This document shows, in pieces, positions 1 to 64,000 of a stretch of 64,000 nt of DNA (position 1 is its first letter; every line of letters begins with the position of its first letter). The position numbers and the translations under genes are program-made. The DNA comes from Cladosporium halotolerans. Its lineage: Eukaryota. The stretch is taken from contig NW_027191452.1 in the NCBI RefSeq assembly GCF_011745625.1, positions 744,001 to 808,000 on the forward strand. The letters run 5' to 3'. Under the pieces are notes generated by a model. It was not told the DNA's origin. It did no database searches and saw only the letters and a program-made list of their open reading frames with translations.

Positions 1-775
1 CCACGTTTGACGGCATTGATCGTATAATCAAAACATTTTAGATTACGAGCGAAGCAACACAACACGAAAGTAGTATCTTGCTCTTCTCACACCAATGCAT
101 GCACTTAGAATTAGAAGCGCTCGCATTGGCAAATGCCTTCGTCATTTCGTCCCCGCACGCTCCAACGCTCCAGTCGGGAGTGCCGTCCGCGGCTAAAGCC
201 AATTGGCTCGCCTGCAGGCTTTTTTGCGGTGCGCATCCCACCTTCGGTTGGCCAGCTTTGCGATCTCCCTTCTTCTGACCGTCTACAACCAACAACTACT
301 TCCTTGCATTATTCTCAGACTGTTAGTCGGAGGGCTGTTGTGGAAGTGAAGAAGAGCTGTGCAGAAAAAGGACGAAAGAGACCGGAACTTTTGCGGAAAC
401 AGGTGAGTGGATGGCGAACCTTTTTCTTATGGGATGCGGAAGAGATGGAATCGGATGCGCACAACAGCATGATTGTTGAGTCTGAGGGAATGAGCTCGGA
501 GCAATGTTGTCGCAAGATACGGTATGAGACTCATGGAAATGGTCACGTGTCGTCGTGCCAGAGCTCTGGGAATCGGAAACGGATGCGTACACGGAGGCGA
601 AAGTGGGCTTGTGCGAACGGATACCATCGTTTCGTTGCAGGAAGGGAGACCACGCACAATGGCTTGGACACGGCATCGCGCCAGGGATCCGGGAATGTGG
701 AATGCTGAATGGATGAGTCATCTGAAAGTCTCACATCTGACGAGCACCTTGCAGACAACCGAAACAGATATCAAC

Positions 776-1641
776 ATGTCTTCCCTCTCCCGTCGTGCGT
801 GCTACAAGTGTGGCAACGTTGGCCACTACGCCGAGGTGTGCTCTAGCAGCGAGCGTCTCTGCTACAACTGCAAGCAGCCGGGTGAGTAATCTGCCATACG
901 CGCGACCTCATGCCAGCGCTGATAGTTCAATAGGCCACGAGAGCAACACCTGCCCTCACCCCAGGACCACCGAGAGTAAGCTGCCGCAACAGAGATACAC
1001 AGATAAGCTTGTCCACTCACATTTCGAATAGCCAAGCAGTGCTACCACTGCCAGGGCCTCGGCCACGTCCAGGCTGATTGCCCGACCCTCCGCATCAGCG
1101 GCGGCGCTGCCAATGGCCGCTGCTACTCTTGCGGTCAGCCCGGCCACCTCGCCGTATGTCACGCTTCATCCGAATTCAGAGTACTTATCAATTAACGGAT
1201 TGACAGAGGAGCTGCCCTACCCCTGGTGCTGGCGCCGTCGCCCCGGTCGGCCGTGGTGCTGGCCCTGCCTTCAGAGGTGGGTTCGCCGGTCGCGGCGGTT
1301 TCGCTGGCGGCCGTGCTACCAGCTGCTACAAGTGCGGTGGCCCCAACCACTTCGCGCGTGACTGCCAGGCTCAGGCCATGAAGTGCTACGCTTGCGGCAA
1401 GCTCGGCCACATCTCCCGTGACTGCTCTGCCCCTAACGGCGGCCCCCTCAACGCAGCTGGCAAGACTTGCTACAGGTGCGGTGAGGCTGGCCACATCAGC
1501 AGGGACTGCGCCCAGTCCGTCGAGACTGGCGGTATCCCCCCTATCAACGGCGAGGCCAACATCACCCCCGCCGCTGTCCCGAACCCTGAGGCTGCCGCCG
1601 TTCAGGCCGCGCCTGTTGCTCCTGCCCCGATCGTGGCTTAG
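776..1641 (+). CDS. GIS2: CCHC zinc-knuckle nucleic-acid-binding protein (CNBP/Gis2/Byr3 family), 4 exons
   Basis: ATG 776 MSSLSRRACYKCGNVGHYAEVC; repeated CX2CX4HX4C knuckles and an RGG-rich linker; GT-AG introns about 882-933, 976-1031, 1154-1206; TAG ends 1641. Confidence 0.9.
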
Positions 1642-2525
1642 ATAGCCCCGGTTGCGTAGGCAGTGCTCGACTGGTCATCCAGCACGACGCAGCAACACCA
1701 CTTACGACCAACATTCTCTTCTATATAACCATTCAACATCTCGGCATGGCGTCCTTCCATTTCACAAATCGCAATTTCCAGCGTTTAACCAAACGAACGA
1801 CCCCTCACGGACACGACATTCAGACCAACAAAAGCGTTTTCCCCTTGAACGAAATCACGACCCAGCATATACCCCCGTACGCGAGCCTTAGTGCGGAGGA
1901 TCGAGAGACAAAGGAGGACTTACAGGGCTTTCCTGCTTGTAGAAGTCAGGCCCTTGAGTCGCGGGAGGGAGATTGAGAAAAGCTTGCAACGTATGGGGCG
2001 AAGAGGTGATGGAGGACGAAGCTCCGTCACACCAAAGGAGAGAGCGAGGCAAGACGTAGAGTCGTGTCGACGAGGAATGGAGAATCGAAGCAGTATTGTC
2101 TTGTACCACCAATCTCGCACGTAAATCCCTCAGTTTTTTCTGCTGATCGTATTCAGAAGTCATGTGAGCGTCCAAGCTGTATGCGGGCTCACATAGGGAC
2201 AGAAGTGTCCATGTGGGCCATATCGGCGTTCCCAACACCGCAAGGCGCACGCTAGCAACAGTCGATATGTCATCGAGATCGCGGGCGCGCTTTCTAATTG
2301 TTTTATGACGCCTTCATCATCGTAATTGGGCGGCGGCTCTGCTGTCGCCAAGAGGTGATGTCTCTCCAGCGTCGCGCCTTCCCTACGTCGAGCGGGTGCC
2401 AGCACACGCCTTGAATAGATTTTCCTTTCGTCTCTTCCATACTTCATTGATCTGATGAGTTTCAGCAAATCGCGTCTTCGTCATCCTCTGACTCTAGCAA
2501 AGCTCATTAACGCTGTCTTATAGCC

Positions 2526-3867
2526 ATGCCCGCTTCCGTCACCAGCAGCGATGACGGCGAGGTGAGTTCCTGATGAATTCGACAAGCCGAATTCCCGCGC
2601 AACTGACACTCATTACTAGAATGAGAGCCTGATCGTCGACATCGATCAGCTCCAATCGCACGGTAGGCAGTACTGCCCTGGAGTAGCCACTTCATCTGAC
2701 AGTTGGCTTAGGCATCAACCAGGCCGATATCATGAAACTCAAAGCTGCCGGCTTCTACACGGTCGCGGTGAGCGCCATCAGGATCTTTGTCGTCTCAAGT
2801 TCGTGGACTGACTGTTGAAGCAAGGCTGTCCACTCGCAGCACAGCAAACACCTACTCAAGATCCGTGGATTCTCGGAAGTCAAAGTTGAGAAAGTAAAAG
2901 AAGCCGTCAGGAAGTGTCTGGTATGAGTTGCCGTCGCTAGCCTGCTCTCGAGCTCATGCTAACCTGCGCACGCTTCACAGCCAAATGGAGGCAGCTTCAT
3001 CACTTCAGCCGACCTCGCGCACATCAGAAAGCGCTGCTTTCGCATTTCGACCGGAAGCAAGCAGTGGGACTCTATTCTCAACGAAGGCTTCCAGTCTTGT
3101 AGCATCAACGAGGTCTATGGAGAATTCAGTAAGCCTCCTGTTCGCATGTTGGGCAATGGCGGAACTAACCTCAATCAGGGTGTGGCAAAACGCAACTCTC
3201 GCACACCATGGCTGTGATCGCACAGCTACCGAAAGAGAAAGGCGGAGCGGAAGGACGGGTCGCGGTCATTGACACTGAAGGCACGTGGCGACCTGAACGA
3301 ATCGTCCAAATATCTGAGCGTTTTGGAAGTTTGTCATCCTCACCGGTTTTACGGCGATACCATTACTAACTATTGGGAGTCGATTCAAATGCAGCAAACG
3401 AGAACATCCTCTATGTCCGTGCCGAGAACAGCGAGGATCAGCACGAGCAGTTGTGCGGTCTTGCCGAGCCATTTGCCTCTGGCCAGTACCGTCTCTTGAT
3501 CATCGACAGTATCATGACGCATTTCCGCAATGACTTCCATGGTCGCGGAGAATTGAATGAGCGGCAGGGCAAGCTTGGCCAACATCTCCGCAAACTGAGC
3601 CAGATGGCGGAAGAGTTCAACATCACGGTCCTTATCATCAATCAGGTACAATCAGACCCAGGAGCGAGCGCCCTGTTCGCCAGTGCCGATGGCCGTAAAC
3701 CTATTGGAGGTCATGTCCTTGCTCATGCTTCGACCACACGCATCTTGCTACGCAAAGGCCGTGGTGAAGAGAGAGTCGCAAAAGTGATTGATTCGCCTGA
3801 TTGCGCCGAAAAAGAAGCCACGTATATCATCACCACTGGCGGAATAAACGATCCAGACAAGGCTTGA
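2526..3867 (+). CDS. DMC1: Meiotic recombinase Dmc1 (RecA/Rad51 family), 7 exons
   Basis: Spliced translation gives [16 protein letters not shown], Walker [14 protein letters not shown], Walker B LLIIDS and [35 protein letters not shown] and GGHVLAHAS are Dmc1-type rather than Rad51-type. Confidence 0.92.
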
Positions 3868-4070
3868 GCAAGCGCTCTGCGAATAGCGCCAGCCGTTGCT
3901 TTTTTCATTTGAAGGTTTACTTTGCTGTCATGATCAGAGCTTGAGAAGTTGCTGGAAAAAATATTCATTTCGTTTCTACTGTATGCTGGTATGAGGTGGT
4001 ATTGCTAAAAATCATAATGCCTGGAACCATTCATTCATCGTATACATTGCACGTCCCAAGTGATCGAACA

Positions 4071-5415
4071 TCACCCAAGATAATACACGGTGCCCTCGAA
4101 AAGCCTCCGGGCTGTACGGAAGACCGTGACCTCCTCTGCTTCTCCATCCGTTCCCAGTCGAATATCCACGTCCATGTCTCCGCCCGGATGCCTCAGCTTG
4201 ATCTGCTCGAGATCGAGCGGACCATTGGTGCCCAATCCAAGCTGAACCTTCTCAGAGATTCGGGATCGATTGCGGATAGAGTGAGCCAGAGTTCCTTCAG
4301 TGCACGCTGCTGTTCCCAAGCACACGGCGCCTGTCAATTGAAGGCTTCCGTGGACTTTGCCCATCGAGTAGGCGACAACCTCGACGTCGGGTGAGGGAGC
4401 GCCTTCTTGTGATTCAGGCTCCTTGAGAATCGCAATTTTGGGAGTGCCTCTGGTGAGCGCTGCCTTCTCGACACTGCTAGCCAAGCCCATGAGCACCGCT
4501 GCCTGTCTTCGAACACTCTCGATGAACTCGATAGACTCTGCTGCACCGGGACCTTGTTCGCGGAAGCAGTTCGGCAGTGAAAGCTCGTTTACAAACACGA
4601 AAGGGTTGGCTGCGTCCACTATGCTGACTTGAACGGGAATGGGCGTGGGCTCAGCCGCGGTCTGACCGAAGATGATGTCCGTGGGACGACCGGTTGGGAG
4701 AAGCTTTCCCGTCATCGCACCAGAGGGTTTCGAGAAGGCCATCTTCACACGGCTGCCCATCGATCGAAGCCCGGGTAAGATGCAGTCGCCGTCTTCTAGG
4801 AAATGCCCTTCCTCATCAACTTGCACATTCTCAATCAAGAGTGAGTTTGTGTTTGTGTTGAAGACCCTAACTTGAACCTGAGAAGACCATTGATTAGCAT
4901 TCTGGGGACTTTTCCCAAACTGAGCATAGCGCATATTTCGTAGCAGTCGGAAACCACTAGCACAAATGCCCGTAGTGACACAATGCGGAATCTGATTGAC
5001 TTACTTCTTGCTGGCCAGGCTTAGCTTTCACTATTCCTTCATCGACTGCAAAAGGGCCAACACCGGATGCGATGTTACCGCAGTTACCAGTCAAATCGAG
5101 CTTTGGGCTCCCGATCGGTACTTGAACGAACGTGTAATCGACGTCAACGCCAGGACGCTGTGATCGTGCGACAACAGCAACCTTTGAGGTTGTAGACGTT
5201 GCTCCACCGATGCCGTTTAGTTGTTTAGGATCGCAATCATACGAGCCCATAATGCCAGTGATGATTGGCGTCCATTCATCTTGGCTCTGGGGTAGGTCTT
5301 GTCGGTGAAGGTAAAGACCTTTAGAAGTACCGGCTCTCATCCATACTGCCGGAAGTGCCTTACGCCTCTTCGTGACCTTGGTAGGGTTTACAGCGGGTGC
5401 AACGAAGCCAGGCAT
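4071..5415 (-). CDS. PrpF/DUF453-family isomerase (aconitate/methylaconitate delta-isomerase-like), 2 exons
   Basis: WMRAGTSKG, GGATSTTSKVAVV, catalytic GNCGNI, VDAANP, SMGKVH and RTARRLFEG motifs; exons 5415-5005 and 4877-4071, intron GTAAGT...CTAAT...CAG. Confidence 0.9.
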
Positions 5416-5632
5416 GATGGGATAGTAATCGATTGGTATGCGTGGAATCACAACTGCTTCGATGTGTCGGATTGCGGACTTGAACATGACTGTTCGCAAG
5501 CCAAAGAAGATATTTGCCGAGGCTGTACCCCATTTTAATGATGCCAGTCAAAATACCCACTCGGTTACTCCGTTATGTTCAGGCTCGTGGATGTTTGGAT
5601 GCTTCGTAATGGAGGCCATGGCGGCGGATTTC

Positions 5633-5655
5633 CCGCGGAACATCAAATTCCGTGG
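5633..5655. promoter_or_regulatory. Putative Zn2Cys6 binding site CCGCGGAACATCAAATTCCGTGG (CGG-N11-CCG) in the PrpF/MFS divergent promoter
   Basis: 21/23 identical to the reverse complement of 12017-12039. Confidence 0.7.
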
Positions 5656-5900
5656 AATTCTGTCGCCCGAACATTCATCCAGGAAGAATTACTCTCCCAA
5701 AGTCAAATCACGGCCGACGCTCCCGCCCGGAAATCGGCTCCAAGGTTCGAGATGATGATACTGCGGGGCAAAGATGGAGATGACCCCATGGGCGGGTATG
5801 TCAAGCCTCTTGATAAAGGCTTGGAGATTTCCAAGCGTCTTGGGTGTCTTGGGTATCTGCACAAGTCGTTGTGATTGTCAATCGCCTCTCGCCATACGCC

Positions 5901-7671
5901 ATGCCAGCTCGACACGCAGCAGTTTTCGTGTCAGACACGCCTGTTCCGAAAGATGTGTACAACAAACAAGTCTACTTCACGGCTCTCGTGGCTTCCATGG
6001 GAGCCTTCATTTTTGGTTACGACCTCGCTTTTATCGGAACAACGATCACACTTGAACCCTTCAAGAGAGACTTTGGGTTGCTGAACGCCTCCGAAGCCAC
6101 TTCCGATGGCTTTTCGGCGAACATTGTCTCCCTACTGCAGGCTGGCTGCTTCTTTGGGTCATTAGCTGTTGCACCATTGGGTGACAGGTATGGCCGCAAG
6201 ATTTCTCTCATCATTGCCGGCATACTATTCTGCATCGGATCTCTCATGCAAACGGTCAGCTACGGACTCGTAGCTGTCATGTTTGTCGGTCGTGCCATTG
6301 GTGGTCTGGTAAGTACATCCAGCTCTCCTTCATCTCAGGAGTTGACATATCCCATTGGACGATGCCAAATGCATCGCGTCCGAGGTTATCGACTAACACG
6401 TCTCGCAGGGTGTTGGTCTCGCAAGCGGGATCGTACCGATGTACGTAGCAGAGCTGTCGCCGCCGGCCATCAGAGGTCGTCTCGTCGGCATCTACGAGAT
6501 TAGTGTGCAGACGGGCACATGCATAGGCTTCTGGATCTGCTACGGCGTCGAGGGGAACATGGCCAAGACTTCGGCACAATGGGTGACGCCTTTCGCAATC
6601 CAACTGATTCCTGGTGGTCTTCTGGTAATTGGCATGTTCTTCGTGCCAGAATCGCCTCGGTATGTGTGTCCGCTGCGACCAAAAGGAAGTTCAAGTGCTG
6701 ACAAAATTGGAACAGGTGGCTTGCTCGGTATAAATCGTATGGTGCTGCTTCCAAGACGCTTGCCATGCTGCGAAACCTCCCTGAAGATCATCCGTACCTG
6801 CAAGAAGAGCTTTCGCATATCATGGCGGCCGTGGAAGATGAGAAGAATTGCCGAGCCGACAGCAATCAGTGGACCGAGCTCCTTGCGCCCAGCAACCGCA
6901 AGCGCGTTATCCTGGGTATTCTCATCTTCATCTTCATGCAATTTGCGGGATCGAATGCAATCAAGTGAGTACTCTTTCACCCTCTTAGTGAGACCCGATG
7001 CTGACCGTGCCAGCTACTACTCCCCACGCATCTTCAAATCCGTTGGCCTTACGGGATCATCCACCAAGCTGTACGCCACTGGTATCTACGGCATCGTTCG
7101 CCTGGTCTGCGTCATCATCGCCATGAACTTTGTCGTCGACCGCTTCGGACGAAGGAATATGCTCATGGGCGGTGCCGCCGTGATGCTTGTCGCCATGTGG
7201 TTCATTGGAGCATACATTAAAGTCGCCGGTCCCACCGAGGGCAGCGCCCTGACCGCCGGAGGTTACGCAGCCGTAACGTTCATCTACATCTTCGCCGTCG
7301 GATTCTGCTTTTCGTACGCCGGCATCCCTTGGATCTATTGCGCCGAGATCTTCCCTCTGCGCATCCGTGCGCTGGGCATCGCGATTTGCACGGCAGTCCA
7401 TTGGCTCTTCAACTTCGTCATTGCGCGTGCCGTGCCCTACATGATCTCCAACATCGGGTACGGCACGTATTTCTTCTTTGCGAGCTGCATTACGCTCTCG
7501 ATACCTTTTGTCTATTTCTGCTTGCCTGAGACAAAAGGTTTGTCGTTGGAGGAAATTGATGTGATTTTCGGCGCAGCAGCCCCACCGCTGACTGCAGAAG
7601 TCATGCTCGAGGAGGGAGAGAAAGTCTTGGACTATCCTAAGGCAGCGCACGTTGAGAAGAGCATAGAATAG
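5901..7671 (+). CDS. MFS sugar-porter-family transporter, quinate permease (QutD)-like, 4 exons
   Basis: N-terminus PVPKDVYNKQVY...FGYDLAFIGTT resembles QutD; DRYGRK, PESPR, DRFGRR and PETKG motifs; introns about 6309-6408, 6660-6715, 6965-7013. Confidence 0.88.
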
Positions 7672-7739
7672 GATGCTTTGCAGTCCTTACGAAATTGATG
7701 AAAGCTTCATGAACTCATATTTACACTGAGCAACATTTC

Positions 7740-10104
7740 TCATGGCGGTGATATGTTCGAATAGTACCAATCTGACGTTGACGCATTGAAGCCAAACAAA
7801 GTGTCGTCAAACATGTTGTACCCGCCGTTGAGTAACGCCCCTTGCTCGTTGGTAAGCATGTTGCTGTTCGAACCGTTCGACATATTCATCGTTGAGGGAG
7901 TCATTGGCATGTAGGGATTTGATCCCTGCATCTGTTGCTCTTGCATGAAGCTGTGAATGATCGTGTCCACATCAAGATCGGGAACAAATTCGCCAGCAAC
8001 CATGGTTGGCTCTGGATTCATTCCATTCTCGAATGCCTGCTGCTGCTGCAGAGTTGGCACGGATGGAGCTTGGTTCACGACGCCTCCGTCCCTGTTGCTC
8101 GACGATGTGCTGGAAGCTTGTTGATGCGTCGTGGAACCTCTTTCTGGGGAAGACATTCTGTCGGCGTCCTCGAGGTCTATCGAGATACCCATGTGCTTCA
8201 TTAGACCTTCGATGACGATAGACGCCTTGCGGACGGCGTAGTTTGTTTCAGAGTTCTGGCTGAAGACCGACAAACATGTCCGCAGGTGCTCATGCGCTTC
8301 AGAATGCGATGTTCGAGTGGCAGCAATCCGTACATGGATCGTCGCGGCGACATAAGTGGCGTAAGATATAAGGTAGGGAGCTCTGCCAATTGAGAAAGCT
8401 TTGTCGTAGAGACGCACAAGCTTGACAATGTTCATGGCCGCCTCTGCGCATGCTGCGAATGACGACTTGGAAGTGGAGGGAAGAGTCAGATGCAGATGGC
8501 TATCGGCAACTAAGGGTCGATGGAGAAGAACTCTCAAAGCATTCCACATAGCTTGTAGTGAGAATACTTGAGGAGGCGGGAGGTGTTGGTGGGTGCCATT
8601 GCTGTTGACGTCGATGGTCAGGTGTTGAGGGAGATTCGTCTTCCATTCCAGCATACGTGCGTCTAGGACGTCGAGGTCCTGTATCAGGTTTTCTGTACTC
8701 CTCTTCTCTTTGCCCTCGCAGTACATTCGGTCCAGAACATCGTGAAGAATGATGCAGAGTTTGCAAAGCTCTTTAAACGTTGATACACTGTAACTTGGAG
8801 ATCCAGGGTACTTGGTTCCGCTAGTGTAGGCGAAAGGGTACCAGTACTCTAGCTCCTCGTAGGTGTCCATGAAGTTAATGGGTACTTGGCTGTCGATAGC
8901 TCTCAGGCTGGCTGGACGGCCCTGGTACAACGACTGCATTTTGTCGACAACGAATGCTGACCAGTAGACTAGTAGACGTTAGTGCGTCAGCTATCACTCA
9001 ACCATCAAGGGACCTCACCTCGTCGTCGTATCTCGAGGTCCTCTTCCGAGAGCCGTTGCATGTTTGGTAGCATAGTCGCATCAACATGTAAGCCTAGATC
9101 TACAAGCATTCTGAAGGCTGTACCAGCGTACACCCAAGCAGCACTTTGCTCGTCACCAAGCGCAAACAGAGAATTACTCATCTGTAGCAATGCCTGTATT
9201 GTTGTGATCTCGCTATGGTCCAACGCCTGTCCTAGAAGATCGCGTACCCTGTTGCGAAACTGCCAGCCAGCTGTCCTGACATCGTTCGGGTCTTTCCGTA
9301 GCTCCAGTCTTGGACTGAACTTGGAAGCACCGTAGAATATCGCGTTCAACAGTATCTTGGAGAAATAAGGACCGTTGCAGGCCATGTCACGCATGAAAGC
9401 GGGGCGATACGTGACAAGAAACGAGTGGTGTTGGCGATTCCAATGAAGGTTGAGCAGATGCCGGCCCAGCTCAGGATCTACACCGTCAAAATCGAGTTTA
9501 CCAGCGCGAGCGTTAATATCCTCGTACTGTCGCTGCTCTGCTGCGGCGGCCACCAATAGCTTAGGCATCCATGCCTCTCGCTCTTTTGACAGCCATGAAC
9601 GCGACCGCTGATTGTCAGGCACAGCATTATCGAATAGGGTGCTCGTGGGGCCGTGATACGTTGATGTCCCTCCAACAGACCTAGGTGTCTCGACTGGTGT
9701 AGCACCGGGGGTATGGTGTTCGTGTGCTGAGTCAGGCATACTAGACAGTAGATCGACGGGACGATCGGCGGGGCTTTGGTCTGAGCTGGCGGACATCTGC
9801 ACATCTGGAGTCGCTTCGGTGTGCTGCGATGCTTCTGTAGAGGATTGCTCTCGCAGACGCCGATTTTCTTCCATCAACTGCTTGATGGCTGCATTTGTGG
9901 GCCTAGTCTTACGGCGGAGACCCTCGAAGACACATTCTTGGTCGTAGATCTCACAATTCTTACATCGTGGCCGCTCTCCCGTACATTTCATCTACGATCA
10001 TCAGCGGGAGTAGGCATGGCTTGGTTGCAGACGAGGCGAACCTTGCGTTGCCTGCAGTAGGTGCAGGCCCGCTGAGCACGTGGCTGACGCTTTTCGGAGC
10101 CCAT
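7740..10104 (-). CDS. Zn(II)2Cys6 transcription factor with fungal-specific middle homology region, 3 exons
   Basis: Spliced ACTYCRQRK-MKCTGERPRCKNCEIYDQEC binuclear cluster (intron 10041-9992); AFRMLVDLGLH...EIRRR segment; second intron about 9018-8969. Confidence 0.9.
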
Positions 10105-10827
10105 GCTTTGTGGGGACGTGATGATTGATGACTCGCTATGCCACGGATGGTGATGAGATCGCTGTGGTTTGAAGACGGCGGAGCAAGCGGCGAGGCAGAG
10201 GGACATCCGCGGTCAAAAGCGAACCCCTCCGCGGTCGATTAAACTTCCAGCTATCGGGACGGGTCCCGACGCCATGCCGCGGCATCTCAGATGCCGGGGC
10301 GGACACGCCGTAGGATCATTGCGGAGCCGCTGGTGGAATGCAAAGCCATCATTAGTGGGCACGGCAATTGTGTACGGACTGCTTTGGTAGGGTAATCTTT
10401 CTCGCTAGGATGAATCCGAATGCGTTCATTCTCCGCCCGGCATTCCAGACCTCTACCTTGTGCGACTGTCGGTTGTGACTTGCAGCTCAGCTTGACTCAA
10501 CTTCTAGGTTCTCATGCCATGGCGCGAGTCATTCAACCCCAAGCGCAATTTGCCACCGACATCACGATCTGTAACACGGGGATCATGGGTGGTATAGTAT
10601 TTGTACTGCACAATTACTATTTACCACATTGATGTGTTAATTCAGCAGATCACGCAAATGCTGCCTTGAAGTATGTGAGACGATTAGTCGCAAATGGACG
10701 TTCGAGGCTCATTGTACTAAATGTATTACCCATGGACGCACTAGAACAGCGTCATGTCATCGCTTTCGCCATCTGGATCTTCAAAATTGAAATTATATTC
10801 GCGCGCTAACGACTCATGGTATCTGAT

Positions 10828-11727
10828 TTAGAAAAGAGTAAGAACTTTCTCGTAGATGGAAAACACAATGCCTCCCGAGAGCACCAGTCTACCCAGACGC
10901 ATGGTGCTCCCACTCCAGAACCCGCGCATGCCCGCATCCCGGAATGTGCTCCTGATGGCGGACATGAGCGTTGCTCCTTGACTACTCTGCGAGCGAGTCT
11001 TGACAGTGTCGAACGGCTGAGTGGCGTAAACAGTCAAGCATCCAGCGGCCGCTCCCATCGCGAAGGTTTCCACCGTGCTTTTGGGAGCATGGCCGACACG
11101 AGCGGCGTATTGTGTTTTGAGCGCATTGTAAGATCCCATTCTGACGGCGGAAGTTGCTGATTGCTTCAAAGTGGTGCTGACGAGGCCTCTGTACAAGCCG
11201 AGGATGCCTTGCTCTCTCAGTAAGATCCCGACAGCGTGAGGACTGGATCGGAATCTTCTGGCTCCTTTGGCATCGTCGATCAAAGCAGTCTTGATGCGTT
11301 CCGTAGGCGTGACAGCCAAGATTGATTCGACCGCACCAGCTGCCATACCGGCGACGATCCCCCGGGATGTTGACAATTGTCCACGCTCATCTACGAGCTG
11401 GGCCTTGATGGTGTCGAAGGCGAGGAAGCGAACACCAGCTTTCATGGCCGTGCCGACGACCAGCGTACTACATCCTGTGTAGATTCCAGAGAATCCTTCG
11501 GAGCTTATCGTTCCTCGCAATAGTTGAAAGGCGTTGCCTTTTCCGGAGTTCAACTGTGCTCGAGTTTTTGCATATTCAAATGGATAAGTAATAGTGGCCT
11601 CGCAACCTCCTGCAACACTTCCTGCGAACAGCGATGCAAGTGGAGAGACCTGTTTCTTCTTCGGTTGCTGCTGCTGAGTTGCAATTTGCAAAGGGGAACC
11701 CCTCAATGGTGCTGTAGCTGTTTGCAT
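10828..11727 (-). CDS. Mitochondrial carrier, tricarboxylate/citrate transporter type (Ctp1/MttA/Mtt1-like), intronless
   Basis: Three PX[DE]XXKT signatures (PFEYAKT, PTERIKT, PFDTVKT); KAGVRF and LAVTP typical of tricarboxylate carriers; 299 aa. Confidence 0.88.
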   Translation of the reverse strand: MQTATAPLRGSPLQIATQQQQPKKKQVSPLASLFAGSVAGGCEATITYPFEYAKTRAQLNSGKGNAFQLLRGTISSEGFSGIYTGCSTLVVGTAMKAGVRFLAFDTIKAQLVDERGQLSTSRGIVAGMAAGAVESILAVTPTERIKTALIDDAKGARRFRSSPHAVGILLREQGILGLYRGLVSTTLKQSATSAVRMGSYNALKTQYAARVGHAPKSTVETFAMGAAAGCLTVYATQPFDTVKTRSQSSQGATLMSAIRSTFRDAGMRGFWSGSTMRLGRLVLSGGIVFSIYEKVLTLF

Positions 11728-12016
11728 TTTGAGTGAATTGACAGTTGCGTCGGCGCCGATTTGTCTGCTTGAAACCTGATGACAGTGTCTACAATGCGGC
11801 TGATTTGAACAAATGTGAAATTAGTTTTGTACTTCACCCTTTTCGACGATCGACCCATTATCAGATCTCCATGCCTTCTACACCCGGATATTACGGATTT
11901 TCGTCTGCCTCGTCTACTGCACCCACCGAGTGCTGTTCTGACATTGTTCCGCGGATGAGAATACACTATGGTCTTACTAATGCCCGACAACGATGGTAGT
12001 GGAGCATCCGTGTGTA

Positions 12017-12039
12017 CCGCGGAATTTGCTGTTCCGCGG
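12017..12039. promoter_or_regulatory. Putative Zn2Cys6 binding site CCGCGGAATTTGCTGTTCCGCGG (CGG-N11-CCG) in the carrier/MFS divergent promoter
   Basis: Reverse complement CCGCGGAACAGCAAATTCCGCGG matches 5633-5655; extra half-site TGTTCCGCGG at 11945-11954. Confidence 0.7.
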
Positions 12040-12363
12040 CCTAACGTGCAACACCCAGCCATCGGCAGACGCCGCGCCTAGAGCAAAGTTCTCTCGCCAA
12101 GTAACCTTACACTCGGTAAGTCACCGAAACAGACGGTTTTTCTTAACGTGGCGTGAGCGGGGAAGCCCCATGGGGTATGCCATGTGGGTTCTATCGCTGG
12201 TCAAGATTCCTTGGCGACAATGGTTGGCAAGAGTACTTGCGGGAGATGGGTAGCCGCAAGAGAATACTAAAGGGATCTGAACATCCTCGAAGATGAGGAC
12301 CAGAACTCCATCACCTCGCCACTGAGTCACAGCAAGGCATTACCTTGAGAGTCCACTATCACC

Positions 12364-24535: not shown

Positions 24536-26652
24536 TCACCCACTCCCCGAAAGCGTAACCCCCGTGAAGTTAAACTCGCCCACAAACCACTCGTCCCCAT
24601 TCGTGTCCCTCGTAACATTGCTCCCGCTCACCTCCCCGCCCCTCAGCGCGCCATTCTCCACCTCTCCACCACCAACCGGCCTCTTCAGCGCATTCGCGCC
24701 CGCCTCGACCGTGAAATTGCCCAGGCTGATCTCGTAGCCGTTGCGCGTCCTCAGGTCCGGCAAGCCGAAGTACGCCGCCCGCACGGCCTCTGGCGAGACC
24801 TGCAGCTCGTAGTAGCCGCGGTAGTAGCCCTCCTGCCACTGCAGCTCGTCGTTGTCGCGGAGCAGGAGCCGGGACTGGTTGTTGGCTTCGGCGAGCGAGG
24901 CGCGGGCGCCGAAGGGGCTGTTGGAGCTGACGGCTGTGCCGGCGAATTCGGCGCCGAGGGAGCCGGCGCCTGTGGCGGAGTCGTAGTCTGCGTGGTCGAG
25001 GTAGACGAGGTCGGAGACCCAGCTGGGGTGGGGTTAGATGGTGGGTTTTTTGAGGGGGAGGGGGGGAGGGGGGGCTTACTTCAGGTGGGAGTCGCCGGCC
25101 ATCATGATGTTGTTGCCGATGTTGTTGTCGGAGAGGGTCTTGAGGGTGCGGTTCTTGTTCGCCATGTACCCGTCCCAGGCGTCGCTGTTGTAGGGGTTCT
25201 CCTCCGTGCCGAACCAGGTCGTGATGTTGATGCGAGAGAAGACGATCTGACTGCCGATCAGGCGCCAGGCGGCGCCGCGCTCGCCGGACTCGACGAGTTG
25301 GCGGTAGAACCTGTGGTTTGGTTAGCGTTCTGAGGCTGATACTTTGTGACCTGGTGATTTGACTCACCAGTTCTCCTGCTGAGAGCCCATGAGAGTCCTG
25401 CCGGCATCATCCGCAATCTGGGTGATGTAGTCGGTGTTCCAGCCACCCAGGGTAGTGATCGACCTGTCGTAGTTACGGGTGTCGAGCATGATTAAATCGA
25501 GGAGCTTTCCGAGAGAGAAGCTACGCCAGATACGCAGGTTGTTGTCCATGTCCACCTGGCGGATAGGCATCCACTCGAAGTACGCACGCACGGCGTTCAT
25601 CTTGCGCTGGTCGACGCTGACGCCGCCGTCCTGGATGAAGGACTCTTCGGTGTTGTTCAGGCCGGAGGAACCATCACGGTAGCCGTTGTTAGAGATCTCG
25701 TGGTCGTCCCACACGGGAATCCAGGCGAACTTGGAGTGAGAGAGGAGAAGGTCGAGATCGGTGCGGTAGGTCGCCAGGCGGCGTCTGTAATCGTACAGGG
25801 TGAAGATCTCACGCTCAGGTTGCACAGGGCGGGCATCTGTGCTGGTCTCGTACTCGTAGATGTAGTCGCCGCTATGACATATTAGCATGCGTATGTGACA
25901 TGTGTGCCCCAATTCGTGCGTAGAGCTTACAGGTGAACGACGAAGTCCACATCGTCCTTCCTGGCCGAGTTGCCATAGGCGTTGAAAAAGCCTGGCGTAC
26001 TGTCAGTAACCTTGTCACCCCCATCTTTTCTTCAACCACTGATGTCCTCACCGGTAGGGAAGTTCGAGCAAGAGAACACCGCAAGGCCCAGCGACGTCAG
26101 ATCGTCATCAGCTGCAGGAGCAGTCTTCGTCCTGCCGAGCGGGCTCTTGACATCGCTGTCGCAGACGCTGAACTGGTAGTAGTACTCCGTGAACGGCTCA
26201 AGACCCGTCGCCTCGACCTTGACAGTGTAGTCGATGTCAGAGGAAGTGTACGCCTTGCCGTCCGTGACCGGGTCGCTCAAGTCCTCGCTCTCCGACACAA
26301 CGTAGCTGACGCAGACCGGGTTGGAGCTCGCCTTGACGTAGCTTTCCGTCTCGTGGTTGTAAAGCGCCACAGTCCCGCTGACGGTGATGTTGCTGGCGTC
26401 GTTGTCGCTGGTGGGAGCGGCGCGCGTCCAGAGGATGACGGAGTCGGAGTAGGGGTCGCCGGAGGCGATGCCGTGGGTGAAGTTCAGGCTGCCGGCGTCC
26501 ATGTACGAGGGCGAAGATTGACGCTTCAGCACCTTGGGCATGTGGATGCCCAGGCTGGGGTGACGGCGAGACGGGGAGTTGAAGTTGATGTTGCCGCTCC
26601 AGTCAGCCAGCGCCGCTGGGGCGAGGGCGAGGAGGGGGAAGAGAGAGAGCAT
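24536..26652 (-). CDS. Secreted PhoD-family alkaline phosphatase, about 5 exons
   Basis: Signal peptide MLSLFPLLALAPAALA; FTHGIASGDP, VFSCSN, GDYIYE, VWDDHE and LDTR motifs; internal exon bounds approximate. Confidence 0.9.
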
Positions 26653-27532
26653 CTTTGCTGGGAGAGCCAAGATGCTGCTGAACGTGTCTTACGAGTGAAG
26701 AGTGAGGTTTCTCTCTGAGGGGAGGGAAAGGACCAGGCAGTGAAACCTACGTACATATACCTACCTTGCTTGCATTGGGATCGGTAGGGTAGCTGGAGCT
26801 ATGCTGTCCCACCCTAGCGGGCCAAGCACAACGTGGTGACCACGATGCATTCGAAATCATGTTCATTGCCGACTAAGGATATTTCACAGCCAACCATGTG
26901 CGAGGTGTTGGACATGCTGACCGCGTTCCTGGACGGACGTCGAGATGCTAAAGCTTGCGGAGCTTGGCCGGCAGACGATCGGCGGGCGTGGGGCAAGCGC
27001 GTGGGTGCATTGCGAGGGAGAGATTGGCTGAACGTGTCATTGAAGCGATTGAGGCATGTTTGGATCTCCGCCCAAGACAATTTGATTTTGTGGCTACGTG
27101 AGGGGCAGACGGGAGTTTTGGCGCGAACGCCAGTGCGAAGACGGCAGGTCGGCATCGTTGCTTTTATTAAGGTGTTGGACGATGACGCAGGACGTTTTTC
27201 AAGCAGAATGGCGAGCTGGTTTTCGTTGCAGTACGCCAACGCAAAGATTGTTGATTTTATCAACAGGCTATTTCATCTGGTCAGGTCTACTACCAGATGT
27301 AAGAAGGTCCTCGACTTGCAAGCATCTTCCAGAGTCTCTAGAATCCAAGGACTACCATCCCCTCCATACCTCTCAAACCAAACTGTTTCTTGGAGAACCA
27401 CACAACATTCCGTCCCAAGTGAAAGCCCATCAACAGCGCATTGAATAACATCATCGCGCTGCGATGCTTGGACTCGGATGGCATTGCCTTCCTGGCCCCA
27501 AAGCTCCCATCTCATCACACCCAAGCCCGCCC

Positions 27533-27826
27533 TCACGCAGCGAAGTTCTTCACCCCCCACTTCCCATCGCTCTCCGTCCCCTGCATGCCCGCCTTCTTCA
27601 ACTCGCCTCTCTCGCGCCAATCCCGCTTCCACCGCTGCCACCAGCTGCTCTTCTCCTCCGGCGGCGGCGGGCCCATGATGTTGCTGACGGCAGCCGCCGA
27701 CGCAGGGCTTGTGGGCGTGGCTGATGACGCCGACGCCGCTGGCTGACCCTGGGGTGGATCGCGCTGCGGCTGTGGCTGTGTGGGTTGGTTGGTTGTGGCG
27801 ATGGTGGGTTCTTTGGGAGGGGACAT
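27533..27826 (-). CDS. Possible small hypothetical protein (97 aa)
   Basis: ATG in accATG context; Pro/Gln-rich N-terminus and Trp/basic C-terminus; occupies otherwise empty space; no family recognised. Confidence 0.4.
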   Translation of the reverse strand: MSPPKEPTIATTNQPTQPQPQRDPPQGQPAASASSATPTSPASAAAVSNIMGPPPPEEKSSWWQRWKRDWRERGELKKAGMQGTESDGKWGVKNFAA

Positions 27827-28220
27827 GGTTCGGTGATTGGCTGATGTGATGCGTATAGAGAATACAGTTGAGGCGTCTACAGTCTATCGTATCGTATGCA
27901 TTGGAAGACAGAGGACGAAAAGCGTCCCGTCGCATCGGCGCAAGTGATCAATCAAACCGCGATCGGTGCCGGGGAAGCTCCGGGCGAACGTTCCTTCGCG
28001 CGCTGGCGCTGCAGCGCGCGTGCCGGGCTCGAGAACCCCACGTTTTTCCCACCCCTCCTCCTCCTCCAAACCGTCGCGCTTGCGCATCGGAAAAATCTCC
28101 AGCCTCGCGCGCGCGTGTGACTCGAAAGAAGTACCATCGGCCGAACCACAAAGCGCCGCTTACTGCAAGCCTTCGCGACTACATCGACAGCGACCGTTTC
28201 GTTCGTCCATCCCGCCAAAC

Positions 28221-29050
28221 ATGGCCAACCCCGCCGAGCGCAAACTGCTCGACCCCAGCGAGCTGGGCACGAAGGAGTAGTATGTAAGAGCGCACGAGGC
28301 CCGCCAGCACCCCAGTCCTCACTGACCCTTCTTTCGCCTCACAGTTGGGAGAAAGCCTACGCGCGCGAACTCGACAACAACACCGCCTCGGCGTCGGACG
28401 AAGGCACGATTTGGTTCGACGAGAACGGCGCCGAAGAGGCCGTCGTGAAACTGCTCGACGAGCTGGAAGAAGACGGGCACATCCGGCGCGCGGGCGAGGG
28501 CGCGAGCAGTTTTTTGGACCTTGGGACGGGGAACGGACACATGCTTTTCACGCTGAGAGGGGGCGAGGAGGGCGATGGGGAGGAGGGGTGGGAGGGCGGG
28601 ATGGTGGGTGTGGATTACAGTCGGGCGAGCGTGGAGTTGGCGAGGAAGGTGGCGGTGCAGAGGGGGTTGCAGGGTGAGCCTGTGGGGTTTGAAGAGTGGG
28701 ATTTGCTGGAGCAGGAGCCTGGGAGTTGGGCTGGGGAGGGAGGGTTTGGGGTGGTGCTGGACAAGGGCACGTTCGATGCGATCTCGCTGATGCCGCAGGC
28801 GGAGGGCGCGGCGCATTCGTGCGAGACGTACAGGCGGAAGGTCGAGCCGCTGGTGGGCGCCGGAGGCTTCCTGGTCGTGACGAGCTGCAATTGGACGAAG
28901 GAGGAGCTGCTGTCGTGGTTGGCGCCGGAGGGTGGGGAGAACGAGATGGAATTCTTCTGCGATGCGAAGTATCCGAGCTTCACGTTCGGCGGGCAGACGG
29001 GCCAGAGCATCGTGACGGTGGCGTTCAGGCGGAAAGAGGCGGGTCGATAA
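28221..29050 (+). CDS. EFM4: Protein-lysine N-methyltransferase Efm4/See1 (eEF1A), 2 exons
   Basis: LDPSELGTKEYW, GTIWFDE, LDLGTGNG, GVDYS, DKGTFDAI, TSCNWT and YPSFTFGG; intron 28280-28344. Confidence 0.92.
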
Positions 29051-30686
29051 CCGTGTGTGCAGCCCGTGGTATGGAGATACATATTCTACATGCATTGATC
29101 GGCACGATCTGACGGATCGGCGGATGCTGGAGGATTAACGGGAGCCGATTCCTGACGCGACACGCGATTTGCAACGGCAAGCCGGGCGAGGGCTCGGGCG
29201 GATGCAAGCGAAGGCAGGGCGTGTGGGGAAGGGCCACTGGGCTTGCAGGCCGGCGGGCAACCTTTCGCTGATCGGCAGAGCTGATCCTGTGGCCCTGCCG
29301 AGCCGCCTGCGAACTTCATGCCTGCAGGGCCCTTGGTGGGTGCTGCCGTCCGATGAAGCGTCAGGGGCGATACGCTTCGCAGAGAGGACGGCGAGGGTAG
29401 ACAGGCGTAGGGGGGAGGCTGCATGCCTTATGAGCGGTGTCGTATTTGTTTGTTGTACCAAGGGCAGGGCGGGCGGCCTGCGACCGCGACGGCGACCGCG
29501 ACGTGGCATGTCGGTCAGAGCGCAGGCGTGGCCGTGGCCTTGCCCTCGCCCGCCTTAGCGCCCATCTGAGGCGGTGGATGCCCCGTCGCGGCCGCGGCGT
29601 CAGAGCCTAAGGCTGTCAGCCAGCCCGCGCTCGTCGAAGGTCCACCACGAAGCCCGCTACCTGAGGCACAGCACCCTCCCAGCAGGCCACCGCGCTCACT
29701 TGCTCATTAATATTGCCATCGTCGCAACATCTCTCTTCCCTTAGAGTCGCCGTGTCCGCCACACGCCCTCGCTCCCTCCCTCACTCCCTCCCGCCCACCC
29801 GCCCACCTGCGTCGCCCCGCAGCGCTCCCGCCCTGTCGCGCGCTGGCGCCAGCGTCGCTTCACGTTCCCACTGCGTCAGCTTTAGCGGAAGTTTAATCTT
29901 GCTGCCGTCCTTGTCTCGCGCGCTCCCCCAACTCCCAAACCCACCCGCAAACCGCCCGTCCAGCCTCGACCGCCGCACGCAGGCTGCCTCCTCCTCCTCC
30001 TCGCCCTTCCTCCGCTCTGCATTGCATTCGGCGGCCGCCCTCACCACCGCCTCTCTCCAGCGCGCACCGTGTCACGCCCCTCGCTCGCCTGCGGCCAGCC
30101 CTCCCGCCCGCCGACCGCTCTCCACGCCCGCTGCCCTACGGCCAGCCCGCCAGCCAGCCGCGTGATCGGCCGCCTCGCCTTGACTCGACTCGACCGCAGT
30201 CTTTCACCACCACCGCCCGCCGACCGCTTCACCCTCCTCGCTCTTCTACATTCGCAACCCGCCTGCACTCCTTCCCTCGTCTTGTCCCGCCACACCGCGT
30301 CCGGCGCCGCTGCTGCGTCATCGTCACCCTCCACAAGCGCACGAGCGTCGCCAGCCAGCTTTGTCCGCCGCCGCCCTCACGCAGCCGCCGTCCTGCGGCC
30401 ATCCGCCCTTGTGCGCCCGCGCCACTGCTCACATTCGCACCCTCCGCAATCTTACGCCTGCTCCTCCGCCGCCCTCCGCTCTCTATCTCTCTCTCGCGAC
30501 CGTACTCTCCCACCGCCTGACGGCACGCCTCGGAGCACCCGCCGCCGCCGAGCCAGCGCATTTCGTCCCGGTCGATGAATGCGTGACACCCGCACCGCTC
30601 CACGCAAACCACTCACGGCGCTGGCACTAGGCCACCGAGCGACGCCACATTAGCAGCCAGGAGCGCATGTGCGCACGACCGCCGAT

Positions 30687-33600
30687 ATGGCCCAAATGAA
30701 CATGATGCCGAACGGCATGCCCGCCCAGAACCAGATGAACGGCATGCAGAGGCCACAGCAGGGCAACATGAACCAACAACCGCATCCGCAAATCCTCCAG
30801 AATCTGCAGGCAGAACTGCCCAAATTTGCAGGGCAATGGCAGGCAACCTTCAACCTTGGTGTGAGGGCCAGTAGAATTATGCAATTGTGAGTTGCGTGCG
30901 CCGCGTTCCTGCAATCGCGTTCGACCCACTGACACATGAACTCCAGGTTTACCCAGCTCCGTTTTCTCGAAGCCGATCTTTCAAAGTGTCTCCGTACAGC
31001 AATACAGTTTGAGAACGAGACAATCTCACGTGCCCACAACGCGGAGACGTACAGCCAGAACATGATGCGGAAACTGGCCGAGATCTCCAGCAAGCGGAAC
31101 CAAAACATGGGCGGCATGATGAACGGCAACGGGCCGCAGATGACACCTGGGCAGATGCCTGGCGACATAACCATGAATCCGAATGCCATGGCCGCTCGCG
31201 GTCAACAGCCGCCGAACCTTGGCATGCAGCAGCCTCAGATGCCCAACAACTCCATGAACCAGCTCGGCGCTCCTGTCATGCAGCCGAACATGTCCCAAAA
31301 CTCGCATCAGCAGCAGCACATGAACACGACACCAAACCCCCAGCAGCAAGCTCAAGCGCAGCAACCGACCCAGGCGGAGTTGCAAGAGACTGCGGCGCGT
31401 ATGATGGCATCGCTTTCAGAAGACAAGAAAGCGAACATCCGCAACGGCATGATGCGAACTATGAATGAACAACAGCGCCAGCAGGCCGCGGCTCAGAAGA
31501 AGGACCCTCTGATCACTTTCGTCTTCCAAAGAGCGCGACAGGAGATCATGGCTCGGAAGGCCGCACAGGCTGGCGGTGGCCAACAGCAGCAGAACATGCA
31601 GATGGGCAATGCTGGAGGCGTCAACATGGCTCAAGCTGGGTCCCAGCAAGGCAACGGGTTCGACTTCACGGCCATCATGGGGCAGCAAGCCAACGCGCTC
31701 AAGCTACAGGAGTCGGGTGAGCAGGTCGTGCCTGCAAGCAACAACCCCAACGCAGCCTTCCAAGCCACGATGAACGCACAGAACGCGCAAACGAATGGCA
31801 TCAATCCTGCAATGCTCGGCAACGGGAATGGTCAAGGCGGCCCTCAGATGCCGAACAACCTCAATCAACAGCAGATGCAGATGCTGGCTATCCAGCGCGA
31901 AAAGCAACGTCAGGAGCAGATGCGTACCAATGCAAGAAATCAGGCCATGCAACAAGCTCAGCTACAGAACCAAGGTATCGGCCCGCAGAATGCGCTCAAT
32001 GGAGCTGCCGGCGGCAGTCCCGCCATGACTATGCTGAACAGGCCCATGCAACCGCCTGGCAGCCAGACCCCAAACACACCCCAGCAGCCAAACAGAGCAC
32101 CGAACATGCAGCAACCGAATCAGCAGCACGGTCAGACACCCGCGAATGGCGCCAACGCCCTGTTGCAACACCATCAAAGCATGGTCAATCGCAGCAACAC
32201 AGGCGTCAACATGCAAGGACCGCTGGCTGGCTTACCTCACCACCCAATCTTTGACAACCCTCAAGCCTTGAACATTGTTCGAACTATGCCACCTACTGTG
32301 ATCGAGAGATTGCGATCAACTGCCACCACAGCTCCCAATGAATTACCGAACCTGATTCGGCAGTGGGCGATGGCGCAGCAAAGGAGATCGCAGACTCAGA
32401 ACATGCAAATGGGTGGCCCGCAGGCGGGCAATCAAGGTGGTATGAACGGGATGAATAACGGTATGCCGGATATGAACATGCAGCAGTCAATTATGCCACA
32501 AGGTCAGCCGCAGTTGCCGCCTGGCATGGACCCATCTCAGCTCCAGGCTCGGATGCAACAGCAGCAACAACAACAATTGCAGCAGCAACAGCATCAACAG
32601 CAACAGCAGCAGCAAGGTCAAATGCAACAGGGCCAGCAAATACCTCCGGACGTCGTCAGATCATTCCCACCACAATTGAGATCTCAAGCGATGCTTTCTC
32701 GCCCTTTTCCCCAATCTGCCCCTACGCAGTTGGGATTCGCTGTTCCCCCTCAGGTTCGCCTTTGGGGCCAGCTCAAGCAACATATTGAGCAACACCAAAA
32801 TTCTTTGCAGCCTGGTACTATCCAGAGATTTATGGGGCTGATCAGTAAATGGTTTATCGACCATCCTGAAGAGCTTGAGGCCGGTGTCAAGACGATTATG
32901 ATGCAACGGCAACAGCAGCAACAACAGCAGCAGGGACAGCAGCCGCAAGGACAGATGGGCAACGCAATGGGACAGCCTAACAATAACACCATGGCGATGC
33001 CGAATGGCGGCGCACCTACTGCGCAGATGATGCAGCCAAACTCTCAAATGCCACAGGGCCCGGGTAACCCGATGCTAGGTCAGGGTCAATTTCGCATGCC
33101 TCCCCAAAATCCGGTTGGACCTCAAGACATTGCCATGTTCAGACAGAAGGTCCCTCAGGCGCCTCAGATGACAGACGATCAGATCAGGAACATCATCGAG
33201 CAAAGCCGTCGGAGGTCTATGGCCAACCAGAACAACGCTTTGAAGCAGGCGCAGATGCAGAATCAGCTTGCACAGAATGCACCCGGCGCCCAAGGTAATC
33301 AGCAGCAGAGGCCACCAAGTCAAGCACCTGGTCACAGCGTGAACGAGCACATGCAGCCTGGGTCCCAGCAGCAGGCAGGTCAGAAACGCGCCCAGCCGGC
33401 GTCATCGAACGACGATGTCATGGAGATCCCCAACCCCAATGCTCAGCAGAACAAGGCTCGTGCAGCTCCATTTGCGGGTATGAAGCTGCCGAATCTCACC
33501 CCAGATCAGATTGCCAAGCTAGGTCCACAAGAACGTGAGCAGCTCAAGAGGCGCTACGAGAGCCTGCGGCAGGCCAACGCGGGTGCTCGCGCGGTGCAAG

Positions 33601-35477
33601 GTGGAATGCCGCCAGCCATTCAGTCCGGAGCTACGCCTCAACAGACAGAGCCGAAGAATGCTGCTGCCGTTGAAACCGAGCTTGAGCTGCGGAGGACGGT
33701 ACAGCGCTTGTTGGAAGAGGTCAATCGCCAACAAGTCAAAGGCCCACCGGTCCAGCAAGATGCGGCCGCCAGCGAGAAGACCACGAACATTCTCCGCAGG
33801 ATCTACATGGCTTATACACAGGTCGACAAAACCTTTACTGCCGCGTTGCGTCTGCCTGAGTTCTCAGAAGAGCGCATCAAACAAATCATGAGGGCCAAGA
33901 TTCAAGTATACCACAACTGGGACGCTTCGACCAATGGAGTGAAGGGATACCTGTCGCTTAGCCTGCAAGAGGTTCAGAACATGCAGCAGCTCGTGCAGAA
34001 CTATCTCCAAGGCATGGCCCAGGCAAGAGCACGAGGACAACTCAACCAGCAAGCCGCTCAGCAGGCGCAGAACCAGGCTCAACAGCAATCGGCCGCGGCT
34101 AAGCAGGCTGGCCAAGCATCGGCCATGGAGAAGACTGGCTCAAAGCATGGACGCAAGGCGTCCAGCTCCAAGCCTCCGCCTGCACCTACAGACAACAAGT
34201 CTTTCGACTGGGCCACGGGTGTCGCGAGCCCTCATGGTGTTCCCAAGTACGAGCCTGGCGCCACGCAGCTTACTCCAGACAAGCTCAAGTTCCCGCCTAA
34301 CAAGAAGCGTCGGACTGGCCAGGCAGACAGTGCTGGATCGACTCCCGCTGGGCAAGGTGTCACACCTGCTGGTGCTAGCCCTAGCATCGGCGGACCCAAA
34401 GCTGCCAGCCCAGAGCAGACGCGGAAGGCGCAGCTCAAGATTGAGGCTGAGGAGAGAGACAAGAAGCGATGGAAGTGCAACAAGGATCTCGCCTGCGAGG
34501 CGTCGATCGAAGGCTTCGAAACTGAAGACGAGCTCAAGGCGCACTTTGATTCAGCACACAAGGAGATCGAGAATCCTCTGCAATTTCTCCTGGAGAACGC
34601 TGCGGAGAGTCTGGGCGTGGACCTCGAAGGCAAGCCGCTTCCAGGCAAAGCTTCTGACAAGTCCAAGTCTGGTGCCGGCATCTTGCCACCCAAGACTGCC
34701 GCCGCTACGAAGCGCGATCCGTCGGTCAATGTCCGCACACCCTCTGGGCAGACTATCACTCCTTCAACCCCTGCGACTGGCTCCAAGGGCGCTGCTGCCC
34801 CCAACAACAACAAGCAAGGCGCTGCCGCCAGCGATGCCTCTAAGCCGAAGACTCTCAAGGACGCCATGGCCGAGAAGATGGGCTTCGAACCCACCGCTAA
34901 CACCGAGAACGAGCCCGCCACCTCCGCTCTCACGGAGGAAGAAAAGCTTTGGGCCGAGATCAGCTCCACCGTCGCTTCCGGTCTCTCATCTTTCGAGCCT
35001 TTCGAGTTCGGCGCCTCGGACGCCGCGCAAATCGACGACTGGGGCCTTCGTCCCGAAGTCACAGCAGTCGCCGGCGTGCACAGCTCGCCCGAAACGACAC
35101 CTGAGACCGACAGCCAGAGCTCGCGCAGCAGCGACGTCAGCGCCAACGACCGCCTGCGCATCAACATGGAGTGGGACGCTTTCGGCAACGGCGACGTCGC
35201 CGTCCCGGAGATGCTCAACGCCGCCGTCGGCGATCTGGGCCTGGACAACGCCACTGGCAAGAAGCAGGAAGAGAGCGCCCAGCAGCCGGCTGCCGAGGAC
35301 AGCAAGGCCGACGAGAAGAAGACCGGTGCCGACGTCGACGTTAAGATGGCCGACCTCGACTGGTCTTCCGACGCCGCTTTGACCTGGGACAGCCTGTTCG
35401 CCGGCCAGACTGCGGATGAGATGCAGTTCGACTTCACTGGCGACGCGCCGGGGGTCGAGATGGATTTCGTCTTCTGA
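30687..35477 (+). CDS. MED15: Mediator subunit Med15/Gal11-like Q-rich coactivator, 2 exons
   Basis: N-terminal KIX-like segment (WQATF...AIQFENE...Y..NMMRKL) across intron 30887-30946; long Q/N/M-rich regions; SPHGVPKY...PPNKKRR; C2H2-like finger. Confidence 0.72.
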
Positions 35478-36275
35478 AGACCCAAAAAGGAAAAAGACAC
35501 AAAAAAAATCACGCATTCACGCTCTACACATCAACTCCTTTGATTCACCATCTTGTCCATTTCCCGACCGACCGGATCCTGTCTTCCTATCGCGATCGAA
35601 AAACAACAAAAGTACCCTTCGTCGCGTTATTTCCGGAAGCCCCATCTCGCGAAGCGTTCCATCTTTCTGTCTATTCCTCCTTCCTTCCTTCTTTTCATCT
35701 CTCAGCATCCGACGCGATGTATCCGGTTCTGGTTTCGACATTTCCGAAGCGCAGCGAGCGAGCGAGCGTAGCCGATCACTGATTTTTGGGGCTTTTCCTG
35801 GCTTTCCACTCTACCTTTTTCCATTTTCTGTGGTTTCTTCTCTCTTTTTCTTTTTTTTTTTTTAATAATTCTTGTGATACCCACCAGCGGACCAGGGAAA
35901 GGGGGGCGCGCTGCCAGGATTTTTTTGTGAGCTTTTGGAGGGGGGGATGGGGGATTTGGTTGGGTTTTCTCTTTTCTTTCGTAGGAAATGCAGATGGCAG
36001 ATGTTGACGAATTGTATTGGCTTGTTTGCTGGTTTCTTGTTCTAGATACTTTGTCGTGTCGTGTCCCGTTACGGATTGCAAAGAAGTTTTCTCCCGGGTT
36101 GATTTTATCATTTCGTTGTCGCTTGGGACTCGTGTCTTCGCGTGGCGTCAGATTAGGTCGTCGTCGTCGTCTTGTGCGAGCTTGCTCTGCTGTGTATATG
36201 TACCTACGAGCTGCTCCACGGGCGACGAACGCTTTCAGCGCGCGCTGGTGCTGGCGGAGAGCTGTGGTCGCGGAC

Positions 36276-37530
36276 GATTGGCTCGGTTGCGGCCGCCACT
36301 AGCTGCGGTTCTATTCTGAATTACTAGTAATTCATTTCGGACCTGCTCTCGAGCTTTCTGCGTCTATGTAGCAAGCCGCAGGGCGAGGAGTCGCGGTCGT
36401 TTTCACGGGATGCGCGACCGGGCGGTTGCTTTGACGTTGAGCGAATGCCAGTAGCCCACGGCTTTCGGGTCGATCGCGTTTCGTCGACCCGGCGGTTCGA
36501 AAGGCGTTGGCATAGGGCATGGAGCGAGTGTTGCTCGGTCAGCTATTGGCTCGGTCGTGGCCGGCGCTAAGTGCGGTTCTATTCTGAACTATTATTTTCT
36601 ATTATTCTGACCTGGAGCGCTGTGCGTTCTCTCCGCGGATGCGGAACGGCTGAACATCATTCGAGGCTTGGAAATCAGAATGCTACTAGTGCGTGTAGAT
36701 GTAAGATCAAAACTGACTGCGGGCTGGTATTGCATCTATTTCAATACATGATGACCATGGAGGAACCACCACCAACGTACAGTAGGAGGGGTGTTGCCGC
36801 GAGTCCGCGAGACTCCGCCCCTCGGCTTGCAAGCTGCTTGACGGAAGTGCCGGCACGATTATCTCGCGTGACTCTGGACCAAAGCTGCGAAATTTTGTTG
36901 TGGACATATCTCACGCACATCCTCTATCGAAGGAGCCGTCTTACATGCCCTCAAACTCAGAGATGCGCGAGATCTGCCCAACGCAAGAGGGCATCTTTTG
37001 GCCAAATCTGGCTTTCTCATTGGCTCGGGAAGAACGGGCACTAGCTGCGGGCTGCTTAATCACAATCACCAATATCTCACGCGGTCTTGCATGAAAGCTG
37101 CGCATTATTCTTGGACGTCTCAATCAATGACAGCTCTATATAATGCGACTTCTAGGTATGGCAAATAACAAGTGTAGCGTATATGCGAAAGGCGGCCGAT
37201 TCGCAGGGCGAAAGTGACACGGCTGTGAAGTCCAATTCTGTCCGCCGTGCGTCGATTGGGTCGGGCGGTGCCGGCGCTAGCTGCGGGCTGTGTTCCATTC
37301 ACTAACCCTGAACGCCGAATATCTGGTGGAAAACTTGGAGAAATATTCACAATCTTCGTTTACCATTCATATTTGAATGGCTCTATACAATGAGCTCCTC
37401 CAGTTTCTTGTCATCGCATTGTGCCAGGTTTGTGAGACGAGGCAAACTTGCAAAATGAAGGAAATCTGGCTTGATTGGCTCGCGTGACTCCGGCGCTAGC
37501 TGCGGTTCTATTCTGAATTATTAGTAGATT
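36276..37530. repeat. Array of 5 clear plus 2 degenerate short repeats, core ATTGG-N17-CTAGCTGCGG
   Basis: ATTGG at 36277, 36545, 37019, 37255, 37474; three copies continue TTCTATTCTGAA; degenerate copies at about 36857-36889 and 37071-37102. Confidence 0.85.
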
Positions 37531-37926
37531 CTGGTTCGCCGTGCTTGATTATGATGTCCCCTTGCATCTCCATCGCTCTGGACACGGGCGACTCGGATGG
37601 ATTGAATTCAGGAAAAGCTGCTGGCTACGAAAGGGTGTCAGCTTGTACGTCACCTCTCTCGAAGTATTCTCCTCCATGCACCTCTCTGCGCTCTGTCAAG
37701 AAGAGACTGGTAACGCTTCCTTCATGGGGAAGCGAGCAGGAATAAGCCTGCTTTTGGCCAACAGGTTCGAATCAATCAAAGCTCCCGCATGCACAAGGTA
37801 TGAATGGTGAGCGTAAAGGTCTTTGTAAAGACATTGACACGGAGAAACGTGAAACCATTACCTCAATTGATACAATTTGCAAACTACTTCGAAGCCACCA
37901 GACTACTACTAAGTACTCGAAAACCC

Positions 37927-38868
37927 TCACACCTTCCATGGCCCACCCTCTTTGAGGAACTGAGACCAGTTGATCAAGTCAGCCCCCTCGACCAGCCACT
38001 TGTTGCTCTCGGCTTGTTTCTTCTCAGTCCCCAGACCAAAGTAGCTCGCCTCGCCGATCCACAGGAACATATCCGTCAAGTCGTCACGAATCGCCTCCGG
38101 CAAGAACGAAGCAAACACCTCGCCCGAGATGGACTGGAAGCGCACCTGCTTGCCGAGAGCTTCGCCCGCTTCGGCCACGACTTTCTTCGGCGTCGTCCAG
38201 CAGCTGACGCCCTGGACCTCGACGCCGTTGGCCTTTTCTCCAGCCTCGAACAGGCCCATGATGTACTTTCCGGAGTCCCTGCGAGGCTCCAGCAGGGGCA
38301 CGGCAATATTCTCGTCAGGGTATGGCACGGTCAAAGTCGGACCTTGGCCGTGATCCTGGATGAGCTTCTTCATCTCTATGAGGAACATGGCCGGCATGAA
38401 GTAGCTGGCGATCATGTCCTTCTTCTCCGCCTCGATGACCAGTTCGACCTCCGCCTTGCCGTCAAAGTGCTCGACAAGCGTATGCTTGCCCTTGCTCAGC
38501 TTGCTGACGTGCGGCAGGCTGCTGAAGACGAAATGCTTGACGCCCGCCGCCTGGCACGCGGCGAAGATGTTCTTGCCCTGCTGCATTTCGCGCGCCTTGG
38601 ACATCACGGCCCAGAAGTCCGTGACGCCGAAGACGCCGTAGGAGCCGGTCACGGCGGTCTTGAGAGATTCGACGTCGTCCAGCTCGGCTCGGACGACTTC
38701 GACGCCACGCGAGGCGAGCGCCTTCGACTTGCCGCTCGATGGGTCACGAGTAATGCCGCGGAGGGCGTATTTGGCTGACAGCTCGGGGCGGGCCAGGACG
38801 GTGTCGATGATGCTACCTCCCTGGTTGCCGGTTGCGCCGAAGATGGTGAGAAGACGTTTGGAAGACAT
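37927..38868 (-). CDS. NmrA-like atypical SDR/NAD(P)-binding protein, intronless
   Basis: IFGATGNQGGS, GVTDFW, GVKHFVFSSL and HFDGKAEVE. Confidence 0.9.
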   Translation of the reverse strand: MSSKRLLTIFGATGNQGGSIIDTVLARPELSAKYALRGITRDPSSGKSKALASRGVEVVRAELDDVESLKTAVTGSYGVFGVTDFWAVMSKAREMQQGKNIFAACQAAGVKHFVFSSLPHVSKLSKGKHTLVEHFDGKAEVELVIEAEKKDMIASYFMPAMFLIEMKKLIQDHGQGPTLTVPYPDENIAVPLLEPRRDSGKYIMGLFEAGEKANGVEVQGVSCWTTPKKVVAEAGEALGKQVRFQSISGEVFASFLPEAIRDDLTDMFLWIGEASYFGLGTEKKQAESNKWLVEGADLINWSQFLKEGGPWKV

Positions 38869-39395
38869 TTTATGGCTGTGTTTCGTTTTGTGTTTTAGAG
38901 GAGTTGATTTGAGGCGTACAGTTCAAGCTGAAGTGGCTGGATGTCTGGTTGGCATTCAAACGTCCTTGTTCCACGTTCTTATACCGCCCAAACCCTCATC
39001 CGTACTGCATAGCAAAGGTACTCCTTCGCGACCCCGCAACAATCCAGCTCCGGCGTACCTAAGCAATTGTCATCGAATCCGAAGCTGCAGCCAAAGATCC
39101 CGGCGTGGCCTGGAGTCCGGTATTGTGGCTTGCCAGGCTGCAGGTGGCTTAGTCACACACACAAAGCAGCTCTCCCCGGACTTTCAGGCGAAGCGAAAGT
39201 GCGAGCTGATCTTCGATCTATCGCAATACTCGCGCCCGGATCCTTGGCCATCAGGTTATCATTATGCAAACGTTGATAATCTCCGCTAATTAACATGGAA
39301 TCTAGGACCGTGGCAATCTCACTGCAGAAGCGGTGGTGCGACTCCCGGCTTACGGCACGCATGACTGCTCCGTTGTGTGTCAAAATCAGAAGCGT

Positions 39396-40670
39396 CTACA
39401 GGCCCATCAACTTCGCCATACGCTCTGCCATGTCCTCCGCGAAAGCTTCGTCATTGATTGCCCGCTCGTCCTTCACGACAGAAACATCCGAAGCCTTCAA
39501 GCCGCTGTCAATAGCCCCGAACAAAGCTTCGTCAGCTTTGGCATCGTAGAAAGGCGCGCCGGGTGTCGCGATCATACTGACACCGCCGGCAGGAATCACG
39601 ACCTGCACCTTCTCCGGCGCCTTCGCGAACTTTGTAATCTTCTCGACGATAAACTCCCCGATCGCCTTAGACTCCTCAGGGGACGTCCGCATCAGCGTGA
39701 CCACGGGGTTGTGCTCGAACAGCTGCCTCGAGCCATACTTCTCCGGCACCGTCGCTCTCGGCCCAAAGTTGACCATGTCCGTCGCACCCACAGAGATGAT
39801 ATTGGGCAGCCCGGCTTTGAGCGCTGCTTCCAGTCTCTTAGGCCCGGCGCTCATGTTGCCACCCATCAGCACGTCGCAGATCTCCGTCGTCGTGAGGTCG
39901 AGGACGGCGTCCAGCTCGCCTTCCTCTACCAGCCGCTCCATCGCTTTGCCACCGTGCCCGGTGCAGTGAAAAACGAAGCACTCGATCGGGTACTTGGCTT
40001 CGAGGTGCGTGCGAATTTTGTCGACGCAAGGAGTCGTGACGCCAAACATCGTCACGCCCAGTCTCTTGCGCAGTTGCTTGTCGCCGATGCTCTGCGCCGC
40101 CAAAGAGCGCTCGTAGACCTGCGCCATGCCGGCGATGGCGCCCGCGGCGTTCGCCAGTATTCGCTTGAGCAAGCTGTTCGTGCCCGCGATGTCGACGACC
40201 GAGTACATCATTGTGATGTCCGTCTCGCCGACGACGGGTCCGGTGTCGCCCGAGGCGCTCGTAGAAACCATCAGTTTGGGGAAGCCCACGGGGAAGACCT
40301 CCCTCATGACGGCCGAGGCGAGAGACGTCCCGCCCGTGCCGCCCGCGGAGACGACGGCGTGTAATGCTTGAGTTGGGTCTTTGAGGCCATTTTGGTAGAG
40401 TCCTCGTACGCAGTTGATCGCGCACTGGATCATGTATTTTATGACTTCGCCGCGGGGTAGGGTGGCAACGTCTTGCTTGCTGGAGGGCGCGTATTTCGAG
40501 GTCAGGACATCTTGTGGGATTGTAATGTTGGCATCTTTGACGACTGATCTGCCGACGTCGATGAGGGAGACTTGAAAGTTGTCTTTGCTGCTTTCCAGTA
40601 TTTGTGATCTCATATAAAGGAGCTCTTGGAGCTTGGTATCGCATGTGCCGAGGATGACGATGTGAGGCAT
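39396..40670 (-). CDS. UPF0261 / Tm-1-like ATP-binding domain protein, intronless
   Basis: LGTCDTK, GGTGGT, PVGFPKLMVST, YSVVDIAG, TMFGVTTPCV, FHCTGHGG, DLTTTE, DMVNFG and HNP..TLMRT. Confidence 0.9.
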   Translation of the reverse strand: MPHIVILGTCDTKLQELLYMRSQILESSKDNFQVSLIDVGRSVVKDANITIPQDVLTSKYAPSSKQDVATLPRGEVIKYMIQCAINCVRGLYQNGLKDPTQALHAVVSAGGTGGTSLASAVMREVFPVGFPKLMVSTSASGDTGPVVGETDITMMYSVVDIAGTNSLLKRILANAAGAIAGMAQVYERSLAAQSIGDKQLRKRLGVTMFGVTTPCVDKIRTHLEAKYPIECFVFHCTGHGGKAMERLVEEGELDAVLDLTTTEICDVLMGGNMSAGPKRLEAALKAGLPNIISVGATDMVNFGPRATVPEKYGSRQLFEHNPVVTLMRTSPEESKAIGEFIVEKITKFAKAPEKVQVVIPAGGVSMIATPGAPFYDAKADEALFGAIDSGLKASDVSVVKDERAINDEAFAEDMAERMAKLMGL

Positions 40671-40758
40671 ATTGTTACTGAGGAGCAGGTTTGTCACTAA
40701 CAATTATGAGCTTACAAGCGGGCGGCCGAACTCTCCAGAGGAACAAGATCTCAGCTTG

Positions 40759-40801
40759 ATTAGACGGCTTGAAGTTATATTAGACGGCTTGAAGTTATAT
40801 T
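40759..40801. repeat. Perfect 20-bp tandem duplication ATTAGACGGCTTGAAGTTAT x2
   Basis: Read directly in the UPF0261/TIM-barrel intergenic region. Confidence 0.9.
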
Positions 40802-41101
40802 GGACACAGTTGGTACCTGGTGTGTTGTTTGCTCGAAATGTGGAGAACAATGTTGATCGACGACTTGACTCCACACATCCGCAGGCACCGAGCTGGAGGG
40901 GCATTGCGTCAAGAATCGTGCCACAATTCTTCCTCCGGATAATCGGCATAGAGCATCAATCCAACCATCTTCTCCCAGCATTGACTTTATTCGTAGGTCA
41001 AGCATTCTCAAGCTTGAAATCCAAGTCCTTCAGCACATCATATCTCCTAGCTTGAGAGTAATCCGTCCCGGACCGAGCTCGGCCTAGCTAAGACAATCAC
41101 C

Positions 41102-42000
41102 ATGGCTCCGCCAACAGACCGCAAGGAAATTCTTGCCGGATTCAAAAAGCAGATCCAGTCAGGCAGTGCCATCGTGGGCGCAGGAGCAGGTAGGATCCAT
41201 GAAAATGAACAGCGCCGTGCAACGCTCTAACGACGCATCCAACTACAGGCATTGGTCTCACAGCCAAGTCCGCAGAAGCGGGTGGTGTATCCCTCATCAT
41301 CATCTACAACAGCGGTCGCTTCCGCATGGGAGGCCATGGCTCACTAGCTGGTCTCATGCCTTACTCCAATGCGAATAACGTCGTCGTTGAGATGGCGTCG
41401 GAGGTGCTGCCTGTCGTCAAGCACACGCCTGTCATCGCTGGTGTCTGCGCCTCCGACCCGGGCCGTGACATGGGCCGGTTCTTGCGCGAGTTGAAGGGAC
41501 TCGGCTTTGCGGGCGTTCAGAACTTCCCTACCGTCGGCTTGATCGACGGCAACTTCAGGGCCAACCTGGAGGAGACCAATATGGGCTTTGACAAGGAGGT
41601 TGAGATGGTGAAGCTGGCGAGTGAGCTGAATCTCTTGACCACGCCCTACGTCTTCAACACCAAGGAGGCGAAGCAGATGGCCGAGGCCGGTGCGGATGTG
41701 ATCGTCGCTCATATGGGGTTGACGACCTCAGGAACCATCGGCGCGCAGACGGGCAAGTCTCTCGAGCAGTGCGTTGACGACATCAAAGCCATTCAGGCGA
41801 CTGCCAGAGAGGTCAACCCTGATGTTATCGTTCTGTGCCATGGTGGGCCTATCGCGAAGCCTGAGGATGCGAAGTTCGTGCTGGAGAAGTGCAAGGGCCT
41901 GCATGGGTTCTACGGTGCCAGCAGCATGGAGAGGCTACCGGTGGAGGATGCGGTTGCTGGTGTGGTGCGTGAGTTCAAGGGCATTTCCATCTCGCAGTGA
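41102..42000 (+). CDS. TIM-barrel signal transduction (TBST / PEP-hydrolase-like) protein, 2 exons
   Basis: IVGAGAG-IGLTAK across intron 41190-41248; [34 protein letters not shown] and GASSMERLP. Confidence 0.92.
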
Positions 42001-42319
42001 ATTGACAGTACTTCGGAGCCGCTTCGGCGCGCCGGCCATGGATATGAGCTATGATTTCATGAGTGGTGTGAATATCAACGGCTGTCTACTTTGGTCTGGC
42101 GACTGGGAGATAATTCAATGTGTCCCCAAAGTGACGTCGAACGATGTACAGGGAAGGCACAATGTTGGTAGCGCGCCTTCCTTCTATCCACCGAGTTGCT
42201 GAACTTGGCTTTCTGAACACCCACAGCCACCAACATCCTCACCTCCAACCAATCAAACATTCGAAATCCTTTCATACTCACACACTCTTCGCCATCAAAT
42301 CAACCTCTCATCATCCACC

Positions 42320-43027
42320 ATGATGCTGCACGCAAAGCATCTCCTCATGCTCTTCCTGCTCTGTTTCGTCGCCGTTGTTCTCAGCGTCGGCGGTGACGGT
42401 GAGGACCACAACGACATGGTAAGGACGACTGCCTCAAGTCCCGTACAACGAAATCTAATCCTCGGACAGGACAAGGCTGCCATCATTGCCGCTGACCAAG
42501 TCACCGGCCATGTCGTTTCGCTCTCCACCAGCTTCCTGATCCCGTCCGCTACCGAGTCTTCCTTCCCCGGCGACTTCCACGACAATGTTGCCGAAGACGG
42601 CAACGATGTTGAAGATTTCACCTTTTTGCACAACGCGGAGGTTCCGGCCTGGATCACCTGCGATTCCAAGGGAGCTCCGCTGGCCAAGGCTGGCGTCCAG
42701 ATCGAGTGGATCGACCCTTTCTGCAAGGCCGTCGGCGACCAGCAGATCCACAACTTCACCGTGACGGACAGCCACAAGGATTCGGGAGTCACCATCGTAT
42801 GTGCACTTATTACTGTTGTTCTTTTGAGGCCTCACTGACTCTTTCCTGAACAGAGGCTCAGGCTCGGCACCAAGACGCCGAATTGGGTCTACGCGCCTGG
42901 CAGAGACATGTGCAACGACATTTTCATGCGCATCCTCCACAAGTGCACCAAGATGATGGTGATTTACGGCGGTCACTTCTACACGGAGCATATCTTTTAC
43001 GATATCCTCGTGGAGGCGGTAGGCTAA
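42320..43027 (+). CDS. Small secreted cysteine-containing protein (about 199 aa), 3 exons
   Basis: Hydrophobic signal peptide; introns 42419-42469 (in frame) and 42797-42853; last exon RLRLGTK...DMCNDIFMRILHKCTK...YGG...VG-stop. Confidence 0.65.
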
Positions 43028-45115
43028 GCGATCCGCTGCGCCTCTCAAGCATTGGCGCGAAGCTAGTGAGAGAAGACATCGAGCCTCTCTCGATGGGTGT
43101 TAGCTCTGTGTGTGGATGCGAATGATTTCGCGATCCACGAATAACGAAAGTGCAATCGACTCGCTCTTGCGCGTGACTAATGAAATGCGATTTCCCAAAT
43201 GAGCCTTTCTTTTCATTCCTGACCTCGTATCGTCAGCCAACTCAGTTGATGGAGGCCTGTCCAAAGGGTTCTACAGTTCGAGCAGGTGATTGTCCATCTC
43301 ACCCTCGTGAAGAGTGGAAAATACGCATATAGTGAGACATAGAGACAGACCAGTATCTTAGCCCAGCTCATCAGAGGAAACGATTGATCAACAGCAGAGA
43401 AGTCGATCGCGTGCAGGGTTGTCAGGGTTAGGGTTGGGGTAGGGAAGATGGGCCGGAGAGGGTACAAACTCCCGAATTCTTTGGGGCTCCCGGGACTTGG
43501 AGTTGTGGAAGTGGCCAGCAACTACGGCAGCCTAGATTTCTTCTCGACAGACCTTTGCCGTCGTGAGGTACAAGAACGGTGTCAGTCAGGCCTTGTACGT
43601 AGGCCATCCCACTGGTGCCTCTCTTTGCACCCCACAAACCGCACTTGACACGTGATTTCGCTGGAGATGATGTATACACGCCCGCCGCATCGCGGCATAC
43701 TAGGTACGCGCAGGCACAAAGCAACGTTAGCACTACATGATCTTACTTTCAGCATGCGAAAGCGTTCGGGTTCTACAGGCAGAGTACTGATCACCGGCGA
43801 AGCATGTGAAAGAAGACGATGTATGGCCCAGCGGACCGAAGTCGCCCTACCCGCTTCCGGCAAACAATTGCATTGTCCGCGTCGTCATGGCAAACTCACA
43901 GTCGACTCCATCGCCTAGCGCTGCGGTCAGCTGACGACAAGACAGATCTAGATGCCAACCAGGCGCCTTGATTGGCGACGGCGCGCGCGGACGAGCGCTG
44001 TTGAGGAGCGCTGCGAAAATGTTGGCCTTTCGGCGGTCGAAGCAGGTTTCTGTACATTAGCACGAGTACCTGCATGCGCCAACACTGGCAGCCTCAGCAG
44101 CTCCCGAAGCGCAGCCTGCACGCCTGCCGACGTGTGGGTGGGAGGGATGCGCGGGAGGCTCAGGGAGGCGTCGTGGCGTGGAGCGTGGTTGGTGAAACAC
44201 GCCCGTGCTGGACGCCACGACGTCCCCTGGGCGCCTCGACCTCGACGTTCGCCCGGAGATGAGACAGCCCGGCGTGTGCATTCTTCCCAACAGCTTCGCA
44301 TAGGGGCGCCGTGCAAATGCACTTGGCGGCGCATAGAGTCGCGCGCGCAATGCACATGGACGCGGAGAGAGTCCAAGGGGAGCCGTTGCGTTCACGCGAC
44401 AGAGCCGTCCACTCCAGCATCATCACTGCTGATCGCACGGTCGAGGAGCATCTGGCTCAGGAACGCCTAGGCTAAGCTCTGCGCCGTCCGCCTTAGGCTA
44501 AACGTCCATCGACCGCCCTGCCGCCCTGCGACGACGATGGGCCACCCCTCCCAGCCCTGACGCATCTCCGGCAGCACTGCTCTGCCACACCCCGAGGGGT
44601 GCGATCTACGCTCTCCCGTCCATCCGATGGTTCGCTGTTGCCGCGGCTGCCAGGCCCCCCAGCAATAGGAGCCTGTGATTGGGATGTCCCAGCGTGCCGA
44701 AGGTAAATCGACGTGATCTTCCTCTAGCCGCAGCCTTGTTGTCTTTCTTGTCTCTAGACTCTTCACCCATAGTTTGCCCATCCCTCCGCCGCGTCCTTGC
44801 GTCCTGCATTCCTACTCAATCAGCCTTTCGGCAACATCTGCAGCTCATCACACGCATCATCATCCTCGAGTCCGTTCCATCGTCATCTTGATCGATCACG
44901 GGTCCTACAGCCCAAGCATTGGCGTGGCGCAAGTCCGCTCGCAGGATACGCCCCAGCATTCCTCGCGCAAGCATTCCAGCAGCATCCTAAGCGACTGGTT
45001 TCGGGAGCTACGTTGTTGTCATCGACGACCAGTAGGTCTCTAATACGAACCTATCTTCCTTGACACATCGATATATCAGCATATTAGTTCGACTTGCTTT
45101 GGATCGCTGTCAATA

Positions 45116-46562
45116 ATGCATCTCAACACCGCAATCTTTGCGCTTTGCGCCGCGACAGTAGCCCAAGCGGCACCGTGAGTTTAATCGATCCTCCGCTCTC
45201 CAGGTCCCGTATACTGACGCAATGGCAGCAGACTTATCACCAAGCGAGACAGCCCAACCGGTGGAATCTCATGGGGAAACGACAAGGTCCGCGGCGTCAA
45301 CTTGGGCGGCTGGCTTGTACTTGAGCCTTGGATCACCCCATCAATCTCCCAGAAATTCGATGGCTCTCGCGGCATAGTCGACGAATACACCCTCACTCAA
45401 AACCTTGGCGCCGATGCAGCCCGCGATCAGGTGTTGAAGCCGCACTGGGACAGCTGGGTGCAACTCTCGGATTTCCAGAAGATCGCCGACAGCGGTTTCA
45501 ACGTCGTCAGGATACCCGTGGGATACTGGGCGTTCGACAACTCCGATTCGCCATACGCTCAGGGTGCCGCAGAATACCTCGACAAGGCCATCGAATGGGC
45601 AAGGCAGGTTGGCGTTAAGGTCGTTCTCGATCTTCACGGCGCTCCCGGCTCCCAGAACGGCTTCGACAACTCAGGTCAACGCATCTCCAAGCCCGGGTGG
45701 CAACAAGGCAACACCGTCTCCAAAACGCTCTCTGCTTTGAAGCAAATGCAGTCGAAGTACGGCGATTCCTCCTACGACGATGTTGTTGCTGCCATTGAAG
45801 CCCTCAACGAGCCTCTCAACCCGAGCCTGAACGCCGACGTCACCCGCCAATTCCACCGCGACGCCTACGGCAACCAGCGCGAGTCCTCGCAATCGCGCGT
45901 CTTCATGATGCACGACGGCTTCCTCAACCCGAACACCTACAACGGCTTCCTGACTCCCTCGGATGCGAACGCGCAGTGGGTCGTCGTCGACCACCACGAG
46001 TACTCCTGCTTCCGCGATGACCTCGTCGCCATGCAACCCTGGCAACACCGTCAGCACGTTTGCGTACGTTCTCGCATCTCATCTTCCATCTATAGCTATT
46101 AGTACTAACGAACCTGTTCGCAGAACAACGCCTACGTCTACTCCGGGGCGGATAAGTGGTCCATCGTCGGCGAATGGAGCGGCGCCATGACCGACTGCGC
46201 CGCTGCGCTCAACGGCTACGGCATCGGCGCCCGCTACGACGGCACCTACCCGGGCTCGACCTACCACGGCAGCTGCGAGAACGTCAACTTCATCGAGACC
46301 TGGAGCCAGACGTTCAAGGACGACGTGCGCGGCTTCATCGAGGCCCAGCTCGAGGCCTTCGAGCGCAACACCAATGGCTGGTAGGTCCCTGACTCCACAC
46401 TTCTGTAGTGGAACAATTATACTGACGTGATGTTTTTGCAGGATCTTTTGGAACTTCAAGACCGAGGGCTCGCCCGAGTGGGATGCCTTCAGGCTCATCG
46501 ACAACGGCATCTTCCCGCAGCCGCTGACGGACAGGAAGTTCGGGCAGATTTGCACAAACTAG
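45116..46562 (+). CDS. EXG1: GH5 exo-beta-1,3-glucanase (Exg1 type), secreted, 4 exons
   Basis: Signal peptide plus KR propeptide; VRGVNLGGWLVLEPWITPS, DLHGAPGSQNGFDNSG, acid/base NEP and nucleophile VGEWSGA; WNFKTE. Confidence 0.9.
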
Positions 46563-47305
46563 AGACGGACTAGAATGGCTCACGGGGAAGGTGAAACCCC
46601 AGTGGAGGAGCCTAATCTGGATTTGGGAAGGACATGGCCTTGCACATAATGTTTTGTTTTTGATTCCCCAGCGATACCCCCGTGCTTCATTTCCCATGAA
46701 TACCGGAAGAGATTGAAGATACTCTTTTCGTACCTTTGCAGCTAGAGTAATACAATAATGTTGTATTGGACTGTTGTGAGCTTGCATCTTCCACAGGATT
46801 CAAAGGGATCTTTGTTTCAGGAAAGAGATCTTGTTGCTATCTACATGTAATCCAAAGCGCTGCATAAGGTACGCAGTATGCACTAGTCCGTGGCAAACCT
46901 GCGCTCCGAACAGCTAGCTTCACCAGACGTCCATACAAGAGGGCAATACAATACCACCAATGGCAATGTCCGAGAGACAAGCCTGTCCAACCTGGGCGGA
47001 CGAGCTTTGTATGCTAATGTTGGTAGGTAGGCGGTGGAAGATTACGCGATGAGACTGGATCGTCATGCTGGGTATCAATGTCTTCGCCGCTTTCATTTGC
47101 TTAGAGTAATAAGATGTTATACAAGTTTTCCGGGAAGCTCAAAATGCAAACTCCATGATGAGAACATTAACATGCAGATCATTCTAAAAAGAGCCTCGAG
47201 TCAAGCTCGCGGGAGGCCGCTGCTGAATAGCCCTTTTCGCACCGTGCGAACGCCGCCACTGCAAAATTGTCTCATCCCTAAACCCTCCTGCATTCCGTTC
47301 CCCGC

Positions 47306-50300
47306 TTACCTAATCGTCACACCCGACCTGTCCGTGAAGAGTCTCGTCGCCACGTTCATGGCAGCAAGCTCCTGGAAGAGTAGCTTGGCCGCGTAGGGGA
47401 TGACGACCTGCGCGATCTTTGTCTTGTTCTTGCAGGGCCTGCACTCGAATTGGCCCTTGCTCAAGTTGGCGATCGGGGTCATGAGGCCGCAGATCTCGCA
47501 AACGTGCACGCGGAAAGCGTCCGAGACGTCGAGCAGACGCTCCTTCAAGAAGGCCGAGGCACCATGGGAAATCATGCAGTCGCGCTCCATCTCTCCGAAA
47601 CGGAGACCACCGTCGCGCGCACGACCTTCGACGGGCTGGCGGGTGAGGATTTGCAGAGGGCCACGGGCACGAGCGTGGATCTTGTCGTCGACCATGTGGC
47701 GGAGACGCTGGTAGTAGGTCGGTCCGAGGAAGATCTGGGCGGCGAGCTTCTTGCCAGTGTGGCCGTTGTACATGACCTCGAAACCACGCTGCTGGAACCC
47801 GTAGTCTTTGAGGATGTGGGAGATGGTTGTGAGGGTGACATCAGTGAAAGGCGTGGCATCGCCTTCTTGGCCACGAAGCGCACCGACCTTCGACAGCAGA
47901 CACTCGATCAAGTGAGCAATTGTCATACGGGAGGGAATGGCGTGAGGGTTGATGATGATGTCAGGGATGATACCCTCAGAAGTGAAAGGCATGTCTTCTT
48001 GGCGGTAAGTGATACCAATCGTACCCTTTTGACCGTGACGAGAAGCGAACTTGTCACCAATCTGGGGAACCTTTGTAGTACGTGTGCGGACCTTGACGAA
48101 CTTGAGGCCGTCACTGTTCGTAGTAAGAAGGACTTGGTCGATGATACCGTTCTCAGTACTCCTCAGAGGCGTTGAAACATCGCGCTTGACGTGCAGCTTC
48201 GTTCTTTGTCCAAGCTCTTCGGCATCCGGTGCAATAGGCGCGACCTTGCCAATGATGATATCGTCACCAGAGACGCGCGAGCCAGGGGTAATAATACCAT
48301 CAGAGTCGAGCTTGTCGTATGTGCCTTGCTTCATCCGGAGCGTGTCACCTCGGTTGGGCTTCTCGAAGGATTCCATGACAGACATGCCGATTTTCTTTTC
48401 TTGGTCGAGGTAGGCGCGGAAGAACAGCGAGCGGAAGAGACCACGGTCAATCGAGGACTGATTCATAATGACGGAATCTTCTTGGTTGTATCCAGAATAG
48501 CAGGCAATGGCGACGATGGCGTTCTGACCAGCTGGAAGTTCTCTGAATTTCAGGAACTCCATGGAACGCGTTGTGGCCAAGGGCTTCTGAGGATAATAGA
48601 GCACGTTTGCCATCGTATCCATCCGAACATTGTAGTTTGTCATTGTGATACCCATGGCTTGTTTACCCATGGCCGATTGGTAGGTGTTACGGGGAGACTG
48701 GTTGTGATCAGGGAAAGGAATGATGGACGCGCAAATGCCCAAGATCATCGAGGGGTGAATCTCGCAATGTGTCCACCTGTGAATCGATGTGTTTGGCTTG
48801 GGCTTGATGCGCCTGTGCGGGTCCAGCACCGGTTCTTCGTATTCTTGACCTTCTCGAGCCATCCGGTGCTCCTCGAGATCATCGGGCGACATAATGATCA
48901 TGGCTGTCTCCTCTTCTTCGGCGTCCAGGTATTCAACGACACCGTTCTTGATCAGGCCCTTCCAGCCAAACAGGTCGTTATCGCGCTCCTCTTCGCTCAT
49001 TAGGTTATATTTGGGATCAGCCAGCTTCTGAACGTCGTCTCTGAGGCGCTGTACATGCTCTTGTTTAAGCATGAGCGTGCCGCGGTTGAGGCTACGAGGG
49101 TCGTTGTCCACTACGAACAACGGCCTCATGACACGTCCGGCGTCGGTGAAGATCTTGATCTCGCGATCGCGCACATCTCTTATAATTGTGCACTCGAAGC
49201 TGATAAGGCCTTTGCGACGAATGTCAAGGAGCACATCCATCAGTTGCGAAGCGTTCTTGTGCACACCGACCCATGTACCATTGACAAAGACCTTCGTAGC
49301 ATTCGGATTCATGACGGGATCGTATTCCTCCAGCAACTCCATGTCGCGCTGGCGCATGAAGTCGGTAAGAGGGCCGCCTGGTGTGCCGACGGAGACAAAG
49401 CACATCAAACTCAAGTTTTTGACGAGACCACAAGCTTGACCTTCGGGCGTCTCGGCAGGGCACACCAGACCCCAGTGGGTGTTGTGAAGTTGACGGGGTT
49501 TCGCAATCTTGCCGTCTCGACCAATGGGAGTATTCGTTCGCCGCAAATGAGATAATGTGGAGGCGTACGTGTACCTGTTGAGCACCTGACTGACACCAGC
49601 CTTTGCCGATGCCGCCTTTTTCTGATCACCCCAGTTGCCAGTCGCCAAGCAGTATCTGAGACCCTGAGTGATGACGGAACCTTTGATCGCGTTATGGACG
49701 TTGAAAGACTCGCCGCCAGGCTTGTTCGATTCAATGGTCTTGTGCATGTATTGGCGCAACTCTCGAACGAGCTGTTGCCACTTCATGCGGAAGACTGATG
49801 CCATGAGCGGACCAGCCAGGTCAAGACGCTTCTTGCCGAAGTGATCACGATCATCTTCTTCCACGCGGCCGAGAGCACACTGCAGCAACCGGTTCACCAT
49901 GTAGCCCAGGTAGAAAGCCTTTCGCGTCTCGGACCCTTCTGCCTGGCTGATGTGCGGAAGGAACTCCTTCTGCATAATGTCGCGCGCGTATCTTATACGG
50001 TGTGCCTTTGTGCCAGCTTGGTTTCCTCTCCTGCCGATGAAATCGAGCGCGACCTCCCTATCCTGAATCACGAACGCCTCTTCCAGACAGGGTTTCAGCA
50101 TCTCCAGCATCTGTGTATCGCTCTTTCTGCAAATGTGATTGAGAATGTCTTCGTCGGAGACGATTCCCAGAGCGCGGAAGACAATCGCAATCGGGACGTC
50201 CTGTTTAATATATGGCAGACTGCACTTGATGGTGCTGCCGAAAGCTCCGTTTTTGCTGGCCTCGCTTCCGGTAACAAGCTTGACTTGCATCGAAGAAATG

Positions 50301-51115
50301 AGTCTCGAACCCTTTTCAACGGCGCTTCGAATCTCCGCCACGACAGGAGTGTTGCCAGTCTTTTTCTTGAAGACCTGTACGATGTTGGCCGCACTGCGCT
50401 CCTGCGCAATCAAGACCTTTTCACTACCGTTGATGATGAAGTAACCACCCTGGTCAAAAGGACACTCCTGAAATGCGTAAAGCTGTTGTTCCGATCTGTT
50501 ACGAAGCGTGCAGATTTTGGACTTCAGCATGACAGGCAGCTTTCCAAGGTAGACCCGAGCATTGTCTTCAGTCGTGTCGTTAGGATCCGGTCCCCATTCA
50601 AGCTCGGTCTCGCCTCCTTCCTCCCAGTCTTCCGGCGGAACCCACATCTGCTCTTCCTCGCTCCATGTTGCGCCCACCGGCTTCTCCCTCGCGACTTGAA
50701 GTTTCTTCTTCAGCTCCGCGTATATGGGCGAAGAGTATGTGAGGTTTCGAAGCCTGCACTCGTGGGGGAAGATAGGACGTGTGCTACCATCCGCTTCTGT
50801 TACGCAGGCTTGCGAGATTGTCACGCTCCCGAACTCGAGTTGGAACCGTCTCTTTACAATTGGCGCGCCTGTCCCATCATCTTCTCCCATCGGCACATTC
50901 TGGTCGACCATAACAGTACCGGACTCGCTGATGATCTCCTGGAGCGTGGTACTGGCAAATTCGTCGAAGGAGTCGAGCTGCTGCGAAACCAGGCCTTTGT
51001 CGCGGAAGAACGCCTCGATGACCTGCCAGCAGTCCTCAGAAGTGATGACGTTGTCATCATATTCGTCCATCTCCATGCCCTCCTCGATGATGTCGCCGTT
51101 CGTGTAGGCAGCCAT
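47306..51115 (-). CDS. RPB2: RNA polymerase II second-largest subunit, intronless
   Basis: [49 protein letters not shown] and C-terminal Zn motif; 1269 aa. Confidence 0.98.
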
Positions 51116-51954
51116 ACTGGGCGAATGTGCGATGCTGGTTGGCGTGGATCAAGAGTTGTCTACCGCCGACTGCGCACCGCACGCTCCTGCGAACGTGACT
51201 TCGCGTAGCGACGAGCGGGGCGGTCACTCCTGCGGTGATGATCGGACGCGCGAGCTGATGGCGCGAAAAGGCGCGATCGCGGCCAGGGCAAGGGAGAAGG
51301 TGGCGTGTCGCGCGAAGTTGTGGCCACAGCAACGAACACCGGAGCCGAGTCTTACCACGAAAGACCCGTGGAAGCGAGTGGCGGAGGTTGGTGGAAGGGC
51401 GATGAGCCGTGAAAGGATGGTGTGTCGGTCTTGTTTCGCTTGGTCGATGTGTTGCTGCTGCTGCTTAGAGATGTTGCCGCGAATGTTCGGCGGCCGCGGG
51501 AGTTTCCGCTCCGTCCCGCTGCCCTCAAGTCAGCGAGCCGTGCCAGGACGCTCCTCACGTGTCAGTACTAGTTGGTCGCAGGAGTGAACTATTGACACAT
51601 AACTTGCACATTCATTTGTAGGAAAGCAATGGCATTCTTACAGATCGTCCTCAGGATTCTTCTTGAGGTAGCATTTCTTCATGAATATCGATACAAACAA
51701 GTCCTGTTGTGCCATGTTTTCGAAAGACTACGCCAAACCCACATGCGCGTGCCACCCTCGTGAAATGCTAGTTGCATGTCCATCAACTTGATAGGAAAAG
51801 CAATGCATGTGAAGGACTGCATGCAAGGCGCCTCCGTGCAATCATCCACACGTGCCTTGGCCTGACGCTGTCCCGTCTTCGCCCCCAATAATGAAACACC
51901 TTTTCCCAAAAGTGAGGTCAAGGTACACCAGAGCCCTGACAGCGTGTGACGCTG

Positions 51955-54225
51955 TTAAGACATCTCCATCCCTTCTTCGCTTTCAGCCTCAACTTCATCG
52001 GCTTCACCGTCTGCAGTGCCCGCTAGACTGTCCAGACGTCCTCTCTTTCTTCCAGGGCCCCAGAATGTACCACTCCCGAGCCTCGCTCCGCCCAGACCAC
52101 CCACTGCTTCAAGCTCTTCTCCTCCCACGACACGGCCTTCTGCGTCGACGCCCTCGCATAACTCAAGCATGGTAGACCGTTTCAGTCGACGGAAGCTATC
52201 CGTTCTCACCACACGGCCCCAATGGGTCATGCAAAAGCTTGCTGCGCGGCGTTTCAGCCAGTCCTCCTGAGCTGTACTGGCACGGTCGAAGATGAGCGCA
52301 GCGTGGAGTACGTCCAGGTCCCGAACAAGACGGTTCACACACAAGTGGCGTAGACGAGGCATGTCGTAGATGTTACTCATCACTAACATGTCTGCCACGT
52401 CCTCCAATGTCGGCCCAGCTGCCAGAGTCCCATTTTCACCGCTAGCGGATGGCTGGGAGGAGATGGAGTCTGTATACAAGTAGTAGAGGAAGGCTTTGAC
52501 GGCAGGATATGGCTCCGGGATGTGCATGCGGCTCGTGTGGAACTCGGACATTTGAGCATTGTAGAGACGGGAGAAATGTGGCCAGCGAGCCGAGAGGATG
52601 AATCTGTGAACGTGGATGGGCTCACTTTGATTTGTTGAACCGGAGTCTTTGGCGTAAGAATTCACTGGGGAGTGTGACACTCCGTCATCAGATCCATTCT
52701 CACCGTCGTAGTCTTCGTCGGACAAGGCAGTGATTGTGAAGTCGGTTCCCGAGCCTGAATCAGGATGCTGATTGAAAGTACAAGCGAGATCAGCACCGAT
52801 GGCAGAAAGATGCGAAGTCGCATAAGTGTCGGATGTCGGGATTCTCTGTTCAGCATGCGCTTCATAATTCATCTTGTTGCCCAGCAGTCCAAATTTTCGG
52901 AGATCGATAGGCAGCACGTCGCTCAAGTAGTCTTCCGCCTCTCCTATGCCCCCACCGCGAAGCTCCCGAGGACATCCAAGTAACCAGGCGTGTGTACCAT
53001 CGGCATTGAGACAGCAGTAGTGCCATCGATAGGAAGGCGCGAAAAGGTCCTTGCCATCTGCTAGCTTCTGCCATCTGAGAGTGTCCAGGTCAAGCACGGA
53101 AAGTGACGTCTCCAGCGGCATATTGGTAGCAGGCGTTACAAAATCAAGCATGCAACCTGAGGTGAAAACGTGGAAATGTGTCCCGACGCTTTGCATAGGG
53201 AGATTTGGTGAAGAGATGAATTTGACCGAGCTGATAGCTCCAGGAGCGACCGGCGGGGTGCGCTGAATCTGTGTAGCCGAGTTGGATTGGACAGAGCTAC
53301 TGTTGGCCGTGTATCCAGAGGCACCATATCCTTGGTTAGCGCTGCTGAAGCCCATACTTGAGCTGCCCTCCGTGGAGCCCGCAAGACCGTACATCGGGCC
53401 TCCTTCGAATGCCGGCGAGCCTCTGAAGTCTAGCCACCAGATCTCGCTTGTGCGCTCCATCTCCTCGCCCATGCCACCACTCACCCATATCTTCCCTCCC
53501 CAAATCCATGTCGCGTGATCATAGCGCGGGACGAATTTCCATGTGCGGCTCCATGTCCACGTCTTGAGATCGAGGAAGCAAATGTCATCCAGTACACCGT
53601 TATCGCTGCCGCTCATACCACCGCAAACGAAGAGTTTGTCGTCGTGAATCACCGCAGAATGCCGCGCCCGGCCTCTCGGAGCCGGTCCGTGAGTTTCCGG
53701 CTGCGTCCAATGCGCCGTCTCGATATCAAAGATCACGATGTCGGAAAGGTGTATTCTGTGCTCATTCTCTCCTCCGTACACAAGCAATTTGTTCCCTTGC
53801 CAAAGACAGGCCGTATGGCCCATGCGCACGCCGGGGATGTCACCGTAATTGTCCACTAAGCTCCACTGGCGCGCATTGAGGTTCAGCTTGAGGACATGGT
53901 TGTACACTTCGTCGGTATACTGATCAAAGCCGCCGAACGCATATATGCAATCGTTGCCGACATATGTGACCGAGGCGTTGACCAGACAAGCCGGGCGCTG
54001 GCCGACGGTGGTGATGATCTTAGGCATGTAGGGTTCCGTGCCATGCCGGCGACTGGTCTTGACCGGCGACCCAGACATGACGAAGGTGTTGTTCGACATG
54101 ACGGAAGTCCTCGCCGATCCACCGGCAGCACGAGTCGAGGCAGAGGAGGAGAGGAGGGCGGAGGGACCGGCGAGGGCGGGGTTTGGAGGGGAGGTGGGAT
54201 GGGGCGTTCGCGCGAGTGCGGCCAT
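51955..54225 (-). CDS. RAL2: Kelch-repeat plus BTB regulatory protein, Ral2-like
   Basis: Kelch GG motifs (AFGGFD, VYGGEN, VCGGMS, VSGGMG) and C-terminal BTB (HVHRFILSARWPHF...FLYYLYTD); first ATG at 54225. Confidence 0.82.
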   Translation of the reverse strand: MAALARTPHPTSPPNPALAGPSALLSSSASTRAAGGSARTSVMSNNTFVMSGSPVKTSRRHGTEPYMPKIITTVGQRPACLVNASVTYVGNDCIYAFGGFDQYTDEVYNHVLKLNLNARQWSLVDNYGDIPGVRMGHTACLWQGNKLLVYGGENEHRIHLSDIVIFDIETAHWTQPETHGPAPRGRARHSAVIHDDKLFVCGGMSGSDNGVLDDICFLDLKTWTWSRTWKFVPRYDHATWIWGGKIWVSGGMGEEMERTSEIWWLDFRGSPAFEGGPMYGLAGSTEGSSSMGFSSANQGYGASGYTANSSSVQSNSATQIQRTPPVAPGAISSVKFISSPNLPMQSVGTHFHVFTSGCMLDFVTPATNMPLETSLSVLDLDTLRWQKLADGKDLFAPSYRWHYCCLNADGTHAWLLGCPRELRGGGIGEAEDYLSDVLPIDLRKFGLLGNKMNYEAHAEQRIPTSDTYATSHLSAIGADLACTFNQHPDSGSGTDFTITALSDEDYDGENGSDDGVSHSPVNSYAKDSGSTNQSEPIHVHRFILSARWPHFSRLYNAQMSEFHTSRMHIPEPYPAVKAFLYYLYTDSISSQPSASGENGTLAAGPTLEDVADMLVMSNIYDMPRLRHLCVNRLVRDLDVLHAALIFDRASTAQEDWLKRRAASFCMTHWGRVVRTDSFRRLKRSTMLELCEGVDAEGRVVGGEELEAVGGLGGARLGSGTFWGPGRKRGRLDSLAGTADGEADEVEAESEEGMEMS

Positions 54226-54370
54226 CAAAGGCTGGCGGCGGTTGTTCCCTTGAACGGTTTTCGCTAGTCGCGAGATGACCTCCACCATCCAGGCACCCAG
54301 GCACGCGAGGCCTCTGTTCAAGCTTTGGAGCAGCCCGGCGTTTCACTGGCTGGCGCGGGTGCTCCCGGTC

Positions 54371-54450
54371 GGCAACGGCAATGACGCAGCCCGTCCGAGC
54401 TGCTCTCGCCTGCGTTGCCCGGCACGACTAGCGCCTCGCTCATTGTTTAC
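54371..54450. promoter_or_regulatory. Forkhead site TTGTTTAC and two GGCAACG RFX-like half-sites upstream of CDC20
   Basis: TTGTTTAC 54443-54450; GGCAACG 54371-54377; CGTTGCC 54413-54419. Confidence 0.45.
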
Positions 54451-54685
54451 TTAACCTTTCCAAAGGCGCTCCATCTCTGGGACCTCACCACCCTCTCATA
54501 CACATACCAACGCACTCTACAAAGCATCACGCACGCGCACAAGCCTCCGGGCTTCTCCTCATACCTCTACCTTCAGTACTGCAAATATCTGCGAAACCAT
54601 ACTAACCGGATCCCTTGACTGGGCCATCTACAGCAACCACTTTTCGCCAACAGCACACCACACATATCGCATTAACACCGCGGAT

Positions 54686-56536
54686 ATGGCCAGCACATCA
54701 GTACTCACTCCCATGAAGCGTCGCGATGGCGTCTTCTCCACCCGCCTCGCTGGTGGCCGCATGCCTCTCACTCCCTCGCCCAAGACCCCCAAGACTACTC
54801 TTGTCCAGGAGGGCCCTTCGGAGAGCATCCACCACAGCAACGCGAACCTCATGTCCCGCTTCACACGCTCCATCTCCAAGACCAACGTCCGTGACTCGCC
54901 CAAGTCCAACATTGCCAGCCGTCCTTCGCCTCGTCGCACCGAGACTGGTGTGAGCGACTTCTCCCTCACTGGCACTGGTCCCCGCCCGAGCTCCTCGGCC
55001 AAGAACACCCCTTCGCGCGCCCGCCGCACTGGTTCTGTCCACCGCACACCCAAGAGGAGCCAGGGCAAAGTCAACTACACCGCCGCCGACCGCTTCGTCC
55101 CCAACCGCACCTCCAGCGAGGCTATCTCTTCCTCCGGAGCTGCCGTCAAGCTTGACCGTCACAGCAACGAGCAGACTCCCAGGCGTTCTAGGTCTAGCGC
55201 AAACGAGGGCTCCGCCTCTCTTGCTGCCGGTGCTGCCTCTGCCTTCGACCTGGGCCGTCCTCGTCTTTCCACCTCTGACACCTCCGCTTCCCTCTCGCTT
55301 GAGGGCCTCAGCCTCAACGACCGTGAGGATGAAGACGACGATGAGGCACCCAAGAACAAGGCCAGCCCCAACACTGTTGCCTACCAGAAGTCTGTTGCTG
55401 AGGCCTGCGGTGTCTCCATGAAGCAGCGCATCCTCGAGTTCAAGCCTGCGGCTCCCGAGTCTTCTCGTCCCATCGACCTCCGTTCTCAGTACAACCGTCC
55501 CCTCAAGCCCACCGCGGCCTCCGCTTCTCAGTTCCGCCGCCGTGTCCTGACCGCACCCGAGCGTGTCCTCGACGCCCCTGGTCTTGTCGACGACTACTAC
55601 CTCAACCTGCTTGACTGGTCGTCCGGCAACCAGGTCGCTATCGGCCTTGAGCGCAATGTCTACGTCTGGTCTGCCGAGTCTGGCTCCGTCTCTTCCCTCC
55701 TCGAGTGCCCCGAGGACACCTACATCTCCTCCGTCAAGTGGTCCGGCGACGGTGCTTACGTCGCCGCTGGCCTCGGCACTGGTGAGGTGCAGATCTGGGA
55801 CGTCGAGGACGGCACCAAGCTCCGCTCCATGTACGGTCACGACACCCGCGTCAGTGCCATGGGCTGGAACAAGCACATCCTCTCCACTGGCGCCCGTTCC
55901 GGTCTAGTCTACAACCACGACGTCCGCATTGCCCAGCACAAGGTCGCCGAGCTCGTTTCCCACACCTCTGAGGTCTGCGGTCTCGAGTGGCGCGCCGACG
56001 GTGCCCAGCTCGCTACTGGTGGCAACGACAACCTCGTCTCCATCTGGGACGCACGCTCTCTGAACGCGCCTAAGTTCCAGAAGACCAACCACAAGGCCGC
56101 CATCAAGGCTCTGTCCTGGTGCCCCTGGCAGTCCAACCTGCTCGCCACCGGTGGCGGCAGCCACGACCGCATGATCCACTTCTGGAACACCACCTCCGGC
56201 GCTCGCGTCAACAGCATCGACACCGGCAGCCAGGTCACCTCCCTCAGGTGGAGCACTGCCTACAAGGAGATCGTCTCTTCCTCCGGCTTCCCCGACAACA
56301 GCCTCAGCATCTGGAGCTACCCGACCCTTGTCAAGAACGTCGAGATCCCCGCCCACGAGTCTCGCGTCCTGCACTCTGCCCTCAGCCCCGACGGCCAGAT
56401 GCTCGCCACCGCCGCCGCCGACGAGTCCCTCAAGTTCTGGAAGGTCTTCGAGAAGAAGGCCGGCTCCGGCTCTCTTGCCGCTGGTGGCAGCACCACGGCC
56501 AAGGCCAGCCTGACCAAGGCTACCACCATCAGGTAG
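54686..56536 (+). CDS. CDC20: APC/C activator Cdc20/Slp1 (WD40), intronless
   Basis: C-box DRFVPNR, PERVLDAPGLVDDYYLNLLDWS, WD repeats and terminal IR tail. Confidence 0.95.
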   Translation: MASTSVLTPMKRRDGVFSTRLAGGRMPLTPSPKTPKTTLVQEGPSESIHHSNANLMSRFTRSISKTNVRDSPKSNIASRPSPRRTETGVSDFSLTGTGPRPSSSAKNTPSRARRTGSVHRTPKRSQGKVNYTAADRFVPNRTSSEAISSSGAAVKLDRHSNEQTPRRSRSSANEGSASLAAGAASAFDLGRPRLSTSDTSASLSLEGLSLNDREDEDDDEAPKNKASPNTVAYQKSVAEACGVSMKQRILEFKPAAPESSRPIDLRSQYNRPLKPTAASASQFRRRVLTAPERVLDAPGLVDDYYLNLLDWSSGNQVAIGLERNVYVWSAESGSVSSLLECPEDTYISSVKWSGDGAYVAAGLGTGEVQIWDVEDGTKLRSMYGHDTRVSAMGWNKHILSTGARSGLVYNHDVRIAQHKVAELVSHTSEVCGLEWRADGAQLATGGNDNLVSIWDARSLNAPKFQKTNHKAAIKALSWCPWQSNLLATGGGSHDRMIHFWNTTSGARVNSIDTGSQVTSLRWSTAYKEIVSSSGFPDNSLSIWSYPTLVKNVEIPAHESRVLHSALSPDGQMLATAAADESLKFWKVFEKKAGSGSLAAGGSTTAKASLTKATTIR

Positions 56537-56855
56537 AGCAAGCACTTCAACGCGCTCGTCTAACGACTCTCGTACTTCAAACGGACCTTGGGAACCGCAG
56601 GTGGCTACACGGCAATTTCAATACAGCACGTACTTTAATGGGTTCGGATGGAGTTTTTTGTCTTTCAATAGGAAATTAAGTTTACATACACTCGTTTCGC
56701 TTTGAACGTTCCAAGATACAAGAAGAAAATGGCAAAAAATGAGAGAGCCATCTTGGTTCTCTCGCTAATGAGGATACATCTTCAAAATGATGGACGTGAC
56801 CGTTCGTTGTATAGCGCCGGTTGGTGAAGTCACCCGCAGTCGCAGTGTCCTGCCG

Positions 56856-57318
56856 CTACGCCATCGGGACGCCCACAGTAATGGGCTTGTCGGCGATCAC
56901 GCGGTCTGCTGTCCCTTGTAGCTCGTCGACCGTCAATTCGTCGAGACTATGTTTTTGTCGCTTCTGTAGCGGTGTGGTTCCATCGACGGTATCGAGCCCC
57001 AACTGGCCTAAGTCCTCCTTGCTTTGACGAGCTTTGAGAATGCCCTGTCCATAGCGGGTCAGTCAATTATGATTTCCAGGTCCACATGAGCATATTTGCC
57101 TTACAATCACGTCACCATTCGGTCTTCTCAGAGAGGCTCCGAGGTTGATTGGAATCTTCTCCAACTGAGGGGCCGCTGTGCCATTCTCGACCTTCTGGCC
57201 GTGGCACTGTTAGCAACAACGCTACCTTTCCGTCTTCAGAGTAGCTCACCTGAGACTCTTGCAGAGGCAGTGCGGCAGCCACTGCCGCATAGGCGAAGGC
57301 AAAGTGCACGATTCTCAT
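56856..57318 (-). CDS. Small secreted cysteine-free protein / possible Kex2-processed peptide precursor (115 aa), 3 exons
   Basis: Exons 57318-57250, 57194-57105, 57044-56856; both introns GT-AG with CTAAC/CTGAC branch sites, phase 0; signal peptide MRIVHFAFAYAAVAAA-LP. Confidence 0.68.
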
Positions 57319-58355
57319 GTCTGCGTACAGAGAAACTCGACAGGCTGATAGAACGTCATGCAGGTCTCAAGAAAGGGGGACAGATCACGGTTTATATTAC
57401 GAATTGCACATACGAATTGCCCATCCAAGCAATGCCATGGCGTCCACGGCAAGATCGTCCGCCCGCGGACATGAGTTGTCGCGACTTTGAGGTGACAGAC
57501 GCGTTTCCGCACGCGGGGACCGTTGTGATACGATGTAATAATCGAGGAGTTATAGGGCCCGCGTTTGATGATGAAGAGCTTAAGATAGGGGCACCGGCTC
57601 GTCCAGATCCGGATTGTGCATTTGTGCGGACTGTTCATGGATCTGAGTTGCTGGACTTTTACGCCTCAGAATCATAGCACTCATTTCAATCCGCCTCGTT
57701 CAAGCGGGTTGTCTAGCGGGTGACAATCATCAAGCATCGCGCGCCCACGTGCGGCAGGTTACCTTGGCATCAATAGAAGGCGAAACGATAGACTAGGCCT
57801 GCAGCAGTCCACGCGAAGATACTTCGATGCAAGGATGGGAAGGATGGTACAGGGCTTGCCTGATGTTCGTTGGTTGCTGTGCAGGTCAAGTGTGCTGGCC
57901 TCATGCAAGCCTTCTCAGAGACCCGGCTTCATGGCCCGGCGCAAGCCACAAACCGCGGTTAATGTCAGCCTTCTATATTCCTGTGGTTCGCTTGCCATGA
58001 GGTGCATCAGGTGTGCATACCCGTCGCATGACGCACGACAGGTGTTTGTGGCACGCGACAAGGGTGACCGGAAGCTTGCCTTGACTTCACCTCGCCGACT
58101 CGCCGAGGGCATGCGGGGTACAACTCCACAACCTTGAAGACGACATCAATCTTTCACGATCACGCAATGGCGCCGGTATTGTTCGCAGCGGTGCTCATAC
58201 TGTTTGTCACCAAATTCGCTGCTTTGACGGCCGTGACAGTATACTTCATCTTCAGTTGAGCCGGCATCCTCCGGACTAAGCGAGTGAGGTACAGTACCTA
58301 TAGCCTGCTGCCTGCGCTTGCGATCTCACCAATTTGTCAAAACAGTGGCAACGAG

Positions 58356-59531
58356 ATGGCTTTCCAGGAGATACCGATTCTTGACCTGGCTCTGGCAAGG
58401 GATGCGTCAACAAAACCCGTGTTCCTCCAACAACTCCGTGATGCCCTGCTCAATGTCGGATTTCTCTACATAGAGAATACCGGCATTGAACAAGCCCTGT
58501 TCGACAAGGTCTGCGATGAAGGCATTCGGTTCTTCGACCTTCCAGAAGACGAGAAACTACGCATCGAAATGAAGAATGCAAAAAGCTTCTTGGGGTATTC
58601 CAAGGTATGCACTCGCTCTACGCGATCAATGACGCCCGCAAATGTGATGGGTAAGTGCTTACGAATCTTACAGCTGGGTAACGAGATAACTGCTTTCAAG
58701 GCAGACTGGCGGGAGCAGCTCGATCTCAGCACGCCACATCCTCTCCCAGAACCAGATGCACCAATATACCACAACCTGCTGAGCCCAAACCAGTGGCCTA
58801 GCGCTGAACTCATGCCTTCTTTCCGACCCGTCTACGAAGACTACATTCGCCAGATGTCCGATGTCAGTATGATCTTCACAAGCCTGATCGCCGAAAGCTT
58901 GGGACTGCAGCCAGATGCATTCGACAGGTTCTTTGACGAAGCTCAGCAACATAAGCTGAAGATCGTCAAATACCCCGACAACGGCACGGGTGTTGGCCAG
59001 GGAGTCGGACCGCACAAGGACAGCATGCTCACTAGCTACCTGCTCCAAGCCAGCGAGGTGAAAGGCCTCCAGGCTCAGAACACCAAGGGAGAATGGATCG
59101 ACTGCCCACCCATCCGCGAAACCCTGGTCGTCGCCATCGGCCAAGGCCTTGAAGCGCTCACCGATGGCGTCTGCGCCAGCACTACTCACCGCGTCCTCTC
59201 CCCAGAGGCCGGCCAGGGCGCTCGCTTCAGCATTCCCTTCTTCCAAGGCGTGAGCTATGACGCCAAGTTTGAGTCGATGGACGTGCCGGATTACGTTCGC
59301 GGGCTGCGCAGGGAGATCCTGGACCGCGAAGGCGGTCGCCGCGATGACGTGGAGTTCACTTTCGTCAAGGGCAGGTGGAATCACCTTGGGGAAGCCACGT
59401 TCGCGAATCGGTGTAAGAGCCACCCGGACGTGTCAGAGCGTTGGTACCCAGATATGCTGGCGAAGATCAGGCAGCAGCAAGCGCGAGAGGCGCAAGAGGC
59501 GCAAGAGGCGCAGGCAGCGCATGCGGCGTAG
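58356..59531 (+). CDS. 2-oxoglutarate/Fe(II)-dependent dioxygenase (IPNS/DIOX_N type), 2 exons
   Basis: IPILDL, NVGFLYI, FFDLP, metal ligands HKD...H (THRV) and RFS co-substrate motif; in-frame intron about 58605-58673. Confidence 0.9.
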   Translation: MAFQEIPILDLALARDASTKPVFLQQLRDALLNVGFLYIENTGIEQALFDKVCDEGIRFFDLPEDEKLRIEMKNAKSFLGYSKVCTRSTRSMTPANVMGKCLRILQLGNEITAFKADWREQLDLSTPHPLPEPDAPIYHNLLSPNQWPSAELMPSFRPVYEDYIRQMSDVSMIFTSLIAESLGLQPDAFDRFFDEAQQHKLKIVKYPDNGTGVGQGVGPHKDSMLTSYLLQASEVKGLQAQNTKGEWIDCPPIRETLVVAIGQGLEALTDGVCASTTHRVLSPEAGQGARFSIPFFQGVSYDAKFESMDVPDYVRGLRREILDREGGRRDDVEFTFVKGRWNHLGEATFANRCKSHPDVSERWYPDMLAKIRQQQAREAQEAQEAQAAHAA

Positions 59532-61179
59532 AAGGCGGCACCAGGTCTGGAAGCGGTGAGATTGGCAAAGCAGACTAGCAGTCCAAATGGCGCATGAGGC
59601 GCGCAAGAACCGCGGCGGTAGAATCACATCCATGCAATCCAAGCCCCGTTGATAGATCCTTCCCGCGCGCAATTTGGCCGACACGAGGGAAGTTTCTGCT
59701 CGTCTCGGTGCTGATGGCGTCCATTGCTGTGCGCAACCCCAACAACCATCGCAGTCGCGGTAAGCGATCTCAGCGGACTCCACAAGCCATCCAGGGCGCC
59801 GAGGGCACCGGAGTGGAGCCCGGCATTTAAAACATCAGCTGCCACGCCGCGCGGGAGCTAGAATCCACTCCAGCCTCTCCAACACTCGCGAACGCGACAG
59901 TCAACTCCCAACCCCGGCCTGCCCTCCTTTATGACGATATTTCTCCGTCGTGGAGCCTTGACGTGCACCCTGACAAACTTCCGCAGGCGCAGAATAGCGC
60001 CTTTGCTTCGTGCCGTGTCCATGTCGGCGATCCGGCAGGGGCAGAACTTCTAGGCGTTTCAGTTGTTTCCAAGAGAACCCGGGCTGAGCGTGCCGTCAGG
60101 ACTCAGGGGTCGAGTCGGCGTGAGATCATTCCAAATCGAGTCGTTCTGATGCATGCACGGTATTAATAGCTATTATTACATCGCTTGGAACGCAGACCAA
60201 ACAACAGAGTATTAAGATGCATCCCGCGGGACCCAGCCCTGCCGCCTCCCTCCTCCTGTGCCGCGTTGTGCGACTGCCGCGCCTGTTCCTCCAAAACTTT
60301 GCCCGGGCCCGGATCAACGCCAGCCCATGCTCGTCCTCCACTGCTCCCGCTTACTCCAGAAGCCATCCCAAGATCGATCGCCCTGCAGCCATGCGCAATC
60401 AACGATGTGTGCTATGCAATCATGTGCCAGACCGAAAACGCCAAAAGTGATTCTCCTCCACAAACTCCGGCTCTGTCGGCGCGCATACCGCACGCCAAGA
60501 AAGACAATGATAGAGGCGGTAAGTGGCAAGTGGGACTTCAGTAGTACCCCGACTCGCGCCTGAAGCCTCCAGCTTTTTATGCAGTCGGAAATTTGCGACC
60601 ACCAAGCCGACTCTCGGACTTGGAGATCAGAGTGGAAATCCACTGAGGGCTCGCTCGCTCAATGTCCGGCTTTTCGGCAGCGGAGGCCCGCCTAAACGGC
60701 TAGAAGCCTGCAATGTTGGTTTTGACTTTTCTCGCGTCGAAACGGTCAGGCAGCGGAGCGTGTCGACTTTGCTTCTAGAGAAAAAAACCCTAAATGCATG
60801 GGCGATCGAAGCCCTCAGTCGTCAATCTGGGTAACGTCTGCCGGTGCGATCGTTCCAGGAGGGCGCTAGAACTTGATCGGGAAGTCGATTGGGCATGGAC
60901 GGGTCCGACCTAGTCTATCATCAAGTGATTATGCAAGGCGAAACCGTGCGGTGCCGGCTGGCGTGTGTGGCCCTCCGATCCAAGTCTGCTGGTCATGTCG
61001 CTTCCTCCAGTAAAAGGCGTTCTCGGATCACTCCGGATCGTGCGTGGTCAGTCTCCTCCGATGGGCTGTAGGGTGTGTCTCGTCATTGTGAAGACGCCCA
61101 GTAGCGAAAATGACAAGAATCATCCATCAGTCCATGTAGAGGCGATAGCCGCCAAAAAAGGTTTCGAGCAAGATGGGCC

Positions 61180-62477
61180 TTATGCAGACGGGTAATGGCC
61201 TAGCGAATAGCCCCTTCCTGAGTCATCCCGGTAATGCACAGAAGACTGTTGCTGCGGAGGGCCTGGGAAGGGCTGCTCGCTTGCTGAATGCTGGTACGAG
61301 GGAGCTGGGATCGGCTGGGACGGCAAAGGCGCTTGGGGTTGTTGGTATTCGGCCGATTGCATAGGCGCAACCTGGTACTGCTGCGGAGGCACGAAGCTCT
61401 GCGTCCCCGGCGCAGCCACTGTGTAAGCTGCTGGACTGCCTGACACGGAAAGGTTTTGAAACTCCGTCTGCGGCGGGATTTGCGGAGGATGGTATGCAGT
61501 CTGGTGCTGTGCGGTGTGTTGTGCCGTGGGGTAGCTCTGCATCGGTGCGGGCCCGTAGGGCGAATGTTGTTGTGTATGCGTGTGATACTGTTGTTGGGGC
61601 TGTTGCTCTGCGGTTACTGTGTACTGATACTGGGGCGTATTTGACGGCCATTGCGGTCTTTCAGCTGCGGATGGTGTATTATAAGGCAGACTTGAAGCAT
61701 TCCGAGCGGGTGTCTGTATTTCACCCGGCATTGAAGGCATGCTTTGTGTGCTTTCGTGAGACCTCCACGTAGTGAGGTTTGCGGGAGCCGGTGCACCTGC
61801 GGCACCAGGAACGGCGAGCGGAAGATTGCTCAGTCCACTGTAGCTGCCACGAGGTACGTGCTGCTGATGGTGCCAGGAGCCTGACGGGCCCGGATGCGTC
61901 CCTGAAAAGCTTCTCGAGGTAGACGTTGAGGCGGGACGCTGTATACTTGCGCCCGAGACTTGTGCTGCAGGTGAAGAGCCATGTCCAGCTAGCAATGACG
62001 GGTCTTGGGGTCGTGAAGCTTTCGGATGTTAGTCCCACGATGTGATGATTGCTTGCCCTCGAGCAGAACGAATAGGAACTTACATGGTGGAGGTAGATCG
62101 ACCGTCAAGCCAGCTTCGCCGAGTTTCATGCGCATGTAGGCATTCTCCTCCTCAAGCTCTCTGTTACGCTGTCGCGTGGCCACGTTCACTTTTTCATTCG
62201 CATCCTGAGATCGACGAAGGTCGGAGATGGTGTTCTCCAAGCTGTCTATGTGATCTTTGGTCCGTTGCCTGATTGCGCGCTGTGCCTCTCTGTCATTTGC
62301 GCGCTTCCGTTCTAGCTGCGCAGCAGAAAGTGTGCTGACGCTTCGAGTGCCGGCTCGCGAGGCACGCTTCTTGGAGGTGCCCGATTTCTTTGGCTGCTCG
62401 GAGCCGGAAGAAGCGTAGCCATGCGATTGCGATCGCTCAAGGGCGGGGTGAAGAGAGTCCGGCGGTTGTGAATTCAT
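61180..62477 (-). CDS. bZIP transcription factor with Q/P-rich C-terminus, 2 exons
   Basis: QLERKRANDREAQRAIRQRTKDHIDSLE basic region plus zipper; donor at 62083, acceptor about 62020 or 61989 (both in frame); start could be 62537. Confidence 0.82.
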
Positions 62478-64000
62478 CGGTGACCATGTAGCAGTCGTGC
62501 TGAATGGGTTCCAAGGAGAAGCCACGACGCAAGTCATGGAAGGAAGATTCTGGACGGGTCGTGGTGGTCGGAATGTTGGCTTGTTGGCAGTCGTGCGGAA
62601 GTGAGCGACCAAAGATTTGGGGTCGCAGCAACCGAGCTACACGAGTACAGCTTCTAGGGTATGATGAAAAGCGTGCAGAATGATCGCCGCTACTGTTTTG
62701 CGCGTGCGTCCGGCTGTTAGACGTACTCAATTATCGCTACCCGAGAGGAATGGCAGGGGTGGGATCCAGCGACTATAAGTTGTCAGACCAGCAAGGAGTG
62801 CACGTGGATAGACGCATTAGCTCTATTTTGGTTTCGACACCAGGGCAGAGCGGTAGTCAGTGCAGAAACGTGGCGTGCGGCATCAAAATACCGCTAGTTG
62901 CTTAGCAATGACGAAGGCGGTGCAGATGAAACGCGATGGGTTGCCAGACGGGCGACGATGGTGAGAGGAGGGCAGTCCGAGGGAGCGAGCAGGGAGACGG
63001 GCCCTCATATCCAGGCGCAATAGTCGAAACAAACCTTCGATCGCCTGCCGCAGCTCCAGCAGGCGTGCGTCAGGCCTCGAGAGCATCGCGCGCTTGGCTA
63101 GCATGCCTAAGTCATGATCGCGCAGCCGTCACAAACCCACGATGATTGACCGCTCAGCATCCTTCGAAGCGTGCCTACAGCCTTGCCCAATCCTGCTAGG
63201 GTCCTAGCCTTCACACGCCCGCCGGCAAGGCCCTTGCTCCCCCCAATGATGAAGAAAGGGGCCCTGCGCAGGCCGTTACGGCAGCAGAGGCCGACGGCCC
63301 ACTTCGCATGATGACGATTGGAGGAACCTCTCCACTCACCCGCGCATCCAGAGGCCCACGGCAGCCAGATCTTCTGACCGCCCGTGAGGCCGCCAGCGGT
63401 GCCGCGTTGCGTTGATGTCTTCACGGTGTGAGCCCGGCATATACCCAGCAAGGTTCGACGTCCAACAGACTTCGACCTCTCCATCGCCCGAAAACCTTGC
63501 GCCTTTGGCCGGTGCCGCAACCTTCACGGCGCGTCCCCAAACCTTGCCCTCTAACCCACCGCGGCGCACGGCGGCCGCTAGAAAACGCAAGGCGCGGCCA
63601 AAGCGCACATATCGCTGTCTGCCCGCGGTGCTGTCAAGCTCGTCCAGCCACTCAAGGCGGCGGGAGCTGCGCCCGACCAAAGCCCGCTCGTGCTGCGGCC
63701 GCTCCTCAGAGGCATGCCATGGATTTAATCAAGACCACGTGCGGCTCCATGTTTGAGGCCGGCAGGCGGCTGCTCGCTCGGGGCACGTGAAGATCCGCGC
63801 TTCGAAGCGTTGCCGCAGTATAATTATCATAACGCTTCAGCGCAGATGGCCCATGGCTCCGAAGGCCCCGCTCGTCCATGCCGACGTCCGAGAGCACGAC
63901 ACAGGCATGCCCACCGTGATGGCCTGCGTGCGGTGTGTATGTAGTCTGTACGCACGACGTGATATTCACCCGTCGGGCGCAGGCAGCGGGGAGTCGGCAC

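Follow-up and report, generated by a model that had tools for sequence, protein, structure and literature searches.

The locus examined here is a five-gene cluster of the ascomycete Cladosporium halotolerans in which two separate divergent promoters carry nearly the same 23-bp sequence. This arrangement raises the question of whether the repeats are regulatory sites of the cluster and, if so, which protein might read them. Within the 64 kb stretch of DNA that was analysed (hereafter the window), Rad51 and Rrp7 flank the cluster on either side, and it encodes a PrpF-family isomerase, a sugar-porter-type MFS protein, a Zn2Cys6 regulator, a CTP1-like mitochondrial tricarboxylate carrier and an ACS-type MFS protein.

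The PrpF-family gene occupies positions 4071..5487 of the minus strand, and its two exons are separated by a 127-nt intron at about 4876-5002, whose joint is present in RNA run X17. Its product matches Pfam family PF04303 at 1.6e-37 and 3.2e-41. The sugar-porter-family MFS gene (5901..7671, plus strand) was assembled from reading frames alone as four exons with predicted introns, and matches Pfam Sugar_tr at 2e-76 and TIGR00879 at 1.6e-48. The gene for the Zn2Cys6 transcription factor (7740..10104, minus strand, introns 8969-9018 and 9992-10041) yields, when read spliced, the zinc cluster CX2CX6CX6CX2CX6C and a Pfam Fungal_trans match, and PF00172 is found in its orthologs. Next come a single-exon gene for a CTP1/tricarboxylate-carrier-like mitochondrial carrier (10828..11727, minus strand; Pfam Mito_carr, 1e-53), whose homologs are annotated as tricarboxylate or citrate transport proteins, and a five-exon gene of the ACS family (2.A.1.14-like; 12364..14066, plus strand) that matches Pfam MFS_1 and TIGR00893 (4.8e-25).

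Genes of this cluster are transcribed and spliced. A spliced RNA contig from run X17 (7686-10160) covers the regulator gene, and fully spliced contigs represent the ACS-type MFS gene in runs X20 (12303-14113, 100% identical) and X17 (12161-14101), in addition to the one PrpF intron joint. This RNA evidence consists of contigs only in all four runs; their ends are not transcription starts, they give no read-out of expression level or co-regulation, and stretches left uncovered in X16 and X20 are uninformative. Locus tags and fused gene models reveal that the regulator, isomerase and carrier adjoin each other across many ascomycetes. Orthologs occur in Aspergillus, Fusarium and Zymoseptoria.

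The original prediction described a shared 23-bp CGG-N11-CCG element at 5633-5655 and, in reverse complement, at 12017-12039, and proposed that two such sites could serve all four structural genes. Both 23-mers are present at these coordinates and agree at 21 of 23 positions. A repeat search likewise returns them as a 23-nt inverted pair with 91% complementarity, and their likeness stops at 23 bp, beyond which the flanks differ. As also claimed, each is flanked by divergent start codons. Dyad 1 (CCGCGG-N11-CCGTGG, 5633..5655) is 146 bp from the ATG of the PrpF gene (5487, minus strand) and 246 bp from that of the sugar-porter MFS gene (5901, plus strand), whereas dyad 2 (CCGCGG-N11-CCGCGG, 12017..12039) is 290 bp from the ATG of the carrier gene (11727, minus strand) and 325 bp from that of the ACS-type MFS gene (12364, plus strand), and precedes the 5'-most RNA contig end (12161) by at least 122 bp. 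When up to three mismatches are allowed, the corresponding 20-mer pattern occurs at only two places in the 64 kb, versus 0.01 expected from 100 shuffles, none of which gave two or more.

Other parts of the original prediction required revision. The bare CGG-N11-CCG element is not above chance in the window (26 occurrences versus 34.6 +/- 6.0 in 200 block shuffles), whereas hexamer-N11-hexamer arrangements number three versus 0.16 expected. The number of sites was also set too low: there is a third dyad, which had been overlooked, and there are three single hexamers. Dyad 3 (CCGCGG-N11-CCGGGG, 10277..10299) resides in the promoter of the regulator gene itself. It precedes the ATG of that gene by 173 bp and also lies upstream of the point, 10160, at which the RNA contig ends, and the same promoter holds two single CCGCGG hexamers (10207-10212 and 10229-10234). 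Promoter 2 holds a single octamer, TCCGCGGA (11948..11955), 62 bp from dyad 2; this octamer is the canonical PDRE as quoted in the available text of 10.1101/2023.08.11.553033. All three window dyads are inverted CGG triplets exactly 11 bp apart, and the three cluster promoters, 1,775 bp in all, hold 7 of the 34 CCGCGG hexamers in the window. A group of CCGCGG hexamers at 40142-40450 was considered as a further target and rejected, as it sits within a long UPF0261 coding frame.

If the dyads are regulatory, they would be expected in orthologous promoters, as the original prediction anticipated, and the motif is indeed kept in several lineages and tracks the five genes through rearrangements. 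We took the pattern CCGCGG-N11-CCGYGG from the window only and applied it, as an a-priori test, to 13 non-redundant related metagenome loci. There are 10 matches in the 15,764 bp that make up the cluster promoters, spread over 9 of the 24 promoters and 7 of the 13 loci, and none in the remaining 110,044 bp of these loci (Fisher p = 9.5e-10); the strict pattern is absent from the other 15 of the 24 non-window promoters. A relaxed pattern, defined post hoc, matches 21 times in 11,316 bp (18 of 20 promoters) versus four times in 141,981 bp elsewhere. Furthermore, an unbiased screen of cluster promoters from eight lineages placed CCGCGG at the top of 2,051 6-mers (38 occurrences versus 3.24 expected, in all eight lineages), with CCGTGG at rank four. 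Among hexamer pairs within 60 bp of each other in 27 promoters, a distance of exactly 17 bp occurs 18 times and any other distance at most three times. The conserved unit is thus two CCGCGG/CCGYGG hexamers in fixed 17-bp phase, and not the bare CGG-N11-CCG. Judged by this sequence conservation within the DNA examined, the dyads are real cis-elements specific to the promoters of this cluster.

Promoter pairing and gene order vary across the window/L010 arrangement and loci L004, L007, L016, L023 and L031, and despite this rearranged order dyads still precede the same five genes. Orthologous dyads are found in PrpF promoters of related loci, and the regulator promoter carries one in the window, in L007 (777) and in L010 (4169). 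Locus L023 has four dyads, yet no regulator homolog was found within its 20.8 kb. In distant loci where the regulator is next to PrpF (L031, L026/L027/L050 and L033/L035), the relevant promoters yielded no N11 dyad; single hexamers and one N12 pair are present in L031. Spacer sequence varies between lineages, and so the 21/23 identity within the window, spacer included, may have arisen by concerted evolution and not from constraint. The two promoters of L004 have in common a 157-nt inverted repeat (97%) that contains the dyad and borders a block inverted relative to the gene order of the window.

The bases within the half-sites and the DNA-binding domain of the regulator bear on how such a site might be read. 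By hand count, 16 of 19 hexamer variants with T or A leave the inner CGG/CCG intact (binomial p 0.002, although the cases lack phylogenetic independence). Conservation extends to the outer CC and GG as well, a feature that a purely Gal4-type model does not predict: G is present at each of two unascertained outer positions in 21 of 25 sites, and the base preceding them is C or T in 22 of 25. Gal4 and Lac9 both bind CGG-N11-CCG. The DNA-binding domain of ortholog P0241, a protein 79% identical to exon 2 of the window regulator, has Gal4 as its best match (E = 1e-4) and Lac9 as the next. Its residues 12-69 align without gaps to Gal4 8-65, spanning the zinc cluster, linker and coiled coil, in keeping with the N11 spacing. 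The spliced DNA-binding domain from the window has an equal number of residues between the last Cys and the start of the PTNAA helix.

These observations are consistent with the hypothesis, to which we assign a probability of about two in three, that the two dyads and the third copy are upstream activating sites of the five-gene cluster and are most likely bound by its own Zn2Cys6 regulator. In this mechanism a homodimer of the clustered protein would grip each dyad through the inner CGG/CCG triplets, and the outer bases and nearby single hexamers would add affinity or recruit further dimers. The regulator would then turn on all four structural genes jointly from two bidirectional promoters, and would boost its own expression through its own promoter. 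The third dyad and extra hexamers in that promoter suggest autoregulation. We infer the identity of the binding protein, as well as activation rather than repression.

The same regulator might use a different mode, wherein each CCGCGG is a zero-gap everted CGG repeat that accommodates its own dimer, as in a PDRE, and a dyad is two sites phased by 17 bp, possibly cooperative, rather than the target of one Gal4-like dimer spanning N11. This arrangement would account for the hexamer itself being the most enriched word, for single hexamers recurring in every one of the 27 promoters examined (86 within 17.5 kb) and for the conserved outer CC and GG. It would also suit the three-hexamer chains at 17-bp steps, one in the window (5616/5633/5650) and one in L023 (11304/11321, where the third hexamer is the right half of the 11321 dyad). 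Precedents come from the available text of two sources, in which Pdr1, Pdr3, Pdr8, Rdr1 and Yrr1 recognise zero-gap CCGCGG (10.1101/2023.08.11.553033) and NirA binds CTCCGHGG (PMC5348485), and several homologs of the regulator bear automatic 'nit-4-like' names. The structure underlying this zero-gap everted-repeat mode is described in the former source as yet unsolved. However, spacing locked at 17 bp, variants that tend to spare the inner triplets (16/19) and a DNA-binding domain closest, without gaps, to two N11 binders all speak against the everted-repeat mode, which we regard as unlikely.

A lower probability still attaches to the idea that the dyads are bound by a Zn2Cys6 protein encoded outside the cluster, such as a Gal4/CLR-2-type or other global regulator, and that the clustered regulator acts differently or on other targets. 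The retention of dyads in L023 without a regulator homolog would be explained in this way; bare CGG dyads are common to many members of the family, and Neurospora CLR-2 binds CGGN11CCG as Gal4 does (PMC4620465, in its available text). Nevertheless, in the DNA examined the extended motif occurs only in promoters of this cluster, with none in 110 kb of flanks, it is also present in the promoter of the clustered regulator in three lineages, and the regulator stays adjacent to the isomerase and carrier across many ascomycetes. Finally, the repeats might be non-regulatory, either by-products of rearrangement (inverted duplications at inversion breakpoints) or chance. The dyad-containing inverted repeat beside an inverted block in L004 is of the kind that such duplications would leave, and in a contig from run X16 position 11668 is connected to 12336, the two being on opposite strands. 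We consider this explanation extremely improbable, given that the likeness in the window ends at 23 bp, that hexamers and spacing are kept where spacers and flanks have diverged, and that only 0.01 occurrences are expected by chance.

If the clustered regulator does act through the dyads, its targets offer clues to the physiological role of the system. The PrpF fold is present (PF04303), and TSK and GNCGN motifs align to those of solved PrpF-family isomerases, among which is an entry for a Lys-to-Met variant; we take the Lys of TSK and the Cys of GNCGN to be the catalytic residues. Among solved structures the best relatives are those of 3-methylitaconate isomerase and oxalomesaconate isomerase, and neither of the two NCBIfam equivalog cut-offs is reached by the summed scores; activity on cis/trans-aconitate is a prediction. 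We propose uptake and use of a plant tricarboxylic acid as the probable role of the cluster. More speculatively, and at somewhat less than even odds, it may import a plant tricarboxylate such as trans-aconitate, isomerise it to cis-aconitate and pass the product into mitochondria.

Two systems described previously resemble this gene set. In the available text of PMC4720413, the itaconate cluster of Ustilago maydis comprises adi1, mtt1, itp1, tad1, cyp3, rdo1 and ria1, and thus likewise brings together a PrpF-family isomerase, a CTP1-like carrier, an MFS protein and a pathway regulator. In contrast, Ria1 is a helix-loop-helix protein with another proposed motif (PMC6064134, in the part available), whereas the protein here is a Zn2Cys6 protein with Fungal_trans, and the MFS genes here are of uptake-type families. 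No Tad1-like lyase, CadA/PrpD-like protein or P450 was found by Pfam among 19 ORFs in 1-22 kb and 33 of the 62 ORFs of at least 170 aa in 14-64 kb. As a result of the differing regulator class and motif and the decarboxylase not being found, we rejected an itaconate biosynthesis cluster of the Ustilago or Aspergillus terreus type, or a Ria1 regulon. The bacterial tarR-tarAB system, according to the available text of PMC11495376, also co-encodes a specific activator, a PrpF-superfamily aconitate isomerase and an MFS importer. It differs in being a bacterial operon with a LysR regulator and no organelle step, and the substrate of the window isomerase is a predicted one. No word beginning with 'fung' occurs in PMC11495376. 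Our search of the literature, with subscription journals and supplements outside its coverage, found no described ascomycete PrpF/carrier/Zn2Cys6 cluster and no fungal trans-aconitate assimilation.

A broader and more doubtful proposal would make the dyad the operator for an undescribed but widely conserved ascomycete regulon that assimilates plant trans-aconitate, a eukaryotic counterpart of tarRAB. Such a regulon would consist of two plasma-membrane importers, a cytosolic PrpF-type isomerase, a dedicated CTP1 paralog leading into mitochondria and a self-inducing activator of Gal4 geometry. Its palindromes, set in promoters of opposite orientation, might also be inversion points that reshuffle promoter sharing without breaking regulation, as the L004 repeat could illustrate. 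Grasses accumulate trans-aconitate, and one hypothesis to emerge is that grass-dwelling fungi assimilate it by way of this cluster. More generally, CCGCGG-N11-CCGYGG provides a sequence-defined regulatory code for an unnamed five-gene cluster, and many ascomycetes, plant-associated genera included, have its regulator, isomerase and carrier side by side. Reporter constructs, DAP-seq and prediction of the regulon can all draw on these sites, which also offer a natural case of how flanking bases and hexamer phasing confer specificity among zinc-cluster proteins.

The Gal4/Lac9 UAS is CGG-N11-CCG and lies in the bidirectional GAL1-GAL10 promoter. That a pathway-specific Zn2Cys6 activator acts through CGG dyads placed in bidirectional promoters is textbook knowledge for fungi, and so the regulatory mechanism is not itself surprising. 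Like the Gal4/Lac9 system, the cluster has inverted CGG triplets 11 bp apart in bidirectional promoters and a Zn2Cys6 protein that aligns to Gal4, and CLR-2 exemplifies the use of N11 geometry in filamentous ascomycetes (PMC4620465, in its available text). Unlike the sites of Gal4 and CLR-2, those described here have half-sites extended to CCGCGG/CCGYGG with single hexamers alongside, their binding is predicted, and their targets are unrelated to galactose or cellulose use. The resemblance to the PDRE of Pdr1/Pdr3 lies in CCGCGG with T and A variants being most enriched, and in the full PDRE octamer of promoter 2. As with NirA at niiA-niaD in the available text of PMC5348485, the sites are located where a pathway cluster has a bidirectional promoter, the relation of the regulator to NirA/NIT4 being one of automatic names only. 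PDRE and NirA sites, however, act singly or at irregular spacing, whereas the pairs in this cluster are fixed at 17 bp.

The original prediction placed a shared 23-bp element of CGG-N11-CCG geometry in each of two divergent promoters, and we find both 23-mers where they had been located (5633-5655 and 12017-12039), agreeing at 21 of 23 positions when read on opposite strands. A repeat search of the window returns the same two sites as a 23-nt inverted pair with 91% complementarity, and their likeness ends at 23 bp. The 20-mer proposed for scanning, with up to three mismatches allowed, occurs at these two places and nowhere else in the 64 kb; the expectation from 100 shuffles is 0.01. Each site lies between divergent ATGs as claimed, 146 bp and 246 bp away in promoter 1 (between a PrpF isomerase and a sugar-porter MFS gene), and 290 bp and 325 bp away in promoter 2 (between a carrier and an ACS-type MFS gene). 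The bare geometry does not stand out in a window this rich in G+C, its 26 occurrences comparing with 34.6 +/- 6.0 in shuffles. What is rare is an extended form that has a hexamer (CCGCGG, CCGTGG or CCACGG) for each half-site; three such dyads are found, versus 0.16 expected. Across 5616-5672, the hexamer-like words CCATGG, CCGCGG and CCGTGG follow one another at exact 17-bp steps.

Reading frames, Pfam matches and RNA contigs define five genes between Rad51 (3370-3867) and Rrp7 (14648-15703). These are the PrpF-family isomerase (4071-5487, minus strand, one intron), the sugar-porter-type MFS (5901-7671, plus strand, four exons drawn from frames), a Zn2Cys6/Fungal_trans regulator (7740-10104, minus strand, introns 8969-9018 and 9992-10041), a CTP1-like mitochondrial carrier (10828-11727, minus strand, single exon) and the ACS-family MFS (12364-14066, plus strand, four introns). 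A fully spliced, 100% identical RNA contig from sequencing run X20 covers the ACS-type MFS mRNA (12303-14113), and run X17 provides a longer form starting at 12161, the spliced regulator mRNA (7686-10160) and the PrpF intron joint. These contigs were read for exons and splicing, and give neither co-regulation nor transcript starts. In the spliced regulator mRNA the halves of the zinc cluster come together as CX2CX6CX6CX2CX6C, and the isomerase retains the TSK and GNCGN motifs when aligned to solved PrpF-family enzymes. Both MFS genes fall in uptake-type families, the ACS-type resembling TIGR00893 (D-galactonate transporter subfamily, 2A0114) and the other TIGR00879 (sugar porter). Because the top protein matches are to Cladosporium, Aureobasidium, Zasmidium and Zymoseptoria, the source organism is probably a dothideomycete. 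Downstream of the cluster lies a large hybrid histidine kinase (HisKA, HATPase_c, Response_reg; 20033-23771). Unrelated to the motif are an NmrA-like gene (37927-38922) and adjoining divergent UPF0261 (Tm-1-like) and PEP_hydrolase-like genes (39396-42000).

The cluster holds more sites than the two originally predicted. The regulator's own promoter has two single hexamers, at 10207 and 10229, besides a third dyad (10277-10299), and promoter 2 has a single TCCGCGGA octamer (11948-11955), all of them overlooked at first. Of the 34 CCGCGG hexamers in the window, seven fall within the 1,775 bp that make up the three promoters (Poisson p = 1.6e-5). Regulator-promoter dyads are present also in the related metagenome loci L007 and L010, and this arrangement points to autoregulation.

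The association of these genes is widespread. In named genomes of Aureobasidium, Zasmidium, Cladosporium, Cercospora and Pyricularia, the locus tags of isomerase, carrier and regulator lie two to three genes apart. In Fusarium, Beauveria, Paramyrothecium and A. melanogenum, gene models that fuse the regulator with PrpF or with the carrier indicate that these genes adjoin. Scanning metagenome contigs with an isomerase alignment yielded 51 loci. L001-L019 are orthologs at 57-70% identity, amounting to about eleven distinct sequences that fall into four deep groups, and L023/L024, L030, L031 and the L026-type are more distant (39-51%). By tblastn with the window's exons, the five genes are retained and their order is shuffled: L010 matches the window, L007, L016, L023 and L031 show other orders, and in L004 the central block of sugar-porter MFS, regulator and carrier is inverted, so that the ACS-type MFS is paired with the sugar-porter one, and the isomerase with the carrier. 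In L007, about 2.8 kb between the two MFS genes (4406-7211) has no match to the five window genes.

The motif was expected to recur in orthologous promoters, and it does so in several lineages. The pattern CCGCGG-N11-CCGYGG, derived a priori from the window alone and sought on either strand in 13 non-redundant other loci, has 10 matches in 15,764 bp of cluster promoters (9 of 24 promoters, 7 of 13 loci; absent from the other 15 promoters) and none in 110,044 bp outside them (Fisher p = 9.5e-10). In the other 282 kb of loci its only matches are in L024 (three, all duplicates) and in a bacterial locus (one). A relaxed, post-hoc pattern (one hexamer, N11, CCG) gives 21 matches in 11,316 bp, covering 18 of 20 promoters, and four in 141,981 bp elsewhere. 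An unbiased screen of 6-mers in cluster promoters of eight lineages, judged against a first-order Markov expectation, ranks CCGCGG first of 2,051 words (38 versus 3.24 expected, 8/8 lineages, p = 2e-27), followed by overlapping words and then CCGTGG (28 versus 6.9). At least one hexamer occurs in each of the 27 promoters examined (86 in 17,539 bp), and among pairs within 60 bp the exact 17-bp spacing occurs 18 times, versus at most three for any other distance. Among the distant loci, L023 (43% isomerase identity) carries four dyads before its isomerase, carrier and an MFS gene, with no regulator homolog in its 20.8 kb; L031 has hexamers unpaired or at N12; and in the L026-type and L033/L035 loci, whose regulator adjoins the isomerase, the relevant promoters contain no dyad.

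The consensus of 25 aligned dyads is CCGCGG-N11-CCGYGG. Conservation within the spacer is partial: 18 dyads have T at position 5, 21 have A at position 7 and 19 have T at position 10, columns that are favoured by letting the script choose each dyad's orientation. Spacers vary between lineages, and thus the spacer shared by the window's two sites may reflect concerted evolution. In L004, a 157-nt inverted repeat (2310-2466 and 9180-9336, 97% complementary) holds the dyad and flanks the inverted block, which suggests that the block was inverted when the two promoters recombined, or that they underwent gene conversion. A 12-kb DNA contig from run X16, 95-99% identical, links 11668 on one strand with 12336 on the other; the promoter-2 segment with its dyad appears to be inverted in a close relative, or the contig may be an assembly chimera. 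Further blocks are conserved between lineages at 12155-12200 and 5600-5632, with counterparts in L004, L007 and L010 promoters. A CCCCATGGGG / CCATGTGG-type block recurs near the ACS-type MFS and isomerase sides, and a GATAAAGGCTTGG block (5812-5826), which precedes the ATG of the sugar-porter MFS gene by about 100 bp, is possibly a core promoter element or a second factor's site.

Two modes of recognition are compatible with these observations. A single Gal4-like homodimer would contact the inner CGG-N11-CCG, with the outer bases adding specificity. Alternatively, every hexamer could be a zero-gap everted repeat bound singly, as at the PDRE sites of Pdr1/Pdr3. Such single binding fits the retention of outer CC and GG in dyads, the single hexamers found again in every promoter, and the chains of three at 17-bp steps, seen in the window and, with dyads at 11304 and 11321, also in L023. 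Furthermore, published work reports CCGCGG as recognised by Pdr1, Pdr3 and relatives, and CTCCGHGG as the NirA site. However, the spacing is rigidly 17 bp, and T/A variants of the hexamers leave the inner triplets intact in 16 of 19 cases (binomial p = 0.002, from non-independent lineages). When the Cladosporium ortholog's DNA-binding domain is compared with all solved structures, Gal4 is the best match and Lac9 the next; the alignment to Gal4 starts at the first cysteine and runs on, across the linker and into the coiled coil, with no gap, and the window regulator has the same number of residues over this stretch. Given rigid spacing, intact inner triplets and this alignment, we favour the Gal4-like homodimer as the more probable of the two. 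Under either mode the binder is most likely the clustered regulator, because in all DNA examined the motif is restricted to cluster promoters, the regulator's own included. The proposal of one regulon under its own regulator is largely supported, sharpened to hexamer-N11-hexamer and extended beyond two sites, with the clustered regulator as the presumed binder.

An isomerase whose family has aconitate isomerases among its members, a tricarboxylate-carrier paralog, two importer-type MFS proteins and a putative activator, with no further enzyme, fit uptake of a tricarboxylate needing only isomerisation before the TCA cycle. Bacterial tarR-tarAB performs exactly this for trans-aconitate (PMC11495376). 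We tentatively suggest, at somewhat below even odds, that the cluster assimilates trans-aconitate; against this, the nearest solved enzymes are methylitaconate and oxalomesaconate isomerases, and the isomerase scores below NCBIfam equivalog cut-offs.

In Ustilago, PrpF-type Adi1 and the carrier Mtt1 are described as working in the opposite, biosynthetic direction (PMC4720413). An itaconate biosynthesis cluster is ruled out here, with no lyase, PrpD-like or P450 ORF found among 19 ORFs in 1-22 kb or within 14-64 kb (33 of 62 ORFs of at least 170 aa scanned), as is a system under Ria1, the Ustilago helix-loop-helix regulator, the regulator here being Zn2Cys6/Fungal_trans. The literature searched contains no description of the ascomycete cluster or its motif. 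In its geometry and DNA-binding-domain spacing the system has Gal4-type features, and its arrangement resembles classic fungal pathway regulons, which likewise combine a Zn2Cys6 activator, here the presumed binder, with CGG dyads and bidirectional promoters.
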